Part shown: piece by piece, positions 1 to 64,000 of the stretch
Position numbering within the stretch: position 1 is the first letter of the stretch
Layout of the letters: the number at the start of each line of letters is the position of its first letter
Source of the DNA: an uncultured Victivallales bacterium
GTDB lineage: Bacteria > Verrucomicrobiota > Lentisphaeria > Victivallales > UBA1829
Direction of reading: 5' to 3'
Assembly (NCBI GenBank): GCA_944390795.1
Contig: CALXRI010000001.1
Location: 141,092 to 205,091, forward strand
DNA: 64,000 bases
Translations under genes and position numbers: made by a program
The notes under the pieces: model-generated
The model's input: the letters and a program-made list of their open reading frames with translations, nothing else
Told to the model about the DNA's origin: nothing
Database searches by the model: none

Positions 1-1105
1 GCGCGACGGTGACGATATGTTTTCCCATGCTCAGATTGCGGAGCGACAGAAGTTTGGACATGCCGGGGCTGGCGGGATCCGGTTCGGTTGTGCCGACCAT
101 CTTCCCGTCCAGATAGACTGTGATATGCGGGGGAACCGTCACGAGATCGACTCCTCCGGTATTGCTGTCCAGACTGAGCGCGACTTCCAGCTCGTTGCCC
201 GCCGTCACGGTGACTTCGCGCGTTGCCGGATCGAATCCCTCCTTTTCCAGACGGATGCGGTAGACACCGGGAAGAAGCTGCTTGAGCTCCATCGGAGTGT
301 CCGAATACTGCTTGTCGTTCACGAATACGCGCGCGCCTTCGGGGCTGGAGGTGATTTTCAGAGTGCTTGGAATGATCTCAAGTTTGAGGTTTTTCAAAAC
401 CGTCTCCTGCCGTCTTGTCACTGTCACAACCTGCTTCAGCGTAACATAGCCTTCCCTGGCGATTTCCAGATTGTGCCGCCCCTCTTCAATACGTTCGGAG
501 AAAGGCGTGCGCCCCATTACCGTGCCGTCCAGCGTGACGGTTGCTCCGCTCGGGCTGGAGGTGATTTTCAGCGTTCCCACGTTGGACGCAAGATCGGTCT
601 TGAGCAGAAGCGGCCGTCCGTCCTCGTTCATTTTCCAGGATACGGTCCGCTTTGTATAGCCGCTTTTGTTCAGTTCGGCGGAATACTCCCCGTAGGGAAG
701 ATCCCTGATGATCAGAGGGGTTTCCCCAATCTTCCTTCCCTGAAACACGACCGGCGCCGCGGAAGGCACGCTTGTCAGCATCACGGATGCCGTGACGGGA
801 TTCAGTTCCACATTGATTTTCTGATCCGCCCCCTGTTTGATTTCGGTCCTGACCAGTTCGGTTTTGTACCCCGGCAGTTCCAGCTGGATTACATAGGTGG
901 AAGGCGGGAGCGAACATTTGAAAGGGGTCCGGCCGCGTTCCTTTCCCAGCATGGACACCGCCGCCCCGGACGGGACGGAGGTGATCTCCAGTTTCGGCTT
1001 CGGCGCGGCAGGCTGTTTTTTCCCGCATCCGGTAACCGGAAGAACGGCGGCAATCAGCAGAGAGAGAAAGAGCATGGAAAGGATCGTTCTCATATTCATC
1101 GTCAT
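1..1105 (-). CDS. PEGA-repeat lipoprotein (runs off the left edge; absent from the ORF track)
   Basis: Manual translation from ATG at 1105 (ATGA overlap with the upstream stop) gives MTMNMRTILSMLFLSLLIAAVLPVTG|CGKKQP (lipobox). It is followed by about five ~70-aa PEGA-like units (LEITSVPSGAAV..GRTP, LKITSSPSGATVTLDG..GRTP, LKITSSPEGARVFVND..TP). An identical 20-mer GGGCTGGAGGTGATTTTCAG occurs at 342 and 552, 210 nt apart. Confidence 0.85.
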   Translation of the reverse strand, partial: MTMNMRTILSMLFLSLLIAAVLPVTGCGKKQPAAPKPKLEITSVPSGAAVSMLGKERGRTPFKCSLPPSTYVIQLELPGYKTELVRTEIKQGADQKINVELNPVTASVMLTSVPSAAPVVFQGRKIGETPLIIRDLPYGEYSAELNKSGYTKRTVSWKMNEDGRPLLLKTDLASNVGTLKITSSPSGATVTLDGTVMGRTPFSERIEEGRHNLEIAREGYVTLKQVVTVTRRQETVLKNLKLEIIPSTLKITSSPEGARVFVNDKQYSDTPMELKQLLPGVYRIRLEKEGFDPATREVTVTAGNELEVALSLDSNTGGVDLVTVPPHITVYLDGKMVGTTEPDPASPGMSKLLSLRNLSMGKHIVTVA

Positions 1106-2607
1106 TTTTTCCCTCTTAAGACAGTTTCGAGTTTGATCTTGCTGGCGCGCGCCTTCTGATAGGGTTTGCTGTCCGGATCCAGATAATCCATGAGTTTCTG
1201 GCATTCCTGTGCGGCTTCGGCCAGTTGTCTCCTGCGGAGCAGGATGTTGATGTTGGTTTCCGCCTCCTTGATCATCTTCTTCAGAATTCCCTCGGCTTCC
1301 TTGAGGTGTTTTGCCGCGATGTTCAGTTCCTTCGGCGGAGGATCGAACTGTTCGTAGAACTCCACGGCGATCTGATAACGGAGGATGGCGTTGCGCAGAT
1401 TTTCCGGCCGCGCCTGATAGTTGGCGAAGAGATCCTCCGCCTTCTGGAATGCCTTTTCGGCTTCGGCGCGCATTTCCTCTGCGGAAAGCGAGACCGTTTT
1501 CAGACCGTAATCCTCGGCGAAGCGGTCGATTGCCATTTCAATCGATTCAAAGGAGTTTCTGGGATAGTTGTTGCGGACCGTGATGCTGTTCAGATAAGGT
1601 CCGTAGGCGATTGTCAGCAAGCGCGTTTCATCCACGCCGTCTGCGGAGGGAGAGGGTTCCTCCTGCTCCAGTTTCATGAAATCGGTTTCCTTGATGGAAC
1701 TGAGCAGCGTCTTTCTGTATTCCGGATTGATTTCTCCGAATTTCCGAACGAAATGCCGGCGGTGTTTCAGGTCGTCAAGCATGAAAACCGCCGAATTGTC
1801 CTTGATTTTCAACGAAAAGCGGAAGACGTTGTCTTTGGAGACAATCTGCTTTTCATAATTCAGATAGAAGGGATTGCGGTCGGAAATGGAAAGCCGTGCG
1901 GGCGGAGGCGTCTTCTGTGCAGGCGCATTCCCGAACATGAGAAAAAGTGAGACGACAATGACCGCAACGCCGATGACTCCGACCGTGAACAGGAGATTCC
2001 CCCGTCGGAGGAAGTGATGTTCGGCTGTGTTTTTCTGCTCTTTTTTTCCGGAAAAGAGATTGTTGATGTCGGGGGCGGGGGAGGCAGTTGCCGCCGGGGC
2101 GTTTTCCCCTGCCTTCGCGGAGGGAAGGGATCCCTTGAAAATTTTTTTCTTCTGTTCGTTCCGGCCTGTTTCCGGAGAGGGGTCCTTCGGAGGCTGTTCC
2201 GGCATTTCCGGCGGCGCAGACGCCGGACGGGATGTATGGAAAATCACCTGCGGCTTCTTCTTTTTCCGGGTCTGGTCCTCAAGGATTTCCGCGGTTTTTT
2301 CCGCGGCAGCCGCATTTTCCTCTCCGAAGCGCAGCACCTGGTCTCCGACAAGAATCACATCCCCGTCTTTCAACGGGGTGGACATCGTAAGCGGATTGCC
2401 GTTGAGCGTGGTGCCGTTGGTGCTTCCGAGATCTTCAATGCACCATTTTCCCGCCGGATTCCTGCTGATTTTCGCATGGTAGCGCGACACGCCGCCGATC
2501 AGAAGCTGGATGTCGTTGTCGGTCTCCCTTCCGATTCTGACGCCGTCCGGCGCAATTTCCTGCGATTGTCCTGTTCTGGGGCCGTTCAGAAAATAAAGTT
2601 TTATCAT
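1102..2607 (-). CDS. FHA-domain single-pass membrane protein with C-terminal helical/TPR-like region
   Basis: Canonical FHA motifs IGR..ND..GVSRYHA..IEDLGSTNGT, Pro/Ala/Lys-rich linker, TM helix LLFTVGVIGVAVIVVSLFLMF, helical C-terminus. Confidence 0.85.
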   Translation of the reverse strand: MIKLYFLNGPRTGQSQEIAPDGVRIGRETDNDIQLLIGGVSRYHAKISRNPAGKWCIEDLGSTNGTTLNGNPLTMSTPLKDGDVILVGDQVLRFGEENAAAAEKTAEILEDQTRKKKKPQVIFHTSRPASAPPEMPEQPPKDPSPETGRNEQKKKIFKGSLPSAKAGENAPAATASPAPDINNLFSGKKEQKNTAEHHFLRRGNLLFTVGVIGVAVIVVSLFLMFGNAPAQKTPPPARLSISDRNPFYLNYEKQIVSKDNVFRFSLKIKDNSAVFMLDDLKHRRHFVRKFGEINPEYRKTLLSSIKETDFMKLEQEEPSPSADGVDETRLLTIAYGPYLNSITVRNNYPRNSFESIEMAIDRFAEDYGLKTVSLSAEEMRAEAEKAFQKAEDLFANYQARPENLRNAILRYQIAVEFYEQFDPPPKELNIAAKHLKEAEGILKKMIKEAETNINILLRRRQLAEAAQECQKLMDYLDPDSKPYQKARASKIKLETVLRGKK

Positions 2608-2610
2608 CTT

Positions 2611-3039
2611 TTATTCCTTCTCCTCACAACGAACCGCGCCTTCCGCCGTTTTCCGGCGCATCAGCGCATCAGCCAGTTGTCTCTCCATTCTCGCATCCGC
2701 CACCGCCGCCAGATCGACGATATCGCCGGCGGTGCTGGAAGTCCGTTCGATTGCTCCAACCGGTAACTCTATCACATAAAACGCCTTTTTGCAATGTACA
2801 AACGGATTCCAGGGGCGTAAATTCGGCACTGTTTTCAGGATTTTGTGATCCGGTCCGACAAAAATCACATCCAGGGGAATTGACATGAAACAGGTGTGAA
2901 TCGAACTGCAGCGGTCGAAGACCATGGCGTCGAATCCGTCGAATTTCCTCCGGATCATTCCCCGGGCCCGCTGGAAAGGTCCCAGCGCGCAAACCGGCCG
3001 GGTGGAGATCACTGTTTTTTTTGTCAGGTTGCAGATCAT
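2611..3039 (-). CDS. DUF192 family protein
   Basis: RARGM...SIHTCFMSIPLDVIFV..LRPW..VIELPVG pattern; the family is often found in Tad loci. Confidence 0.85.
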   Translation of the reverse strand: MICNLTKKTVISTRPVCALGPFQRARGMIRRKFDGFDAMVFDRCSSIHTCFMSIPLDVIFVGPDHKILKTVPNLRPWNPFVHCKKAFYVIELPVGAIERTSSTAGDIVDLAAVADARMERQLADALMRRKTAEGAVRCEEKE

Positions 3040-3049
3040 CGCATCCTCG

Positions 3050-3925
3050 TCAGGAAAGGGTTTTCAGCGCCTCATATGCAATCGGGCCGATCAGGATGAG
3101 GAACACGCACGGGAAAATGAACACCACAACCGGAAAGAGAATCTTGACAGGCGCTTCGTTGGCGAGCTTTTCCGCCCGGACAAAACGCTTGTTGCGCAGC
3201 TGGTCGCCCTGAATGCGCAGAAGCTGCCCGATGCTCACGCCGAGTTCGTCCGCCTGCACGATCGCGTTGACGACGGAGGCGAGTTCCGGCTGCCGCACCC
3301 GGTCGCTCATTTCCTTCAGAGCCGCCGAGCGGCCTTTCCCGAGCTGGATTTCATGCAGAGCACGGTTCAGTTCCTCGCCGAGAGGATCGTTTTTGCGCCG
3401 CGCCATGATGTCCCGGAGCGCCGTCAGGAAATCTTTTCCCGCCTCCACGGAAAGCGTCAGAAGATCCAGCACGTTCGGAAGCGATTTCAGAATGGACAGA
3501 TGCCGTTTCGCCACCACCTGTTTCAGCCAGACCGAGGGATAGCAGGCAAGCGCAAACCAGAGCAGCAGACCCGAAAGCGCATTGTTGCCCAGGGCAAACA
3601 GAATGAAAACCAGAAAGCCGAAAATCGCCATGAACACTTTCAGCGCGAAAAACCGCTCTCCCGAAACCGCCTGGTCCAGACTTGCCATCTGGATCAGCTC
3701 TTCCGTCTGCCTGCGTGAAGGTTCAAAGAAGGATGCGTCGGAGAGAAAGCGCACGTTGGAAACCAGCGGAAGGAAAATACGGAAAAACAGCGGCAGCCTG
3801 GCATATTCATGCATTTCGTCCTCCTGTTTTTCAATTTCGATCATGCGGAACAGATCAAAAACCAGAAGGAAAAGGCATCCGGCCGCCACCGCGGCGCAGA
3901 GACTGGCGAGCACTGTAAAAAACAT
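3050..3925 (-). CDS. tadC: Tad pilus inner-membrane platform protein TadC (T2SS F family)
   Basis: LPNVLDLLTLSVEAG...QADELGVSIGQLLR...RAEKLANEAPVKILFPVVVFIFP. Confidence 0.9.
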   Translation of the reverse strand: MFFTVLASLCAAVAAGCLFLLVFDLFRMIEIEKQEDEMHEYARLPLFFRIFLPLVSNVRFLSDASFFEPSRRQTEELIQMASLDQAVSGERFFALKVFMAIFGFLVFILFALGNNALSGLLLWFALACYPSVWLKQVVAKRHLSILKSLPNVLDLLTLSVEAGKDFLTALRDIMARRKNDPLGEELNRALHEIQLGKGRSAALKEMSDRVRQPELASVVNAIVQADELGVSIGQLLRIQGDQLRNKRFVRAEKLANEAPVKILFPVVVFIFPCVFLILIGPIAYEALKTLS

Positions 3926-3939
3926 GGGATTCTCCTTTG

Positions 3940-4821
3940 TCAGATGTCAATGGAGGTTATTTTCCGGATCAGCAGGAAGCCGGCGAGGTCAAGCACGATC
4001 ACAAGAATGATGCACAGGATTCCCGGCAGACTGGAAAAGAAATTCGTCATCATGTCCGTGGCGATGTACATCATGGCGATGAAAAGCGCCCACGGCATGA
4101 GACCGATGATAACCGCCTGCATCCGTCCCTGCGCGGTCAGCGCCCGAATCCGTCCGGTGATGCGTACGCGTTCCCGGATCACGGAGGCGAGCCGTTCCAG
4201 AATCGAGGTCAGTTCGCCGCCGGTCTGCCGCGCTGTGACGATCGCGATTGCGACCAGTTCGAAATCCGGGCAGTTCAGACGCGCGGCCATTTTATCCAGT
4301 GCGTCGTCCAGCGAAACGCCGAGATGACTTTCATGCATCAGGAGGCTGAATTCGGAGGAGAGCGGCTTGCGGTTTTCGTTCGCGACCACCTCCAGAGCCT
4401 GGTTGATGCTGAAGCCTGCCTTCAGCGAACCGCTGATGGAAAGCAGGGCGTCTTCCAGCTGTTCGTTGAATTTCGTCAGACGCTGTTTCCGCAGGTGGCG
4501 CAGAAGCAGGCGCGGTCCCGGGAAGGATGCGCCTCCCGCAAGCAGTGCGGCGACCACGCCTTTGGTCAAAGTCATGTTTTCGACGAAAAACGCAACCGCC
4601 ATTACTGCGACGGCCGCGCAGAGAGCGGAAATCGCGAAGCTGATATCCAGAATTTTCGACGGCGGCATGTTCAGAAGCACGTCGTCCATTTCCACGGAAG
4701 CCTCCTGAATGAAGCGTTCCCGGTAGCGTGCGGAAAATGCCGAAATGAATTCGACGAAAATGAGCGCCGTGCAGGTCGCGGCGATTCCGGCGCAGAGACT
4801 GGCGAGGATGGTGAAGTTCAT
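3940..4821 (-). CDS. tadB: Tad pilus inner-membrane platform protein TadB
   Basis: FNEQLEDAL..SLKAGFS..QTGGELTSILERLASVIRER..IRALTAQGRMQ. Confidence 0.9.
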   Translation of the reverse strand: MNFTILASLCAGIAATCTALIFVEFISAFSARYRERFIQEASVEMDDVLLNMPPSKILDISFAISALCAAVAVMAVAFFVENMTLTKGVVAALLAGGASFPGPRLLLRHLRKQRLTKFNEQLEDALLSISGSLKAGFSINQALEVVANENRKPLSSEFSLLMHESHLGVSLDDALDKMAARLNCPDFELVAIAIVTARQTGGELTSILERLASVIRERVRITGRIRALTAQGRMQAVIIGLMPWALFIAMMYIATDMMTNFFSSLPGILCIILVIVLDLAGFLLIRKITSIDI

Positions 4822-6584
4822 CGCGCACCTCCGTTTCCGGAGCTCTTGTTGTTGAACATCGAAATGTCCAGATTCATTCCCGCACGCCTGATGTCGTCCA
4901 TGAAGGTCGGGATGCTGCCGGTCGGGACATAGCGCCCGGTCATTTTCCCGTCCTTGTCCCAGCCGTCCTGCTTGAAGACGAAAATGTCCTGCATCGTGAT
5001 GATTTCGCCTTCCATCTTGGTGATTTCGCTGACATGGGTGACTTTGCGCGAGCCGTCCTTTTCGCGGGAGATCTGCACGATGATCGAGATGGCCGAGGCG
5101 ATCTGCTCGCGGATGGCGCGCAGCGGAAGATCGAATCCCGCCATGAGCACGAGCGTTTCGAGGCGGGAAAGGGCGTCGCGCGGAGAATTCGCGTGAATCG
5201 TCGTCAGCGACCCGTCATGACCGGTGTTCATCGCCTGGAGCATGTCGAGCGCCTCGCCGCCGCGGCACTCGCCGATGACGATGCGGTCCGGACGCATGCG
5301 CAGCGCGTTCTTCACCAGGTCGCGGATGCTGATTTCACCCTTGCCTTCGATGTTGGCGGGACGCGCCTCCAGACGCACGACATGATCCTGCCGCAGCTGC
5401 AGTTCGGCGGCGTCCTCAATTGTCAGGATGCGTTCGGTGTCCGGCAGAAAGCCGCTCAGGATGTTGAGCAGCGTCGTTTTTCCGGAACCGGTTCCGCCGG
5501 AGATCACAATGTTCTTGCGCAGTTTCACGCAGACATCGAGAAAGTGCGCGATGTCCGCGGAGATCGAGCCGAAGCGGATCAGATCCCCGACCTGCAGAGG
5601 CACCTTCGAGAATTTCCGGATCGTGATGGAGGGGCCGACAAGCGAGAGCGGCGGGATGATCGCATTGACGCGCGAACCGTCCTTGAGTCTGGCGTCCACC
5701 ATCGGGGAACTTTCGTCGATGCGTCTGCCGAGCGGAGAGACGATGCGTTCGATTGCCGCGATCACCTGGTTGTTGTCCGCGAACGCCATGTCGGTCCGGT
5801 GGAGCTTGCCCTTGTATTCCACATAGATGTGGTCGGGACCGTTCACCATGATTTCCGTGATGGAGGGCATTGCGATCAGCTCTTCAAGCGGACCGAGTCC
5901 GATCGCCTCGTGAAGCAGTTCCCGTTCGATCAGTTCCTTGGAAATGCTTTTCGGAAGCGGAATGGAGATTTCCTCGACGATTTCGTGAATGGTGTTGGCG
6001 GCCTTCCGGTTCAGGTCTTTTTCCGATGCGCCGCTCATGACAAGACGTTTCAGGTTCAAACGCTTGATGAGTTCGGCGTGAGCGCGTTTCTTGATTTCCT
6101 GCAGGAGCGGACGATCCTCGAACGGCACGCCGGAAACCGCGAGGATTTCCACGCCGGAATGTCCGGGCGAAGAGATTGTTTCCAGACGGTTCTCGAGGTA
6201 ATTCTGCGGTTCTTTCACAGGATTTTCCTCTTCCTTCTCCGGAGGTTCCGGGGCGGAAACTGTAAGCGGCTGCGCGTCAATTGGTTCCGGTTCCTTTGCG
6301 GGGAATTCGATGAGAATGCTTCCGATGCGGATTTCGTCGCCCGGCAGAACTTCTTTCGGTGTTGCGCCGACGCGTTCGCCGTCCAGAAAGGTCCCCGTGT
6401 CGGATTCCAGATCCATCACGCGGATTCCGTCTTCCGCCACCAGAAGCTGGCAGTGGCGCACGGAAACGCCGTCGGCGTCCAGCTGGATGTGGGAATCCGC
6501 GCCGGAGCCGATCACGTAGACCCCGTTTCCGAGCTGTCCCGTGACGGGTTCGTTTTCCGGAATTCTGATCAGGATGTCATGCAT
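4818..6584 (-). CDS. cpaF: Tad/Flp pilus assembly ATPase CpaF/TadA with N-terminal FHA-like domain
   Basis: GLGPLE, EIMVNG, IDESSPMVDARL, Walker A GGTGSGKTT, LRMRPDRIVIGECRGGEA, AMNTGHDGS; N-terminal GVSVRHC..DLESDTGTFLDG is FHA-like. Confidence 0.93.
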   Translation of the reverse strand: MHDILIRIPENEPVTGQLGNGVYVIGSGADSHIQLDADGVSVRHCQLLVAEDGIRVMDLESDTGTFLDGERVGATPKEVLPGDEIRIGSILIEFPAKEPEPIDAQPLTVSAPEPPEKEEENPVKEPQNYLENRLETISSPGHSGVEILAVSGVPFEDRPLLQEIKKRAHAELIKRLNLKRLVMSGASEKDLNRKAANTIHEIVEEISIPLPKSISKELIERELLHEAIGLGPLEELIAMPSITEIMVNGPDHIYVEYKGKLHRTDMAFADNNQVIAAIERIVSPLGRRIDESSPMVDARLKDGSRVNAIIPPLSLVGPSITIRKFSKVPLQVGDLIRFGSISADIAHFLDVCVKLRKNIVISGGTGSGKTTLLNILSGFLPDTERILTIEDAAELQLRQDHVVRLEARPANIEGKGEISIRDLVKNALRMRPDRIVIGECRGGEALDMLQAMNTGHDGSLTTIHANSPRDALSRLETLVLMAGFDLPLRAIREQIASAISIIVQISREKDGSRKVTHVSEITKMEGEIITMQDIFVFKQDGWDKDGKMTGRYVPTGSIPTFMDDIRRAGMNLDISMFNNKSSGNGGAR

Positions 6585-6598
6585 GTTGATTCCATCCG

Positions 6599-7399
6599 TT
6601 ATCTTCCGGAGCGGAGCATTTTTTCCCGCTCGGCGTTGTAGCTCATGATGTTTTTCTGCAGGAAATTCCAGTTGACGCTCTGAAGCTTCTGCGTGATCGC
6701 GGATTCCTCATAATTGCGCAGGCTCATGGTGATGCGTCCCTTCTGGGAGGCGAAGATGATCATTTCCACTTCCTTGGGTGTCAGTTCGAGCGTCACGGTG
6801 CTGTAGCTTCGCGGCACATAGACGTTCTGTCCGCCGGAGGAGAGGAATCCCATGTCGGTTCCGGTGGCAATTACCCGGACGCGCTGGAGAATGGTCATTG
6901 TGATCGTGTCAAGCGAGGAGTCCCCGCGGGTGTCCGGAAAGCGGAACGTCCCGATCAGGTCCACATAATTGTTAGGCTGCACAAGGCCTGTCACGGAGCT
7001 TGTCGCGTCCACGGAGATCGAGACGGCACGGTAGCCGGGACGGATCAGGGAGGTGAGACCGGTTTTTCCGGAAGAAAGGGAGACCTTGAGATCGCTCCAC
7101 TGAAGCAGCGTTCCCGCCCGGATCAGCGACTGCGCCTCCCGTCCGATCACCAGGGAGCGTCTGTCATACGGAATCTCCCGTTCGTATTTCGCATTGCGGA
7201 AACGCTGGACAAGCTGTTTGCGGATCATGTCCTCCGTGATCTTCTCCCCTTCCGGAATGTCCCTGGTGACCTGGATCAGATAGATCTTATAGGTTTCGCC
7301 CTGAAGACGCGCCTTTTCCCTGTTGATCTGCGTAAAGGTGAACATGAAAGCCAGCACGCCGAACAGCACGGCGCCGAGAAGCAGCAGTTTCTGTTTCAT
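6599..7399 (-). CDS. cpaB: Flp pilus assembly protein CpaB/RcpC
   Basis: N-terminal TM, SAF-like domain, GYRAVSISVDATSSVTGLVQPNNYVDL, ILQRVRVIATG, TVTLELTP; start placed at MKQKLLL. Confidence 0.88.
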   Translation of the reverse strand: MKQKLLLLGAVLFGVLAFMFTFTQINREKARLQGETYKIYLIQVTRDIPEGEKITEDMIRKQLVQRFRNAKYEREIPYDRRSLVIGREAQSLIRAGTLLQWSDLKVSLSSGKTGLTSLIRPGYRAVSISVDATSSVTGLVQPNNYVDLIGTFRFPDTRGDSSLDTITMTILQRVRVIATGTDMGFLSSGGQNVYVPRSYSTVTLELTPKEVEMIIFASQKGRITMSLRNYEESAITQKLQSVNWNFLQKNIMSYNAEREKMLRSGR

Positions 7400-7510
7400 T
7401 TGTATCCCCGGGATTTCTTGTTGTGATGCAAGACATAAATTCCATACCTTCAAACGGAATATACATTCCTCTCCCCCGGTTTTCCATGGACGGCATGGAA
7501 AAAAGCGGAT

Positions 7511-7550
7511 TTTTTCTCCGAACTTCCGTTTTTTTCTCCGAACTTCCGTT
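7511..7550. repeat. Perfect 20-bp tandem duplication upstream of the Tad operon
   Basis: TTTTTCTCCGAACTTCCGTT at 7511-7530 and 7531-7550. Confidence 0.9.
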
Positions 7551-7572
7551 CCCGGGAAATCTACCGCGTGTT

Positions 7573-9669
7573 TCAGCGGTTTTCAAGGGCCCGGATCCTG
7601 TCGCGCAGCTGGGCGGCGCGCTCGAATTCGAGATTGTCGGCGGCTTCCAGCATTTCCCGCTCGAGTTCCGCGAGAATCTCCTCGAAGTCGAGCCCTTCGA
7701 GATCCGCAGTTCCTGCGCGTGTGACTTTTCCTTTTTTCGCAGCGCGTCCGGAGGCGGATTTTTTCCCGTAGGAGGCGCGCTCCTCCCGGATGGCGAACGC
7801 TGCGGTTTCCGCGTCGAATTCGCGTGACGCCCGTTTCGTGCCGGAGGACGTTGTCTCTTTTCCCTTTGAGGAAAGTCCCATGACGTCGGTGATCGTTTCG
7901 CGGGCGGCCTTGATGATTGTCCGGGGCGTGATGTGGTGTTCCCGGTTGTATTCGGACTGTTTCCGCCGGCGTTCCTCCGTGGTGTCGATCAGCGACTTCA
8001 TGCTGTCCGTAATGACATCGCCGTAAAGGATTACCCTGCCGTCGGCGTTCCGCGCGGCGCGCCCCGCCACCTGGATCAGGGAGCGCGAGGAGCGCAGGAA
8101 GCCCTCCTTGTCCGCGTCGAGAATCGCGACAAGCCGGATTTCCGGCAGGTCGATTCCCTCCCGCAGGAGATTGATTCCGACAATGCAGTCGAAATCGCCG
8201 CGCTTGAGTTCGGACAGGATGCGGACGCGTTCGATCACGTCGATTTCCGAATGCAGGTATTTCACCCGCAGCCCGAGCTCGCAGAGATAGTCGGAGAGCC
8301 GTTCCGCGCTCTTTTTGGTCAGCGTCGCGATGAGCGATCTTCCGCCGTGCTCGGTGCATTTGCGGATCTCCTCGATCACGTCGTCCACCTGCCCTTCGAG
8401 TTTCCGCACTTCCACCGGCGGGTCGAGCAGTCCGGTCGGGCGGACGACCTGTTCGACGACCCGTCCGCCGGAGAGTTCCAGCTCGTAACTTCCCGGCGTG
8501 GCGGAGACGAAGATCACATCGCCGAGCAGCGACTGGAACTCCTCGAACTTGAGCGGACGGTTGTCCAGTGCGGAGGGCAGGCGGAAGCCGTGGTCCACGA
8601 GCGTCTGCTTCCTGCTCCGGTCGGCCTTGTACATCGCCTGCAGCTGCGGAATCGTCACATGCGATTCGTCGATGATCATGACGTAGTCCTTCGGGAAGAA
8701 GTCGAGCAGGCAGAACGGACGCGAACCGGGGGCGCGGCCGCCGAGATGGCGCGAATAGTTCTCAATGCCGGAGCAGTATCCGATCTCGCGCATCATTTCA
8801 ACGTCGTAGTTCACGCGCTGGTAGAGGCGCTGCGCCTCGACGAGTTTTCCCTGGGATTCGAACCGTTTCACCTGTGCGCGCATCTCGGAGAGAATGCCCT
8901 CCATCGCGGCGTCGATCCGTTCCTGCGGCATCACGAAGTGGCGCGCGGGAAAGATCATGACGCGTTCCGGGCGGGACTTGACGCGTCCCGTGAGCAGTTC
9001 GCAGCGGGAGAGAGAATCGACCGAGTCGCCCCAGAACTCCACGCGGACGTACTCCTCCTTCTGGGCAAGATAGATGTCCACGCAGTCCCCGCGCACCCGG
9101 AACTGTCCGCGCTCGGGGGAGACGTCGTTCCGTTCGAACTGCACTTCGACCAGCTTCCGCAGGAGATCGTCGCGGTCGAGCGTCATGCCGACGTTCAGCG
9201 GGATGCACATCTCCTCGTAGTCTTCGCGCGCGGTCAAGCCGTAAATGCACGATACGCTGGCGACTGCCATCACATCGCGCCGTTCCAGGAGCGACGCCGT
9301 CGCGGAGAGCCGCAGACGTTCGATGTTCTCGTTGATGCTGGCGTCCTTCGCAATGTAGGTGTCGGTCTGCGGGATGTAGGATTCCGGCAGATAGTAGTCG
9401 TAATAGCTGATGAAGTATTCCACCGCGTTGTTCGGGAGGAATGACTTGAATTCGCTGTACAGCTGCGCCGCCAGCGTTTTGTTGTGGGAGAGCACCAGCG
9501 CGGGCCGGTTCACGGCGGTGAGCACGTTCGCCAGCGTGAACGTCTTGCCCGATCCGGTCACTCCGAGCAGTGTCTGATAACGCCGTCCTTCGCGCAGTCC
9601 CTGCACGAGTTCCCGGATTGCCTTCGGCTGATCGCCGGCGGGCTTGTATTCCGAAACCAGTTCAAACAT
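7573..9669 (-). CDS. uvrB: Excinuclease ABC subunit B
   Basis: GDQP, LLGVTGSGKTFT, HNKTLAAQL, YFISYYDYYLPE, GFRLPSALDNRPL, C-terminal UVR domain. Confidence 0.98.
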   Translation of the reverse strand: MFELVSEYKPAGDQPKAIRELVQGLREGRRYQTLLGVTGSGKTFTLANVLTAVNRPALVLSHNKTLAAQLYSEFKSFLPNNAVEYFISYYDYYLPESYIPQTDTYIAKDASINENIERLRLSATASLLERRDVMAVASVSCIYGLTAREDYEEMCIPLNVGMTLDRDDLLRKLVEVQFERNDVSPERGQFRVRGDCVDIYLAQKEEYVRVEFWGDSVDSLSRCELLTGRVKSRPERVMIFPARHFVMPQERIDAAMEGILSEMRAQVKRFESQGKLVEAQRLYQRVNYDVEMMREIGYCSGIENYSRHLGGRAPGSRPFCLLDFFPKDYVMIIDESHVTIPQLQAMYKADRSRKQTLVDHGFRLPSALDNRPLKFEEFQSLLGDVIFVSATPGSYELELSGGRVVEQVVRPTGLLDPPVEVRKLEGQVDDVIEEIRKCTEHGGRSLIATLTKKSAERLSDYLCELGLRVKYLHSEIDVIERVRILSELKRGDFDCIVGINLLREGIDLPEIRLVAILDADKEGFLRSSRSLIQVAGRAARNADGRVILYGDVITDSMKSLIDTTEERRRKQSEYNREHHITPRTIIKAARETITDVMGLSSKGKETTSSGTKRASREFDAETAAFAIREERASYGKKSASGRAAKKGKVTRAGTADLEGLDFEEILAELEREMLEAADNLEFERAAQLRDRIRALENR

Positions 9670-10435
9670 TTTCCTGCGCTCCTTTTCTGCAAAACAGCTC
9701 GGGGACGCCTTCCTTCAGCATGTCGCGGACGATCTCCTCGACGCCGCGTTCCGGCCGCCAGGTAAAATACTTCTCCAGACGTCCGGTGTCCAGTGAAAAA
9801 ACGGGAATTTCCCGCCGGCTTTCGTCGTCGGTGATCCGCAGGACATGGCCTGTTGCGCACTCGCAGACGGCGGTCAGCTCCAGCAGCGAAACGCTCGCCC
9901 GGGGTCCGCCCGACACGTGATACACTCCCGGGCGGAACGACCTGATCTGCTCGGCGACCAGTGCGGCGAGGTCCGCAGCGTGCAGAAGATCGAACACCTG
10001 TTTCCCGCTGCCGCCGAAAGACACGTAGCGCAGCGTGTTTGTTCCGTGAAGATGGGCGGAGAGCCATGCGAGACTTGTTCCCGTTCCGCCGATTTCGCAG
10101 CAGCGGTCGAGTATGACGTTGTCCGGCACGTTCCGCTCCTGGAAGCGTTCCGAAATTCCTTTGGAAGAAACGCCGGGCGTCGGTTGCTCCTCCGAGAGCA
10201 TGAAGCGGGTTTCGTATTCGTCATAGTTTTCCCCGAAGAGACGCTTCCGGTCGAGACTGCGCGCCGCGTCGGCGAGAAACACGATCCGGCCGGGAAAATC
10301 CGCCGCGACCGTTTCCAGTTCCGTTTCCGCGCCGCAGAAGACCAGCGTCTCCGTTTCAGCGGACACGTTCGCGAGCGCCGCGCCGAGACACTGCGCGAGA
10401 AAACCGTCCGTCCCCGTTACCGTGACATTCCGCAT
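9662..10435 (-). CDS. Degenerate, internally shortened NAD-dependent epimerase/dehydratase (extended SDR)
   Basis: VTVTGTDGFL (degenerate GxxGxxG), FGGSGKQVFDLLHAADL, VSGG..SVSLLELT; no YxxxK motif found; start placed at MRNVTV. Confidence 0.65.
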   Translation of the reverse strand: MRNVTVTGTDGFLAQCLGAALANVSAETETLVFCGAETELETVAADFPGRIVFLADAARSLDRKRLFGENYDEYETRFMLSEEQPTPGVSSKGISERFQERNVPDNVILDRCCEIGGTGTSLAWLSAHLHGTNTLRYVSFGGSGKQVFDLLHAADLAALVAEQIRSFRPGVYHVSGGPRASVSLLELTAVCECATGHVLRITDDESRREIPVFSLDTGRLEKYFTWRPERGVEEIVRDMLKEGVPELFCRKGAQENV

Positions 10436-10446
10436 CGGCAGAGCTC

Positions 10447-10881
10447 TCAGTCCGGCTGTTCCACGGTGATGACGCGTTCTTCCTCCGTTTCGCCGCGCCG
10501 GATGTCCACGTAGACCGTGTGCGGGGGAAAAAGCCCCTGAATCCGCTCCGGCCACTCGATCAGCGCGACGCCGTCCGCCGCATAGAGGAATTCGTCGATC
10601 CCGAAGGCCAGCGCGGCATCCGGACTGTCGATCCGGTAGAGATCGAGATGGAAGAAGATTCCCTTTTCAAACGGATATTCCTGCACGATCGTGAAAGTGG
10701 GACTGGAGACCGGCTCCGTGATGCCGAGTGCGTGCGCGAATCCCGAGGCGAACACTGTTTTCCCTGCGCCGAGATCGCCGTGCAGGGCGTAAACCGAACC
10801 GGGGCGTGTCCGAGCGGCAAGTGCTGCCGCCACGGCTTTCGTCTCCTCCGGCGAGGAGGTCCTATACAGTTTCTTTTTCAT
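10447..10881 (-). CDS. tsaE: tRNA t6A biosynthesis ATPase TsaE
   Basis: LHGDLGAGKT, VSSPTFTIVQEY, HLDLYRI, LIEW. Confidence 0.96.
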   Translation of the reverse strand: MKKKLYRTSSPEETKAVAAALAARTRPGSVYALHGDLGAGKTVFASGFAHALGITEPVSSPTFTIVQEYPFEKGIFFHLDLYRIDSPDAALAFGIDEFLYAADGVALIEWPERIQGLFPPHTVYVDIRRGETEEERVITVEQPD

Positions 10882-11767
10882 GGAAATGATCGAATCCTGT
10901 CTTCAGTTTGTTCCATTTCAAATGCTCCAGACCGGAAACGGCGCCCGGTGCTCCTTCGGTAAAACGCCCGATGCAGCTGAGCGGCGTTTCAGGGAACGGC
11001 CATGCCGCCTCCAGCTCCTCGGAAAGCGGAGGAGGAAGGGCGAAAATCAGTTCATAGTCCTCGCCGTCTCCGAGTGCGCCCTCGATTGTCGCGCCGCGCC
11101 GCAGGGGAATCCGGAGCGGATCCAGCACAAGCGCGCATCCGGACGCGTCGGCGATCCGCGCCGCATCCTTGAGCAGCCCGTCGCTGACATCCATCATCGC
11201 ATGCGTGAAACGTCCGGCGAGAAAACGAGCCTCCTCCAGACGCGGTTTGAATTCAAGATGATGCCCGGAATGAAATGCGTTGCCGAACGCGCCCGTGGCA
11301 TACAGGAGATCGCCGGTTTTCGCGCCGGAGCGCAGGCAGAGCTTTCCGCGTTCGACGTTTCCGAGAATTGTCAGGGAGCAGACCTCCCCTTTCGTGAACA
11401 GGCGCGCAATGTCACCGCCGATCACGGAGACGCCGTGCGCCGCCGCCGTTTCCGCGAGAGATGAATGAAAATCCGTGAGCCAGATTTCATCCACGGGGTT
11501 CAATGCCAGCGTCACCAGCGCATGAGTCGGAACTCCGCCCATTGCGGCAATGTCGCTGATGTTCCGGTGCAGCAGCTTTCTTGCGGCATAGGCCGGGGGG
11601 CATCCTTCCAGATAATGAACCGAGGAAACAACCTGATCCGCGGCGGCAAGCAGCAGACGGTCCGATCCCGTGTCAAGCACGGCGCAGTCGTCGCCGGGTC
11701 CGACCAGAATGTCCGGTCCCTGCGCAAACATTCCGGCAAGTTTCTTTGTGAAATCTTCTTCGTTCAT
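10862..11767 (-). CDS. thiL: Thiamine-monophosphate kinase
   Basis: GPGDDCAV, NISDIAAMGG, IGGD, MDVSDGL, GEDYELIF. Confidence 0.95.
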   Translation of the reverse strand: MNEEDFTKKLAGMFAQGPDILVGPGDDCAVLDTGSDRLLLAAADQVVSSVHYLEGCPPAYAARKLLHRNISDIAAMGGVPTHALVTLALNPVDEIWLTDFHSSLAETAAAHGVSVIGGDIARLFTKGEVCSLTILGNVERGKLCLRSGAKTGDLLYATGAFGNAFHSGHHLEFKPRLEEARFLAGRFTHAMMDVSDGLLKDAARIADASGCALVLDPLRIPLRRGATIEGALGDGEDYELIFALPPPLSEELEAAWPFPETPLSCIGRFTEGAPGAVSGLEHLKWNKLKTGFDHFHEKETV

Positions 11768-11923
11768 TGCGTTCTCCGATTCTGCAACCTTGATAATCTA
11801 CTGATTTTTTCCCGCCCATCAAATAAAAAATGAAATATTTCACACTTTTTTATTTGAATCCTTTTCCGCGCGGGAATATCTTTGGAAACAGAAAGTCCGA
11901 ATCCGGTGTTTCAGAGAGGCATT

Positions 11924-12466
11924 ATGAAGAAGAATCCGTTCCTGATCTGCGGCATTGCGTTTTTTTTCTCCGCATTTCCATTTTCCTTTCCCGGAGCCGG
12001 AGCTCCGCTTGAAGATCCGTTCCGTTTGGAGGAGAGTCTTGCGCGGGAACTTTCCGCGGCCGCCCGGCGCGGCGTGCGTCATCTTGCTTCGCTGCAAAAG
12101 CAAAACGGCGCATTTTCGGACGATCCGGATTCCGACCGCCGGATTGCGGCTTTGATCGGAGCGTTTGCCGGTGAGGAGGAGGATCTGAAAACGGCTCTGC
12201 GGAATCACCGTCCGCCGGAAGGAACGGCACGCACCGGAAAGAAATCCGCGCCGGATCCGGAATCGGAAGGCTGCCGCGAACTGTTTGAACTGGTCCGCGC
12301 ACTTCGGAAAGCGGAGAAAGGCCCTCTGTTTCCGAAGCGTTTCCGTGCGTGGCGGCGCGATGCGGCGGAACGTCTGCTGGAAACTCAGAATGCCGAAGGC
12401 GCATGGGGAAACGCGCGCGGCACATTTTACGCCCTTTGTGCGATCCGTCTGATTTTTCTGATTTGA
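11924..12466 (+). CDS. Small secreted protein with two prenyltransferase/squalene-cyclase (QW-like) repeats
   Basis: Signal-like N-terminus; RGVRHLASLQKQNGAF and AERLLETQNAEGAWG. Confidence 0.55.
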   Translation: MKKNPFLICGIAFFFSAFPFSFPGAGAPLEDPFRLEESLARELSAAARRGVRHLASLQKQNGAFSDDPDSDRRIAALIGAFAGEEEDLKTALRNHRPPEGTARTGKKSAPDPESEGCRELFELVRALRKAEKGPLFPKRFRAWRRDAAERLLETQNAEGAWGNARGTFYALCAIRLIFLI

Positions 12467-12534
12467 CTCTTGACGGACCGCGGGATATTGTACAGGCATT
12501 TTCACTAAAAAAATACAGAAAAAAGGAGTGTTCC

Positions 12535-13107
12535 ATGTCGTTTCTCAAACACATTCTTCCGGCGGCTCTTTTTGCCGTGTCCCTCGTTTTCGCGACTGAA
12601 ACCGGCGCTCAGGAAACGCAGGAGAAAAACCCGTTTTCCCGTGAGATCTCCGCGGTAAAACGTGCGGAGAAACGTCTCCAGAAGGCGAAAAGCGCCTCGG
12701 CTAAGAAAAGAGCCGAAGCCAATTTGAAAAAAGAACAGGAGAAACTGGCGGAAGCGTTGAAGGAGGAGACGGAAAAATACGAGAAGACTCTGAAGGCGGT
12801 CGAGGAAGAGCTGAAACAGAAGACGGAAAAAGAAGGCGACAGCGAAAAGAACGCCGCACAGATTGAAAAGCTGGAGGCAAAAAAGGCGGCCTGCGAGGAA
12901 AGGATCGAAAAGCTGAAAGCCTTTGCAGCCCTTGATTCCGCTGCTGAAAAGTCCGCCAAAAAGGATGACAAGGATACGAAGAAAGAGACAAAGTCCGAGA
13001 AGAAGGATACGAAGAAAGAGACAAAGTCCGAGAAGAAGGATACGAAGAAAGAGACAAAGTCCGAGAAGAAGGATACGAAGAAAGAGAAGAAATCAAAAAA
13101 GAAATGA
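12535..13107 (+). CDS. Secreted Lys/Glu-rich coiled-coil protein with a repetitive basic tail
   Basis: GGAG RBS, signal peptide MSFLKHILPAALFAVSLVFA, coiled coil, (KKDTKKETKSE)n tail. Confidence 0.8.
   Translation: MSFLKHILPAALFAVSLVFATETGAQETQEKNPFSREISAVKRAEKRLQKAKSASAKKRAEANLKKEQEKLAEALKEETEKYEKTLKAVEEELKQKTEKEGDSEKNAAQIEKLEAKKAACEERIEKLKAFAALDSAAEKSAKKDDKDTKKETKSEKKDTKKETKSEKKDTKKETKSEKKDTKKEKKSKKK
12970..13087 (+). repeat. In-frame 33-bp tandem repeat, about 3.6 perfect copies
   Basis: AAGGATACGAAGAAAGAGACAAAGTCCGAGAAG at 12970, 13003 and 13036, partial copy at 13069. Confidence 0.95.
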
Positions 13108-13125
13108 TCCGGCATTTCTCTTCCA

Positions 13126-14652
13126 ATGCCTCATTTTGAATGGATTCATCTGATCTGTGCCGGCGCAGTTGCAGCTGCGGCGCTTCTGGTCGTGCTGCAT
13201 ATCCTTTTCACGATGCGCGACGATTCCGAACGGGCATCCATGTGGATCATTCTCGTCCTCTGTCTGCCGGTTGCCGGCATTGTGCTTTATCTGCTTGCCG
13301 GGATCACGCGCCGGAATACCCTGGGAAAACGGATTTCTCACGCGGTTGAGGAGTTTCTCAGGAACCGCGGCGAGGCGGAACACCGCGGACTCAGGGAGTA
13401 CCGGGACGCCATGGAACGTTTTGTCAGCGACGGCGGTTCCCGGGAAAGCACCATGAGTCACCGCCGGATGCTGGATGCGCTGATCCGCGCTTCGCTTGAG
13501 GACCCCGCGTCAGCGTCCATGATTCCCGGAACCGTTCCGCTTTCCGGCAACCGCCTGGAACTGCTGTGCGACGGTTCCGCCGCATATCCGGCCATGATCG
13601 AATGCATCCGTTCCGCCCGTCACAACATCAACATGCAGACTTTCATTTTCGCGGACGACCGTTTCGGACGGATCATGATGGGGGAACTTCGGAAAAAAGC
13701 GCTCGAGGGCGTTCAGGTGCGTGTGATCTGTGACCGCTTCGGCAGCTTCAAGTCTCTCTTTTCCCTGTTCTTCCTTCCCTACCTGAAACGGACTCCGAAC
13801 CTGCATGTGATCCCCTTTTCCAACACATCGCTCCTGACTCCGTGGCGGATTCAGCTCCGGAACCACCGGAAACTGCTTGTCGTCGACGGCCGAACCGCGT
13901 TCATCGGCGGGCTGAACATCAGTGAAGAGAATTTCAAGTGGTTCACGCGTCCGGAAAGGGAAATCCATGATTTCCACTGCCGTCTGACCGGTCCCGCCGT
14001 CGGGGAGCTCCAGTATGCGTTTCTCTGCGACTGGTTCTACGCGTCGCGCGACCGCGAAGCGCTTTTCACACGCGATTTCTTTCCCGTTCCGGAAGCGTGC
14101 GGAGACTCCGTTGTCCGCACGGTTCCAAGCGGGCATGGCTACTTGTTTGAAGGTTCGGAGAAAGTGTTTTTCACAGCCGCTTCCACCGCGCGGAAATCCA
14201 TCTGGATCATTACGCCTTACTTTGCTCCGTCGAAGGATTTCTCCAAGGCGCTCCGGATGGCGTCCGCGCGCGGTGTGGATGTCCGCCTGATCGTGCCGCG
14301 CAACAACAACCACTGGTATGTCAAGATGGCGGCGCGCAGTTTCTACGAGTCGCTGACCGGAAACGGCGTGCGGATCTTCGAGCGGCTCGGAACCTTCACG
14401 CATGCGAAAGCGATGCTGGTCGACGGGGAGTGGGCATATTTCGGTTCCAGCAACTGCGACATCCGCAGTTTCAGACTGAACTACGAGCTGGATCTTCTGG
14501 TCTCGCAGGGAGATTTTCCGGAAGTTCTTCACCGCCAGTTCCTGGAAGAACTGAGGAATTCCGCGGAGATCACCCCGCGCGATCTTGCCTCCCGGAGCGT
14601 TCCGCAGAAGCTTCTGGAAAGCATCTGCGCCCTGATGACGCCGGTGCTTTGA
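13126..14652 (+). CDS. cls: Cardiolipin synthase (PLD family)
   Basis: Two N-terminal TMs and two HKD motifs (RNHRKLLVVD, HAKAMLVD..GSSNCDIRSFRLNYE). Confidence 0.93.
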   Translation: MPHFEWIHLICAGAVAAAALLVVLHILFTMRDDSERASMWIILVLCLPVAGIVLYLLAGITRRNTLGKRISHAVEEFLRNRGEAEHRGLREYRDAMERFVSDGGSRESTMSHRRMLDALIRASLEDPASASMIPGTVPLSGNRLELLCDGSAAYPAMIECIRSARHNINMQTFIFADDRFGRIMMGELRKKALEGVQVRVICDRFGSFKSLFSLFFLPYLKRTPNLHVIPFSNTSLLTPWRIQLRNHRKLLVVDGRTAFIGGLNISEENFKWFTRPEREIHDFHCRLTGPAVGELQYAFLCDWFYASRDREALFTRDFFPVPEACGDSVVRTVPSGHGYLFEGSEKVFFTAASTARKSIWIITPYFAPSKDFSKALRMASARGVDVRLIVPRNNNHWYVKMAARSFYESLTGNGVRIFERLGTFTHAKAMLVDGEWAYFGSSNCDIRSFRLNYELDLLVSQGDFPEVLHRQFLEELRNSAEITPRDLASRSVPQKLLESICALMTPVL

Positions 14653-14697
14653 ACTCCGTTCGGAAATTCTGTCCGGATCTTCCTTTCCGTGCGGACG

Positions 14698-17600
14698 TTA
14701 TGAATGCAGCAGTTTCCAGACGCGATAGTATTCCGAAATTCCCCATGCCTGCGCGCCGCAGCCGCGCTGCGCATGCGGATAATCGCCGTCGAGAATTTCA
14801 GCCAGCTGGGAAATGCATCCGTCGTTCATGATCAGCGAACACGAGGAGAGCAGTGCGCGGGCGGTCCGCCGTCCCGCCTGTCCGTAAGTCATGAAATACG
14901 CTTCGCAGTAGGCGGGGAATTGCCAGGTCCATGCGGTTCCGTTGTGATAAGCCACTTTGCGCCGGGTGTCCTCGTCGCCTTCATAGTGTCCCTGATAGGG
15001 ATGACGCGGATCATTCAGCAGCGTTCCGGAGGCGCTGTAAATCGCGAGTGCATAGTCGGTTTTCCGGTCCGCCAGACTGCGGATCGCGCCCGGAATCAGA
15101 AGTCCGGAACAGGCGTTCAGCATCCGCACCGCCCTGTCATGGTCGCGGAGTGCCCCAAGCGTCAGCGCGTAGAGCTGGTTCGGGCGCAGGTGGTCGTCCG
15201 CCACGGCTTCGGCCGCCGGAGTGCCGGGTTCGCAGTGAAGACAGTCGGAAAGGTAGCCGCGTTCCTCCGAGACATAATATTTCGCAATGGAGTCGGCGAC
15301 ACGAAGCGAACGCGCTTTCCATTGCGCTCCCCCCCCTTCGCCGAGAGCCTCGGAAAGGAAACGCAGCGCACCGAACCACAGCGCCTGGATTTCAATCGGG
15401 TAGCCCTGGCGCGGCGTGCCGGCCGGATAATTCGTATCCATCCATGTGAAATGGGACGGACTGAAGACAAGCATGGAGTCCGGATCGACGGTGATTCCGT
15501 TTGGCGTGCCGGCGAGCAGCCCCTCCGCAAGGGCGACGAGTGTTTCGAGAAGCGTTTTCCCGTTTTTCACCCGTTCGCGCAGAAAATCATGTCCGCCTTC
15601 CGCGAGGCAGAGATCGCGGCACGCTGTGAACAGCCAGAGCTGTGCGTCGGAGGTGTCGCGGTTGTCGGCGTTTCCTCCGAAGATCATGTTCGGAATGGTG
15701 CCGTTCTGAGCGTATGAGGCGAACTGGAGGAGAATCGCCTTGACATGGGTCCGGAATTCCGGCGCGGCAATCAGTCCGCGTGCCGCGATCAGCGTATCGC
15801 GTCCCCAGTCGAGAAACCACGGATAACCTGCGATTACCGTTTTCAGGTCTCCGCGCTTCACGATGAACTGTGAAAGCGCGGTCAGCATGGTGTTTTCCAC
15901 GGAGGTGTCGCGCTTCCGGTCGAATGCCGCCTCGCTGACCATGGCCGGAGGAATTTTCGGCGAGTCGGGCGAAGTCAGCATCTGGCCTGCGATATGGAGC
16001 GCTTCGCCTCCGGCGAGCTGCACCGAGAAATAGCCGGGACTGAAAAGATCGCTGTTGGGCTCCAGTCCGCGCGAAGCCTCTTTTTCCTGCCAGATCATGT
16101 AGGTCCACTCGTCATCGCGCTGGAAATGTCCTTTTGACGCGCTCACGGAGAGAATCCGGTCCGGAGCGGGATGGAATTCAAATCCGGCTTCGGAATTTTT
16201 GACGAGTCCGGGCCAGTAGCGTTCGGGTCCCATGGAGGCTTTGGTTTCCTCGTGGAACGAACGGTCCTCGATATCGGGCCGGATGATGATCTTTACCGGC
16301 GTGTCGTCGCAGAGCCGGCGGCTTTTTCCCTCGCAGGAGGAGCGCGACAGCGTCAGCATCACGGCGTTTTCATCATAAAGGATCTCCTGCTTGACACGGA
16401 TTTCCACGAACATGCCGTTTCCGACGGGCAGTTCATATTCCCAGACGCCTCCTCCGTTTCCGGCAATGTGAAACTCCCTCAGACAGTCGATGGAAAACTC
16501 CTGAATGCGTGCATGATGCACCGCCCACATCCGGAAACGCCGGAGCATGATATGGCGGTTGACCGGATAATCGGGATTCAGATTGCCGAGCAGAAGCGCG
16601 TCGTAGCGGCTCCGCAGCTCGCCGGGTTCCACGGGCATCCAGATCAGGGCGCCGCGCCCGTTCGCCTGAAGGAAGTTGCGTTTGCCGCGCCGCAGTTCCT
16701 CCGTGCCGTAGGAGAGTTTGAACTCTTTCACATCCTCGGCCAGAAACACGACGGGGGAAACCATCCGTTCCAGTTTGTCCGTTCCGAATACCGAAAGAAT
16801 GAGACTTGCCTTCCGGTGTTCGCGCGGAACCGGCACGGGAGGCAGCAGTGCGAAAAATCCTCCGGATGTTTCCCGCAGGCTGTTCGTGAGCGAAATGATC
16901 TTTCCGTCGACTGAAAAACAGACGCGGAAGCGGCATGGGGCCTTGACCAGCAGGAAATGTTCCGGGGGAATCATGACGGCGCGTTTAGCGTCCTCCGGCC
17001 AGTTCCAGGTTGCAAGCGGCGTTTCCGTTTCTTCGCCGCAGAGTCCGCGCAGGAACTTCTCCGGAGAGTGCAGCAGCTGTTCCGCCGCGGATGCCGCATC
17101 CGGGCCGCAGGCGATGATGGAATGGTTTCTGGCGACTAGTGCGCGGAACGCCATTGCGGAGGCTTCCTGACGCTCCAGTTTGTCCGGCAGGAAACGATCG
17201 CGCGCCTCCAGTTCGATGATGCGTTCCAGCACGTGTTTGTCCGCGCACAGGCAGACGATCTGGCCGCCGGCGAGCATCAGGGAACGCCGTCCGCCGGAGG
17301 TCCGGACAAGGCTGATCCGTCTTCCGCTGATCAGGTCATGCACGGTTTCAGCGTCGAACGGCGCGGAATAGATGTTCCATGTCACATTGGTGCTTTTCCC
17401 CGTTTCCAGGTTGATTGCGACAATCACGGAGTGTATCCCCTCCGCGTCGCTTCTGCCGACAATCACGCCGTAGGGCGTGCCGGAGTCGATGAAGTTCACC
17501 GTCGCGCCGTTGTGGAACGCCGGATGCGCCGCAAGAATTGTGTTGAGGCGGCCGATCAGCTCGATCTGATTGGGAACCGCGCCCCAGTTCAGGGCGGAGG

Positions 17601-18993
17601 ATTCGTGCACGTCGATTTTTTCCGTGGCGAACCATTCGACGCCGTTTGCGAACCCGAATGCGCCGTTGGTGGATGTCAGTGCGCAGAGCGCCGTCCGCAT
17701 GCGCGCATATTCCGGCGAGACGGCGGCAAGACGGCTGTTGTCATGGGTTTCCGCGTAATGCACCATGACTCCGTCTCCGGAACTGCGCATCCACGCGTAG
17801 TTCAGGTACCCTTCGATCTGTTCGCGGGAGTAGTTCTGGAACAGTTCGGAGTAGGCCCAGTTCATGTTCGCCTGATCGAGGAGATTCGCTGTTACCGCCG
17901 GATCGCCCCCCAGCCCTTCAAGCAGGAAGATCGTTTCCGGGAATTCCTCGCGGACGCAGGCTGTGATGTACTCCCATGCCGCTTCGGGAATCATGTATCC
18001 GGCGTCGCAGCGGAAGCCGTCCACGCCCCGCATGCACCAGATTCGGAAGACTTCCGCAAGATATTTCCAGAGTTCCGGCTTGGAGTGGTCCAGTTCGGTC
18101 AGGTCGCCCCAGACGACGCCCCATGCGCCGGGGGAATGAATCGTGCCGTCCTTTTCCCGGACCAGCCATTCCGGATGCGTCTCATGGAGTTTTGCCGCCC
18201 AGCCGGTATGGTTGATCGCGATGTCGATGAAAAGCTTCCCGTTTTTCCGATGGACCGCGTCGACCAGCTCCCGGAACTGGTCCAGCGGGGTCGCCTTGCG
18301 GTCGAACTCGGCAAGTTCGGGATTGACCGCGGTGAAATCAAGCGCCGCATAAGGACTGCCGTAGCGTCCCATGCGTCCGTAGACCGTCGGCGCCGGATGG
18401 ATCGGCAGGAGATGCAGAATCCTGCAGTTCAAGGTGTCGAAGATGTGATCCAGTTCCTTGATCAGATCGCGGAAAGTTCCCGACGGAGGGATTACCGCAT
18501 AGGCGTTTCTGTCAAGGCGCGCAAGATCGGAGGCGTCCACATTCTCCGGCAGTCTGGAAACAGGATTGTTCTTGTTCATTCCGAACTGGCGGACGAAAGC
18601 GCAGTAAATGCTGTTGGAGCAGCAGTAGGTGGCCGGTTCCACGTTGATATGGACATTTTCGCCTTCAATCCAGGCGGGTTCGCCGTCCTTCTCCCCGGCA
18701 ATATAGCATTTCGCCTCGAAGTGTCCCTCCTCGGTCAGCATGAAAGTGAGGCTGAACGTATAGTCGTCGATTTTGTTCATCCGGACGTTGTGCCAGTCCT
18801 GAAAACCGGGCGTGACGCCTTTTTCCACTTTTGCGATTGTCTCCGCGCGCTTCCACGCGGCGTTTCCGAGATTTGTCATCAGACAGGCTGCGCCGGGAAT
18901 CACAGTGTCGCTTTCGATCCGGAATTCCAGCAGATCCCCGCAGTGGAGCAGACAGTGTTTTCCCTGAGGCGGAGTCTGGATGTATTTTGCCAT
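14698..18993 (-). CDS. Two-catalytic-domain glycogen debranching enzyme (GH13 domain + GH133 amylo-alpha-1,6-glucosidase)
   Basis: GH13 motifs GSPYA, DIAINH, GVDGFRCDAG, FLLEG, ETHDN; C-terminal IAGYPWFLDWGRDT, TWMDT, LRPNQ, YHNGTAW, QAWG. Confidence 0.88.
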   Translation of the reverse strand: MAKYIQTPPQGKHCLLHCGDLLEFRIESDTVIPGAACLMTNLGNAAWKRAETIAKVEKGVTPGFQDWHNVRMNKIDDYTFSLTFMLTEEGHFEAKCYIAGEKDGEPAWIEGENVHINVEPATYCCSNSIYCAFVRQFGMNKNNPVSRLPENVDASDLARLDRNAYAVIPPSGTFRDLIKELDHIFDTLNCRILHLLPIHPAPTVYGRMGRYGSPYAALDFTAVNPELAEFDRKATPLDQFRELVDAVHRKNGKLFIDIAINHTGWAAKLHETHPEWLVREKDGTIHSPGAWGVVWGDLTELDHSKPELWKYLAEVFRIWCMRGVDGFRCDAGYMIPEAAWEYITACVREEFPETIFLLEGLGGDPAVTANLLDQANMNWAYSELFQNYSREQIEGYLNYAWMRSSGDGVMVHYAETHDNSRLAAVSPEYARMRTALCALTSTNGAFGFANGVEWFATEKIDVHESSALNWGAVPNQIELIGRLNTILAAHPAFHNGATVNFIDSGTPYGVIVGRSDAEGIHSVIVAINLETGKSTNVTWNIYSAPFDAETVHDLISGRRISLVRTSGGRRSLMLAGGQIVCLCADKHVLERIIELEARDRFLPDKLERQEASAMAFRALVARNHSIIACGPDAASAAEQLLHSPEKFLRGLCGEETETPLATWNWPEDAKRAVMIPPEHFLLVKAPCRFRVCFSVDGKIISLTNSLRETSGGFFALLPPVPVPREHRKASLILSVFGTDKLERMVSPVVFLAEDVKEFKLSYGTEELRRGKRNFLQANGRGALIWMPVEPGELRSRYDALLLGNLNPDYPVNRHIMLRRFRMWAVHHARIQEFSIDCLREFHIAGNGGGVWEYELPVGNGMFVEIRVKQEILYDENAVMLTLSRSSCEGKSRRLCDDTPVKIIIRPDIEDRSFHEETKASMGPERYWPGLVKNSEAGFEFHPAPDRILSVSASKGHFQRDDEWTYMIWQEKEASRGLEPNSDLFSPGYFSVQLAGGEALHIAGQMLTSPDSPKIPPAMVSEAAFDRKRDTSVENTMLTALSQFIVKRGDLKTVIAGYPWFLDWGRDTLIAARGLIAAPEFRTHVKAILLQFASYAQNGTIPNMIFGGNADNRDTSDAQLWLFTACRDLCLAEGGHDFLRERVKNGKTLLETLVALAEGLLAGTPNGITVDPDSMLVFSPSHFTWMDTNYPAGTPRQGYPIEIQALWFGALRFLSEALGEGGGAQWKARSLRVADSIAKYYVSEERGYLSDCLHCEPGTPAAEAVADDHLRPNQLYALTLGALRDHDRAVRMLNACSGLLIPGAIRSLADRKTDYALAIYSASGTLLNDPRHPYQGHYEGDEDTRRKVAYHNGTAWTWQFPAYCEAYFMTYGQAGRRTARALLSSCSLIMNDGCISQLAEILDGDYPHAQRGCGAQAWGISEYYRVWKLLHS

Positions 18994-19005
18994 ATCGCTG
19001 ATCCT

Positions 19006-19560
19006 TTATTTTACGGTGATTTCAAACGGGCGGCTCTCCACGTCCACGGACTGGAGATTCAATTTCCCCTTGATGGTGTAGGGCTCGTGCCGTCCCGTGT
19101 CGCGCAGATCCTTCAGAAACGCCAGCGGAACCACAATGAGGGCCTGATTGGTTCCCGGGTTCAGCACCAGCGGGGAACGGATGTGTAGGCCTCTGGCTTT
19201 CGGGTCGCAGGTGGGGCTCTGCTTCCACCGGTCCGGCGGAAGGTCCGCGGTGCGCTTCAACGTGCCGGGCGCGTAATAAATGTTGAGGTTCGCGTTTTCC
19301 ACCATGTGCCATTCGTCCAGCGTGACCGGTGTCATCCCCGCGTTCTTCAGGGAAAACGTGATTGTCACATTTTCCTCTCCCGCGTAATATTCCGTGCGCG
19401 GCGAGACCACGGACAATTCAAGCGCATAGTCCGTCAGCTTCGGGAAGCGGGTTGCGGAAATCGTGCGTTTGTTCCGGTTCCGGTCCTGTTCCGAGGAACA
19501 GGAGACCGCGAGAAACGCCGCGGCAAGCGCAAGCAACAGTGGAACCATCCTCTTTCTCAT
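19006..19560 (-). CDS. Hypothetical lipoprotein (Ig-like beta fold likely)
   Basis: MRKRMVPLLLALAAAFLAVS|C lipobox; ATG overlaps the stop of the deaminase gene. Confidence 0.75.
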   Translation of the reverse strand: MRKRMVPLLLALAAAFLAVSCSSEQDRNRNKRTISATRFPKLTDYALELSVVSPRTEYYAGEENVTITFSLKNAGMTPVTLDEWHMVENANLNIYYAPGTLKRTADLPPDRWKQSPTCDPKARGLHIRSPLVLNPGTNQALIVVPLAFLKDLRDTGRHEPYTIKGKLNLQSVDVESRPFEITVK

Positions 19561-20126
19561 CTTTTCCCCTTTCCTTCTTCCTCCGCAGTGGAGTTTCCCT
19601 TTTCCGGTTTTGCAGTTTTCGCTCCCCGGACGCGCGCCTTCCGGAAAAATTCCTGCATAAGCGCCTTGCATTCAGGTTCCAGAACGCCTCCTCTGACCGC
19701 GACGTTGTGGAGCATTCCTTTGAATCCGGTCACATCCAGAGCGGAGCCGCATGCGCCGCAGCGCGGATCGGCAAGTCCGTAGACCACCCGTTCCACCCGC
19801 GCGTTCACCATTGCCCCGGCGCACATTGCGCAGGGCTCCTTTGTCACGAAAACCGTCACGCCGTCCATCCGCCAGTCGCCGATCGCATTCGCGGCGGCTG
19901 TCAGGACGAGAATTTCCGCGTGTGCCGTGGCGTCCTTGAGCATTTCAACCTGATTCCATGCTTTTGCAATCACCGCGCCGTCCTTGACCGCGACCGCGCC
20001 GACGGGAACTTCCCCTTCCGCCGCCGCGCGTTCGGCAAGACGCAGCGCCGCGCGCATATGGGATTCATCGGAAAACAGTCCGAAGGAATCCTCAGCGGAT
20101 GTCGAGCTCTTTTTTTCTGACTTCAT
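19557..20126 (-). CDS. tadA: tRNA adenosine(34) deaminase
   Basis: GEVPVGAV, DATAHAE, VTKEPCAMCAGA. Confidence 0.92.
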   Translation of the reverse strand: MKSEKKSSTSAEDSFGLFSDESHMRAALRLAERAAAEGEVPVGAVAVKDGAVIAKAWNQVEMLKDATAHAEILVLTAAANAIGDWRMDGVTVFVTKEPCAMCAGAMVNARVERVVYGLADPRCGACGSALDVTGFKGMLHNVAVRGGVLEPECKALMQEFFRKARVRGAKTAKPEKGNSTAEEEGKGKR

Positions 20127-21537
20127 CGATGGCTTCCTCTCCGTAAAGCGCGCGCAGCAGTTTCATGTTCATTTCGTAAAAGACCTGCGAATCGGGTTTT
20201 GTAATGACCTCTCCGCGGGAAAGCTCCAGCATGCGCCGCCGCTTCGCGGGATTGTCCAGATACAGTTCCAGATAGCGCGCCAGCGTCCGCGGGCTGAGTT
20301 CCTCGAATTCCTTCTGACCGAACGCCTCCACATAGTCCGCCGCGATTACGGACAGGAGATCCGGCGTGACATGTTTCATCCCGCGCGAAAGAAACAGATC
20401 CTCGATCATCTCCTGACAGCGGATCTCGTCGAAGAGCGGGAAGTTGAACACCCGCCCGCGGCTGGAGATGTTCGGCGGGAAACTGTAGTTCGAGGCAAGC
20501 ACCACCAGGATGTGGCCCGGCAGGGAGAATGATCCGCCGATATGGGTCCGGAAATAATACCAGTTGATCGCCCGCGTGTCGATATCGTCGAAGAACAGGA
20601 TGAATTTTCTGTTGCGGCAGGGTGTCAGTTTCGCAATCAGGCTCTCGAGCCCCTCCTGCAAATCCTCCGGACCTGCCAGAATGAGCGTCGTTTCCGGCGA
20701 TTTCAGCGCATAGGCAATCGTCATCTGGGTTTTTCCCAGTCCCGGCAGTCCGCTGACCAGAAGCGGCAGATTGTGTTTTCCCGCAACGAATGCGCTGAAA
20801 TGTTCGGAAAGCACGTGCCTGGCCTCCTTGTATCCGTAAAATTCCTCCGGCGCGCGGATGGATTTCAGGGCTACCGGCTGGAACTCTCCCCGGACATAAC
20901 GGAAGGTCCTTCCCGACGAGAAAATGTCGTTTTTCACGAAGCGCGCATCCAGCTCCATGGCGATTCCCTTCAGCGTGGAGCGCAGAAACAGCGAGGTGGA
21001 GAGCGAGAATTTCTTCACTTCCGGATTCAGGCGCGAGAGCTCCGGGATCCCTTCGGCATGGATCAGCGGCAGATAAAGCGAGAGCATCCGGTCGAATGCC
21101 TTTGCGAAATTCACCGCGTGACGCGCCGATGCGCCGATCACGGTATCGGGATTGTCCACGGCCTTGAGCATTTCCGGGGAAAAACGGATTGCCTGATTGA
21201 TCCGCATCAATGCCTCGAAAAGCGCGTCGTCCACGTTTTTGCGAAATGCCGCCGAAGAGCAGTGCAGGGCGATTTCATTCCATGCGTCAACGGAATCCGG
21301 AACATCGGAGGAGAGCGATTCCAGACGCGGCGAAATGGTCGCCGTGCCGAGGAGCGCAAGTTCTCCGCGCAGTTTTCCGAAGAGAATCCGGAATATCGCA
21401 AGCAGCTCCCGGTGTTCCCCTTCGCAGATTGTCCGCGCGGAGCCGTCCGCATTCATTTTTTCGAACAGAACGTGAAAGGAGGTTTCCGCTTTCGTCAGAG
21501 CGTCTTCCAGGGTCCGGATCTCGGATGATTCGTTCAT
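20092..21537 (-). CDS. AAA+ ATPase, DUF815-like, with N-terminal extension
   Basis: Walker A GLPGLGKT, Walker B KFILFFDD, VLASN. Confidence 0.7.
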   Translation of the reverse strand: MNESSEIRTLEDALTKAETSFHVLFEKMNADGSARTICEGEHRELLAIFRILFGKLRGELALLGTATISPRLESLSSDVPDSVDAWNEIALHCSSAAFRKNVDDALFEALMRINQAIRFSPEMLKAVDNPDTVIGASARHAVNFAKAFDRMLSLYLPLIHAEGIPELSRLNPEVKKFSLSTSLFLRSTLKGIAMELDARFVKNDIFSSGRTFRYVRGEFQPVALKSIRAPEEFYGYKEARHVLSEHFSAFVAGKHNLPLLVSGLPGLGKTQMTIAYALKSPETTLILAGPEDLQEGLESLIAKLTPCRNRKFILFFDDIDTRAINWYYFRTHIGGSFSLPGHILVVLASNYSFPPNISSRGRVFNFPLFDEIRCQEMIEDLFLSRGMKHVTPDLLSVIAADYVEAFGQKEFEELSPRTLARYLELYLDNPAKRRRMLELSRGEVITKPDSQVFYEMNMKLLRALYGEEAIDEVRKKELDIR

Positions 21538-21574
21538 GTCTTTCTCCGTGTTTCCGCCGTGAAGCGAAAGGGAA

Positions 21575-22891
21575 TCACTCCTGTTTCACGGCCTCTTTCA
21601 ACCGCGCGCTGATGCGCACGGAACAGAAGTCGGGCCCGCACATGGTGCAGTATTTCCCGTCATGCTTTTTTGCAATCTCCTCGGCGGAACTCTCGCGGAT
21701 GGCCTCGGCCCGGTAGGCGCGGGCGCGGTCCTCGTCCAGCGCGCAGGAGAACTGTTTGTCCCAGTCGAATTCCGCGCGGGCGTCGCTGATTGCGTCGTCG
21801 CGCCGGCGCGCGCCGGGCTTCCCAAGTCCGATGTCGGCGGCGTGCGCGGCGATCTTGAAGGCCACGACGCCCCGCCGGACATCCTCGTTGTTCGGCAGTC
21901 CGATGTGCTCCTTGGGCGTGACATAACAGAGCATCGCCGCTCCGTGATACGCGCCGAGCATGCCGCCCATCGAAGCGACGAGGTGGTCGTATCCGGGCGC
22001 GCAGTCGATGACGACGGGGCCGAGGATGTAGAACGGCGCGTCGCCGCAGACCTCCCGCTCCCGCTTCATGTTCATTTCGATTTCATTCATCGGAATGTGG
22101 CCGGGGCCTTCGACCATCGCCTGAACGCCGGCCTTGCGGCAGCGGAAAACCAGTTCCCCGAGGGTGTCGAGTTCCGCGAACTGCGCCTCGTCGCTGGCGT
22201 CCGCGAGACATCCCGGGCGCAATCCGTCGCCGAGGGAGAGTGTCACGTCGTATTTCAGGCAGATCTGAAGAATGTCGTCGAAAAACTCATAGAACGGATT
22301 CTCTTTACCGTGTTTCATCATCCATCCGGCGAGCAGCGCGCCTCCGCGGCTGACGATTCCGAGCTTCCGTTTCATGGCGAGCGGCACATATCTGCGAAGC
22401 AGCCCCGCATGAATCGTCATATAGTCGACGCCCTGACGCGCCTGCTCCTCAATGACCTGGAGCATCAGTTCGCGCCCGATTCCGTCGGCGCCCGCCCGGG
22501 CGACCATTTCGTACACGGAAACCGTCCCGACCGGAGCGGGGCACTTTGCCAGAAGGTCCGCGCGGATCTTCACGATGTTGCCGCCGGTGCTCAGGTCCAT
22601 CACCGTGTCCGCGCCGTATTTCAGCGCGGTCCGGAGTTTCTCCTGTTCCTCCTTCGGGCAGCTGGAGAGGGAGGAGTTTCCGATGTTGGCGTTGATCTTG
22701 GTCAGGAGCTCGCGCCCGATGCCGACCGGATCCAGATTCGCATGATTGACGTTTGCCGGGATGACGACCCGCCCGTCGGCGACCCGTTCGCGGATGAACT
22801 CTTCGCTGCGCCCCTCTTTTCCGGCAACGCGTTTCATCTGTTCGGTAATCTTTCCCTCCCTGGCAAGAAGGGCCTGCGTCAAGCCTGACAT
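21575..22891 (-). CDS. thiC: Phosphomethylpyrimidine synthase ThiC (short form)
   Basis: KINANIGNS, GADTVMDLSTG, SRGG, SLGDGLRPG, EGPGH, LCYVTPKEH, CTMCGPDFC. Confidence 0.95.
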   Translation of the reverse strand: MSGLTQALLAREGKITEQMKRVAGKEGRSEEFIRERVADGRVVIPANVNHANLDPVGIGRELLTKINANIGNSSLSSCPKEEQEKLRTALKYGADTVMDLSTGGNIVKIRADLLAKCPAPVGTVSVYEMVARAGADGIGRELMLQVIEEQARQGVDYMTIHAGLLRRYVPLAMKRKLGIVSRGGALLAGWMMKHGKENPFYEFFDDILQICLKYDVTLSLGDGLRPGCLADASDEAQFAELDTLGELVFRCRKAGVQAMVEGPGHIPMNEIEMNMKREREVCGDAPFYILGPVVIDCAPGYDHLVASMGGMLGAYHGAAMLCYVTPKEHIGLPNNEDVRRGVVAFKIAAHAADIGLGKPGARRRDDAISDARAEFDWDKQFSCALDEDRARAYRAEAIRESSAEEIAKKHDGKYCTMCGPDFCSVRISARLKEAVKQE

Positions 22892-24162
22892 GATAAATTC
22901 TCCTCCAAAAGTTTAATTGTCTTTTCCAATGCCCCGGCATGTCTGGAGACAGCCTCCTTCGCCTTTTTCCCGAGCCTGTGCCGCGCTTCGGGATCATCTG
23001 CCAGAGCTTCCACGGCGGAAGCCAGCTGCGCATCGGAAGCGATGCGCAGCACGCCGCCGTTCCGGCTCAGCGCGTCGAACGCCTGGCGGAAGTTCTTCAT
23101 TTCCGGGCCTGTGATGATTGTTTTTCCCAGGCTGGCTGGTTCAATGATGTTCTGTCCCTCGCAGTTCCCCGCGAAGGTTTTTCCCATCAGCACAATTTCC
23201 GAGGACTTGATGAATTTCAAAAGTTCGCCCGTCGTATCCGCAAGCAGACAGTCCACAAGAGAGGACGGCGGCGTTTTCGCGGTTCTCCGATGGTAGCGGA
23301 GCCCGGAAGCCTTCAGCATTTCCTCCAGTTCGTTTCCGCGCTCGGCGTGGCGCGGCACGATGACGAGTTTGAGTTCCGGACGGTGTCTGCGCGCTTTCAG
23401 AAAGGTTTCCAGAATCAGTTTTTCCTCCGGTGCGTGGGTGCTGCACGCGAGCAGCGCGAGAAAATTCTTCCCGAAGAACGGCGCAAGATCGATTCCCTCC
23501 AGATCCGGGGGCGGACACTGATCGAACTTGATGTTGCCGGTCACGACGACACGCGCTTCCGGCGCGACGGAAAGAAACCGTTCGCGGTCGAGTTCGGTCT
23601 GCACGCCGATCCGGTCGAAGGCCGACAGCACGGGCGCGAAGAAGGCGCGGAAACGCCGGTAGCCTCTGATGGAACGGTCGGAGAGCCGTGCATTCACGAG
23701 AAATACCTTCGCGCCGCTTTTTTTCGCCAGAAGCACCAGGTTCGGCCAGATTTCCGTCTCGAAAATCACCAGCGCCGACGGGCGGATCATCCGGAGCGCG
23801 GTGCGGACGAACATCCCCATGTCCACCGGACAGAAGAACACCTCGACTCCGGCGGGAACCTTGCTCCACGCGATTTCCTGTGCGGTCGTGGTGGTCGTGC
23901 TGAACACGAATTTCCGGTCCGGATGTTCCGCAATCCACTTCTTCAGCAGGGAGAGCGCCACATTGGTTTCCCCGACGCTGACTGCGTGAATCCAGACCGC
24001 CCCCTCCATGTTCCGGAGCGCGGCGCGCCGTTCCGGGGAAAAGATTCCGAAACGCTCCGGATAGTTGCGTTTCCTTCCCGGGCGACGGATCAGCTTGACG
24101 ATCAGTCCGGGCAGAAAAAACAAAAAGACCAGCGGAAAAAAGATTCTGTATAAGACGATCAT
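22879..24162 (-). CDS. waaA: 3-deoxy-D-manno-octulosonate (Kdo) transferase
   Basis: WIHAVSVGE, FETEIWPN, VNARLSDRS, GNIKFD, IVPRHAER, GQNIIEPA; alternative start at 24183. Confidence 0.95.
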   Translation of the reverse strand: MIVLYRIFFPLVFLFFLPGLIVKLIRRPGRKRNYPERFGIFSPERRAALRNMEGAVWIHAVSVGETNVALSLLKKWIAEHPDRKFVFSTTTTTAQEIAWSKVPAGVEVFFCPVDMGMFVRTALRMIRPSALVIFETEIWPNLVLLAKKSGAKVFLVNARLSDRSIRGYRRFRAFFAPVLSAFDRIGVQTELDRERFLSVAPEARVVVTGNIKFDQCPPPDLEGIDLAPFFGKNFLALLACSTHAPEEKLILETFLKARRHRPELKLVIVPRHAERGNELEEMLKASGLRYHRRTAKTPPSSLVDCLLADTTGELLKFIKSSEIVLMGKTFAGNCEGQNIIEPASLGKTIITGPEMKNFRQAFDALSRNGGVLRIASDAQLASAVEALADDPEARHRLGKKAKEAVSRHAGALEKTIKLLEENLSCQA

Positions 24163-24304
24163 TTCCGTTTGCTCACCTTCCATCGTTCCAAAAATGCGGT
24201 AATATATCTCCTGCGTCGATTATATGCAAACCCCGCTTGACCTGGAAACAAAGATGTGATATTGTTTTTATGAAATATTTTCAAAGAGGAAAGAGACTGC
24301 AACC

Positions 24305-25495
24305 ATGCTTCTGACATTTTTCAAAAACAGGAAACGCAGGAAACTGCTCAGGGAACTCCGGAACACCGTGCGCGGCACGCTGGCGGCCGACGACGACATC
24401 CTGGAGGACAAGACGAAAACCGAACTCTCCCTCTTGAAAAGCGAGCTCGATCAGGTCCGCCTCGCCGACACGGACGACGCCGCGCTCGCGGAATTCGACC
24501 GGAGGCTCGACCGCATTCTTCCCCGGCACGGCTTCGCCCATTCGATGCGCGCGTTTCTGGATGTGCTTGTCGTCGCCTGTTCCGTCGCCGGCGGGATCCG
24601 CGCGCTTTACATCCAGCCGTTCAAGATCCCGACCAGCAGCATGCAGCCGACGCTGTTCGGCATTCACTATATCGACCGGCAGCTTGCCGAACCGCATCTC
24701 GGACCCGTCACGCGCGCCGTGATGCCTCTTCAGGCGCGGCGTGCGAAACTTACCGTCGAGGAGGACGGCTTTCTCAGCGGTGACTACCGCATGAGGAATT
24801 CATATTTCATCTTCACGGATTCGGTTTTCAACATCGGAAACCGCACCTATGCTCTTCCGGGAGATCTTCTTCAGAACATCCGGCGCTATCTCGCCAAGAC
24901 CGGCGATTACTACGAGCGGGGCGAAACCTTCGCGGACGGCTGGCTCTCCACAGGCGACCATGTTTTCGTCGAGCGCCTCAGCATCCATTTCCGCGACATC
25001 CGGCGCGGCGACGTAATCGTCTTCACCACGGAAGGGCTTTCCTCTCCCGTACAGCCGCTCAGCGGATTCTACTACATCAAACGCCTTGCCGGACTGCCCG
25101 GCGACACGCTGAAAATCGAAAACAACATCCTGATGATCCGTCCGAAAGGCGAAAGCGCATTCCGGCCCGCATACGAGTTTTCGGAAAAATTCAACAAGCT
25201 GTATTCGTTCAAGGGCGGATATCAGGGGCACAGGGCGGACGGTCTGCTTGCACCGGGGCAGGAGATCACTGTGCCGGACAACCACTATTTCGTGCTGGGC
25301 GACAATACAAACCACAGTCTCGACGCGCGGATGATCGGGTTCATCCCGCGGAAAAACATCATCGGGCTGGCGGTTGCCATCTTCTGGCCGGTTTCGCGCC
25401 GCTGGGGCATCGTCGACCGTCTTCCGCCGCTTGACACGCCGACCGTCCTTCCGGACGATCCCCGTTTTCAGCCGACCGCGATGAGCATGCAGTAA
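24305..25495 (+). CDS. lepB: Signal peptidase I, long form with N-terminal extension
   Basis: QPFKIPTSSMQPTL (catalytic Ser), YIKRLAGLPGD (catalytic Lys), YFVLGDNTNHSLDAR. Confidence 0.92.
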   Translation: MLLTFFKNRKRRKLLRELRNTVRGTLAADDDILEDKTKTELSLLKSELDQVRLADTDDAALAEFDRRLDRILPRHGFAHSMRAFLDVLVVACSVAGGIRALYIQPFKIPTSSMQPTLFGIHYIDRQLAEPHLGPVTRAVMPLQARRAKLTVEEDGFLSGDYRMRNSYFIFTDSVFNIGNRTYALPGDLLQNIRRYLAKTGDYYERGETFADGWLSTGDHVFVERLSIHFRDIRRGDVIVFTTEGLSSPVQPLSGFYYIKRLAGLPGDTLKIENNILMIRPKGESAFRPAYEFSEKFNKLYSFKGGYQGHRADGLLAPGQEITVPDNHYFVLGDNTNHSLDARMIGFIPRKNIIGLAVAIFWPVSRRWGIVDRLPPLDTPTVLPDDPRFQPTAMSMQ

Positions 25496-25527
25496 TTGCA
25501 TCACAAATAAAAAACAAGGAGCCGATC

Positions 25528-26283
25528 ATGCCGAACAAACTGCCGGCCGGGAAAAAGTACAATTTCTTCATTGATGACAACATCTTTTTCTTCAACGACA
25601 TTCAGAAGCACTGCCCCCCTTCGGTCTTCGACAATTTTTATCTGGCCGGTCTCAGGAAGGCGCACGAGAAGTACGGGACGAAGTTCACGCTGAACTGTTT
25701 CTGGCGGAATTCGCACAATCCGGCCTTCGATCTGGGCCAGTTCCCGGACAAGTACCGTCCGGAGTTCGAACAGAACTCCTCCTGGCTGAAATTCGCCTTT
25801 CACGGTTTTGCGGAATTTCCCGAGTATCCGTATTCCCGCTCCTGCCCGGAACAGCTTCCCGCCCATTATGAGCTGCTGATGACGGAACTTGCCCGGATCG
25901 TCGGAAAGGATTCCCTGATCGCTCCGGTCATCATGCACTATTTCGAAGTCACGCCGGAGAACCGGATTTTCATGCGGAACCATGGAATGAAATTTTTTGC
26001 GGTTCCCCAGGGGGAAGCCATCGCATGGAACCGGGATTACGCCATGTACGACATGCCCGTGGATGCAATTCTGAATCTCTTCAAGGACGATATCTCCGGA
26101 ATCCGGGAACGGCTGCGGAGGCGCATCGCCGCCGGAAAAAACCTGATCTGCATCGGTTCCCACGAACAGTATGCCTGGCGGAGTTACTCCAACTATATTC
26201 CATCGTATTTCGAGGAGATCGACGCGGCTCTGGAGGTGATGGCGGAAAACGGTTATGAGAGCGTTTACTTCCATGAGCTGTAA
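25528..26283 (+). CDS. Hypothetical protein, polysaccharide-deacetylase-like barrel
   Basis: FFIDD, KFAFHG, GSHEQY motifs; GGAG RBS. Confidence 0.55.
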   Translation: MPNKLPAGKKYNFFIDDNIFFFNDIQKHCPPSVFDNFYLAGLRKAHEKYGTKFTLNCFWRNSHNPAFDLGQFPDKYRPEFEQNSSWLKFAFHGFAEFPEYPYSRSCPEQLPAHYELLMTELARIVGKDSLIAPVIMHYFEVTPENRIFMRNHGMKFFAVPQGEAIAWNRDYAMYDMPVDAILNLFKDDISGIRERLRRRIAAGKNLICIGSHEQYAWRSYSNYIPSYFEEIDAALEVMAENGYESVYFHEL

Positions 26284-26335
26284 GTCCGTGCAGGGAAAAT
26301 AATCGGTTCATTTTTCATCCTTTTCAGTTTTTTTC

Positions 26336-26364
26336 TGGACAAGCGGGAAAAACGGTGTTATAGT
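26336..26364 (+). promoter_or_regulatory. Sigma70 promoter of the aroQ-accBC operon (probably gives a leaderless mRNA)
   Basis: TGGACA-17-TATAGT with TG extended -10; ATG lies 7 nt downstream and no SD is present. Confidence 0.65.
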
Positions 26365-26371
26365 AAGCGCC

Positions 26372-26830
26372 ATGAAGGTTTTAGTATTGAACGGACCCAA
26401 CCTGCAGCTGCTCGGGCGCAGGAAAGTGGAAGTGTATGGGGTCGTGCCTCTTCCTGAGATTGAGGCCCGGCTGCGGGCTGTCGCGTCTGAACTCGGGGTG
26501 GAGATCGGTTTTCTGCAGAGCAATCACGAGGGGGTGCTCGTCGACGCCATCGCGCAGGCGCTGGCTGACGGCGTGGACGGTCTCGTCATCAACCCCGCCG
26601 CATATACGCATACGAGCGTCGCGATCCGGGACGCCATCGAGGGAGTCAAACTCCCGGCTGTGGAGATTCACCTGAGCAACATTCACGCGCGGGAGGGATT
26701 CCGCCATGATTCCCTGACCGCGCCGGTCTGTATCGGGCAGATCGCGGGACTGGGGGCTGACGGCTACGAGTGGGCGCTGCGCGCCCTTGTCAGATATATC
26801 AACAACAAAACAACAAAAGCACAAGGCTGA
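26372..26830 (+). CDS. aroQ: Type II 3-dehydroquinate dehydratase
   Basis: LNGPNLQLLG, QSNHEG, INPAAYTHTS, VEIHLSNIHARE. Confidence 0.97.
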   Translation: MKVLVLNGPNLQLLGRRKVEVYGVVPLPEIEARLRAVASELGVEIGFLQSNHEGVLVDAIAQALADGVDGLVINPAAYTHTSVAIRDAIEGVKLPAVEIHLSNIHAREGFRHDSLTAPVCIGQIAGLGADGYEWALRALVRYINNKTTKAQG

Positions 26831-26833
26831 GAG

Positions 26834-27355
26834 ATGAAAATTGAAGAGATAAAAACCATCGTCAAGCTCATGTCCGAAAACGATCTTACAGAGTTCAAAA
26901 TCGAGGCGGAGGACATGCATCTCTGCATCCGGAGAGGCAGTCAGCAGAGCGCCGCGATGGCTCCTCAGACCGTAATTGCCGCACCGGCGGTCGCCCCTGT
27001 TGCTGCGGCGCCTGCCGCCGCGCCTGCCGCTCCCGCGCCTGCCGCTCCCGCGCCTGCCGCTCCCGCGCCTGCCGCTCCCGCACCTGCCGCCGCTCCGGCT
27101 GGTGCCGGACCCGTGGACGCGAGCAAGATTGTGGAATCTCCCATTGTCGGAACGTTCTACCGCTCTTCCGCGCCGGGCGCGGATGCGTTTGTCAAGGTCG
27201 GATCGAAAGTTGACGCGGACACGACCGTCTGCATCATCGAGGCGATGAAGGTCATGAATGAAATCAAGGCGGAGAAGTCCGGCGTGATCAAGGAGATCCT
27301 CGTCGAGAACGGCCAGCCTGTCGAATTCGGCCAGCCCCTTTTCATTCTCGAATAA
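26834..27355 (+). CDS. accB: Acetyl-CoA carboxylase biotin carboxyl carrier protein
   Basis: [19 protein letters not shown] (biotinylated Lys), Ala/Pro linker. Confidence 0.97.
27020..27079 (+). repeat. 15-bp tandem repeat encoding the accB APAAP linker
   Basis: GCGCCTGCCGCTCCC x4 plus degenerate flanking copies. Confidence 0.9.
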
Positions 27356-27386
27356 GACCAATGTTTTTACTTACCCCGGGTGAATT

Positions 27387-28769
27387 ATGTTCAATAAAAT
27401 CCTAATTGCCAACCGCGGCGAAATCGCGCTCCGCATCATCCGCGCGTGCAAGGAGATGGGAATCAAGACCGTCATCGCGTATTCGCAGGCCGACGAGGAT
27501 TCCCTGCCGGTCCGTCTCGCGGATCAGGCGGTCTGCATCGGAAGCGCGCCGTCCAGCGCAAGTTACCTGTTAATCGAACGGATCATCAGTGTCGGCGAAA
27601 TCTGCGACGTGGATGCGATCCATCCGGGATACGGCTTTCTTTCCGAGAACGCCCATTTCGCCGAAATCTGCAAAAGCTGCAACATCACCTTCATCGGCCC
27701 CGGTCCGGAGCAGATGCGCGCGATGGGCGACAAATCCAATGCGCGGGAGACCATGCGCAAGGCCGGCGTTCCGGTCACACCCGGAAGTCACGGCGTGATC
27801 AACACCGAGGAGGAGGCGCTCAAGGAGGCGCACGCCCTCAAGTATCCGGTCATTGTCAAGGCTTCCGCCGGCGGCGGCGGACGTGGAATGCGCATTGCGC
27901 ACAACGACCACAGTCTGATTCAGGGTTTCCATGCCGCGAAGACGGAGGCGGAAAGGGCCTTCGGCGACGGGGAGGTCTATATCGAGAAATACATTGAGAA
28001 TCCCCGTCATATCGAAGTGCAGATTCTGGCGGATTCCTACGGGAATGTCCTGCATCTCGGCGAACGCGACTGCAGTCTCCAGCGCCGACACCAGAAGCTG
28101 ATCGAGGAGTCCCCCTCTCCGGCGCTCAGCGCTTCGCTCCGCAGGAAAATGGGCGAGGCCGCCGTCAAGGCCGCAAAGGCCGCAAAATATGTCAGCGCCG
28201 GAACGATCGAGTTCCTTCTCGGGCCGAACGACCAGTTTTATTTCATGGAAATGAACACCCGCGTGCAGGTGGAACATCCGGTGACGGAAATGATTACCGG
28301 CGTGGACATCATCAAGGAGCAGATCCGGATTGCGGCCGGCGAGAAACTCTCTCTCACGCAGAAGAACGTGGCGTTCCGCGGCCATGCGATCGAATGCCGC
28401 ATCAATGCGGAGAATCCTTACAACAACTTTTCCCCGTGCCCCGGCCGGATCGAGTTCTATGCCGCGCCCGGCGGCCCCGGCGTCCGCGTGGATTCGCATG
28501 CCTACAACGGTTATCGCATTCCGCCGCATTACGACAGCATGATCGGAAAACTGATCGTCCACGGGGACACCCGCGCGGAGGCCATTGCGAAATGCCGCCG
28601 CGCCCTGGGCGAATATTTTATCGAGGGAGTCAAAACGACGATCCCGTTCGAGCAGTTCATCATCGACACCCGGGAGTTTATTGAAGGCCATTACGACACC
28701 GGGTTTATTGAACGGCTCATCAAGGGCGGACACTTCAACAAGCAGGATAAGAAAGAAAATCCGGCATAA
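27387..28769 (+). CDS. accC: Biotin carboxylase
   Basis: [49 protein letters not shown]. Confidence 0.98.
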
Positions 28770-28787
28770 CTCCAGGGAAGATGAAAA

Positions 28788-29219
28788 ATGGCAAGACTGA
28801 CATCCGGAACAACTTCCAGAAAACACGCTTCGGCAAGTTCCGTTGCGGAGCGCGGCACGCAGTACGGACAGATCAAAATCCATGAGGGCGCGATTGCCAC
28901 GATTGTCCGGAAGGCCGCCTGCGCGGTGCCCGGCGTCACGCGCATTACGGGAAACAGTTTCGTCGACAACATCGCCGAGATCGTCGGCAGCAAGAAGATT
29001 CAGGACCGGTCGATTCAGATCGCGATGAACAACGCTTCCGTGGCGGTGGAGCTTTCCATCAACATTCAGTACGGGGTTCAGCTTCCAGCGGTTGCGGCTG
29101 CGGTTCAGGATGTCGTGTCAAAGGAAATCAACGCGATTACGGGTCTGAATGTCACGAAAGTCAACGTGATCGTTCGTGAAATGGAAGACGCCGCCGACGA
29201 CGAGTCGGAAGAGCTGTAA
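28788..29219 (+). CDS. Asp23/Gls24 family protein (copy 1)
   Basis: GQIKIHEGAIATIVRKAA..VPGV..YGVQLP..VQ..ITGLNVTKVNVIV. Confidence 0.9.
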   Translation: MARLTSGTTSRKHASASSVAERGTQYGQIKIHEGAIATIVRKAACAVPGVTRITGNSFVDNIAEIVGSKKIQDRSIQIAMNNASVAVELSINIQYGVQLPAVAAAVQDVVSKEINAITGLNVTKVNVIVREMEDAADDESEEL

Positions 29220-29239
29220 GCAGAAGGAGATCATCATCC

Positions 29240-29668
29240 ATGAATAAGGAAGAGAAGAAGACCAGTCAGAGCATTCTCCCCGCGCAGGCCGCAATGGCGG
29301 AGGCGGCGCCCTGCTCCGGAACGGTGAAGGTTCATGAAAGCGTGATTGCCTCCATTGTTCGGAAGGCCGCCTGTGCGGTTCCCGGCGTTGTCCGCCTTGC
29401 GGGGAGCAGTCTTGTGGACAACCTTGCCGAGATTGTCGGCAGCAAGAGAATGTATGACCGCGCCATTTCCATCAGCATGGGCGAGAACTCCGTGCAGGTC
29501 GAAGTCAAGGTCATTCTTGCCTACGGGACGCATATTCCCGAGATCGCAGAAACGATCCAGCTTGTGGTGGTTGAGGAGATCACCCGGATTACAGGCATGC
29601 GGGTCTCCAAGGTCAATGTCGTCATTATCGACCTGGAAGACGGGCAGGAACAGAGTGATTCGGAATAA
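29240..29668 (+). CDS. Asp23/Gls24 family protein (copy 2)
   Basis: GTVKVHESVIASIVRKAA..VPGV..YGTHIPEIA..ITGMRVSKVNVVI. Confidence 0.9.
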   Translation: MNKEEKKTSQSILPAQAAMAEAAPCSGTVKVHESVIASIVRKAACAVPGVVRLAGSSLVDNLAEIVGSKRMYDRAISISMGENSVQVEVKVILAYGTHIPEIAETIQLVVVEEITRITGMRVSKVNVVIIDLEDGQEQSDSE

Positions 29669-29689
29669 CACACGGGACACAGCGGGCGT

Positions 29690-30175
29690 ATGACGGCGAA
29701 AATCACTGAAATGGTTCGGAATTATCTCTTTGATGTCAGCGACTCTGAAATCTTTGCATTTCAGTGCGGTTATCTGACCGGCGCGATGGTCGCTCTGATT
29801 TTCGTGCTTGTGCTGGGGCTTCTGCTTGCCGTTCTGCGCTGTCCGCGCCGTGCCCGGGGGGTGGCTCTCGCATCCGACCATGGGAGGATTCTGATTTCCG
29901 CGACGGCGATTGCGGATCTGGTCAAGTCCGTCGGCGCGGAGTTTCCCGCGCTTGACATTCTGAAAGTCGGGCTTTACCATGACCGGAAAAAGGCGCTGCG
30001 TCTTGCCGTGGCTGTTTCCTTTCCCTACAATCCGGACGGCGAATCCATTCTTGCTGTTGCCGACGGTTTCAAGAGCCGTCTTCTTGCCGCGCTGAAACAC
30101 AATCTCGGGATAGAGAATATCCGGAACATTGAAATTGATGTCCGCAAGGGGCGGCCGAAACCCGGTTTTTATTGA
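29690..30175 (+). CDS. AmaP-like membrane anchor protein (Asp23-associated)
   Basis: TM segment followed by HGRILISATAIADLV and C-terminal LGIENIRNIEIDV; adjacent to the Asp23 genes. Confidence 0.6.
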   Translation: MTAKITEMVRNYLFDVSDSEIFAFQCGYLTGAMVALIFVLVLGLLLAVLRCPRRARGVALASDHGRILISATAIADLVKSVGAEFPALDILKVGLYHDRKKALRLAVAVSFPYNPDGESILAVADGFKSRLLAALKHNLGIENIRNIEIDVRKGRPKPGFY

Positions 30176-30333
30176 GGAATCCGCGTTGACGGCTTTGTCC
30201 GGTTTCGCCTGTCATCGTTTTCTTTTTCCGCCTGAAGGGAGAGTTTTTTATTTTTTTCCTCGGAAAACGGCTTGATTTTCCTGTTTTTCATGATAAATTA
30301 CTGTCTTTGTTCCACTTGAGAGACATTTTCCGT

Positions 30334-30409
30334 GAGCTGGTAGCTCAGTCGGTAGAGCATCGCCCTTTTAAGGCGGTGGTCCAGGGTTCGAGCCCCTGCC
30401 GGCTCACCA
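30334..30409 (+). tRNA. tRNA-Lys (anticodon TTT)
   Basis: 76-nt cloverleaf: acceptor GAGCTGG/CCGGCTC, D arm GCTCAGTCGGTAGAGC, anticodon loop CTTTTAA, T loop GGTTCGAG, encoded CCA. Confidence 0.97.
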
Positions 30410-30577
30410 TTTCCTTTTCTTTTCCCCCAGGCAGGTCGCTGTTCAGATTGTCTGAATTTCCGGCTGTTTTTGAGCGTAAATGCTCTTGTGCGGGGATTGC
30501 GGCCGGCCCCGGGAACCGGGCAAGACGATCTTGTGTAAAATGCCCGTTAGATTAACCTGGACGGGGAGGGCGTTTTT

Positions 30578-30693
30578 ATGAAAAAGTCGTATGACTCCAA
30601 GTTCAAAGCCGTGTGGCATTGGAAGCGCTGCACGGGGAACTGACCGTGGGCGAGATCGCGGGAAAATATCGGTCTTGCAGCCGACTCCTGTAA
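30578..30693 (+). mobile_element. IS3-family transposase OrfA remnant (frameshifted, truncated)
   Basis: MKKSYDSKFKA, then after a 1-nt deletion VALEALHGELTVGEIAGKY, matching the HTH N-terminus of IS3 OrfA; GGAGG RBS upstream. Confidence 0.75.
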
Positions 30694-30699
30694 AATCAG

Positions 30700-31953
30700 C
30701 TATTCCGCATTCCAATACCGGTCGGCGAAGTCCAGGTAGAATTTCCAGTCTTCCGGCGTGACGTCATGCTCGCCGCTCCGGACATGATAACCGATCTCCC
30801 TGCCGATGGAGACGTCGCGGGGCGGAAGGCTGTCCGGCTGGAATTCCCTGCATTCCGCGCCGAAGAGGCGGTAGACTTCCGCCGCCGAGGCGATGGAAAG
30901 ATACTCTCCTCTCGGGTCGGAGTGCAGATCCCCGGCTGCGCTGGCGACATAAAGCGGCCGCGGCGCGATCAGGGCAAGCAGGAAATTCTGATCAAACGGC
31001 AAGGTGTTTTCCCTGTTGCGGTAGCGTTCGAATGCGGAGCTGAACCAGTAATCGCGCCAGAAGAGCAGAAAATCAATGGTTTCGCCGAAAATGTGCCGTG
31101 AAAGAGACGCTCCGCCGCATCCGGATTCATTGGAAATGACCATGGCGAAACGCGGATCGCAGGCGCCCGCCCAGAGCGCCGTTTTCCCGAGACGGGAATG
31201 GCCGTGGACAGCCGCCTTTTGCGCGTCAATTTCCGTTTCATGCTCCAGGCAGTCCAGGGCGCGTGAAAGTCCCCAGGCCCATGCTCCGATCGCACCGAAT
31301 TTGTGTTTGGACTTCCGCAGCGCGTTCTCCGGCAGGAAGAGGCGGTAAATGCTGCTTGCAAATCCTTCGGGGGAATCGTAAAAAATTTCGCTGATGCACA
31401 GTGTCGCAGCGGCATAACCGCGTTCCAGAATTTCCCGGAAGTTCCAGAATTCGCTCTGGACGCCGCGGGTTGATTCATCCGGCGGTTCGGTGGCGAACGC
31501 CTCGTGCGTGCTCCAGTTCACGACCGGTTCCCTGGTGATCCGGATCTCTTTTTCCGGAGTCGCCGCATGATTGCCGCGGCCGTTGAGCCCAAGGAAGACG
31601 GGCGCCGGCGTTTTCCGGTTCTTCGGCAGATAAAGAAGCAGGTCGAAAGCCTTGTGTTTTCCTTCGTTTTCGCAATGAATCCGGATTTCCCGGCGGATCG
31701 CAAGGCCGTCGAACGCCGCCGGATTTTCGGAGAGGAGTTCGAAGCGCATCCGTTCCGGGCGTGGCGGCATCCAGCCGTACATTTCCTCCCGGAACAAACG
31801 CAGAATGACATCGCGGCGGAAGTTCATCCACTCAAAAGGCGTCTGAACTGTGCTGCCGTCCGGCATTGTCAGCGGAGAGGGAATTTCGAAAGGAGGCACT
31901 CTATCTTCTTCCGTATTGTAAACTCCGTGATAAGGTCTGTCTGAAATCTTCAT
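30700..31953 (-). CDS. CE15-like (glucuronoyl esterase / acetylxylan esterase-type) alpha/beta hydrolase
   Basis: AIGAWAWGLSRALD, nucleophile motif GHSRLGK, ESGCGG, LPFDQ..LIAPRP, DPRGE, GEHD. Confidence 0.85.
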   Translation of the reverse strand: MKISDRPYHGVYNTEEDRVPPFEIPSPLTMPDGSTVQTPFEWMNFRRDVILRLFREEMYGWMPPRPERMRFELLSENPAAFDGLAIRREIRIHCENEGKHKAFDLLLYLPKNRKTPAPVFLGLNGRGNHAATPEKEIRITREPVVNWSTHEAFATEPPDESTRGVQSEFWNFREILERGYAAATLCISEIFYDSPEGFASSIYRLFLPENALRKSKHKFGAIGAWAWGLSRALDCLEHETEIDAQKAAVHGHSRLGKTALWAGACDPRFAMVISNESGCGGASLSRHIFGETIDFLLFWRDYWFSSAFERYRNRENTLPFDQNFLLALIAPRPLYVASAAGDLHSDPRGEYLSIASAAEVYRLFGAECREFQPDSLPPRDVSIGREIGYHVRSGEHDVTPEDWKFYLDFADRYWNAE

Positions 31954-32030
31954 AGTATCTTCTGATCCCGTTCCAAAGAGTTGTTTTCTTCTGTCGATGT
32001 GTCCATACTATAGCGGGGGAAATCCGCTTT

Positions 32031-32070
32031 GAAATGGCAGATATGGGCTTTTGCTGACATTTATGGTATT
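32031..32070 (-). promoter_or_regulatory. Putative tandem AraC-type binding site upstream of the CE15 gene
   Basis: Minus strand ACCATAAATGTCA-N7-CCCATATCTGCCATTT, with TATAGT 22 nt after TGCCA; same layout at 32962-33001. Confidence 0.6.
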
Positions 32071-32147
32071 TTTTTGAAAGAACCCGTCTTGCCATTTCCG
32101 TTCCGGACATTATATTCTTCGAAAACCGTTGGGAAAGAGGAATGCGA

Positions 32148-32960
32148 ATGGGATATTTCGATGATCTGGAAATCGTCCAGGCAATGCAGAAACTGCATGG
32201 TTACCACGTTTCAAAGCCGATTAATCCGCCTTACTTCAGTCTCTGCCTCCTGCGGAGGGGAGAACTGGTTGTGACAATGGACGGCGCAAGACATCATCTG
32301 AAGGCTCCGTTTATTTTCTGGGCGCTTCCCGGGCATGTGTATCAGTTCCTGTCCGCGGAGGCACGGTTCCGCAAGGAGACGATCTGGCTGGATATGGGAG
32401 GTCCCCGGGCAAGACGGATCAGCAGGGGACTGGCGCAGCTTTCGTCAGCCGGCGGTCTGGGACTGCCTCTCGCCAGCAGCATGGAGATGGCGCTTCTCAT
32501 GCTCCGGATCATCAATTTGAACAGACATGCCTCGGAACAATCCATCCGGCACCGGATTGTGGTTTATGTGGAGGAGCTGATCGGTCTGATTTATGATGCG
32601 GCTTTCTGCGGAGAGACGGGTGTTCCTGCGTGTTTCCCCATTCTGGAAGCGGCGGAGCAGTTCAAAAAATATCCTGCAGTCCGGTATGATCCGGAGGCGC
32701 TGGCAGGAAAGTATGCCATGTCTTACGAAACATTCCGGAAAAAGTTCAGGCGTTATATCGGACAGCCTCCGCATGAGTTTCTGCTCAGCTGCAGAATGAA
32801 GCTGGCCGTTGAACTGATGCGGAGCGGAGAGCGTCCGATCAAGGAGATCGCCGACGCCTGCGGATTTGACGACGCATCCAGTTTCTCCAGAATGTTCCGG
32901 AAAAAAAACGGGGTCTATCCCAGGGAGTTCCGGAAGAAAATGACGGAAAATATCCGCTGA
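32148..32960 (+). CDS. AraC-family transcriptional regulator
   Basis: Cupin-like N-terminus; C-terminal double HTH (FRKKFRRYIGQPP..IKEIADACGFDDASSFSRMFRK..P). Confidence 0.93.
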   Translation: MGYFDDLEIVQAMQKLHGYHVSKPINPPYFSLCLLRRGELVVTMDGARHHLKAPFIFWALPGHVYQFLSAEARFRKETIWLDMGGPRARRISRGLAQLSSAGGLGLPLASSMEMALLMLRIINLNRHASEQSIRHRIVVYVEELIGLIYDAAFCGETGVPACFPILEAAEQFKKYPAVRYDPEALAGKYAMSYETFRKKFRRYIGQPPHEFLLSCRMKLAVELMRSGERPIKEIADACGFDDASSFSRMFRKKNGVYPREFRKKMTENIR

Positions 32961-32961
32961 A

Positions 32962-33001
32962 TATCCCGGAAAAATCAACTTTTTCCCATTTATGCCATTT
33001 A
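32962..33001 (+). promoter_or_regulatory. Putative tandem AraC-type binding site upstream of the 33048 gene
   Basis: CCCGGAAAAATCA-N7-CCCATTTATGCCATTT, with TATCTT 23 nt after TGCCA. Confidence 0.6.
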
Positions 33002-33047
33002 TATCGGACTCTTTTCCGGTTATCTTAAGGGAAAAAAGGAGAACAGG

Positions 33048-34817
33048 ATGATTTACCGGATCTGGCGTTCCCCCTGGAGCCGCTTCGGCGGAACAACTGC
33101 CGAATATCCCGACGACCGGACGGATGAAACCTTCACCGCTCCGGAGCATTACAGCGATGCGGAGCTTGCCGGTATTGCCGCGGCAGGTTTCAACGGCATC
33201 TGGCTTCATGCCAGATTCGCCCATATTGTCCGGACGGAGGAATTTCCCGAACTGGGGATTCATGCCGAAGAACATGTCGAGAAACTTTCCGGACTGATCC
33301 GGCGTGCGGAAAAACACGGCATCAAGGTCTTTCTGTACGGTCAGGCGCTGCGTGCCGTTCCGGAATCATACCGCTGCTTCTGGCGCAGCCATGCGGAGTG
33401 CGCAGGGCAGAGGGAGTATCTGACGGAGGAATCGCCTCTGACCGGAGAAAGGCGAAGATATCCGACGGTTTCGCTCTGTTCCTCGGTCCCGGCGGTGAAA
33501 CGATTCGTGGAAGAATCCGCCGCGCAGATCGCGGAGAAACTTCCGGATCTGGGAGGTGTCATTCTGATTACCGCGACGGAATTTCCGGGGCATTGCTACC
33601 AGCGGCGTCGGAAAGAGAATCCGAATGCCTGCTATCCCCTTGTGGAATGTCCCCGCTGCCGGGAACGCGAGCCGTGGGAGGTCGCCGCGGAACTGATTGC
33701 GCTGTTCCGGAACGGAATCCGCAGGCATTCCGCAACGATGGCCGTCATCGCATGGAACTGGAGCTGGCAGGGATGGCTGCCCTCTCCGTGCCGCCCTCTG
33801 CTGGAACTGCTGCCGCGCGATGTTGTCGTGATGGCGGATTTCGAGCGCGGCGGCGTGACAGACCTTCCGGAACGTCCGGGATTTGAAATCGACGAATATT
33901 CCCTGCTGTATCCGGGACCGTCGGAACATTTCCGCAGGACCGCCGCCGTCTGCGGGGAAATCGGACTGCCCTTCATGAGCAAACTGCAGATCGGGGCGAC
34001 GCACGAACTCGGAAGCGTCGTATCGATTCCGAATCTTCTCAGCATAAGGGAAAAGGCGCTCTGGCACCGGGCGCACCCGGACACGGGATTCCTCGGGTGC
34101 TGGAACTTCGGCAATTTCCTCAGCGCCAACACGGCGGCCTTTCACCACTTTCTGCATCTCCGGACGCTCTCCGGGGAGGAGGAGGAACTCCGCGCGTTTG
34201 CGGAATCGTATTTTCCCGGATGCGACAGCCGTCTTGTGTATCATGCCTGGCGTCTGTTCGCCTCGGCAATGCGTCATCTTCCATTCTGCATCGGCCCGCT
34301 GTATTACGGTGTGCAGAGTCATGCGCTTGCATACGACGCGGTCTACCGGCCCGGCCCGCTGGAGAAGACGTATGCCGGATGTTCCTACCTGGAGTCCGCC
34401 GTCCGCGGAGACGATCTTTCTCCCGCCTGTGAAATGCTGCATCACGAATTTTCCCTTCCCGAGCTGATCGGCGCATATGCCAAATGCGCCGCGGTCTGGA
34501 TGAGCGGCGTGTTGCTGCTGGAAGCCGGACTGGAAAACTGCGACGACCGACTTGAACTCGGCAATGCGGTAATCTGCGGAATGTGCTGGACCAGCACGGA
34601 GAATGCCTTGCGCGCCTATGCGCTGCGTCTGGAGTGGAATCCCGGGAAAATTCATGAGTTCCGGCATATTGTGAATGCGGAACTGGAGGTGCTCCGGACC
34701 GTGCTTCCATATGTGGAAAACGATTCGAGACAGGGATTTCATGCGGAGGCCGGCTGCCGTCTCTTTGACCCGGAGAGGATTCGGGCGAAAATCGGGATGC
34801 TTGAGCATTGCATTTGA
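33048..34817 (+). CDS. Hypothetical cytoplasmic protein, probable TIM-barrel carbohydrate-active enzyme
   Basis: AAAGFNGIWL, RAEKHGIKVFLY, LPDLGGVILITATE, CPRC, IAWNWSW; AGGAG RBS; no signal peptide. Confidence 0.65.
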   Translation: MIYRIWRSPWSRFGGTTAEYPDDRTDETFTAPEHYSDAELAGIAAAGFNGIWLHARFAHIVRTEEFPELGIHAEEHVEKLSGLIRRAEKHGIKVFLYGQALRAVPESYRCFWRSHAECAGQREYLTEESPLTGERRRYPTVSLCSSVPAVKRFVEESAAQIAEKLPDLGGVILITATEFPGHCYQRRRKENPNACYPLVECPRCREREPWEVAAELIALFRNGIRRHSATMAVIAWNWSWQGWLPSPCRPLLELLPRDVVVMADFERGGVTDLPERPGFEIDEYSLLYPGPSEHFRRTAAVCGEIGLPFMSKLQIGATHELGSVVSIPNLLSIREKALWHRAHPDTGFLGCWNFGNFLSANTAAFHHFLHLRTLSGEEEELRAFAESYFPGCDSRLVYHAWRLFASAMRHLPFCIGPLYYGVQSHALAYDAVYRPGPLEKTYAGCSYLESAVRGDDLSPACEMLHHEFSLPELIGAYAKCAAVWMSGVLLLEAGLENCDDRLELGNAVICGMCWTSTENALRAYALRLEWNPGKIHEFRHIVNAELEVLRTVLPYVENDSRQGFHAEAGCRLFDPERIRAKIGMLEHCI

Positions 34818-34970
34818 ATGCGTGCACTTTTTTCATAAGGGCCGGTCCCGGCGGGGATTGCCATGTATGGCGTTTGCTTTTCCGGAAGAAAAATATTCCT
34901 CTGAAATTCCTGCCGCGTTTTTCGTTCCGCTTGCTTTTTTGAAAATCCTTGATATAGTAACAGATATCTT

Positions 34971-35294
34971 ATGAAAACGAAATATCGATTATGTCTGCTT
35001 CTGTTCCTCTGGCTGGGATGTCTTTTTTATGCGGCGTCCGGAACGGCCGGAGATTTTTCCGTCTGCGCAAATGTTCCTTTTGAAACTTTTTCCTCCGTGG
35101 AGGAAAAGCTCAATGACGATCTTCCCGCACTGCGGCAGACGGTTTCCGGAAAGACTCTGAATGCGTCTTCCGGCAGCGGCGGAACGGAATACGGCATTCC
35201 CGATCTCCGGATCTCTTTCTCCAAGGTGGACCGCGGATTCGGAACGTCCGCCGTCAAGAGTTCCTCGCTGATTTTCATTCCCCTCAGATGCTGA
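34971..35294 (+). CDS. Short exported or leader-like protein ending IFIPLRC
   Basis: Signal-peptide-like N-terminus MKTKYRLCLLLFLWLGCLFYAASGTA; upstream TTGCTT-16-TATAGT promoter with TG (34931-34958). Confidence 0.6.
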   Translation: MKTKYRLCLLLFLWLGCLFYAASGTAGDFSVCANVPFETFSSVEEKLNDDLPALRQTVSGKTLNASSGSGGTEYGIPDLRISFSKVDRGFGTSAVKSSSLIFIPLRC

Positions 35295-35314
35295 TTTCCG
35301 GGCAGATTCATGCC

Positions 35315-35560
35315 ACGATGTTTTGCATCGTCGAAATAGCTTCGTGCAGGACTTTCAGTCCTGCCGCGGTCCAGCTGCGCAAGCTGGTCGCCGGAGGCGA
35401 AATCTCCGAGACCGCGTATGCTTGCATCGCGGTAATTCATGTAAAAAAATCGGGGTGACAGTGCGATGCCTTGCATCGCGGAAATTACTTCGTGCAGGAC
35501 ATCCTGTCCTGCTTCGGTCCGGCTGAGTAAGCTGGTTGCCGCAGGCGAAATCCCCGATAC
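35315..35560. repeat. Tandem duplicated multi-hairpin structured element (148-bp period)
   Basis: Ungapped copies at 35315 and 35463, about 80% identical by eye, each with four hairpins showing compensatory or wobble changes. Confidence 0.85.
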
Positions 35561-35634
35561 GAGCGCGTGCTCTGCGCCGAAACAGTTCACTTTCGCCTGG
35601 AATAGGATTCATCGGAAGGAGTTTTTTTCATTTT

Positions 35635-36603
35635 ATGACACTTTTCATTGTCAGTATCGCCGTTGCATTAGGTGTTTCGTTCTTATGTTCCATTATGGAA
35701 GCCGCTCTTCTGAGCATCACCCCCAGCAAAATCGCCGTCATCTCGGAGCGTCATCCGAAGATCGGGAAAATCTGCCGGGATTTCAAGAAAGACATTGAAA
35801 AACCCATTGCCGTGATTCTGATTCTGAACACGGCGGCTCACACGTTCGGCGCTTCCATCGCTGGCGCCGAGTTTGACGAACTGTTCGGGAATCGCTATAT
35901 CTGGCTGTTTTCCCTCGCGTTTACCGTCATGATGGTGCAGTATACCGAGATTCTGCCCAAGACGCTCGGGGTCCGTTTCAATTCACTGGTCATTGCCTGC
36001 ACGGCGAAAACGCTGCAGTATCTTGTCTGGCTGATGACGCCGCTGATTGCGCTTGTTCATCTGATCAACCGTCCCTTCGACCCGCAGCACAGGAGCGGAA
36101 AAGACGATAAAATCAACATCGGCGAGATCACCGCCCTCGCCGCCATGGCGCGCGAGGCGGAACAGATCACAATGACGCAGGAGCAGATCATCCGCAACAC
36201 GCCGATGCTCGGCAAGCGGACGATCGAGGAGCTGATGCTTCCGCTGGAGAAGGTCTGCATGATTCCGGAAAATGCGTCGAGACAGGAGATTCTGGACCGG
36301 ATGCGGAACGATCCGCATTCCCGTTATCCCGTCCTCGCAAAGGACGGCACGATCACAGGATGTCTCTATGCCAAAGACCTTCTGTTTCATCAGAAGGAGG
36401 AGTGGAAGGTTCTGGTGCGCCCGGTGAAATTCATCGACACGAACCTCTCTCAGCTTGAACTGATCGAGAATGTCGTGAAACTGGATTCCAAACTGCTGAT
36501 GGTCCGTGACCGGAAGAGGAAAATCATCGGCATGCTGACGGTGAACGATGCGCTGCTTGAACTTGTCGGGCAGGAGTTCCCCGAGGCCGCGACCGCCGCG
36601 TAG
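35635..36603 (+). CDS. CNNM/CorC-type (DUF21 + CBS) membrane protein, putative Mg2+/metal transporter
   Basis: VSFLCSIMEAALLS, PIAVILILNTAAHTFGA, EILPKTLG, CBS region with HSRYPV. Confidence 0.9.
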   Translation: MTLFIVSIAVALGVSFLCSIMEAALLSITPSKIAVISERHPKIGKICRDFKKDIEKPIAVILILNTAAHTFGASIAGAEFDELFGNRYIWLFSLAFTVMMVQYTEILPKTLGVRFNSLVIACTAKTLQYLVWLMTPLIALVHLINRPFDPQHRSGKDDKINIGEITALAAMAREAEQITMTQEQIIRNTPMLGKRTIEELMLPLEKVCMIPENASRQEILDRMRNDPHSRYPVLAKDGTITGCLYAKDLLFHQKEEWKVLVRPVKFIDTNLSQLELIENVVKLDSKLLMVRDRKRKIIGMLTVNDALLELVGQEFPEAATAA

Positions 36604-36605
36604 TC

Positions 36606-38057
36606 CTACCGTTTCGCGGCCGCCGGGCGCCCCGATGCGAAACTGAAAAGATAACAGAAGGCGACGGTGAGAATCAGATTCACCACAGCATAGTATTGCA
36701 GAGCCAGGCTTCTGACGCAGAAGGAGACTGCGAGACTTGCGGCAAGTCCGCAGAGTCCGCCTGCAAACATGCCGAAGGCGTTGACCCGTTTCGAGAACAT
36801 CGCCAGCGCCACCAGCGTCAGAAGCGGTCCGCCGAGTCCGTTCACGAATTTGTTGACGATCATGAACAGGGTGTTCGTCCGTCCGACCAGCGGCACGGCG
36901 GTCAGCGCAAGAAGCGTGACCGCGCTTCCGATGGCGGCGGTTAGCAGATGCCCCGGCAGACGGAAGCGGAAGAGCCGGTTGTGAAAGTCCGTCAGATACG
37001 CGGCACTGCAGCTGTTGATGCCGGAGTCGATGCTGGACATCGTGGCGGCCAGCAGCGCGGCGGCGATCACTCCGGTCACGCCGGCAGGAAAGCTGCGGAT
37101 GAGTGCGGCGATCTGCTGCAGGGCTGTCCCGTTCATGATGCGGGTTCCGGACAGCGCACCGCTTGTGATCGCATGAACGTAGACCGCCAGTCCGAAAAGG
37201 ACCAGAAGGGAAAGCGAGAGAACCGAGACAAACGCATTCAGCCAGAGTCCGCGCTGCGCCGCGCGGAGGTCTCTGGCCGTGAAGTAACGCTGGACGACCA
37301 TCTGATCCGCGCCGTAGCGGGCGAGAAAAGCGACCGTGACGCCGATCAGGCCGCTCCACAGCGTCATCCGGATTCTCGGATCGAAGGAGAGATAGGCGGG
37401 ATCGAACGGAAGAAACGGTTTGAGCCGTCCGCCTTCGAGCGCGATCCGGAACGCATCCGCGTCCCCGCGCAGCGCGAATGCCAGCCCGAGCACGATCCCC
37501 CCGAACAGGACGAAGAACTGGAGCACGTCGGTCCACATGACCGCGCGCATTCCGCCGACGGTTGTGTAGATGGTCGCCACGATGCCGCCCGCCAGAATGA
37601 CCGCCTGGAGCGAAACGCCCGTCAGACGGCTCATGATCTGGGCGGAGGCGTAAAGCGCCGTCGCCATCCAGAAGAAGCGCCATGCCAGAAACAGCCCGCT
37701 TGCGAGCGCGCGCACCCTGTAGTCGAACCGTTCTTCCAGGAATTCATAGAGACTGACCATTTTTTTTCCGTGAAAAAACGGCATCCAGACTTTTGTGATG
37801 ATCCATGCGGCAAGAAAGAAGACCGGAAACGAGGCGAGCACATAGAGCCCGAAGCCGAACACCTCGCCCGGCAGCGCGAGATAGTTGATCGCGCTGAAGG
37901 TTGTCACCATGACCGAGAGTCCGATCGGGAACCATCCCATGCGCCGCCCCGCCAGAAAATACTCCGCCGGATTTTCCGAACGTGTCCTGAACTTCCAGCC
38001 GATCAGAAGCAGAAGCGCCAGATAAACAGCAACCACAGCATAGTCAAGGAGTGTCAT
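36606..38057 (-). CDS. Sodium:solute symporter (SSS family)
   Basis: EYFLAGRRM, YEFLEERF, YTTVGGMRAVMWTD, DQMVVQRY, ATMSSIDSGINS. Confidence 0.93.
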   Translation of the reverse strand: MTLLDYAVVAVYLALLLLIGWKFRTRSENPAEYFLAGRRMGWFPIGLSVMVTTFSAINYLALPGEVFGFGLYVLASFPVFFLAAWIITKVWMPFFHGKKMVSLYEFLEERFDYRVRALASGLFLAWRFFWMATALYASAQIMSRLTGVSLQAVILAGGIVATIYTTVGGMRAVMWTDVLQFFVLFGGIVLGLAFALRGDADAFRIALEGGRLKPFLPFDPAYLSFDPRIRMTLWSGLIGVTVAFLARYGADQMVVQRYFTARDLRAAQRGLWLNAFVSVLSLSLLVLFGLAVYVHAITSGALSGTRIMNGTALQQIAALIRSFPAGVTGVIAAALLAATMSSIDSGINSCSAAYLTDFHNRLFRFRLPGHLLTAAIGSAVTLLALTAVPLVGRTNTLFMIVNKFVNGLGGPLLTLVALAMFSKRVNAFGMFAGGLCGLAASLAVSFCVRSLALQYYAVVNLILTVAFCYLFSFASGRPAAAKR

Positions 38058-38158
38058 ATTTGTCTGTTTTCCTCGTTCGCCGCATTTTCTGCAGGATGTT
38101 GTCTCCGCATGGGAAAGATAACTGACGATCTGTCATGCTTCAAACGGATTCCTGCTGT

Positions 38159-38824
38159 TCATTCCATATGGCACTCCCCGTTCATGCGGCGGAAAAATTC
38201 GTGCATGAACGCGGCACGATCGGAAGCGAGACGCCGTCCCGTTTCCGTCAGCATCCGCTCCGGAACGGAACGCAGTTTGACCAGATATTCCCGGTAGGCG
38301 GAGTCTTCCGCGCTGTAAGCGGGAGCCCCGAGCGCGGCCTCCGCCGTATTGTGGAGTTTTGCGCCGATGCGGCCGGCAAAATGAAAGGCGCGTCCGACGC
38401 CGACGGCTCCGATGGAGTCGAGCTTGTCCGCGTCATAGACGATCTTCTCTACAAGCGTCTGCGGAGCGTCGTCTCCCCGGTAACGGTGGCGCGCCACGGC
38501 ACGGCCGACCGCTGCGATCAGGGATTCATCCTGACAGCCGAGACGCCGGAGCAGGGCGGGAGCTTTGTTCCCTCCCTCCTTTGCATGGCAGATTTTCCCT
38601 CCGGAGTTCAGTTCTTCCGGGCGCGCAATGTCATGCAGGAGCGCCGCAAGACGGACCGCAAACGCTTCGAAGTCCGTATGTGTCTCTCCGGAAAGGATCT
38701 CCTCGGCGTTGTGCAGGACGCGCAATGTATGGGCGAAATCGTGGCAGCCGGGCGCGTTGCCGAGAATCCGCTCCGTTTCCGTGCGGACCGCCGTAAAAAG
38801 CTGTTTTTCTTCAGATGTTGTCAT
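38159..38824 (-). CDS. HD-domain phosphohydrolase
   Basis: HDFAHTLRV, AALLHDI, HRY, DADKLDSIGAVG. Confidence 0.9.
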   Translation of the reverse strand: MTTSEEKQLFTAVRTETERILGNAPGCHDFAHTLRVLHNAEEILSGETHTDFEAFAVRLAALLHDIARPEELNSGGKICHAKEGGNKAPALLRRLGCQDESLIAAVGRAVARHRYRGDDAPQTLVEKIVYDADKLDSIGAVGVGRAFHFAGRIGAKLHNTAEAALGAPAYSAEDSAYREYLVKLRSVPERMLTETGRRLASDRAAFMHEFFRRMNGECHME

Positions 38825-38870
38825 AAGATTATGAAATGATCCGGATGGCGGAATGATTCTGCGGAGAAAG

Positions 38871-38907
38871 AAAAAGGCGGGAGGTTTCCGCAACACCCCG
38901 CCTTTTT
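38871..38907 (-). terminator. Intrinsic terminator after glgC (possibly bidirectional)
   Basis: AAAAAGGCGGG...CCCGCCTTTTT hairpin with T tracts on both strands. Confidence 0.7.
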
Positions 38908-38924
38908 CCGGAACCGTTTTCCCG

Positions 38925-40241
38925 TCAGAGCTGATGCGTCTCCAGGCTCTTCGGAAGTTCCAGCATCTGGTAGTGCCGGTCTTTCGGGATGACGGTCAGC
39001 CACGCGTCCGGCCCGTACTCGGGTCCGAGATCGACGACCATATAGCGTTTCGCATCCTCCTCGCGGTCGTAACCGATGATCGTCCCGCGCGGAATGACGT
39101 TGTGCTTGTCGATGATGCAGTTGCGGATGCGGCAGTGTTCGCCGATGTCCACGTCGTTGAGCAGGATCGAGTTGTGCACGGTGGCATAGCTGTGGACAAA
39201 CACCGAGTTGAAGAGAATCGAGCTTGTGACCGTGCTGCCGGAGACGATGCACCCGTCGCAGACGATGGAGTTGATCGCCTTGCCGATGCGCGGCAGTCCG
39301 TGGACGTCCACCTCCTCGTTGTGAACGAATTTCGCGGGGGGAAGACTGAAATGGTAGTTGTAGATCGGCCATTTCGGATTGTAGAGATCCAGCTGCGGAT
39401 TGGTGGAGCGCAGATCCATGTTCGCCTCGAAATAGGATTTGAGCGTTCCGACGTCGCGCCAGTAGGGTTTTTCCTGCACGGACTGTCCGGGAATCTTGTT
39501 TGAGTAGAAATTGTAGGCGAAGAGCCGTCCGGTCGGAACAAGCGAAGGAATGATGTCCTTGCCGAAGTCGTGCGAGCTGTCCGGACGGGTGTGATCCTCC
39601 TGAAGCAGATGCAGAATGTCGCCCGCGCCGAAGATGTAGTTGCCCATTGAGGCGAGCGCCATGTTCTTGTCATTCGGCAGCGGCGCCGGGTTCTCGGGCT
39701 TCTCCTGGAATCCGACGATGCGCCACTCCTCGTCGACCTGGATCACGCCGAACTGTTTCGCGTCCTCGATCGGAACCGGAATGGCTGCGACTGTCGCAAT
39801 GGAGTTCTTGTTCACATGGAAATCGACCATCTGGCTGATGTCCATGCGGTAGATATGGTCGCCGCCGAACACTGCGACGAGATCGGGGCTGAAATCCTCG
39901 ATCAGATGCGCGTTCTGGTAGATCGCGTCCGCGGTCCCCATGTACCAGGTTTTGTCCGCGGTCTGCATCTGCGCAGGAACCGGTATGATGAAGCGGCCGC
40001 GCACATGTGTGCTGGCGATGTTCCATCCGTTGATGATATGCTCCATCAGACTCTGGGATTTGAATTGCGTTAGGACGAAAATGCTGTCGATTCCGCTGTT
40101 GATGAAGTTGCTGAGCACAAAGTCGATGATTCTGTATTTCCCCCCGAAAGGAACGGAAGGTTTGGCCCTCTGGTCTGTGAGCGGTGCCAGCCTGCGCCCC
40201 TCGCCTCCGGCCAGAATCATGGCAAGAACTGATGTCCTCAT
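38925..40241 (-). CDS. glgC: Glucose-1-phosphate adenylyltransferase
   Basis: [61 protein letters not shown]; AAGGAGG RBS. Confidence 0.97.
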
Positions 40242-40449
40242 TACGGTTTCCCTCCTTGTTTTGCCCATTAATACCATAGCATGAAATCCGGAAACTTAAA
40301 ATCAAAATTCCGGATTAAACAGGGATATTACCGAATTTTATTGATTTTCCTGCAGTTTTATTGAAAAAAAGCGTTGATGCTGTATCTTTTCCGCGTGCGG
40401 AATTCGGCACGAGCGTAATTCCCGTCTGAAGTTCCGCAGCGTTTGAGGA

Positions 40450-41058
40450 GTGTTGAAAATGATTGTGCGAAGAACCGAGTCCGCGCTGGAATCCTGTCTT
40501 GAAGCGCTCGACCGTTCCGGCAGTGTCCTGCTGGTGCCGACGGAAACCGTTTACGGTCTTGTCTGCGACTGGCGCGACATGGCGGCGCGTACCAGGATTT
40601 ACCGTCTGAAACACAGGAGCGAGACGAAACCGTTCGCAGCTTTTCTTCCGTCTGTCGACGCGGTTTCCGTCTGTATTCCATGTCTGCCCCCCGCAGCGCG
40701 GATTTTTGCCGAAAACTTCTGTCCCGGCCCGATCACGCTTGTCGTTCCGGACGGAACCGGTTCCACGTTCGGGTTCCGCATTCCGGATCATCCGTTCATT
40801 CTGGAACTTCTGAACGCTTACGGTGCGCCTCTGGCATCGACGAGCGCGAACCGTTCCGGAATGGCTCCCGCGCTTTCCGTTTCCGAGGCGTTGGAAACCA
40901 TTGACGGAGAACCGGATGTCACGGTCGACGGCGGTGTTCTGACGCCCGGTTCAAAAGCCTCCACCGTTGTGCTGGTGAATGCCGATTCCTCCTGGAAGAT
41001 TCTGCGCGAGGGGCCGGTCACGAAGTCGATGCTGGAAAACACTTTGAGGGACCGGTAA
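40450..41058 (+). CDS. tsaC: L-threonylcarbamoyladenylate synthase (TsaC/Sua5/YrdC)
   Basis: PTETVYGL, LKHRSETKP, PGPITLV, RIPDHP, STSANRSG. Confidence 0.92.
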   Translation: MLKMIVRRTESALESCLEALDRSGSVLLVPTETVYGLVCDWRDMAARTRIYRLKHRSETKPFAAFLPSVDAVSVCIPCLPPAARIFAENFCPGPITLVVPDGTGSTFGFRIPDHPFILELLNAYGAPLASTSANRSGMAPALSVSEALETIDGEPDVTVDGGVLTPGSKASTVVLVNADSSWKILREGPVTKSMLENTLRDR

Positions 41059-41178
41059 AAGACGGCTCATGCACTGCGGCAGGTGTGCGGAGCGGATTCC
41101 GCGTGAATAAAACGGAGGCGTGCAGAATGCGGCATGCCTGCACACATCCGTCTTTGCATCCTGTCGGGACATCTTTTC

Positions 41179-42336
41179 TTATTTCACGCCGAGAAACTCC
41201 CAGTCAACCGCTGCCGATGCGGTTTTTCCCGTCTCGTCGGCAAACACGGCCTTCCCCGGTTCGAATGTGACATCCGCAACTTTTCCGAATCCTTCCGGAA
41301 TGAGTGCAATGCCTTGAATATGATGAATTACAGTGGGGGAATTTCTGCTGAATTCTCCGCAGGTTTTCCAGCCTTTCCGCGTCAGTGTGTTTTCCTCAAT
41401 GGACGGTTTGCATCCGTCGGCGAAATACGAACATGTCTCCTCAATGCCGATGCAGCGGGTGTTGCCGTTCCACGGCACGGCGTAGCGTCCGCTGTTGGAG
41501 GTCCATACGGTTGTGGAGGGCAGCTCCTCCGCGTTTTTCAGGGAGAAGAAAAGATAGCCGCGATCCGGATAGACCGCCGCCGCCCACGCCGGTTTGCCGG
41601 ACGGCTTCCGGAGCATGGCGAAAAGATCGACATAGCCGACGGGAGACGGCATGACGGAATAGTCATGGACGGGGTCGGCCTTGAACTGCGTCGGAAGAGC
41701 CTCCAGGCTGGTGAATTCCTCTCCGGAGGCGAGATACTGGTATTCCAGATTGACGGGACTGGCGAAAACGCCGGGGCAGGTCATGCCGAGATCGAATTTT
41801 CCGACGGAAAAGAACATTTTTTCGTCTTCCGCCGGCATTTCGATGATGGTGTGGTGTCCGTAAGGCATTTTCCCCTCGAAATCGCGGATGGTGTGCGTGA
41901 GGTAAACGGCATCGGCGCCGTTGCGCATTTCAATGCGCTTGACCACGTTTGCTCCAGAAACGGCACAGTTCATTTCAAATTCGAATACGGCCCCGTCCGG
42001 GGTTTCCTCGGCTTTCACAGGCGTCCATCGGAAGGCCGCCGTCTCGCCGTGCGGTGGAAAGGTTCTGCCGTCTACGGGATCGGCGTTTCCGCCGAACGGA
42101 AGACAGAAGAAATCGCCCCGGAGGTTCTGAAGGAGCGGAACCGAGGAAAGGTCGGGACGCTGATCCTGCCACGGGCTGATGAAATAGGGCTGAACCGGTT
42201 TCTCCGTATTTCTGCGGAAGGTTACAGGGGCGTGCTGTCCGCCGTCTTCCGTGAGAAACAGTTCAATGGCTCCGGATGTCAGATACCAGCCGGGGGTCCG
42301 GTGATTGATGTCCTTTCTGAGCAGTTTGTCATTCAT
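41179..42336 (-). CDS. Hypothetical galactose-mutarotase-like (aldose epimerase fold) protein
   Basis: LRGDFFCLPFGGN, PPHG, YGHH, CIGIEE motifs. Confidence 0.6.
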   Translation of the reverse strand: MNDKLLRKDINHRTPGWYLTSGAIELFLTEDGGQHAPVTFRRNTEKPVQPYFISPWQDQRPDLSSVPLLQNLRGDFFCLPFGGNADPVDGRTFPPHGETAAFRWTPVKAEETPDGAVFEFEMNCAVSGANVVKRIEMRNGADAVYLTHTIRDFEGKMPYGHHTIIEMPAEDEKMFFSVGKFDLGMTCPGVFASPVNLEYQYLASGEEFTSLEALPTQFKADPVHDYSVMPSPVGYVDLFAMLRKPSGKPAWAAAVYPDRGYLFFSLKNAEELPSTTVWTSNSGRYAVPWNGNTRCIGIEETCSYFADGCKPSIEENTLTRKGWKTCGEFSRNSPTVIHHIQGIALIPEGFGKVADVTFEPGKAVFADETGKTASAAVDWEFLGVK

Positions 42337-42469
42337 GATCTCGTCTCCTGTGATTGTTGTGGATCGAAGCGCTTCCGTGACTATAACGTGGTTCCCTGCA
42401 AAAATCAAGCTGAAGGAGACGGGAAGCTTTTCAAAAGCCGGACATTCGGGGTGTTTTCCCCGCCGCCGC

Positions 42470-43369
42470 TCATTGCTCCGGAGTGTGAATTACCGTGAAA
42501 TCCTTTTTCCTTTCCTCGAAGAGCCGGAAAAAGTCCTTGTTGGGAATCGGCGCCTTGTTCTGCCAGATTCCAAGCGTGAGTTCCCGGAAATCCGCCTTCA
42601 CATCCAGAATCACCGATGCAAGAGTGTCATCCGGCAGAATCAGCTCGGCCCTGTTCAGGTTTGAGAAGTCCTGCGGCAGAAGCAGGAAAGAGGGTCCGAA
42701 TCCCTTGTCTTTCCCGGACCCGTCAAGTTTCCTGTCGTAAAAAATCAGCCACCGGTCTTCGGGATTCAGCATGTTTTTCGCCTGTTTCCATGGTTTTCCG
42801 GCAAGTTCGCGCGCCGCGGTCCGGACGGCGGTGTCTTCCGCCTTCAGGATCCCGTTGATTCCTCCGACCTGAACAGCCAGGTGAATCCGGAATTTCCGCA
42901 GGGGTTCCAGCTGCGTTTCCGCCGGACGGAAACGCAGGAAAAGCATCGGGGAATCCGCTGCCATATAAGCGCTCAGTATGATGTTTGTCCCGTCGAAGCG
43001 GAATGTCATGTCAGCTCCCGCGGTTCTGCCTTTTTTCCAGATTTCGAAGTCCCGTTCCTGCGGCATGATCCGCTGCATGTCGATTCCGTTGACCTCCATG
43101 CGCAGAAAACGGCACTGGTGCTGGCCGAATCCTCCCTGCCGGCGCGGTTCGGTGAGAACCATGTAAAACGAGGTCTCTCCGTTTCCGCCGGGTTTCTGCT
43201 GGCAGAAATTGACCCCGCAGGTGTTCCGGGGCCCTGCGATCAGCGCCTGTCTGTTGAAGATCAGGTTGCCGGAGTTCCAGCCGGTGTATTTCTGGGCCGT
43301 GACGTTCATGTCCTGTCCGCAGAGCATTCCGGCGGCGGACAATGCTAGAAACAGGGAAATTTTTTTCAT
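42470..43369 (-). CDS. Hypothetical secreted beta-rich protein
   Basis: Signal peptide MKKISLFLALSAAGMLCG; AAGGAG RBS. Confidence 0.7.
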   Translation of the reverse strand: MKKISLFLALSAAGMLCGQDMNVTAQKYTGWNSGNLIFNRQALIAGPRNTCGVNFCQQKPGGNGETSFYMVLTEPRRQGGFGQHQCRFLRMEVNGIDMQRIMPQERDFEIWKKGRTAGADMTFRFDGTNIILSAYMAADSPMLFLRFRPAETQLEPLRKFRIHLAVQVGGINGILKAEDTAVRTAARELAGKPWKQAKNMLNPEDRWLIFYDRKLDGSGKDKGFGPSFLLLPQDFSNLNRAELILPDDTLASVILDVKADFRELTLGIWQNKAPIPNKDFFRLFEERKKDFTVIHTPEQ

Positions 43370-43506
43370 GACGGGAATCTCCTTTCAAAAAAAAATAAAC
43401 GGATGGGAGAGATGACGGAACAGAAGTGTTTCCGCTTCCGCATTCCTCCCGTTCTCATGAGAGGACGCCTGTCTGCCCCGTGAACGGCTGCCGGAATGTT
43501 TTTCCG

Positions 43507-46005
43507 CTAATCTCCTTTCCCCATGAACTTGATGATTCCATGGAGATTGATGTCGTGATTGTTGCCGAGGCACATGGAAGATGCGGAAACCTCCCGCGGT
43601 TCGGAAAGCTTATTGTTCACAAAGTTGAAGCGCCAGGACTGATAGGCTTTCGGGGACGGTTCCCCGAGCCCTGAAAAAGGCAGAAAGAATTCCAGAGTCC
43701 ACTCGTTTTCATTGAATGCGGAAGCCGAACGGAAACCCCGGCATTTCCATTGGAAGTCGCGCGCCATGAGGAAGGGTTTCAGCTGCTGTTTCATCATGCA
43801 GGCGCGGTTCTCCGGATCCAGCGCGATCTGAAAATAGACTTTTTTCTCTGTTCCGGGGGAGAAGAACAGCTCGACGACGGAATTCCGCCACATGTCCTTG
43901 TTTCCGGATGCCGGCGGATAGGGCATGTGGATTTTCCCGTAGATGCCGTTCGGATTCCACAGCAGCCGGAGATCCGCGGGATAACGCGGTTTTTCTCCGG
44001 TTCCGTTGGGTTCCAGCATGGGGACGGGGACGCATTTCTCCCATTCCGGCTCGTCTCCCTTTCCGTCGATCCTGATTTCCGCATCGCCGAAAAGACGCCG
44101 GACGGTGGAAAGCGGCGGGTTGTAGGCATGCTGGCCGCGCTGTGATTTCAGTTCGAATTTCAACGCCCTGCTCATAAGATCGTAACGTCTGCGCTCCACG
44201 GAACCGGCTTTCAGATGGCGTTCCGCCTCCTTCAGGCACTGTTCCATGCGCTCCAGCGTTTTCGGAGGGAACAGGGCTTTCGGATTCTGCGCCGGAACGG
44301 CATATTTCAGGAAGCCCTCCTTCAGGACGCGGTGCATTTCCTTCAGATGTTTTCCCGCCTCCGGTCCGTAAAAGAGAGTCCAGTGCTCGTCGAGAGCGGC
44401 ATCCACGTCGAAATCGGGATTCCACATGGCCCGCATGCCCGCGTACGTTGCATAATAGAAATGCCAGTGTCCCTGTTCGGGAAACGGACGCGGCCACATG
44501 CTGAACTCATGAAAGATCTCCACGTTTCCCAGAGTTTTTCCCAGCGCCTTCGGAATTTCTCCGAGGAACTGCGTGGCGATCGCCTGTGCAAAGCAGTTGT
44601 TGCCCGCATTGTAGGTCCAGAGCATCTGAACCGGCCGGTTTCCGAGCGCCTCGTACCAGCGGTTCATCTGGTCGCGGTACTGTGCGAGAACCTCCGGATT
44701 CCGGATGAAACGGGGAAATTTGCCGAGACAGACTCCCGCTTCCACATTGTCCGGCAGATAATATTTTTTCTGGAACGGCGCGTGAGTGTAGCTTGCGTAG
44801 GGCATGATGATCAGTTTCTTGTCCGGAAACTCCTTTTTGACGCGTTCGGCGAAATACCGGTAGAAACGCCCGTAGACATCGCTGAAGTAGGCGCCTTCCC
44901 CGTGCGAGATGTTTTCCTGTGTGATCAGGTTTTCCCGCCGGACCGTCGGATTGTTCCGCATTTCCGGGAGCTGGAGTTCGTTGTCGCACTGCCCGAACAC
45001 GATGTAGTAGCCGTTGTTGTAAGCCCAGCCCTGCTGATCCTTTCCGCCGGTCGCGTAAAAACGCTTCAGGGAGTCGATCAGATTGTCCGCGAACTGCAGG
45101 CTGGTGACGTCAAAGTAGTTGGAAGCGTGAGAGATCCGGCTGTAATACAAATGTCCCGTTCCACTGCGGAAAAAACTGCTTTCAATCCGGTCCGGATTGC
45201 TCTGCGCCCATTTTTCCGGATACGGGGAGTGCATGGAGGTGAACGGCAGAATCTTTGACCAGCGCTGCGACTGATAGTACTTCTCCAGATCCTCCTGCTT
45301 CAGTCCGGCAATGCTTCTGCGGATGCGGGACAGATCGATTTTCAGGTAGTGCGTCCCCCGGTTCTGGAAGTACGGTGCGTCCGTGTAGGCGAGCGGCGGA
45401 AGGCGCAGTTCCGCGACCGCGGGATGCACACTGCCGTCCGGACCCGGATAGTAAAAACGGCAGTTGAAAAAACGCTCCAGAAAATCATAGGCTCCCCACA
45501 GCGTTCCCTTCCGCGCGCCGAGCATGTAGAGCGGTCCCCTTGTGTTGAAAGACCGATCGGTGGAGGAGTCGTTTCCCACAATGGCCGCGCCGTTCCGGAA
45601 ACTCCGGACAAGGAATCCCTCCTGCGGAAGTTTCCGCGCATCGATTCCCAGTTTCCGCGTCAGCGGACTTTCCCCGACCAGAAGCAGATGGCGGGTTCTG
45701 ACGGCGTCCGCCTTTCTCCAGTCTACCGCCTCGACCTCCTTTCCGGTGGCCTTGCGGATGTTTTCCCTCAGGACGGCGATTGCCGGCTCGATGCTTTTCC
45801 ATGCGGGATGTTTCAGATGCGATTCCGCCTGCGCGTCATACACGATGGTGAAATCCGGCGTTCCATCACGGACCATCTGCACTTCCGCATGCTGTTCCGG
45901 CGGAGAAAGGATTTTCACTTTGTTCAATGCGGGATTTTCCAGGACGGAGGCGTCCGCCGTCAGGACGGCGGAACAGAAAAAAAGGACATTCAGCGGGAAC
46001 TTCAT
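43507..46005 (-). CDS. Secreted DUF4838-like glycoside hydrolase-type protein with C-terminal CBM9-like domain
   Basis: Signal peptide; GH20/GH67-type N-domain (EGFLVR..GTLWGAYDFLERFFNCRFYYPG), MWNPDFD..FYG, C-terminal IDGKGDEPEW..VELFF..WTLEFFLPF..WRFN. Confidence 0.75.
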   Translation of the reverse strand: MKFPLNVLFFCSAVLTADASVLENPALNKVKILSPPEQHAEVQMVRDGTPDFTIVYDAQAESHLKHPAWKSIEPAIAVLRENIRKATGKEVEAVDWRKADAVRTRHLLLVGESPLTRKLGIDARKLPQEGFLVRSFRNGAAIVGNDSSTDRSFNTRGPLYMLGARKGTLWGAYDFLERFFNCRFYYPGPDGSVHPAVAELRLPPLAYTDAPYFQNRGTHYLKIDLSRIRRSIAGLKQEDLEKYYQSQRWSKILPFTSMHSPYPEKWAQSNPDRIESSFFRSGTGHLYYSRISHASNYFDVTSLQFADNLIDSLKRFYATGGKDQQGWAYNNGYYIVFGQCDNELQLPEMRNNPTVRRENLITQENISHGEGAYFSDVYGRFYRYFAERVKKEFPDKKLIIMPYASYTHAPFQKKYYLPDNVEAGVCLGKFPRFIRNPEVLAQYRDQMNRWYEALGNRPVQMLWTYNAGNNCFAQAIATQFLGEIPKALGKTLGNVEIFHEFSMWPRPFPEQGHWHFYYATYAGMRAMWNPDFDVDAALDEHWTLFYGPEAGKHLKEMHRVLKEGFLKYAVPAQNPKALFPPKTLERMEQCLKEAERHLKAGSVERRRYDLMSRALKFELKSQRGQHAYNPPLSTVRRLFGDAEIRIDGKGDEPEWEKCVPVPMLEPNGTGEKPRYPADLRLLWNPNGIYGKIHMPYPPASGNKDMWRNSVVELFFSPGTEKKVYFQIALDPENRACMMKQQLKPFLMARDFQWKCRGFRSASAFNENEWTLEFFLPFSGLGEPSPKAYQSWRFNFVNNKLSEPREVSASSMCLGNNHDINLHGIIKFMGKGD

Positions 46006-46053
46006 TTTGCCGGTTCTCCTGTGGGGTTTCAATGATTTGCCGTTTCGAACCGT

Positions 46054-46833
46054 TCAGTTGTAAGGCCAGTAATCATAGATGAGGGAGGGGGTGACGAAAA
46101 TTTCCTCCGTGGCGTCTCCCCGCCAGGGCAGACCGTTGAACGACCTTCCCAGCAGTTCATAGTATCCCCCCTGGCCTGCGTGACCGTCGAGATAAACGAT
46201 ATTGGCCTTCCGGGAATGACGCAGGGAAACATGCTGCTGCTGGGAAATTTCAAACCGCCCGTGGCTTCTCGGGCTGCCCGTATTGCTTGATCTGGAATCC
46301 AGGCAGCCCATGACTTTTGACGGAATCCTGACCCATGAGATCTTCTGTCCCGGTTTCACGCTTGCTCCTGTTCCTCCCGGATTCCAGGCGAACACCTGGG
46401 ATGCGTTGGACAGTCCGTAGGGGATGTTGTTTGCCGCGTAGCCCTCCTTGTTCGGACGCACCGGACTCTGGGTCGGACATCCGAGAATGCTGTTTGCCGG
46501 AATGTAATAGGTCGCGACTTTCCGGATCCGGAAGGCATCCGTCACCAGCGTCACCCAGGAGTTTGTGGCATTCCCGTAATCCCCCGTGTAGTTCAGGACG
46601 GGATAGTAATCGCTGTTTTCCCCCGTGTATGCATAAATGAACTGGCCGATCTGCTTCAGATTTGTCGAACAGGATACGGACTGGGCCTTCTTTTTCATCG
46701 AATTCAACGCGGGAAGCAGCAGGGAGGCCAGAATTGCGATGATCGCCGTCACGACCAGAAGCTCGATCAGTGTGAAAGTTCCGCACTGGCGGCGGAAAAG
46801 AAAAACAGTCTTTTTTGCGGGTTTCATGACCAC
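46054..46833 (-). CDS. Prepilin-type N-terminal cleavage/methylation protein with H-X9-DG motif (DUF1559-like)
   Basis: [32 protein letters not shown]-terminal [13 protein letters not shown]. Confidence 0.93.
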
Positions 46834-46897
46834 TCTCTCTTTTTATGCAGGCTCCTATTTTTTAAGTATAATGTTTTTTTCCTTGAAAACAATACTC

Positions 46898-46929
46898 TTT
46901 TTGTAGATAAACATTCATTTTTTGTAGAT
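46898..46929. promoter_or_regulatory. 21-bp-spaced direct repeat, putative AraC binding site for the prepilin operon
   Basis: TTTTTGTAGAT at 46898 and 46919; adjacent to a weak -35 of a minus-strand promoter whose -10 is TATACT (46865-46870). Confidence 0.65.
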
Positions 46930-47003
46930 CGCTTTCTTTTTCTGCTTTTTATTATTGAGGAATGGCATTATAGTAATCCCGTATTGAAATGGAGGAAGGA
47001 CGC

Positions 47004-47852
47004 ATGCTGTCTCAAAGGGAAATCTGTCTGCTGATGCGGATGATTGAGCGGACCTACCGCTGTCGCATCTGCATCATCGACGGCGCCGGCAATTATCTGT
47101 TCAGCACGCATTTTCCCGAGATCGACACGGCGCATCTGGCAAACATCTGTCAGCGTGCCAACCGGGATGCGCAGTCTCTCTGCCGTCTCTGCGACGATAT
47201 TGCGGCCGGGCAGCATGCGGAAACCGTCAGGCACGCATTTTACAAACTCTGCCCTTACGGGTGCATGGAGATCGTCGGAACCGTGTCCGTTCCGGGAATG
47301 AAACCGTTCCAGATTTTTGCCGGAGTGTTCCAGGCGCACGGGGATCTGCCGGAAGACTCCCTTCTCTATCCCGGGAAACAGCTTGCCGCTTCCGGATCGA
47401 AGGAGATCGGAAAGCTGACGGACGAGGAGTTTTCCGAACTTCCCGTGCTCATGGACATGCTGACAAGAGAAATCTCTCTGCTGTTTGAAAAACATCTGTC
47501 GGAAGGAGCCGGTGACAATGATCCGAAACAGCGGATCATGGATTACATCAATGGGAATTTCCGTGAAAATCTTTCCCTGTCTGCTATCGCGTCGAAGCTG
47601 GGATGGAGCGACTCTCACACCACCGTCCGCATCCGGCGGATGTTCGGAAAGAGTTTCATTCAGATGCTCAATGAACGCCGGATTGAAAATGCGAAATGGC
47701 TGCTCCGAAACCGGACATTGTATCCGATCTCCAAAATTGCGGAAGTTTCCGGATTTCACAGTGTTCCATACTTCTATCGTGTCTTTCTCCGCCTTACGGG
47801 AATGTCGCCGACCAGGTACCGTGCAGCGGGAAAAACATTTTCCCAGAAGTAG
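47004..47852 (+). CDS. AraC-family regulator with PocR-like sensor domain
   Basis: Cys-containing N-domain (C..CD..CPYGCMEIV), C-terminal HTH (RIENAKWLL..IAEVSGFHSVPYFYRVF..GMSPTRYR); GGAGG RBS; alternative start at 46989. Confidence 0.9.
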   Translation: MLSQREICLLMRMIERTYRCRICIIDGAGNYLFSTHFPEIDTAHLANICQRANRDAQSLCRLCDDIAAGQHAETVRHAFYKLCPYGCMEIVGTVSVPGMKPFQIFAGVFQAHGDLPEDSLLYPGKQLAASGSKEIGKLTDEEFSELPVLMDMLTREISLLFEKHLSEGAGDNDPKQRIMDYINGNFRENLSLSAIASKLGWSDSHTTVRIRRMFGKSFIQMLNERRIENAKWLLRNRTLYPISKIAEVSGFHSVPYFYRVFLRLTGMSPTRYRAAGKTFSQK

Positions 47853-48007
47853 TTTCCAGGGAAACGTATCATCTGCCGCCCTGTTCCCTTTCCGGCCGGA
47901 AACTGCCTGGTGAACGGCAGATGAAAAGAGGAAAGGAAATCGGGAATCGAAGATTGAAATTCCCGCGCGCTGATTTATCTTAACGGAAAGTCGGAGAAAC
48001 AGTTTTC

Positions 48008-48787
48008 ATGTGCGTGACATTCAAAAAAATATGCCGTCTGGCGGGAAACGCAGTCGTTGATTATCAAATGATTGAGGACGGCGACCGGATTCTTGTCGGA
48101 GTCAGCGGCGGCAAGGACAGTCTGGTTCTGCTGAAGGTTCTGAAGCATCTTGCGGACGCCGCTCCGATCCGTTTTACGCTGTTTGCGGCGACTTTCGATC
48201 CGGGATTTCCCGGATTTTCCGCCGATGAAACAGCCTCCTTCTGCCGTTCGCTCGGGATTCCGCATCACAGGGTGTGCATGGATATTCCGCGTCTTCTGGA
48301 AGAGAAAGGCCTGACGGAAAAGCCGTGCATGCTCTGTTCGCGTCTGCGCCGCGGCAATCTCTATTCCATGGCGGAAAAACTCCGTTGCCGCAAAATTGCG
48401 CTGGGGCAGCATCTTGACGATATTGAGATTTCGTTTCTGATGAGCGTCTGCCGCGGCGGAGGCGTCAGCACCATGGGGCCGAATGTGCCGGCCGAGAAGC
48501 GCGCGCTTCGCGTCATCCGCCCGCTTGCCCTCACGCCGGAGGCGCTGATTGCCCGGGCCGCCGCTGAAATGGAGCTGCCCGTGCGCGGAGAATGCATCTA
48601 CCGCGAACAGCTCGAACGCGGCGGAGACCGCGCCTATTTCCGCGGTGTTCTGGAAGAAATTTCAAAAAAAATTCCGGATCTTCGCAGCAATATTCTCCGT
48701 TCGCTGTCCAATCTGCAGGAATGTTATCTGCTTGACAGGAGGTTCATCAAGAATGCAGACAAAGGAAACTCAAATGAAACTGATTGA
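48008..48787 (+). CDS. ttcA: tRNA 2-thiocytidine(32) synthetase TtcA family
   Basis: PP-loop SGGKDS, CMLCSRLRRG, GQHLDD, VIRPL. Confidence 0.88.
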   Translation: MCVTFKKICRLAGNAVVDYQMIEDGDRILVGVSGGKDSLVLLKVLKHLADAAPIRFTLFAATFDPGFPGFSADETASFCRSLGIPHHRVCMDIPRLLEEKGLTEKPCMLCSRLRRGNLYSMAEKLRCRKIALGQHLDDIEISFLMSVCRGGGVSTMGPNVPAEKRALRVIRPLALTPEALIARAAAEMELPVRGECIYREQLERGGDRAYFRGVLEEISKKIPDLRSNILRSLSNLQECYLLDRRFIKNADKGNSNETD

Positions 48788-49331
48788 CCATGAAGCACAT
48801 GAAAAAGAGGGGAAGGAGGCGCTTGAACCCGGAGGTTTTCGGCGGTTGATTCACGCGTTTTTCTTTCCCAAAATGGTTCGTTCCTTTTTTATCCGTTTTC
48901 TGACTGTCGTGATTGTCGCGTGGGTGTTCTTCAAGTTCATCTGCCTGCCGCTGGTCGTCATGGGCGGAAGCATGCTGCCGACTTACGCGGAGCGGGGATT
49001 CAATTTCTGCTGGAAGCCCGCATACTGGTTTTCCGAACCGGAACGCGGAGACGTCGTGGTGATGAAATACGGTTCGGACAAGGTCATGATCCTCAAGCGC
49101 CTGATTGCGAAGGAAGGGGACACCGTAGAGTTCCGCAATGGAAAACTGATTCTCAACGGCAGGGAACTGGACGAGCCATACATTCAGGGTCCGTGCGACT
49201 GGAACCTGCCGCCGCGCACGGTGGAAAAGGACCACTATTATCTGGTCGGCGACAACCGCGCCGTGCCGATGCGGCGGCATATTTTCGGGCAGATGCACAA
49301 ACGATATCTCCAGGGGGTTCCGTTATGGTGA
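48774..49331 (+). CDS. lepB: Signal peptidase I, short form
   Basis: TM, GGSMLPTY, LKRLIAKEGD, YLVGDNR. Confidence 0.85.
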   Translation: MKLIDHEAHEKEGKEALEPGGFRRLIHAFFFPKMVRSFFIRFLTVVIVAWVFFKFICLPLVVMGGSMLPTYAERGFNFCWKPAYWFSEPERGDVVVMKYGSDKVMILKRLIAKEGDTVEFRNGKLILNGRELDEPYIQGPCDWNLPPRTVEKDHYYLVGDNRAVPMRRHIFGQMHKRYLQGVPLW

Positions 49332-49828
49332 AGAAAATTCTTCTTGCGGCGGTTCCGCTGACTCTCATTCTTGCGGCGGCGGTCTGGTTTTTCTTTTTCC
49401 GGCAGACGGAGGAAAGCATCATCCGGGGACGGTTTCGCGAATTTTCCGAAGCGGTTGAAAAAAAAGGGCCGGAAGGCGGCATCACGGCAGTTGCCGCCGC
49501 ACGGAGTCTCGGAGGATTTTTTGCGGAACGCACTTCCGTGGATGTGGACGGGCTCACCTGGCTCAACGGCGACTACTCCCCCGATGTGATTGTCGCCAAT
49601 GCCTTCCGCGCACGTGCGATGTTCAGCAGACTGTCGCTGGAATTCAACGACATTGAGCTGGAAATCCGGGAAAATACCGCCAGGGCCTTTTTTACCGCGG
49701 TTCTGGAGGCCGATCCGAAAAACCGCAGGCCGGTCCGGGAGATCCGCGAACTGGAGGCCGGATTGCGCAAGGTGGACGGCAAATGGGTTTTTGAATCGTT
49801 CCGCGTGCGGGCCATTATAAAGAAATAA
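49325..49828 (+). CDS. Hypothetical membrane-anchored NTF2-like protein
   Basis: N-terminal TM; C-terminal LRKVDGKWVF typical of the NTF2/SnoaL fold. Confidence 0.6.
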   Translation: MVKKILLAAVPLTLILAAAVWFFFFRQTEESIIRGRFREFSEAVEKKGPEGGITAVAAARSLGGFFAERTSVDVDGLTWLNGDYSPDVIVANAFRARAMFSRLSLEFNDIELEIRENTARAFFTAVLEADPKNRRPVREIRELEAGLRKVDGKWVFESFRVRAIIKK

Positions 49829-49839
49829 AGGAGAGAAAG

Positions 49840-50607
49840 ATGGATTTTCCGGTCATTGATGCGCACATACATCCTTTTTTCCAGGAGGAGAACAATATCG
49901 CGGCATTCGGTTCTCCCGTGTCCGCGGATGAGTTCATTGCCGAACTGCGTCGCGCGGGAATCGCCCGGGTCTGCGGTTCCGTAATCCAGCGTTCCGCCGC
50001 ATCCTTCGAGGATGTGCGGCGTCTGAACCGCGAAGCACTGCGCTTCCGCGACCGCTGTCCGGATTTCTATATTCCCGGGATTCATGTTCATGGCGCGTAT
50101 CCGGAGGAATCCTGCCGGGAGCTGGAGCTCATGCACCGGGAACATGGAGTGCGCTGGATCGGCGAACTCGTCTCCTATCTCATGCATACGGGGGAATATG
50201 ACGGCGAGGGGATGTTCCGGATCTATGAAACGGCGCGCGATCTCGGAATGCCGGTCAACATCCACTGCAGCGACACCGCCGTGCTGGAACGCATCCTGAA
50301 GAACTTCCCGACTCTGAATCTTGTCATTGCGCATCCCGAGGATCTTGGCAGTGCGAAGACGCGTTTTGAACTGGTCCGGCGCTATCCGAATGCGCATCTG
50401 GACATTTCCGGGACGGGGCTTTTCCGCTGGAACATGCTCCGTTACGCAATTGACGCATGCGGTTCGGAAAAGCTGCTGTTCGGCAGCGACTTCCCGATCT
50501 GCAGTCCCGGAATGAATCTCGGCGGCGTCCTGGCCGAGCATCTTTCGGAGGCGGAGCTGCGGAATGTCCTTTCCGACAATTTTCTCCGTCTGACAGGCGG
50601 ATCCTGA
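49840..50607 (+). CDS. Amidohydrolase_2 family metal-dependent hydrolase
   Basis: IDAHIH, IGEL, PVNIH, VIAH, LLFGSDFP. Confidence 0.9.
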   Translation: MDFPVIDAHIHPFFQEENNIAAFGSPVSADEFIAELRRAGIARVCGSVIQRSAASFEDVRRLNREALRFRDRCPDFYIPGIHVHGAYPEESCRELELMHREHGVRWIGELVSYLMHTGEYDGEGMFRIYETARDLGMPVNIHCSDTAVLERILKNFPTLNLVIAHPEDLGSAKTRFELVRRYPNAHLDISGTGLFRWNMLRYAIDACGSEKLLFGSDFPICSPGMNLGGVLAEHLSEAELRNVLSDNFLRLTGGS

Positions 50608-50650
50608 AAATGCCGCAGGATGAGCGCGTGCGCCTCTGCATCCGGAGAAC

Positions 50651-51391
50651 TCATTTGACTCTTGCGCGTTCCCTGGCGATTTCCTCCAGGGCGGCGGGAA
50701 CGGAGGAGGTAATTTCAAAAAGGGCTGCTGCGTGGGCTGTGTCCTTGTAGCGGTCGTTGTCCTGCAGGAACAGCCAGCAGAGGAGGATATCCCGCTCCAC
50801 ATACTCCTTTTTGGAGAGTTCACGGACGGATTTCCGGCGCAGGCGGTTGATGTAACTGTGGAAATACGGCAGGGAATAAACGAATTTTGTCCGCAGGTGT
50901 TCATCAAGAGCCGTATGATCCATCCGGTCGGCAAGGTCGTTCAGAAGAAGCGTTTCAAAGTCTTTGCCGGTGTTTTTCCTGCGCATGGCGTTCGCTGTTG
51001 CCGTATTGAGCCACAGCAGGTACTGTTCACTGATTTTCCTGCTCAGCATTTCGGCGGATGCGTCAATTTCCGCACGCACGGAACCGCCGATCTGCTGAAA
51101 GGCCATGGGAAAAATCCGGATGGTGGACTGCGCCAGCAGTTCCGCCACGGGGTCCAGGTCCCTGCCGTATTCCGGTGCGACAATGACTTTGCTTCCGATC
51201 AGGGCCGCGGCCGTGCGCGGTTCCGCAAGTTCTTGAATCTTGTAACCGAGAATGCCCGCATAGACGAGAAGAAAGACAATGATGAACACATAAAAAATGA
51301 CTGCGTTGCGGAATGAACTTCTGTAACGTCTGCGGTGTTTTTTCAGTTCAAATGTAAGGTCGCTGAGCTTTTCCATGATTCCGTGATTCAT
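50651..51391 (-). CDS. Hypothetical single-pass membrane protein
   Basis: Basic N-terminus, one TM, helical remainder; overlaps the upstream stop. Confidence 0.7.
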   Translation of the reverse strand: MNHGIMEKLSDLTFELKKHRRRYRSSFRNAVIFYVFIIVFLLVYAGILGYKIQELAEPRTAAALIGSKVIVAPEYGRDLDPVAELLAQSTIRIFPMAFQQIGGSVRAEIDASAEMLSRKISEQYLLWLNTATANAMRRKNTGKDFETLLLNDLADRMDHTALDEHLRTKFVYSLPYFHSYINRLRRKSVRELSKKEYVERDILLCWLFLQDNDRYKDTAHAAALFEITSSVPAALEEIARERARVK

Positions 51392-52167
51392 TCCGCCGCC
51401 TCCTCATGTCTGGTTACTCCCTTGCTTTCATTCAGCAGATAGATCGTGTATTCCAGAAGATCCTCGTAGAGACGGCTTTCGAGAAAATCGCGCGGCTCAT
51501 TGGCAAGAGCCGCATATTCCGGAAGGGTGCGGAACATTTCCAGGTCATTGTTCAGCTCGTTCAGGCGGGTTTCCGTCGGAGCGGTCCATTCCGCGACACG
51601 TCGGAGAATGGCTTGAATCATGGCGTTGTTCGCCGCGTCGATGGCTTTCTCCAGCTCCGCGGCGGAGATGCCGCCGTTTCCCGCATGGCGCCGGATCAGT
51701 TCCTTTTTGTTCCGGTCGAAATTTTCCCGGAGAAGCCGTTCCAGACGTGTCCTGAAACTGACGTCCGCATAAAGCGCGGTCTTTTTGAATTCATATTTGA
51801 ATTCCCGGCGCAGCATGGGGATCTCCCGTTGAAACGAGTTTTGCGCCGCATTGCGGAATGTTGTCAGAAATCTTCCCTGAAAGCCTTTTCCCATGTCGCG
51901 CAGTTCCGCGGGGGAATAGGAAAGCCTGATATTGCGCGTCAGCTCTCCCATCAGCTCTTTCTTAGGATAACTGATGAAGTAGCCGACCATGCTGATTGCG
52001 AACGAGAGCAGGATCAGGAGAATGATAAGAACACAGGAGGCGGAAATGAGAAACTGCCGTTTGCGGAAATTTTCCGTTTCCAGAACCAGATTTTCCACTT
52101 CCGTGATCCTGCGGTTCAGATCTTCCATCTCCTTCTTTGTATTGATGATTTGCTGTTCCAGTGCCAT
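51388..52167 (-). CDS. Hypothetical single-pass membrane protein with N-terminal coiled coil
   Basis: Coiled coil, TM, helical periplasmic part; GAGG RBS. Confidence 0.75.
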   Translation of the reverse strand: MALEQQIINTKKEMEDLNRRITEVENLVLETENFRKRQFLISASCVLIILLILLSFAISMVGYFISYPKKELMGELTRNIRLSYSPAELRDMGKGFQGRFLTTFRNAAQNSFQREIPMLRREFKYEFKKTALYADVSFRTRLERLLRENFDRNKKELIRRHAGNGGISAAELEKAIDAANNAMIQAILRRVAEWTAPTETRLNELNNDLEMFRTLPEYAALANEPRDFLESRLYEDLLEYTIYLLNESKGVTRHEEAAE

Positions 52168-52173
52168 AGCGCC

Positions 52174-52683
52174 TCACTCTTTGTTGAGCCGGGCTTTTTT
52201 CGCCCTGGCTTTTTCACGCAGATGCCTGTAATTGATTACAATGCGGCGAACCGCATAGTAACAGACGGGAGTGGAGACTGCGGCGAACAGCAATCCCCCC
52301 GCAAAAAAGGAGGCCGCCACTTCCAGCCCCATGTTGAACAGAGTTTCATAATCCTGAAACCTCAGGACGTCGCGCATCATGCACTGAATCCGGTTGAGGG
52401 AGAGATTCCCGCAGAGAATCCGGTTGCCGACCCAGCACTGCACCGGATAGATGATGAAAATTGTGAAGTGATTGGTGGTGAATGTTCCCAGAACGGCTCC
52501 CAGTTTCGATCCTTTCAGCAGAAAGGAGAGCGGAATGGAAATGGCAAGCTGGAGTCCGAACGGGACTGCAAATCCGACGAACATGCCGATCGCCCAGCCG
52601 CGCGCGATGTACTCCGGCGTTCCCTTGTCGCGAACCGCCTTCATGTAATAGAAGAGGAAAATTTTTTTCAGTTTGACAAACAC
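52174..52683 (-). CDS. DUF2062 family membrane protein
   Basis: TPEYIARGWAIGMFVGFAVPFGLQ..TNHFTIFIIY..VG. Confidence 0.85.
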   Translation of the reverse strand: MFVKLKKIFLFYYMKAVRDKGTPEYIARGWAIGMFVGFAVPFGLQLAISIPLSFLLKGSKLGAVLGTFTTNHFTIFIIYPVQCWVGNRILCGNLSLNRIQCMMRDVLRFQDYETLFNMGLEVAASFFAGGLLFAAVSTPVCYYAVRRIVINYRHLREKARAKKARLNKE

Positions 52684-53805
52684 TCAGCGTTCCTCTGCGG
52701 TTTGAAATCCCAGATTTGAACACAAGGTCTCCACATCGGCGGAGCCCGAAACGCGGTATGCCGCAAATTCGCGCCGGAACGGGTAATCGCCGCGCAGACG
52801 TTCGAATTCACCGGGAGCCGCACGAAGCCGGCGGTCATCCGAGAGGATGTCGTAGGAGCGGAACACCGCCTCTGCGATCCGCTCTTCCCGCGATCCCGTG
52901 TCCGGAATCCGGATCAGCGGATCTTCCGGCTCCGGAAGCGCCGGGACAAAATCCGCAAGCGGCAGGCGGAAAAACGCGGACAGCGCACGGATGCTCATTG
53001 CCGTGCCTTTCGCCTTGCCGTCCGCGGAATATCCGGCGATATGGGCAGTGGCGTAATCCAGCAGTTTCATCAGTCCGAGATCAATTCCCGGCTCATTTTC
53101 CCAGACATCCAGCGCGGCGCCCGCGATTCGTCCCGTTTCCAGGGCTTTCCGGAGCGCCGCGTTGTCCACGACTTCTCCGCGCGAGGAGTTGATGAGAAAG
53201 GCATTGCCGCGCATCCGCCGGAGGAAGGCTTCATCCGCAAGATGGCAGGTCGCATCCGGCCCTGTCCGGTTCAGCGGCACATGCAGCGTGATGACGTCGG
53301 ACTGTTCCAGAATGGTGTCGAGCGGAACAAACGCGCCGCCTCCTTCCCGGCGTTCGCGCGGCGGATCGTTCCGCAGCACATTCATCCCGAGGAGTTCCGC
53401 CGCCTTTGCGACTTTCAATCCGACATTGCCGACGCCGATCACGCCGAGCGTCATGCCGTTCAGGCTCCGGCCTGTCCGGAGGGCATGCCGCAGCAGGAGC
53501 GACGTCACATACTGCATGACGGAACCTGAGTTGCATCCCGGCGCATTCGCCCAGGCGATGCCGCGGTCGCGGCAGCAGGCGGTGTCGATGTGGTCGTAGC
53601 CGATTGTCGCCGTCGCAATGAATTTCACGGCGGTGCCGTCGAGCAACCCGGCATTGCATTTCGTCCGGGTGCGGGTAATCAGCGCGTCCGCATCCAGAAG
53701 ATCGTGCCGTGAGATTTTCCCGCCGGGAAGATAGACGACCTCCGCATACGGTTCCAGTATGCCTTTCAGGAAGGGAATTCTGTCATCCGCCACGATTTTC
53801 AGCAT
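52684..53805 (-). CDS. pdxB: Erythronate-4-phosphate dehydrogenase
   Basis: KIVADDRIPF, ITRTRTKCN, TATIGYDHID, NAPGCN, LHVPL, DVWENEP, HIAGYSADGK, LRGDYPFRRE. Confidence 0.93.
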   Translation of the reverse strand: MLKIVADDRIPFLKGILEPYAEVVYLPGGKISRHDLLDADALITRTRTKCNAGLLDGTAVKFIATATIGYDHIDTACCRDRGIAWANAPGCNSGSVMQYVTSLLLRHALRTGRSLNGMTLGVIGVGNVGLKVAKAAELLGMNVLRNDPPRERREGGGAFVPLDTILEQSDVITLHVPLNRTGPDATCHLADEAFLRRMRGNAFLINSSRGEVVDNAALRKALETGRIAGAALDVWENEPGIDLGLMKLLDYATAHIAGYSADGKAKGTAMSIRALSAFFRLPLADFVPALPEPEDPLIRIPDTGSREERIAEAVFRSYDILSDDRRLRAAPGEFERLRGDYPFRREFAAYRVSGSADVETLCSNLGFQTAEER

Positions 53806-53827
53806 GGTTCCGCTTCCTCCTTTCCGT

Positions 53828-54943
53828 TCAGTGTCCGGCGATGTTCATGACCAGGTTTTCCAGCGCAAGTCGCGGATCCCCGCCTGTGACCATCTGTCTG
53901 CTCGCTTCGAAAATCGCCTCAAACGCCTCGGAGATTTCCCGGTCGGAAAAAAGCATCGCATTCTCCCAGATTTTGTAGGCGCGGAACGGATGCATGGAAA
54001 AGAAGCTGTTCCGTCCGCCGGTTCCTTTCCGGGATTCAAACAGGGAATAGAAGAAATCGGCGTTTGCGTTCCGGGGAATCCGGAATCGTTCCGATTCGCA
54101 TTTGGCGGAAAGCAGACGCTGGAATTCGGCGTTGGCCGCGCCGACGATTGCGATTTCCGGACGCGACCCCGACCCGCGCTCCTGTTCCATGGTCTCACAG
54201 ATTCCCGGGATCAGGGAAATGGCTTTCGCCGCGTTTTTCGAGGCGAGGGCCGAGGAGAATTCCCAGGAGAGCGTTTCTGTGTTGCGGCTGCAGACCTGCA
54301 GACAGTCGTCAAGCGTGATGACGGGCGCATCATCCACGTAGGAGACCAGTTTTTCCAGTTCGTTTTTCAATCTTGCGGCATCCGCGCCGACGGTTTCGGC
54401 CAGAAAAGCCGCTCCGTTTTCATCAATGCGTTTCCCATAGGCGGAAACCGCTTCGCGGATCCGTTTGTGCAGCATGGCCTCATAGCCTTTCGCCTTCGGA
54501 TCGACCTTTTCAAACCACTCCAGCCTGCCACCTGTGGAGGCGCAGACCTTTTCGCAGAGTTTGTAAAACGCTTTTCTGCGGTCGAGTCCCGCTCCGTCGA
54601 TGACGACTGTGAGATCGTCCGGGAATCCGTTCTTCAGAAAATCCGAAAGAAGGTCGATCCGGCTCTTCTGCTTTTTGGAGGAGGATTCGGCGAACGCATC
54701 GTCAAACTTGTTGAAGTGTTTCAGCCAGACCGATTTCCTGGGAAACAGAAAGGGCGGCGTCTGCACGGTTTCCAGAAACCGGTCCAGCACGGCGGTGAAT
54801 TTTTCCGTATCGTCGTCGCCGCGGATGATCTCGAGTTCCGGATTGTCTTCCGGAATTTCTCCGTAAAGACGGCAGACAAGTTCCGTGGCGCGCTCCTTGA
54901 CGGAGAACTCCTCATTGCCTGAGATCAGATACAAAGCGCCCAT
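53828..54943 (-). CDS. holA: DNA polymerase III delta subunit
   Basis: LYLISGNEEF, TPPFL, LKNELEKL..Y..IT, HPFRAYK, DPRLALE. Confidence 0.85.
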   Translation of the reverse strand: MGALYLISGNEEFSVKERATELVCRLYGEIPEDNPELEIIRGDDDTEKFTAVLDRFLETVQTPPFLFPRKSVWLKHFNKFDDAFAESSSKKQKSRIDLLSDFLKNGFPDDLTVVIDGAGLDRRKAFYKLCEKVCASTGGRLEWFEKVDPKAKGYEAMLHKRIREAVSAYGKRIDENGAAFLAETVGADAARLKNELEKLVSYVDDAPVITLDDCLQVCSRNTETLSWEFSSALASKNAAKAISLIPGICETMEQERGSGSRPEIAIVGAANAEFQRLLSAKCESERFRIPRNANADFFYSLFESRKGTGGRNSFFSMHPFRAYKIWENAMLFSDREISEAFEAIFEASRQMVTGGDPRLALENLVMNIAGH

Positions 54944-54963
54944 CGTCCGCCGCCCTTTCCTCT

Positions 54964-56040
54964 TCAGTCGACACCGGGAATGAAGGACTCTTTCCCGCTC
55001 AGCGACGCGACGGTTTCGGCGATCAGGTTGATCGCGCCCTCGACATCGCGCAGGTCGCAGATTTCAACCGGCGTATGCATGTAGCGGTTCGGAATGCTGA
55101 CCAGGGCCGTGGCCACGCCGGACCGGGTCATCTGAATCTGGGCGGTGTCCGTTCCGCCGCTGGCGCGGTGTCCGCAGTCGAGCTGATAGGGGATCTTCTT
55201 CTTTTCCGCGATCCGGAACATCAGGCGGTTCACGACTGGGTTGTTGTCCGCGTTGCGGGAGAGAATGGGGCCGCCGCCGAGCGTGACGTCGCCGTAGGCC
55301 TTTTTTTCCACGCCGGGAACGTCGGTTGCGAAGCCGACGTCCACCGCGATCGCCATGGCGGGATCAACGCCGAACGCGCTTGTCGTCGCGCCGCGCAGTC
55401 CGAGCTCCTCCTGCACCGTGCCCACGGCGTAGACGCCGACCTTGATTCTGCGTTTTGCAAGCGCCTTCAGAGCCTCGATCACGACGAATGCGCCGATTTT
55501 GTCGTCCAGTCCCTTGGACATGATCCGGTTTGCTCCGCAGCGCTTCCAGTTGACCCGGAACGCAACGGGGTCTCCGACGCCGACGAGCTTTTTCGCCTCC
55601 TCCTCGTTTTCCGCGCCGATGTCGATCCAGAGATCCTTGAATTCGGAGGGGGTTTCGCGTTCCTTCGGGGTCTGAAGGTGGATCGGTTTCCGTCCGATCA
55701 CGCCCGGGATTTTTTCTCCTCTGGCGTTGAGAATATTGACCTCGATGCCGGGGAGGGTGTTCTTGTCGATGCCGCCGACAGGACGGAAGAACACGAGTCC
55801 GCTTTCATCAATGTAGACGACCTGAAAGCCGATCTCATCGTAATGGCCGGCCAGCATGACTTTGAATTTCGCATCGGGATTGAGCACGGCGATGGTGTTT
55901 CCCGTGACGTCGGTCCGGACCTCGTGAGCGAAACCTTTCGCATAGTTGCGGAACGCCGCCGCCGGTTCGAATTCGAATCCGGACGGGCCGGAGCTGGTCA
56001 TGAGTCTCTCCAGAAAATCCAGGCTTGATTTTGAAAGCAT
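54964..56040 (-). CDS. M42 family metallo-aminopeptidase
   Basis: GPSGFE, AGHYDEIG, WIDIGA, LDDKIG, VQEELGLRGA, GGTD, RYMHTPVE. Confidence 0.93.
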   Translation of the reverse strand: MLSKSSLDFLERLMTSSGPSGFEFEPAAAFRNYAKGFAHEVRTDVTGNTIAVLNPDAKFKVMLAGHYDEIGFQVVYIDESGLVFFRPVGGIDKNTLPGIEVNILNARGEKIPGVIGRKPIHLQTPKERETPSEFKDLWIDIGAENEEEAKKLVGVGDPVAFRVNWKRCGANRIMSKGLDDKIGAFVVIEALKALAKRRIKVGVYAVGTVQEELGLRGATTSAFGVDPAMAIAVDVGFATDVPGVEKKAYGDVTLGGGPILSRNADNNPVVNRLMFRIAEKKKIPYQLDCGHRASGGTDTAQIQMTRSGVATALVSIPNRYMHTPVEICDLRDVEGAINLIAETVASLSGKESFIPGVD

Positions 56041-56151
56041 ATTTTTCTCCTCCACTTGAATTTGACGCGTTCAGAAAGTAACTTATAGAGTCAATATAAC
56101 ACAGGAAAACGATTTTGCACGAGAACTACAGCCCGACAGAGAAAAAAAATT

Positions 56152-57246
56152 ATGATTATTGAAGAAATCAAAGCGCATGCGCAGGAAGCCGACCTGAGAC
56201 TCTCCCGGCTTTACGACTTCCTGAAGATTGAGACATACAAGCAGGAAATGGCGGAGCTGGAAAAGGTCATGGCACGCCCCGACTTCTGGGACGACAAGGA
56301 GAAGGCGCAGGAGACCGTCCAGAAACTCAGTTCCTGCAAGAACACCATCGAGCCCTATCAGAATCTTGTCAAGGAGGTGGAGGACTTCCACACCATCGCC
56401 GAACTCGCGGGAGAGGACGAAAGCTTTCTCGCCGAGGCGGACGGCGCATGGAAATCGCTTGCCGGACATCTGGACAAGATCGAACTGGTCAGTTTCCTTT
56501 CCGGGCGTTTCGACCGCAACAACTGCTTTTTCTTCATTCACGCCGGCGCGGGCGGAACCGAGTCGTGCGACTGGGCGAGCATTCTCATGCGCATGTACCG
56601 GCGCTGGTTCGAGCGCAAGGGCTTCAAGGATGAAATTGTCGATCTGCAGCCGGGCGAGGAGGCGGGCATCAAGAGCGTGACGCTTCGCGTGGAAGGAGAG
56701 TTCGCCTACGGCTACCTCAAGGCGGAACGCGGCATTCACCGGCTTGTGCGCATCTCGCCTTTCGACAGCAATGCGAGACGCCATACCTCGTTCGCCTCCG
56801 CCGATGCGTTTCCCGAACTCGGCGACGACATCACGGTTGAGATCGATGAGAAAGATTTGAAGATCGACACCTACCGCTCCAGCGGCGCGGGCGGACAGTA
56901 TGTCAACCGGACCGATTCCGCCGTGCGCATCACCCATCTGCCGACCGGAATCGTCGTGGCGTGCCAGATGGAACGTTCCCAGCACAAGAACCGCGCCATG
57001 GCCATGAAAATGCTCCAGGCGCGCCTGTATGAACGCGCCGAAGAGCAGCGCAAGAAGGAGGCTTCCGCGATTTCCGGCGAAAAGTCCGACATCGCCTGGG
57101 GCAATCAGATCCGCTCCTACGTTCTTCAGCCTTACCAGCTCATCAAGGATCTCCGCACGGATTATGAAACCGGAAACGTCAACGCGGTGCTGGACGGCGA
57201 TCTGGACGCCTTCGTCGAAGCCTATCTGCGCCACTCCAACGCATGA
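56152..57246 (+). CDS. prfB: Peptide chain release factor 2 (no programmed frameshift)
   Basis: GAGGTESCDW, SPF tripeptide (RISPFD), GGQ, WGNQIRSYVLQPY; continuous ORF. Confidence 0.97.
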   Translation: MIIEEIKAHAQEADLRLSRLYDFLKIETYKQEMAELEKVMARPDFWDDKEKAQETVQKLSSCKNTIEPYQNLVKEVEDFHTIAELAGEDESFLAEADGAWKSLAGHLDKIELVSFLSGRFDRNNCFFFIHAGAGGTESCDWASILMRMYRRWFERKGFKDEIVDLQPGEEAGIKSVTLRVEGEFAYGYLKAERGIHRLVRISPFDSNARRHTSFASADAFPELGDDITVEIDEKDLKIDTYRSSGAGGQYVNRTDSAVRITHLPTGIVVACQMERSQHKNRAMAMKMLQARLYERAEEQRKKEASAISGEKSDIAWGNQIRSYVLQPYQLIKDLRTDYETGNVNAVLDGDLDAFVEAYLRHSNA

Positions 57247-57806
57247 CTGACGCACTGCGCAAAATCATCGCCCTGGACATCGGGAATGTCTGTGTCTCCA
57301 TTCATCCCGAGCGCGTCATCGCGCGCATGAAGCTCTTTCCGACGCCGGAAATCCTCGGTGTTTCCGCAAAGCTGGAATGCGGCCTGATCTCCGAACGCGA
57401 ATGGCTGGATTTCTTTCATGAAAAAACACAGCGCCGTTTCAGCGACGATGAAATGATCGACGCATGGAACCTGATTATCGGAGAGACGCTGCCCGGCATG
57501 TCCGAAGCGGTCCGCGCCGCGCTCCGGAACGGATACAGTTTTGTGTTCCTTTCGGATGTCTCGCGCTTCCATCTGACCGAGTGCCGGCGCAAATGTGAAT
57601 TTTTTCATCTGGCGCTTGACGGCGTCTACAGTTTCGACGTCGGGGCGCAGAAGCCGTCGGAAAAGATGTATCGCGAATTCGAACGCCGCCATGGAAAACC
57701 CTGCGTGTATTTCGACGACCGCGCCGACAATGTCGAAGCCGCGCGCGGTCTCGGCTGGAACGCCGTGCGTTTCCGCAGTGTTTCCGACTTCATTCTGCCG
57801 GAATGA
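57243..57806 (+). CDS. HAD-superfamily hydrolase
   Basis: ALDIGNV, LS, QKP, YFDDRADNVEAARGLG. Confidence 0.88.
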   Translation: MTDALRKIIALDIGNVCVSIHPERVIARMKLFPTPEILGVSAKLECGLISEREWLDFFHEKTQRRFSDDEMIDAWNLIIGETLPGMSEAVRAALRNGYSFVFLSDVSRFHLTECRRKCEFFHLALDGVYSFDVGAQKPSEKMYREFERRHGKPCVYFDDRADNVEAARGLGWNAVRFRSVSDFILPE

Positions 57807-57853
57807 AACGTTTCTGCGGAGGAGATTTTCCCGGTCCGGTCCATGCATGGCGC

Positions 57854-57890
57854 AAAAAAAGGGAGGCCGCGCCTGTCCGGCGCGCCTCCC
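57854..57890 (-). terminator. Intrinsic terminator after the oxidoreductase gene
   Basis: Minus strand GGGAGGCGCGCC-GGACA-GGCGCGGCCTCCC followed by T7. Confidence 0.75.
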
Positions 57891-57920
57891 CGCAGTCTGT
57901 TTCCTCTGCGGAAATCCGCT

Positions 57921-59240
57921 TTAGAATTTCACAAGATCCTTCACTCTGACCGGCATGCCGGTTTTCATGGAGATGTTGCCGGCGATTCCGGTCAGGATGG
58001 AACGGGCGCCGTCAATGTATCCCGCGGCATGTCCCAGCGGATCGTCGGTGGCGCCGCGGAAGACGTCGGACAGCAGTTTCGGATCGCCGCCGCCATGTCC
58101 GCCCGAGCCTTTTTCATAGGTGATTTCCTGCGGTTTGCCCCAGTGCGGCTGGAAAATGATTTCCGGGACATGGGTGATGCGGTCTCCTCCGGTGGAATGC
58201 AGTCCGAAATCCTTGTTGAAGTCCTCGCTCCAGGCGAGATCGGCGACTTCTATCACGTTGAATTCCAGTCTGCCCTTTGTGCCGTTGAAGACCACCCGGT
58301 AGCCCTCCCAGGGGCAGTGCGCGCAGAGCGAGTAGGTCATGACCGTCTTGTTGGCGTAGCGGACCATCACGCCCATGTTGTCCTCGATGGAGATGCCGTC
58401 GCCGAAGACGCTCTGGTCGCGGTAATAGCCGTCTTCCTTCTCGGCGTTGAAGTAAAGTCCCATCAGCATTTCATCGTCCGCTTCGGAGACATGCAGCGCG
58501 AAAGGATCCTTTTCCGCCGCTTTGCTTCCGCGGGCGCGGGAGTAGAATTCCGTGATGCCGCGCTTTTCGGCATTTTCCTTTCCATAGAACTTCAGATCGC
58601 CCATCGCGAAGACGATTTCAGGGTAGGAGTCGATCCACCAGTTGATCAGGTCGAAATGGTGTGTCGCCTTGTGAACCAGAAGTCCGCCGGAGTTGTTTTT
58701 GTTGCGGTGCCAGCGGCGGAAATAGTCCGCGCCGTGACTGGTGGAGAGCAGCCATTCGAAATGGACGCTGGTGATTTCGCCGACCATGCCGCTCTTCAGG
58801 ATTTCCTTGACCTTGGTGTTCCGCGGGGAATACCGGTAGTTGAAGGTGACGATCAGGTCTTTTCCGGTACGTTTTTTGGTATCGACGATCTGCTGGCATT
58901 TTTCCGCGTCGACCGTCATGGGTTTTTCCGTCACGACGTCGCAGCCGAGTTCCATGGCCCGGCAGATGTACTTGTGATGCGTGCGGTCCATGCTGGTCAC
59001 AATGACCTTGTCCGGCTTGAGATCCGCAATCATTTTGTCGAAGTCCTGGGCCTTGTAAGTCGGGAGCGGAGCGATGCCGTATTGTTTCTGGAGGCGATTG
59101 TTCCAGTAGTCCATGCGAAGCTGGTTCGAGTCGCAAAGTCCGACCAGTTCGCCGACATCCTTGAAATCGCCGCAAAGCGCGTTCAGATACATGGAACTGC
59201 GTCCGCCGGTTCCCACCTGCACATACTTCTTTCTTGTCAT
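57921..59240 (-). CDS. Gfo/Idh/MocA family oxidoreductase (YteT-like)
   Basis: VGTGGR, TEKPM, TFNYRY, HGADYFRRWHR..SGGLLVHKATHHFD, GHGGGD. Confidence 0.92.
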   Translation of the reverse strand: MTRKKYVQVGTGGRSSMYLNALCGDFKDVGELVGLCDSNQLRMDYWNNRLQKQYGIAPLPTYKAQDFDKMIADLKPDKVIVTSMDRTHHKYICRAMELGCDVVTEKPMTVDAEKCQQIVDTKKRTGKDLIVTFNYRYSPRNTKVKEILKSGMVGEITSVHFEWLLSTSHGADYFRRWHRNKNNSGGLLVHKATHHFDLINWWIDSYPEIVFAMGDLKFYGKENAEKRGITEFYSRARGSKAAEKDPFALHVSEADDEMLMGLYFNAEKEDGYYRDQSVFGDGISIEDNMGVMVRYANKTVMTYSLCAHCPWEGYRVVFNGTKGRLEFNVIEVADLAWSEDFNKDFGLHSTGGDRITHVPEIIFQPHWGKPQEITYEKGSGGHGGGDPKLLSDVFRGATDDPLGHAAGYIDGARSILTGIAGNISMKTGMPVRVKDLVKF

Positions 59241-59303
59241 TTTTGAAAAACCTTTTTTTTCATTTTGACGTTTAACAGGAACATCGTTCCCAACTCTGTT
59301 TTT

Positions 59304-59332
59304 ATTATAATTGCCAACGTTGGCAATTTCAA
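59304..59332 (-). promoter_or_regulatory. Sigma70 promoter overlapped by a perfect 20-bp palindromic operator (LacI type)
   Basis: Minus strand TTGAAA(59332-59327)-17-TATAAT(59309-59304); palindrome AATTGCCAACGTTGGCAATT at 59309-59328. Confidence 0.85.
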
Positions 59333-59495
59333 GAAAAAAAAATAAATTTTTATGAAAAAGGCGATTTCCGGAGAGGTTTGCCGTTGAAAACTCCTTTCCC
59401 GCAATTGCTTTTTCCCGATTTCCGATTACAGTATTCTGTCCCGGCGGAAGCGCCGCGGACTGTCACGGAAAAATTTGCGGAGGAGACTGACAATC

Positions 59496-60158
59496 ATGAC
59501 GTGGGAATTCATCTTCCGGCTTGCGCTTGCCGGACTGCTGGGGGGGATCATCGGAATCGACCGCGAATACCGCGCGAAGGAAGCGGGGCTCAGGACCCAT
59601 TTCCTGGTGTCGCTTGGCAGTGCGCTGATTATGATTGTTTCCCAATGGGGGTTTCAGGATATTCTGCAATACGAGCATGTCGGGCTTGATCCGAGCCGAG
59701 TGGCGGCGCAGGTTGTCAGCGGAATCGGCTTCATCGGCGCTGGGACGATCATCCTGCAGAAACAGTTCGTGCGCGGCCTGACGACCGCGGCGGGACTCTG
59801 GGCGACCGCGGGAATCGGACTTGCGGTCGGCGGCGGGCTGTACTGGCTCGGCATTGCGGCGACGGCTCTGACTCTGATCGGGCTGGAGTTCCTCCGTTAT
59901 GTGTTCAAATATATCGGAATCGGCCTGAAGGTTTCAAAAGTGATTTTCACCATTGACGAAATCGACAAGGTCAAGCGCATTCTCGCAGACCTGAACAATG
60001 CGGGCTATCATATCGTCACCTATTCGCTGAAGGAGGAGCGCGAGGATCTGATTCGCGTCACGATGCTGGTGAAATCCCTGGAAAGCGGAAATGACGAGAA
60101 CCATCTTCTGATGCTCATCCAGAAAATGCCCGATGTGATGCTGGAAAAATTTGAATGA
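59496..60158 (+). CDS. MgtC/SapB family membrane protein
   Basis: IGIDRE..AGLRTHFLVSLGSA, DPSRVAAQVVSGIGFIGAG, VRGLTTAA. Confidence 0.93.
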   Translation: MTWEFIFRLALAGLLGGIIGIDREYRAKEAGLRTHFLVSLGSALIMIVSQWGFQDILQYEHVGLDPSRVAAQVVSGIGFIGAGTIILQKQFVRGLTTAAGLWATAGIGLAVGGGLYWLGIAATALTLIGLEFLRYVFKYIGIGLKVSKVIFTIDEIDKVKRILADLNNAGYHIVTYSLKEEREDLIRVTMLVKSLESGNDENHLLMLIQKMPDVMLEKFE

Positions 60159-60499
60159 GGACGCGTGTCCTGGAGGGGGCGGCGGGGGAATCTTTTCTTC
60201 TTCTTCCGGAAAAGCGTTTCCGCGGAAACGGGCTGTATCTGATGGATGAACCTGAAGCTGCGGTTTCAGTCTCCCGGCAGCTCCCCATGCTCCGGATCAT
60301 CCGGCGTCTGGAGGAACACGACTCCCAGCTGATCCTTGCGACTCATTTTCCGATCCTGATGGCGTATCCCGGCGCGGATCTTGTCCGGATCGATGCTTCG
60401 GGGATGACGCGCGTCTCCTACGAGGAGACCGAGCAGTACCGTGTCATGCGCCATTTCATGCTGGACTACCGCGCCGCGCTCCGGGAGAGCATGTCCTGA
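60155..60499 (+). pseudogene. C-terminal fragment of an ABC/AAA-type ATPase (COG3910-like), lacking Walker A
   Basis: GESFL..RFRGNGLYLMDEPEAA.S..RQL, ILATHFPILMAYPGA, YEETE; N-terminal half absent. Confidence 0.7.
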
Positions 60500-60797
60500 A
60501 GAAAAGCCGGCCTTTTCCGGCTGGGACATGTGATTTGCATGGAAAGCGGCAGGTGCGTTTTTCCAGTCTTTTCTCATGCAGGTCCGCGGGTTCGTCATTT
60601 CTCAGGATCATTTCCCGCATGTCTGAAAATTGCTTTCCCCCATGAACGAAACGGTTCCGCTGTTTCTCCGCCGCTCCGGCAATCTTCCGGAAAAAGCGTG
60701 AAAACCTGCACTTTTCCGCTTGAAAATTTCGGGAAATATCGCTATTATGCTGAAAGGAATCACGGCACGGGGAACTATTCGAAAGGGGAGAAGGCTT

Positions 60798-63602
60798 ATG
60801 GCTATCGGGACACTTCCGAAAGAGTTGCGGGGCGCTTGGATCTGGCTTCCGGAAACAAACAGAAAGAATTCGCATGATGTCCGTGTGTTTGCCAGAAAGG
60901 AATTTGTTCTGGAAAATTCCGTTCCATTCGCCGAGTTATGGATTTCCGCCATTCCCTCCTATCATGTCTATGTAAACGGCGAACACGTCGGATACGGTCC
61001 GGCGGCGCCGACGCGCACGAAATGCTACGCCGATTTCTATGACATCGCGCCCTATCTGGAAGTGGGATCCAACACCATATCCGTCATCGTCTGCGATATG
61101 GTGATTCCGACCTATTCCCGCTATCCGCACAAACCGAAAATCTGGTGTCAAGTGAATATCGACGACCGCCCGGTGTTCTGGACAGATTCCTCCTGGCGGA
61201 TCATGGAGCCGCGATGCTATGCGGGCGGACAGCCGCGCTGTCACGCCGGACTGGAATATGCCGAAAGCGTGAATCTCAAGGAGTTTCCCGCAGGCTGGCA
61301 GCTCTCCGGATTCAATGACAGGAACTGGCCTGAGGCGCGTGTCGTCTCCGCCGTAACGGCAAGCGATCCCGCCCTGGAAGTTTCCAATATCCGCCCGTTC
61401 ATGTGGTTTGAGACGGATACCCTGGAACCGTGGACGTCCGGAAAAATCCGCGAGGGAAGGGAGTTTACATTCCTTTCCTACCGGGATCTGGAACATTTTC
61501 AGCCGGGCACGTATGCCGCGCAGACCTACGTTCTGGCGGAGGACGACATGGAAACGGAAATAGAGATTTCCTCCGACGATCCCTTTGTGCTTTTCTGCAA
61601 CGACGACCTCGTTTTCATCCGCGAACAGAGCGTGACCGAGCCGCCTTTGTTCGAGGGATACGGGGCATTCAGCGTCGGAGGCGATCTGCAGGCGAATGCC
61701 GTTCTGCCTCTGAAAAAAGGATGGAACCGCATTCTCTGCATTCAGAAATGCAGCGCGAATCCGATGGGATTCATGATTGTGTTTCCGGCGCTTGCAAAAG
61801 GGAGCCTCGCGTTTCTGCGCGAACCGAACGACTCCTCCATGCCGGGCTGGATCTTTGAAGGTCCTCTCCGGATGCCGCTGGAGTTCTCCGCGCCCTCCCT
61901 TGTGCTGAACAGCTCGGAAGGGAACGGCTTTCTGCCGCTTTATGAACACCTGAACGATATTTCCGGCTATCTCAATTATTGCGATTATATTCCGGATGCC
62001 GAGCCGATCTCCTCCGCGGACAGCCTGATGGCAGGCGATTATGTCATTTACAACCTGGGCGAAATCCAGTACGGATTTCCCATTCTGGACATTTCGGGAG
62101 CCGACGGCGACGTCATCGACATCACATCCGGAATTCATCTGCTGGACGGACATGTGAAGTCCATCGGGCCGCTGGGACGGAAAACAGACACGATCCGGCT
62201 TGCAGCAGGCTCCAATTCCTGGATGCGTCTGGAGCCGCGCGGCGTGAAATACATCATGCTGACCGTGCGCAAGGCGGCGGAAACGGTGCAGCCGATTCTG
62301 CGGTTTGTCTCCTATTCCTCCGATTCCGCCGCGGATACCGATTTCAGCTGTTCGGACGAGGAGTTCAATGCAATCTGGAATTCCGCAGTTTCATCCATCC
62401 ATCAGTGCGCCTGTCAGAACATTATCGACAATCCATGCGGACGCCGCTGCCAGTCGCTTGCGGAATCCTATATCTACTCCATGACGCTTTACGCCCTTTT
62501 CGGCGGTTACAATCTTTCCGCAAAGGCGCTTGCCGAATTCGCGGAAGGACAGCTGGAGAACGGTATGATGCAGCAGATCGCACCTTCCGGCATCTTCTCC
62601 TACGCGCCGGACGTTTCGCTGCTCTGGGTGCTGTGGCTCAATGAGCACTGGACCGCCAGCGGAGACGCGGCATTCCGCGACAGCATGCTTCCGGCGCTGG
62701 ACCGCCTGATGGGTTTTTTCCGTTCCTGCGCGGTGAAAAACAATTCCCTGCTGCTGGTGGAAGAAGTCGGGAATTCCCTTTTCCTCAATGAAAACGGCGA
62801 TCTGGACGAGAGCGGAATGTTCACGCCGTTGAACGCGCTTTACTGCCGGGCGCTTCTTTCCGCTTCAAAACTGTATCATGACGCGGGAATGGAGGAAAAA
62901 AGCGCCGCATGCCTTGCCCAGGCCACAAGACTGGCCGAGCAGATCCGCAAGATGGCCTACGATCCGGAATCAGGCCTGTTCGCGGATTCCTGCTCCGACG
63001 GGGTCCGCTCCTCCCAGTGTTCCTTCCAGACCAACCTGATTGCGCTGTATTCCGGAGTGGCGAAGCCATCCTCCTTTGAAACTTTTTCCGAAAAATTCCT
63101 GCAGGAGAAGGAAATGCTCCTGCCGTTCTCCAATACGAAATTCTTTGCTTTTGTCCTGGAGACGCTGTTCGCCTTCAAACAGCAGTATTTTGCCATCGAA
63201 CTGATTCGGGATGCCTACCGCTACAACAGAAGACTGGAGGAGGAGAACCAGGCGAATCCGAATCCGCATATTTTCCCCATCATCGCTGCAAACTATATTA
63301 TCCGGGAGCTGCTCGGCATTCGCGCCGCCGTTCCCGGCATGAGCCAGATTTACTTCAATCCCGCCTGCCGGAACATCACTTCCGCCAGAGGACGCATTCC
63401 GAATGCGAGCGGCAGAATCGTTCTGGACTGGAAGCTGACCGATACCAACGAGCTGGTCGTGAACATTGACTCCAACCATCCGCTCGACGTGCTGCCGATG
63501 CTGGACGGAATCGACATTGCCGACAGCACGTTCAACCTGGGGAATTATGTCAATCTCCTGGATCCGGACAGCGGCGGGGAGGAGCCGGAAAAACCGGCGT
63601 GA
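60798..63602 (+). CDS. GH78 alpha-L-rhamnosidase-like protein, divergent
   Basis: WIW, FARKEF, Y.VYVNG..VG.GP, YDIAPYL..G.NTI, TDSSWR, FSCSDEEFNAIW, LLGI..P, GRIP..SG.I..W. Confidence 0.75.
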   Translation: MAIGTLPKELRGAWIWLPETNRKNSHDVRVFARKEFVLENSVPFAELWISAIPSYHVYVNGEHVGYGPAAPTRTKCYADFYDIAPYLEVGSNTISVIVCDMVIPTYSRYPHKPKIWCQVNIDDRPVFWTDSSWRIMEPRCYAGGQPRCHAGLEYAESVNLKEFPAGWQLSGFNDRNWPEARVVSAVTASDPALEVSNIRPFMWFETDTLEPWTSGKIREGREFTFLSYRDLEHFQPGTYAAQTYVLAEDDMETEIEISSDDPFVLFCNDDLVFIREQSVTEPPLFEGYGAFSVGGDLQANAVLPLKKGWNRILCIQKCSANPMGFMIVFPALAKGSLAFLREPNDSSMPGWIFEGPLRMPLEFSAPSLVLNSSEGNGFLPLYEHLNDISGYLNYCDYIPDAEPISSADSLMAGDYVIYNLGEIQYGFPILDISGADGDVIDITSGIHLLDGHVKSIGPLGRKTDTIRLAAGSNSWMRLEPRGVKYIMLTVRKAAETVQPILRFVSYSSDSAADTDFSCSDEEFNAIWNSAVSSIHQCACQNIIDNPCGRRCQSLAESYIYSMTLYALFGGYNLSAKALAEFAEGQLENGMMQQIAPSGIFSYAPDVSLLWVLWLNEHWTASGDAAFRDSMLPALDRLMGFFRSCAVKNNSLLLVEEVGNSLFLNENGDLDESGMFTPLNALYCRALLSASKLYHDAGMEEKSAACLAQATRLAEQIRKMAYDPESGLFADSCSDGVRSSQCSFQTNLIALYSGVAKPSSFETFSEKFLQEKEMLLPFSNTKFFAFVLETLFAFKQQYFAIELIRDAYRYNRRLEEENQANPNPHIFPIIAANYIIRELLGIRAAVPGMSQIYFNPACRNITSARGRIPNASGRIVLDWKLTDTNELVVNIDSNHPLDVLPMLDGIDIADSTFNLGNYVNLLDPDSGGEEPEKPA

Positions 63603-63673
63603 TGCGGGACCGGTTCACCGGAACAGGCGTTTCCGCGGACTGACGGTTTCCCGCAGGAAAGAATGTCCGCACC

Positions 63674-64000
63674 TTATCCTTTTTGGGGCGAGAAAAGCAG
63701 TTCCTTCTGCCATTTTCTGCCGTTCATGTCGCGATAAAGCAGATAGAAATTTCCGCTTGAGTCAAGCACGGCAAGACATCTGGCGTGGGGAATGGAGAAT
63801 ATCCGGACCGGATCCCCCGGTTTTTTCGGTGTGATATCCTCGGGTATGATGGAACTTTTCTTTTCCAGCGTGGGAAGCGCGAACTGGACGATCTCGCCTT
63901 TCCGGCTCATAAGGGCGAAAAACGTGTCCGGCTCAAAAGAGTCCGCCAGAATTCCTCCGCAGTTATTTCCGAAGCGCCGCACGCTTCCGTTCAGGATGCA
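63674..64000 (-). CDS. 3' end of a hypothetical protein entering from the right edge
   Basis: Frame is open from the window end (CILNGSVRRFG...) to the stop at 63674. Confidence 0.5.
   Translation of the reverse strand, partial: CILNGSVRRFGNNCGGILADSFEPDTFFALMSRKGEIVQFALPTLEKKSSIIPEDITPKKPGDPVRIFSIPHARCLAVLDSSGNFYLLYRDMNGRKWQKELLFSPQKG

Follow-up and report, generated by a model that had tools for sequence, protein, structure and literature searches.

Tandem hairpins upstream of a CNNM/CorC gene in an uncultured Victivallales bacterium are probably a pair of decayed PATE-type insertions

The window, i.e., the whole 64,000-nucleotide stretch of DNA from an uncultured Victivallales bacterium that was analysed, contains a doublet of hairpin-rich units. 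The doublet is located between the stop codon of a 107-aa ORF and the start codon of a CNNM/CorC-type gene, which is preceded by an RBS-like GGAAGGAG at 35616-35623. The boundaries of the two units were taken from an empty-site alignment with the congeners G004 and G005. The features of the locus, in window coordinates, are as follows.

34971..35294, + strand: upstream ORF of 107 aa, no family match
35305..35441, + strand: unit 1 of the repeat (nhmmer match C1:176394-176531, model positions 17-155, 133.5 bits)
35308..35310, + strand: left guide-like triplet T-C-A of unit 1, homologous to model positions 22-24 and followed by TGCC and hairpin A
35315..35331, + strand: hairpin A of unit 1, the left subterminal palindrome (ACGATG/CATCGT; from the sequence and folds)
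35346..35400, + strand: core of unit 1 (hairpins B, 35346-35364; C, 35371-35387; D, 35388-35400)
35407..35433, + strand: right end of unit 1 (guide-like C-G-A, 35407-35409; hairpin E, the right subterminal palindrome, 35411-35433)
35442..35591, + strand: unit 2 of the repeat (nhmmer match C1:176533-176680, model positions 8-154, 117 bits)
35456..35479, + strand: left end of unit 2 (guide T-G-A, 35456-35458, then CAGT, then hairpin A, 35463-35479)
35494..35548, + strand: core of unit 2 (hairpins B, 35494-35512; C, 35519-35535; D, 35536-35548)
35555..35579, + strand: right end of unit 2 (guide-like C-G-A, 35555-35557; right-end palindrome at about 35560-35579)
35635..36603, + strand: CNNM/CorC-type gene (Pfam PF01595, CNNM transmembrane domain, 1.1e-19; PF00571, CBS, 2.4e-9)

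The two units share a direct repeat of 97 nt (35316-35412 vs 35464-35560), which was ungapped, 81% identical and spaced at 148 nt. The four hairpins A, B, C and D were present in both copies, as an earlier note on this DNA had described. The differences between the copies, which had been presented as preserving pairing throughout, were truly compensatory in hairpins A (A-T to G-C at the foot, the hairpin of unit 2 being paired as GCGATGC/GCATCGC) and B (T-A to A-T at the top), but were one-sided wobbles in C (A-T to G.T) and D (C-G to T.G). A third partial copy of A, which had also been reported, was found to be real and corresponds to the palindrome at the right end of unit 1. The predicted RNA fold of the 346-nt intergenic region had an energy of -142 kcal/mol, compared with -116.3 +/- 5.0 kcal/mol for 100 shuffles, none of which was as good (z -5.18). 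The ssDNA folds of units 1 and 2 had z values of -5.0 and -4.2, respectively. The suggested pairing of ATCGGGG (35449-35455) with CCCCGAT (35552-35558) was present in the MFE fold of unit 2 but was poorly kept in the family, with 166 Watson-Crick pairs, 17 G:T pairs and 87 non-pairs over 54 copies. The Rfam search that had been proposed as a check returned only chance matches and a neighbouring tRNA (34800-36000 at E <= 10; three other copies of the repeat at E <= 1). A 187-aa minus-strand ORF across the doublet had no family match.

Unit 1 was truncated at its 5' end, was devoid of the A-run linker and started at approximately model position 19. Because of this truncation, its original left target was lost. 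Its 3' end is TTCATG, a decayed TTCATT, and its right guide G35408 is complementary to C35438 of this terminal motif. Unit 2, which belongs to a subfamily with another right-end palindrome, follows immediately on the 3' end of unit 1 in head-to-tail order, and its left guide, a G, matches the C in the TTCAT(G) directly 5' of it (35436-35441). The 3' end of unit 2 is TTCACT, which is also a decayed TTCATT, and C35588 of this motif is complementary to the right guide G35556. The doublet is two separate, old, decayed insertions and not one functional tandem unit, and the view of the pair as a tandem leader element was not supported. The approximately 67-nt B-C-D core of unit 1 was also found within a different repeat of approximately 420 nt. 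The same doublet was present at the same locus in contigs from two independent studies (public runs X5 and X7). Joints in the public runs that skipped 152-155 nt were left uncounted, their sides being only 25-26 letters long and lying inside a repeat. The public runs yielded no RNA evidence, and X19 is probably DNA.

The repeat unit is approximately 150 nt long and occurs throughout the studied 3.44-Mb Victivallales MAG (G000), in which nhmmer gave 136 profile matches at 125 loci; 16 of these matches scored at least 160 bits. By other counts, there were 49 BLAST matches and 121 merged places. Many matches fell at contig ends. The unit was found in 14 of 31 related genomes and in five of five of the same genus, and an exact 37-nt core was confined, within the species collection, to two other Victivallales/Lentisphaeria MAGs. 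Recent, near-identical copies were most numerous in G000, G003 and G004. The copies were intergenic and GC-rich, adjoined unrelated genes in either orientation and were commoner between convergent genes and rarer between divergent ones (25 convergent, 31 tandem and 4 divergent contexts, by crude gene calls). Several of them lay directly after terminator-like hairpins. None of the 98 clusters was mixed in orientation, and arrays were always head to tail. Insertion polymorphism was observed between genomes with matched flanks that were about 74-99% identical. The element is dispersed, polymorphic among related genomes and recently active. The earlier note had proposed to distinguish a DNA element from a riboswitch by whether there were many dispersed copies or few copies upstream of transporters, and the answer was that of a DNA element.

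At the orthologous CorC-upstream site, the doublet was missing in the congeners G004 (contig C232), G005 (C40) and G001 (C5), where the spacer was only about 10-80 nt long. The CNNM/CorC-type gene is a neighbour of the repeat and not part of the element. For this gene, the insertion was most likely incidental; the doublet would have lengthened a short intercistronic spacer by 287 nt of structured sequence, and any effect on CorC expression would be incidental.

The ends of the element were determined from nine pairs of filled and empty sites, in which the insertion was located exactly 3' of TTNATT. The targets were TTTATT in two pairs, TTCATT or near variants in five and TGATT in one, and one was unclear. 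The inserted DNA spanned (T)C-A7... to ...GGTAATTYATT. The target motif was confined to the 5' side of the insertion point, was not symmetric and went with a single insertion orientation; a motif of this kind, TTYATT, also forms the 3' end of the element itself. Terminal inverted repeats were absent: (T)CAAAAAAA... and ...GGTAATTYATT do not correspond to each other in inverted orientation, and the sole inverted repeat is subterminal. In 12 recent copies of G003, the left junction was TTCATT-like and the right junction was TTTATT. Since the two motifs differed in these copies, the motif was not duplicated. A 6-bp TTTATT target duplication was rejected on the junctions of G003 and G004, and no duplication was found beyond a possible 3 nt, an ATT overlap being compatible with the junction sequences. 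The subterminal palindromes, of which hairpin A is separated from the left end by 22 nt and hairpin E from the right end by 7 nt, agreed at 23 of 26 aligned positions as direct repeats. No element in G000 with a left end on one side and a right end on the other exceeded about 360 nt. A coding gene between two units at C23 was considered as a candidate and rejected, as it reads by eye as endonuclease IV (nfo) and not as a transposase.

A T-N-A triplet stands in front of each palindrome, and its N is the complement of the target N in the flank at the left end and of the N in the terminal motif at the right end. The left guide was studied in 59 copies, parsed from 110 with a left end, and was complementary to the target N in 46 of them, with the following distribution.

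Left guide A: target T 26, C 2, G 0
Left guide G: target T 3, C 11, G 1
Left guide C: target T 5, C 2, G 9

The association between the left guide and the target gave p = 3e-10 in a chi-square test and p <= 5e-6 by permutation. Within G003 alone, A-guides had T targets in seven of seven cases, and G-guides had 9 C, 1 T and 1 G (Fisher 4e-4). Several of the 13 non-complementary pairs had another unit as the 5' neighbour, and three were G.T. The covariation suggests that the guides pair with the cleavage and target sites, and this complementarity matches the guide/cleavage-site logic of IS608. At the right end, parsed in 84 of 121 copies, A-guides were found with T in 37 cases and with C in 3, and G-guides with C in 26 and with T in 16. 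The right-end association lies inside the element, and shared descent could produce such a pattern.

The stems were analysed in 54 unique near-full copies of the genome. Hand-defined helices were used because RNAalifold gave no useful consensus on the mixed alignment, since the subfamilies differ. Stems A, C and D were kept mostly through sequence conservation, with few true double changes. Hairpin B was absent in about half of the copies (128 non-pair cells) and is dispensable there, so the earlier idea of selection on structure in all four hairpins was not supported in that form. There was no clear signal of strand asymmetry in the stems of these 54 copies, G:T and A:C mismatches being about equally frequent. 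In the consensus ssDNA MFE fold, a long-range 11-bp end-to-end helix was preferred over separate hairpins A and E. With leading and lagging strands assigned by local GC skew in a draft assembly, the top strand was on the G-rich strand at 47 vs 20 loci at the best setting (p = 0.0013). These counts varied with the skew window and the score cut-off from 54:34 down to 16:10 (p 0.0013 to 0.33), and the bias was only about 2:1.

The doublet is probably a head-to-tail pair of decayed, non-autonomous copies, each of approximately 150 nt, of the palindrome-associated transposable element (PATE) type, derived from IS200/IS605 and moved as ssDNA by a Y1 HUH transposase. The way in which the element inserts, together with the complementarity of guide and target, supports in essence the second option of the earlier note, that of a REP-like ssDNA element or HUH-nuclease substrate. 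PATEs were described in Haloquadratum walsbyi (Dyall-Smith et al. 2011, PMC3119063), and the definition given in the sections of that report available here is matched point by point. PATEs and the present element have no terminal inverted repeats and no target duplication. Both have near-terminal, mutually similar palindromes, the distance between end and palindrome being longer at the 5' side, and on that side also a short oligonucleotide that serves for targeting. Subfamilies that are homogeneous and have expanded recently occur beside heterogeneous old ones, and insertions are strain-specific though the IS200-type transposase genes are pseudogenes (PMC3119063, same sections). The kind of element is, on the text of these sections, already in print, and the expectation of an undescribed element was not borne out. 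Unlike PATEs, the present element has a bacterial (Victivallales) and not an archaeal host, no IS605-type element sharing its ends was found that could be the parent, the inner part is a conserved core of three hairpins common to a second repeat family, and the target motif equals the element's own 3' end, giving head-to-tail arrays.

A similar comparison was made with IS608 and the IS200/IS605 family, as described in the portions of the cited papers that were at hand. Insertion occurs 3' of a short specific sequence with no gain or loss of DNA (PMC3201880, PMC5027513). The left cleavage site is outside the element, 5' of the left palindrome (19 nt in IS608, 22 nt here), and the right one is inside it, 3' of the right palindrome (10 nt in IS608, 7 nt here) (PMC3201880). 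In the same portions, the cleavage sites pair with short guides located 5' of the respective palindromes, as they probably do here, and a change of the left guide alters the target, for which natural alleles stand here. For IS200/IS605 members, a bias for the lagging-strand template was described (PMC5027513, in part), to which the bias of the present element, about 2:1 and setting-dependent, may be likened. Unlike in IS608, there is no tnpA or tnpB within the element, the left covarying guide base is 6 nt from the assigned hairpin foot and not directly at it, only one guide position was seen to covary, and the target motif is 5-6 nt (TTNATT) and nearly identical at both ends.

By analogy with these systems, a Y1 HUH transposase supplied in trans would bind both hairpins on the single-stranded top strand, mostly the lagging-strand template. 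Base pairing of the T-N-A guides with T-N'-A in the cleavage motifs would direct the cut to the 3' side of ...ATT. The top strand would be excised as a circle and then inserted into single-stranded target DNA, 3' of a matching TTN'ATT; hairpins B to D would be passenger sequence. Because the element's own 3' end equals the target motif, resident copies would themselves be targets, and therefore head-to-tail arrays such as the doublet would arise.

The bcr1 element is about 155 bp long, with a TTTAT duplication. The bcr1-bcr3 repeats of the Bacillus cereus group resemble the present family as dispersed repeats of about 100-400 bp, with mobility tied to a TTTAT motif and a site-specific-like mechanism and with no transposase known, according to the consulted part of PMC6542083. 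They differ in that sequence and host phylum are unrelated.

No cognate transposase was found in the draft MAGs, which were 89-96% complete, and the enzyme should be considered not found rather than absent. The PF01797 domain was represented only by a C-terminal remnant in G000 and by a degenerate pseudogene in G003, and it had no match in G004 at E <= 1e-5. Intact IS200-like genes were present in G001, G002 and G005, with different end hairpins. None of 23 TnpA loci of relatives matched the unit profile at E <= 10, and their ends were unrelated. TnpB (PF07282) had no match in G000. Y2_Tnp (PF04986) had no match either, and its control likewise matched nowhere, making this search uninformative.

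It is rather unlikely, though conceivable, that the family is mobilised by an enzyme beyond current transposase profiles, i.e., a host-encoded or highly divergent ssDNA transposase that reads both hairpins. If this were true, the element would retarget by one guide base, the alleles A, G and C being directed to TTTATT, TTCATT and TTGATT, respectively. Quite unlikely, too, is mobilisation by another kind of enzyme (IS110-type with a bridge RNA, IS91-type rolling-circle, a serine recombinase or an unrecognised one), the hairpins serving as an RNA or DNA guide. Such an enzyme would be consistent with the failure to find a cognate Y1 transposase in the three copy-rich genomes, and IS110 and IS607 elements are likewise without inverted repeats and duplications, according to the part of PMC6188088 consulted. 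G000 carries one intact IS110-family gene; however, the true ends of this IS110-like element, established by comparison with G001, were unrelated to the unit, so that it was rejected as the parent, and homologues were not found in G003, G004 or G005. An apparent echo of the unit ends near this element lay outside the true IS boundaries. Moreover, two like palindromes, each with a 5' guide triplet and a cleavage motif at a set distance, form the specific arrangement of IS200/IS605.

It is improbable that the unit is a classical MITE that depends on a DDE transposase, duplicates 3 bp of its target (ATT) and has the subterminal inverted repeats TACCGCGATGC / GCATCGCGGTA as binding sites. An 11-bp inverted repeat does link both ends and forms the ssDNA MFE helix, and the junction sequences allow a 3-nt ATT overlap. 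However, this repeat is not terminal, 18 nt on the left and 7 nt on the right being inserted with the element, and the terminal inverted repeats and target-site duplication that define such elements were not found. The target consensus is asymmetric, lying solely 5' of the insertion point, head-to-tail order was seen in all arrays, and an internal nucleotide complementary to the target N has no place in the DDE mechanism. An IS5/IS427-like transposase is present in G000, but the ends of the corresponding 821-bp element were unrelated, and it was rejected as the parent.

There is very little probability that the units are REP/BIME-type repeats kept by a domesticated RAYT (TnpA-REP) for host roles in mRNA stability, termination or protein binding. 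REP/BIME and REPIN sequences with RAYT resemble the present family as extragenic palindromes of high copy number, non-autonomous and, as is probable here too, processed by a Y1 HUH enzyme, in the accessible parts of PMC3333891, PMC2817692 and PMC3337134. The intergenic position, the GC-rich and palindromic sequence, the enrichment between convergent genes with depletion between divergent ones (by the crude gene calls) and the copies just after terminator-like hairpins would agree with such roles. However, REPs, as described in those parts, are 20-40 nt long, form inverted pairs and flank a single RAYT gene, and none of this holds for units of about 150 nt in head-to-tail, non-alternating arrays. 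In addition, no GTAG or CGTC tag was seen by the palindromes when the alignment was inspected by eye, G000 had no RAYT-like match to PF01797, and insertion polymorphism between close genomes is ordinary mobility.

Finally, the reading of the doublet as a tandem cis-regulatory RNA, a metal-sensing riboswitch or conserved leader controlling the CNNM/CorC gene, to which its position between the upstream stop codon and the CorC start codon and its strong predicted structure had pointed, was refuted by the 136 copies next to unrelated genes in both orientations, by the same site being empty in three congeners and by the lack of an Rfam match at E <= 10.

With the doublet most probably read as PATE-type insertions, a false riboswitch candidate is removed from annotation, and an explanation is provided for a class of spurious ORFs, such as the 187-aa minus-strand ORF, and of assembly breaks in MAGs of Victivallales. 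The polymorphic insertions may be used as strain markers in chicken and bird gut metagenomes. The family provides a series of three natural alleles, the target base changing along with a single guide base, in agreement with engineered IS608, and it adds a bacterial case to the puzzle of PATEs that move where no intact tnpA is found.

The two hairpin copies upstream of the CNNM/CorC gene (units 1 and 2, together the doublet) were found to belong to a dispersed repeat with a unit of about 150 nt. In the window's own genome (G000; 3.44 Mb, 66 contigs, 95% complete), the 301-nt doublet region gave 49 matches and short-word blastn found 121 places. An nhmmer profile built from 22 full copies gave 136 matches, 53 of them near full length and 16 near-identical to the consensus, which merged into 125 loci with nine abutting arrays. 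Many copies lay at contig ends; therefore, the repeat breaks the assembly. According to crude ORF calls, 90 of the 136 matches were intergenic, compared with 88.6% of G000 called coding, and several "genic" matches were ORFs made by the repeat itself. On the same calls, the flanking genes were convergent in 25 cases, tandem in 31 and divergent in 4, and unit orientation showed no preference relative to neighbouring genes. The unit matched no Rfam entry. The suggestion in the earlier note of a leader element or riboswitch of CNNM/CorC was refuted, since the element is a repeat with 136 dispersed matches and no gene-orientation preference. Of 31 related genomes, 14 carried the unit, among them all five congeners, with dozens of copies each in G003, G004 and G005. 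The only other occurrences of an exact 37-nt core piece were in two MAGs with the titles uncultured Victivallales and Lentisphaeria.

The recent consensus, exemplified by G000 contig C7:35913-36067, has the following parts from left to right.

Anatomy of the unit
1. Target motif TTTATT, left, outside the element
2. C, A7, TTTAGGT, left end of the element
3. T-A-A triplet, then TACC
4. Hairpin A, GCGATGC/GCATCGC
5. A-rich linker
6. Hairpins B, C and D
7. Second T-A-A
8. Hairpin E, 5' arm opening with TACCGCG
9. ATTTATT, right end

Hairpin A lies 22 nt from the left end and hairpin E 7 nt from the right end; compared as direct repeats with their 5' flanks, they were identical at 23 of 26 aligned positions. 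The 67-nt core (B, C, D) also occurred inside a second repeat, about 420 nt long, in G000 (C24:39872-40730 and 42607-43077; C11:19950-20877; C5:75655-76063; C18:55145-55515; C27:38669-39066; C4:29568-29955; C43:126-486). This repeat formed partly tandem arrays with junctions ...TCATT^AAAAAAA (^, insertion point), its end palindromes differ from those of the unit, and it is probably a sister family with the same insertion logic.

The limits of the unit were defined with 40 further copies from G003, G004 and G005, for which empty sites were sought in G000.

Empty sites in G000
Filled in G003: GCTTCATT^CGAATTC
Filled in G003: GGTTCATT^TCTTGAG
Filled in G003: CTCATT^TTTACG
Filled in G003: GTTCATT^TTCCAT
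Filled in G003: TTTATT^TCACGT
Filled in G004: TATGATT^TGGCAA

The inserted DNA ran from (T)CAAAAAAA through GGTAATT(T/C)ATT. The left motif belonged to the target and had no second copy at the right junction; in 12 recent G003 copies, the left motif was TTCATT-like and the right motif TTTATT. A 6-bp target duplication of TTTATT was ruled out by the G003-G005 copies and the matching G000 empty sites; any duplication at the junctions would be at most the 3 nt ATT. No terminal inverted repeats were found at the unit ends in the filled/empty junctions, and the target consensus was confined to the 5' side of the insertion point. In several cases the element had inserted at the 3' end of an older unit, and this accounts for the head-to-tail arrays; mixed-orientation clusters numbered 0 of 98. 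Among 20 G003 copies examined, at least six sites were empty in G000 and three were common to both; therefore, the family moved after these genomes split. At G000:C7:35790-36067 (locus L032, 378-655), a tRNA gene (CAT anticodon) and a terminator-like hairpin are followed by a unit directly after the T-run/TTTATT, and this site was empty in G003:C21. Terminator tails seem to be targeted often.

In IS608, according to passages of PMC3201880, cleavage on the left occurs 19 nt 5' of the palindrome, at a site external to the element, and on the right 10 nt 3' of the palindrome, at a site within it. Each palindrome is preceded on its 5' side by four bases that pair with the cleavage sites, and an altered left guide altered the target. 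In the unit, three subfamilies carried different middle bases in the T-N-A triplet on the 5' side of hairpin A, with complementary differences in their targets.

Guides and targets of the subfamilies
Guide TAA: target TTTATT, in G000 and G003
Guide TGA: target TTCATT, in G003
Guide TCA: target TTGATT, in G004 and old G000 copies

Middle base of the left guide against the target base (59 copies parsed out of 110 with a left end)
Guide A: T 26, C 2, G 0
Guide G: T 3, C 11, G 1
Guide C: T 5, C 2, G 9

The guide base was complementary to the target in 46 of 59 copies (chi-square p = 3e-10, permutation p <= 5e-6). Within G003, all seven A-guides had T targets, and the G-guides had nine C, one T and one G (Fisher 4e-4). 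As seen from the empty sites, the targets are chromosomal DNA that was there before insertion; every insertion therefore counts as an independent trial, and the association cannot be explained by co-inheritance. The non-complementary cases include units with another unit as 5' neighbour, where either of the two may have inserted first. Among the 84 copies (of 121) whose right end could be parsed, guide A occurred with T in 37 copies and C in 3, and guide G with C in 26, T in 16 and G in 1; this count is weaker evidence because both positions lie inside the element.

The doublet itself and its surroundings are as follows.

Features around the doublet
35305-35441: unit 1, in which the element's first dozen bases are missing
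35635-36603: CNNM plus CBS gene (Pfam), downstream of the doublet
35027-35590, minus strand: 187-aa ORF spanning the doublet, no Pfam match

The Pfam result bore out the CNNM/CorC identity of the downstream gene; the upstream 107-aa ORF had no Pfam family match. The 187-aa ORF is in all likelihood an artefact, as the repeat is poor in stop codons, and such ORFs inflate gene calls near repeat copies. When a 1.5-kb region was used as query, its flanks were contiguous in three congeners, which carried about 8 (G004:C232), 26 (G005:C40) and 78 nt (G001:C5) at the orthologous site compared with about 290 nt in G000. The alignment bounded the extra DNA between ...GGGCA and TTCGCC..., at 35305-35591; judged from these alignments, the doublet is an insertion. 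Units 1 and 2 had about 80-88% identity to the consensus and decayed terminal motifs (TTCATG and TTCACT, respectively), and from sequence they are taken to be fossils. In unit 2, the TGA guide at 35456-35458 agrees with the TTCAT(G) that ends unit 1, and the right guides G35408 (unit 1) and G35556 (unit 2) fit the C of their own terminal motifs.

The same doublet was found at the same locus in contigs of two further chicken/bird gut metagenome studies, where records 18 and 21 (study X5) and 25 and 27 (study X7) bridged the left flank to unit 1, and unit 1 through unit 2 to CorC. Summed depth over the X5 and X7 contigs was about 1150-2630 in the core (35344-35417) and about 54-131 at the unit ends (35307-35343, 35418-35454). 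The core is thus far more abundant in those gut communities than this particular unit and is presumably common to many element families or species.

The two ungapped copies with four hairpins each, noted earlier, were all present (35316-35412 and 35464-35560; 97 nt, 81% identity, spacing 148), and the 346-nt spacer folded at -142 kcal/mol compared with -116.3 +/- 5.0 for shuffles (z -5.18; 0 of 100 equal). Of the four differences said to preserve pairing, those in the basal pair of A and the uppermost pair of B were compensatory, and two more were one-sided G.T wobbles. The supposed third copy of A (35411-35433) is a real palindrome but a separate one, belonging to the right end of unit 1. Stem pairs were counted in 54 unique near-full copies.

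Stem pairs
Stem A: Watson-Crick 347, G:T 16, A:C 6, other 9
Stem C: Watson-Crick 271, G:T 20, A:C 20, other 13
Stem D: Watson-Crick 215, G:T 18, A:C 18, other 18

True double changes were few, some of them tied to subfamilies, and roughly half of the copies had other sequence in place of hairpin B (128 non-pair cells). Therefore, the earlier claim of structure under selection is upheld where the end palindromes are concerned, in their role as transposition signals, and is unproven for the core. As ssDNA, both strands of the consensus folded equally well (z -6.4 and -6.8), and in the MFE fold a long-range helix joined the two ends in place of hairpins A and E.

GC skew was coherent along G000 contigs and showed almost no relation to gene strand (r = 0.12; coding-strand skew about 0.004). 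The top strand of the unit lay on the G-rich strand at 47 of 67 loci (clustered p = 0.0013) at the best setting (25-kb flanks, score >= 50), and at 54:34 to 16:10 under other settings (p 0.04 to 0.33). With strand assigned by local skew in a draft, this modest bias is no more than suggestive. At about 120000-140000 of C1, just before the window (which starts at C1:141092), the skew turns from negative to positive, which could mark a replication origin or terminus.

A transposase for the unit was sought in draft MAGs, so that the negatives mean "not found", not "absent". The sole PF01797 match in G000 was a remnant of an IS200-type tnpA (C3:76606-76746, L031), which retains the C-terminal third only and is close to a G005:C51 gene that itself has an in-frame TGA. 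When ORFs of 19 TnpA loci in related genomes served as tblastn queries, no further tnpA copy was found in G000. TnpB was not found in G000 either. G003 had a degenerate PF01797 pseudogene, and G004 had no match at E <= 1e-5. G001 and G005 had intact IS200-like genes with their own, different end-hairpin pairs, and the unit profile gave 0 matches in 23 TnpA loci.

G000 has one IS110-family element, intact and in single copy (C25:5300-6322, L130; 1364 bp). Its ends, ...AATCAAC^AAGGAGATGG...CATAGGAGT^, were set by a 96% identical copy in G001:C65, and in both genomes the start codon of the following gene comes shortly after its right end. It was rejected as the parent of the unit, since its ends are unrelated and no homologues were found in G003-G005. 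An 821-bp element in two 98% identical copies (G000:C13:1467-2287, C22:49127-49947) has a frame that by eye is IS5/IS427-type transposase-like and apparently needs a frameshift. At G000:C23:20964-22190, an endonuclease IV (nfo)-like gene (by eye) lies between two same-orientation units 918 nt apart.

The unit agrees with palindrome-associated transposable elements (PATEs), non-autonomous elements of the IS200/IS605 type, in every sequence-level feature that defines them, and does not agree with the definitions of a DDE MITE, REP/BIME or riboswitch. On these features, the family is probably of the PATE kind, which is already known. Passages of PMC3119063 describe Haloquadratum PATEs with strain-specific insertions while IS200-type genes are pseudogenes, the same missing-transposase puzzle as here. 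The bcr1-bcr3 repeats of Bacillus cereus, as outlined in part of PMC6542083, have TTTAT-linked, transposase-less mobility in common with the unit. Because no literature among the matches listed joined Victivallales or Lentisphaerae with such repeats, the family seems undescribed, though its kind is known. It is of moderate interest, for its natural guide-target series and its missing transposase.

Follow-up and report, generated by a model that had tools for sequence, protein, structure and literature searches.

Bacteria of the PVC group digest glycans that are complex or of host origin and are able to internalise polymers. To our knowledge, these bacteria lack SusC/SusD, and we know of no function for their largest paralogous family, DUF1559/H-X9-DG. 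The titles and abstract openings of the literature naming DUF1559 show no function for it either. Fibres have been linked to glycans in several bacteria. For instance, excerpts of two papers describe that dextran binds to pili-like fibres of planctomycetes, with the polysaccharide ending up in the cell (PMC5394234), and that type IV pilin-like structures take part in cellulose adhesion in Fibrobacter and Ruminococcus (PMC4704652).

The window, a stretch of 64,000 nucleotides, derives from a chicken-gut Victivallales-type (Lentisphaeria) bacterium whose source genome comprises 3.44 Mb and is 95% complete. Positions 41179-47852 bear an AraC gene divergent from a run of four co-oriented genes separated by gaps of 21, 137 and 61 nt, and all five genes were located (Table 1). 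A first-pass annotation had described this run as headed by a prepilin-like gene followed by a secreted GH-like enzyme, at a locus devoid of SusC/D, TonB or ABC transporter genes. Coordinates and profile matches agree with the former, and the latter holds as well, as no transporter gene was found within the run and neither the TonB-dependent receptor (PF00593) nor SusD (PF07980) had a match in the 95%-complete genome.

Table 1. Features of the pilin-headed locus in the window.
Feature	Position	Strand	Basis
AraC-family regulator, 287 aa	46989..47852	+	HTH_18 and HTH_AraC matches, weak PocR-like N-terminal sensor
AT-rich divergent control region, 155 nt	46834..46988	none	read directly from sequence
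Leading gene of the operon, prepilin-like with H-X9-DG motif, 259 aa (257 aa counted from ATG)	46054..46833	-	PF07963, TIGR02532
Exported 841-aa DUF4838 glycoside-hydrolase-type protein with CBM9-like C-terminal domain	43507..46032	-	PF16126
Exported 299-aa protein, no family match	42470..43369	-	signal-peptide-like N-terminus
Cytoplasmic galactose-mutarotase-fold protein, 409-aa ORF	41179..42408	-	AF2 model and Foldseek

The regulator matched the Pfam profiles HTH_18 (67.5 bits, cut-off 33.6) and HTH_AraC (36.8 bits), which bears out the divergent AraC HTH of the earlier description, but the PocR domain named along with it scored 21.9 bits against a cut-off of 23.9 (E 1.6e-4) and thus fell under the Pfam threshold. 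Its nearest paralogue in the genome (C3:152696-153580, E 4.6e-85) is likewise divergent from a pilin-like gene. The element TTTTTGTAGAT was seen by eye twice in the divergent control region, at 46898-46908 and 46919-46929, the two copies being 21 bp apart. Across the locus, scans for consensus promoters and terminators gave sites no commoner than in shuffles. Contigs of one metatranscriptome matched stretches of the enzyme gene and of the mutarotase-like gene with 0 differences over 162-298 bases, as well as ~40 bases of the conserved region encoding the pilin N-terminus with 4 differences, in both cases at low depth. These contigs are not usable as RNA evidence, since contigs cannot show transcription and the uncovered gene parts carry no meaning.

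The N-terminus of the prepilin-like protein scored above the cut-offs of both N_methyl PF07963 (26.4 bits vs 21.2) and TIGR02532 (20 bits vs 16.3), and an exact H-X9-DG motif lies near the C-terminus. Among 111 paralogues, F18, T19, L20, E22 and the subsequent helix, together with H204 and D214, are at least 90% conserved. The assignment to the DUF1559/H-X9-DG prepilins is sustained by the N-terminal profiles and the exact motif, but not by the curated thresholds: PF07596/DUF1559 gave 14 bits against 23.3, and TIGR04294 gave no match at E<=0.01, the gene being absent from the 10 matches to that profile in the genome. A custom family HMM recognized the protein with an E value of 2.6e-52, indicating clear homology to paralogues that pass the curated profiles. 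The AF2 model (pLDDT 75.5) shows a small beta sheet after a long helix at residues 20-70, and 17 of its 18 top VIA-align matches were type IV pilins or pseudopilins, all of them weak (best Z 5.4), while Foldseek returned nothing at E<=1e-3. No lectin or CBM match was obtained for the head domain. The full-length equivalog profile of GspG, TIGR01710, gave 31.2 bits against 88.85 and covered only residues 20-76, and hhalign of the pilin family with the GspG of the genome aligned the N-terminal helix alone (columns 13-70). The idea that H-X9-DG corresponds to the GspG calcium-loop motif is unsupported, because only that helix aligned. The N-terminal coding stretch of the pilin gene also behaves like a dispersed repeat, breaking metagenome contigs at 46709-46746.

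The 841-aa protein matched DUF4838 (PF16126) with 60.5 bits against a cut-off of 26.6, the best stretch aligning residues 374-566 with positions 140-323 of the 325 in the profile, and carries a signal-peptide-like N-terminus by a crude rule. According to an excerpted source (PMC10570127), GH163 (BT1035) and GH185 (Sp_0475) have the catalytic TIM barrel of DUF4838 in common, which is a distant relative of GH20. The enzyme of the window likewise has this domain, and its putative class, assigned from the domain match alone, predicts a corresponding activity. The CBM9 domain that had also been attributed to it found no match to PF06452 in Pfam even at E<=10. It is retained only transitively, residues ~655-800 aligning (E 1.3e-5) to a paralogue region called CBM9_1 by Pfam. 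Searches of PDB sequences with the 841-aa and 409-aa proteins yielded no useful solved relative, and an exact peptide-word search with the enzyme gave no relative, whereas the genome homology search did.

The further secreted protein of the earlier description corresponds to the 299-aa protein, whose N-terminus is signal-peptide-like under the same crude rule, and which has no Pfam or NCBIfam match and no named Atlas cluster. Its homologue adjoins the enzyme homologue in eight of 11 related loci (downstream in seven, upstream in L099), and it is a conserved companion of the DUF4838 enzyme. The last gene of the run, for which Met25 at 42336 is the probable start (385 aa), has no Pfam match. Its AF2 model (pLDDT 95.5) gave 116 Foldseek matches at E<=1e-3, with the galactose mutarotases 3mwx/4bze (E 3.7e-12, TM 0.61/0.72) and otherwise mutarotases throughout the top matches, so that the model and Foldseek support the mutarotase-like assignment. 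The protein has 1169 homologues at E<=1e-10, all without names. The residues H96, H161, H162, D225, D237 and E299 are invariant in 41 homologues, their order paralleling that of H96, H170, D243 and E304 in PDB titles, a comparison by order rather than by superposition. In the seven related loci examined, neither the mutarotase-like gene nor the AraC gene was found beside the enzyme, and the two are therefore not counted as core parts.

The locus is far from singular in its genome. In total, 112 pilin-like paralogue ORFs were recovered genome-wide by the custom family HMM at E<1e-20, and the next gene downstream is co-directional in 101 of them, within 150 nt in 88, with a median spacing of 37 nt. 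Co-directional downstream genes of at least 500 aa number 64, as against 24% among all genes. GntR, LacI, AraC or Peripla_BP_3 regulators account for 57 of the 99 distinct upstream neighbours, and 46 of the 98 distinct downstream neighbours encode GH, CE, PL, CBM or LamG-type domains, with DUF4838 in 17 cases. Viewed from the other side, 37 of the 45 DUF4838 genes of the genome are no more than two genes away from a pilin, compared with 340 among the 2243 remaining genes (p 1.4e-22), and 33 of 58 Peripla_BP_3 regulators (p 8e-21) and 14 of 60 AraC genes (p 6e-4) are adjacent to one. These counts depend on the author's own gene caller and a signal-peptide rule, both crude, and on Pfam in place of CAZy, and the domain scan of the "+2" neighbours covered 59 of 91. 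The pilin-regulator-enzyme layout is the standard cassette of this genome, far beyond chance, and the locus in the window is, with high confidence, one copy of this glycan-utilisation cassette. CAZyme and AraC/LacI genes are thus strongly enriched next to H-X9-DG genes in this genome, and the enrichment, put forward as a check in the first-pass annotation, is also present in relatives. No paper describing a pilin-headed cassette was found in the literature.

In relatives, a pilin-like ORF immediately precedes the enzyme homologue in six of the eight related loci with upstream DNA, and a partial one does so in a seventh. The order of pilin, enzyme and 299-aa gene is kept across genera at 30-48% protein identity, and these three genes remain linked while the regulator type varies. 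At same-genus loci the pilins share ~30-35% identity vs 47-48% for the enzymes, indicating faster pilin evolution. When pilin-DUF4838 pairs within the genome were compared, the partner of the nearest pilin was also the nearest enzyme in eight of 27 cases, none of them tandem, where ~1 was expected. A Mantel test for deep pilin-enzyme co-divergence gave a Spearman coefficient of 0.02, reached by 1848 of 5000 permutations, and a Pearson coefficient of 0.35, reached by 0 of 5000, the latter signal being driven by close pairs. Beyond Lentisphaerota the regulator link is rare, being found in 2-3 of ~48 loci.

The extreme size of the family, 112 copies in 3.44 Mb, and the repeat-like conduct of its N-terminal coding stretch, with the broken contigs at 46709-46746, would suit a structural family that is generic or expands selfishly and simply tends to land near regulators, the linkage being without functional meaning. 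This is very improbable in view of the strongly non-random orientation, spacing and neighbour classes, and of the gene order that is kept across genera even as the regulators change.

Classical prepilin peptidases require Gly, rarely Ala, at position -1, and Phe+1 and Glu+5 are important for prepilin cleavage and filament packing. The protein of the window has Thr at -1, directly before FTLIE, which had been pointed out as notable. The Thr is present, but it is not unusual, since non-Gly residues are the norm in the order. Only 11 of 117 paralogues carry Gly at this position, the true GspG of the genome (151 bits with TIGR01710) carries Asp, and Gly occurs in none of 10 GspG orthologues of the same order vs 14 of 14 in other orders. 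As Gly is missing from the same-order GspG just as it is from the paralogues, the -1 rule appears relaxed in the lineage, and the residue appears free to vary throughout the order, bona fide GspG included. A PilD-type peptidase gene is present in the genome, and the disappearance of Gly at -1 across the order suggests that its prepilin peptidase has a new specificity.

The scarcity of Gly at -1 could also mean that the protein never enters a filament and is retained in the inner membrane through its N-terminal helix, serving as periplasmic chaperone, binding protein or signal relay of the operon. The Pfam name of DUF1559, SBP_bac_10, is in keeping with this, as is the co-transcription of the regulator immediately upstream in most cassettes. 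Nevertheless, the true GspG needs processing to work and also does without Gly, like 10 of 10 same-order orthologues, and Phe+1 and Glu+5 are among the residues conserved at 90% or above in the paralogues. The regulators in the cassettes are cytoplasmic one-component types with ligand domains of their own, and ABC or other transporters are rare there. A non-filament role is accordingly judged unlikely.

The role favoured for the pilin, albeit tentatively, is the capture or import of glycan. A sugar-sensing regulator, here the divergent AraC protein, would control the pilin-headed operon, and a PilD-type peptidase would cut the pilin-like protein before Phe+1, with Gly at -1 no longer needed. 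A common machine for type IV filaments (T2SS or T4P with PilT ATPases) may then assemble the pilin into a fibre via the conserved N-terminal helix, and the fast-evolving head may bind the target glycan of the operon and help to deliver it, by way of a secretin, to the exported enzyme. The pilin would thereby take over the job that SusC/SusD, absent from this genome, perform in Bacteroidota. The cassette counts, the linkage in relatives, the filament-type features, the lack of TonB/SusD and the fibre precedents all argue for such a role, as do the PilD-type peptidase, the full T2SS, 12 T2SSE ATPases, nine secretin hits and three PilT-family ATPases of the genome. The pilin stands where capture and transport genes would be located in a PUL, in a genome without TonB-dependent receptor or SusD, which agrees with the earlier proposal that it occupies the place of the substrate-capture gene. 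Binding, assembly, cleavage and import are, on the other hand, predictions from sequence context, the pilin-fold matches are weak, pilin and enzyme similarity show no overall correlation, and the regulator link thins out beyond Lentisphaerota. A separate glycan binder is not obviously needed either, because the downstream enzymes bear CBM-type modules of their own.

These modules, expected for extracellular work, fit as well with a pilin devoted to the enzyme rather than to the glycan. Each private pilin would become part of either the T2SS pseudopilus or a fibre on the cell surface and recognise the neighbouring exported enzyme, leading to secretion via the secretin or to surface tethering, while the products enter by ordinary porins. 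The genome encodes a complete T2SS (GspD, E, F, G, H, I and J). Exported-looking proteins make up 72 of 99 co-directional downstream genes vs 410 of 2010 elsewhere, and pilin and enzyme, adjacent across genera, appear to duplicate as a unit, as in the eight of 27 pairs above. An adaptor serving one enzyme per pilin fits as well as glycan capture because there is about one exported protein per pilin run (none in 34, one in 43, two in 28, three in seven). The same distribution, obtained with the crude rule, also speaks against a private adaptor, two or three exported proteins standing behind one pilin in 35 of 112 runs and none in 34. Moreover, the faster evolution of the pilin is more easily explained by exposure than by a fixed protein interface, and the T2SSs known to us secrete many cargoes with no private pseudopilins involved. 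Export or display of the enzyme thus remains a serious contender, though a doubtful one.

Glycan capture can be cast in a more specific form, in which the H-X9-DG pilin-like proteins are exchangeable glycan-specific subunits of a retractile type IV filament that replaces TonB-dependent SusC/D import in Lentisphaerota. Operon-specific lectin-pilins on a shared fibre would pull glycan via the secretin into the periplasm, the fibre would be identical with the polysaccharide-binding fibres of PVC bacteria, and a peptidase ignoring -1 would serve the enlarged substrate set. This fuller model is possible, yet it is held with less confidence than capture or import as such.

Almost every sugar-regulated enzyme operon of the genome has one pilin gene, about a hundred other sugar-regulated loci showing a pilin before an exported sugar-cleaving enzyme. 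A huge family with no known function can thereby be tested for a part in capturing glycan or exporting enzymes, and both polymer uptake by PVC bacteria and the function of DUF1559 become bench questions, namely whether the head binds glycan or enzyme and whether uptake or secretion is lost without the pilin.

The arrangement is distinct from the fibres reported so far, as the excerpts of PMC5394234 name no subunits for the dextran-binding fibres of planctomycetes, and those of PMC5394234 and PMC4704652 describe no one-pilin-per-operon arrangement. With the DUF1559/H-X9-DG family (PF07596, TIGR04294), the pilin-like protein shares the FTLIELLVV helix, the C-terminal-proximal H-X9-DG motif and massive paralogy, and proteins of this type are distributed over Lentisphaerota, Verrucomicrobiota and Planctomycetota. 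It differs from that family in lying under both curated thresholds and in a -1 residue that varies within the order. As in T2SS GspG and type IV pilins, the N-terminus resembles a class III signal, has Phe+1 and Glu+5, and leads into a long helix that, in the predicted model, would pack on a small beta sheet. Different from GspG, the head is about twice as large, and more than 100 copies are scattered in catabolic operons instead of a machinery operon. The SusC/SusD PULs of Bacteroidota rely on TonB-dependent transporters and SusD, whereas the cassettes described here have neither, being headed by a pilin-like gene and governed by cytoplasmic GntR, LacI or AraC regulators. Both systems comprise many parallel sugar-regulated loci, in which the operon begins with an envelope component that is non-catalytic and evolves fast, paired with exported glycan-cleaving enzymes.

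The elements that the first-pass annotation had named at the locus were all recovered by the ORF list, profile searches and a predicted model, with four minus-strand genes spaced by gaps of 21, 137 and 61 nt opposite the regulator. Of its labels, AraC is solid, whereas PocR, CBM9 and DUF1559 lay under curated profile thresholds. The PocR-like sensor of the regulator scored 21.9 bits, slightly below the Pfam cut-off of 23.9, the pilin-like protein fell below the curated DUF1559 and TIGR04294 thresholds in the profile search, and CBM9 was not found by Pfam in the 841-aa enzyme, although its residues ~655-800 can be aligned with the CBM9_1 region of a paralogue. The last ORF had no Pfam match; the top matches of its predicted model (pLDDT 95.5) were galactose mutarotases (E 3.7e-12, TM 0.61/0.72), and its nearest named homologues came from Lentisphaeria and Victivallales MAGs. 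In the divergent intergenic region between regulator and pilin-like gene, TTTTTGTAGAT occurs twice as a direct repeat with a distance of 21 bp, and the copies may be half-sites of the regulator.

Features of the locus and other sites discussed in the text (window positions unless a contig or locus is named)
Feature	Position	Strand	Remarks
AraC regulator	46989-47852	+	HTH_18 67.5 bits
Direct repeats TTTTTGTAGAT	46898-46908 and 46919-46929
Pilin-like gene, 259 aa	46054-46833	-	PF07963 26.4 bits; TIGR02532 match; H-X9-DG motif
DUF4838 enzyme, 841 aa	43507-46032	-	DUF4838 60.5 bits; signal-peptide-like start
299-aa protein	42470-43369	-	export-signal look; no family match
Last ORF	41179-42408	-	start probably Met25; galactose mutarotase fold by model
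Secretion ATPase, 588 aa	4818-6584	-	TadA/CpaF type; FHA-like N-terminal region
GspG of the same genome	contig C5 (G000:C5):86406-86795; locus L186:2907-3326	-	TIGR01710 151 bits against 88.85
GntR-GH38 ORF of the same genome, 890 aa	contig C11 (G000:C11); locus L042:7309-9981	-	GntR HTH at residues 11-73, then GH38 alpha-mannosidase domains
Second cassette in a same-genus relative	locus L102:9761-11517		LacI, then pilin-like

A family HMM built from ORFs with the FTLIE-type motif was run on the whole genome (3.44 Mb, 66 contigs, 95% complete) and returned 123 pilin-like ORFs at E<=1e-3, 112 of them at E<1e-20. Neighbours were taken from ~2400 genes called by a simple custom codon-usage caller that reproduced the window genes and missed some overlapping ones; the caller and the signal-peptide rule are rough, and Pfam served as a proxy for CAZy. 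A co-directional gene follows 101/112 pilin-like genes, within 150 nt at 88, and 64 of these downstream genes encode at least 500 aa, versus 24% of all genes. Under the crude signal-peptide rule, 72/99 co-directional downstream genes looked exported, compared with 410/2010 others. Carbohydrate-active-type domains occurred in 46/98 distinct downstream neighbours, including 17 DUF4838, 6 GH42-like and 8 LamG-type, the rest being a few each of GH123, rhamnosidase, GH20b, heparinase, beta-helix, esterases, CBM9 and CBM4_9; 37/98 had no Pfam match, many of them 600-1300 aa long, and 15/98 were of other kinds. DUF4838 was also present in 6/59 genes two positions downstream (59 of 91 scanned). The upstream gene is co-directional at 87/112 and divergent at 20/112 pilin-like genes, and 57/99 distinct upstream neighbours are sugar-type regulators (Pfam, E<=1e-5), comprising 25 GntR (many fused to Peripla_BP_3), 17 LacI, 12 AraC and 3 with Peripla_BP_3 only, while clear glycoside hydrolases account for another 14/99.

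The enrichment of CAZymes and AraC/LacI regulators beside H-X9-DG genes that the first-pass annotation had proposed as a check was borne out from the family side as well. Among 45 DUF4838 genes, 23 adjoin a pilin-like gene versus 184/2243 other genes (p 2e-13) and 37 lie within two genes of one versus 340/2243 (p 1.4e-22). The same holds for 33 of 58 Peripla_BP_3 regulators versus 174/2230 for adjacency (p 8e-21), and for the 60 mapped AraC genes, 14 of which are adjacent versus 193/2228 (p 6e-4) and 25 within two genes versus 352/2228 (p 2e-6). By the neighbour and family-position counts together, the layout of the window is thus the rule across its own genome. The 890-aa ORF in the table is either a genuine regulator-enzyme fusion or two genes joined by the longest-ORF rule.

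Two glycosidase families have DUF4838 as their catalytic domain: GH163, whose founding member BT1035 cleaves GlcNAc-beta1,2-Man in complex N-glycans, and GH185, whose founding member is the 6-sulfo-GlcNAcase Sp_0475; the same source gives 3826 sequences in the Pfam set in 2023 (PMC10570127). The 45 such (GH163/GH185-type) genes in 3.44 Mb represent a very large expansion. Eight studies of chicken gut and birds include metagenome runs with DNA near-identical to the window, and four of these runs may be where the window's DNA came from. A host glycan in the chicken gut would be a plausible target of the enzyme. In several independent metagenome runs, contigs end or diverge exactly at window 46709-46746, the conserved pilin N-terminal coding stretch, which behaves as a dispersed repeat of >100 copies; 7/112 pilin-like genes lie <300 nt from a contig end in the assembly.

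Homologues of the 841-aa enzyme (best 48% identical) were found in 12/18 genomes of the same family and 0/12 of other families of the order, related genomes being non-independent samples. Eleven related loci were compared, 8 of them with DNA upstream of the enzyme, where a full pilin-like ORF directly precedes the enzyme at 6/8 and a partial one at 1, and at a further locus (L099) a homologue of the 299-aa protein takes the place of the pilin-like one. At 7 of the related loci a homologue of the 299-aa gene comes after the enzyme. Since the regulator varies (co-directional GntR with Peripla_BP_3 at L102, divergent GntR at L105, AraC plus GntR at L106), and neither the mutarotase-like gene nor the AraC of the locus was found at the related enzyme loci examined, the conserved core consists of pilin, enzyme and 299-aa protein. 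In the relative carrying L102 a second cassette directly follows the orthologous one, so cassettes can pack head to tail.

The best matches of the window pilin are pilins beside orthologous enzymes and a pilin of its own genome (C21:13259) that adjoins the closest DUF4838 paralogue. Across 27 pilin-DUF4838 pairs, the partner of the nearest pilin was the nearest enzyme in 8, with ~1 expected and 0 in tandem. The pairs duplicate as units, but deep co-divergence found no support in the rank correlation of pilin with enzyme similarity, which was nil over all pairs. Such joint duplication fits the main rival reading, as does the presence of close to one exported protein for each pilin; in that reading each pilin-like protein would serve its own neighbouring enzyme as a dedicated adaptor for export or display.

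In a survey of 77 loci from named genomes, a sugar-type regulator preceded the pilin-like gene at 13/25 Lentisphaerota-labelled loci versus only 2-3/~48 others, and carbohydrate-active downstream ORFs numbered 13/50, 10 of them in Lentisphaerota and 4 of those DUF4838; the tight cassette is mainly a Lentisphaerota trait. The best pilin-like matches among named genomes were likewise from Victivallales.

Threonine in place of glycine before FTLIE, pointed out in the first-pass annotation, is indeed present in the window pilin and is no peculiarity of this gene. Glycine precedes the phenylalanine in only 11/117 motif-bearing ORFs of the genome, and among named loci Gly or Ala occupies -1 in 4/30 Lentisphaerota pilin-likes versus 57/59 from other PVC loci. 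The bona fide GspG of the genome itself has Asp at -1 (KRTD|FTLIEV). GspG matches came from 60 further genomes in this GTDB phylum, and the 30 with loci (L188-L217) were read, 1 having no motif at the expected place. Gly stood at -1 in 14/14 from other orders and 0/10 from the same order (A, L, R, R, N, R, R, R, S, K); members of the same family gave G, G and N, and the congener, like the window's genome, Asp. The threonine thus reflects an order-wide relaxation of the Gly-1 rule, most simply explained by a prepilin peptidase with altered specificity; the peptidase of this order no longer seems to need Gly there. Three Peptidase_A24 genes are present, as is a PilD-type gene of 295 aa, whose product contains four Cys and, as read by eye, a GWGD motif.

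An alignment of 111 paralogues shows Phe+1, Thr, Leu, Glu+5, the following helix, the Cys pair C53/C117 and H204/D214 to be conserved, and the remaining residues average ~30% identity. The model of the pilin-like protein (pLDDT 75.5, pTM 0.73) predicts an N-terminal helix of 50 residues along with a small sheet and a tail that is disordered. Foldseek returned no significant match for it; VIA-align placed pilins or pseudopilins in 17 of the top 18 rows (PilA4 Z 5.4, EpsG Z 4.1, PulG Z 3.6), Z values that the tool itself warns are low, and homology to GspG is limited to the helix (hhalign).

The genome encodes a canonical T2SS operon, 12 T2SSE ATPases that reach or exceed the cut-off (the 588-aa ATPase of the window is one of the 12), three PilT-family ATPases over the cut-off and nine secretin-domain matches. 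In profile searches, neither a TonB-dependent receptor barrel nor a SusD domain turned up in this 95%-complete genome with its dozens of glycoside-hydrolase operons.

Beyond the cassette, its type of regulation, the export signals, the linkage and the conservation, all directly observed, the conserved helix would mediate processing and assembly of the pilin-like protein, and the variable head would give each operon a substrate-specific envelope function. Over the adaptor reading we favour a role in glycan capture or import, because the genome is without any TonB-dependent importer, because it encodes retraction ATPases and many secretins, and because fibres of PVC bacteria bind dextran (PMC5394234) and, in other bacteria, structures resembling pilins mediate attachment to cellulose (PMC4704652). 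In literature searched by title and abstract start, the pilin-enzyme cassette of Lentisphaerota/Victivallales was not found as a topic; new here are the statistics over the whole genome, the 299-aa protein as a conserved partner, the finding that TonB-dependent receptors are absent, the number of PilT ATPases and the apparent order-wide loss of the Gly-1 rule, seen on GspG itself. Capture or import is also favoured because of the likeness to polysaccharide utilisation loci: unlike Bacteroidota, the genome has no SusC-like importer or SusD, and the pilin-like gene occupies the position that SusC/D hold in those loci.
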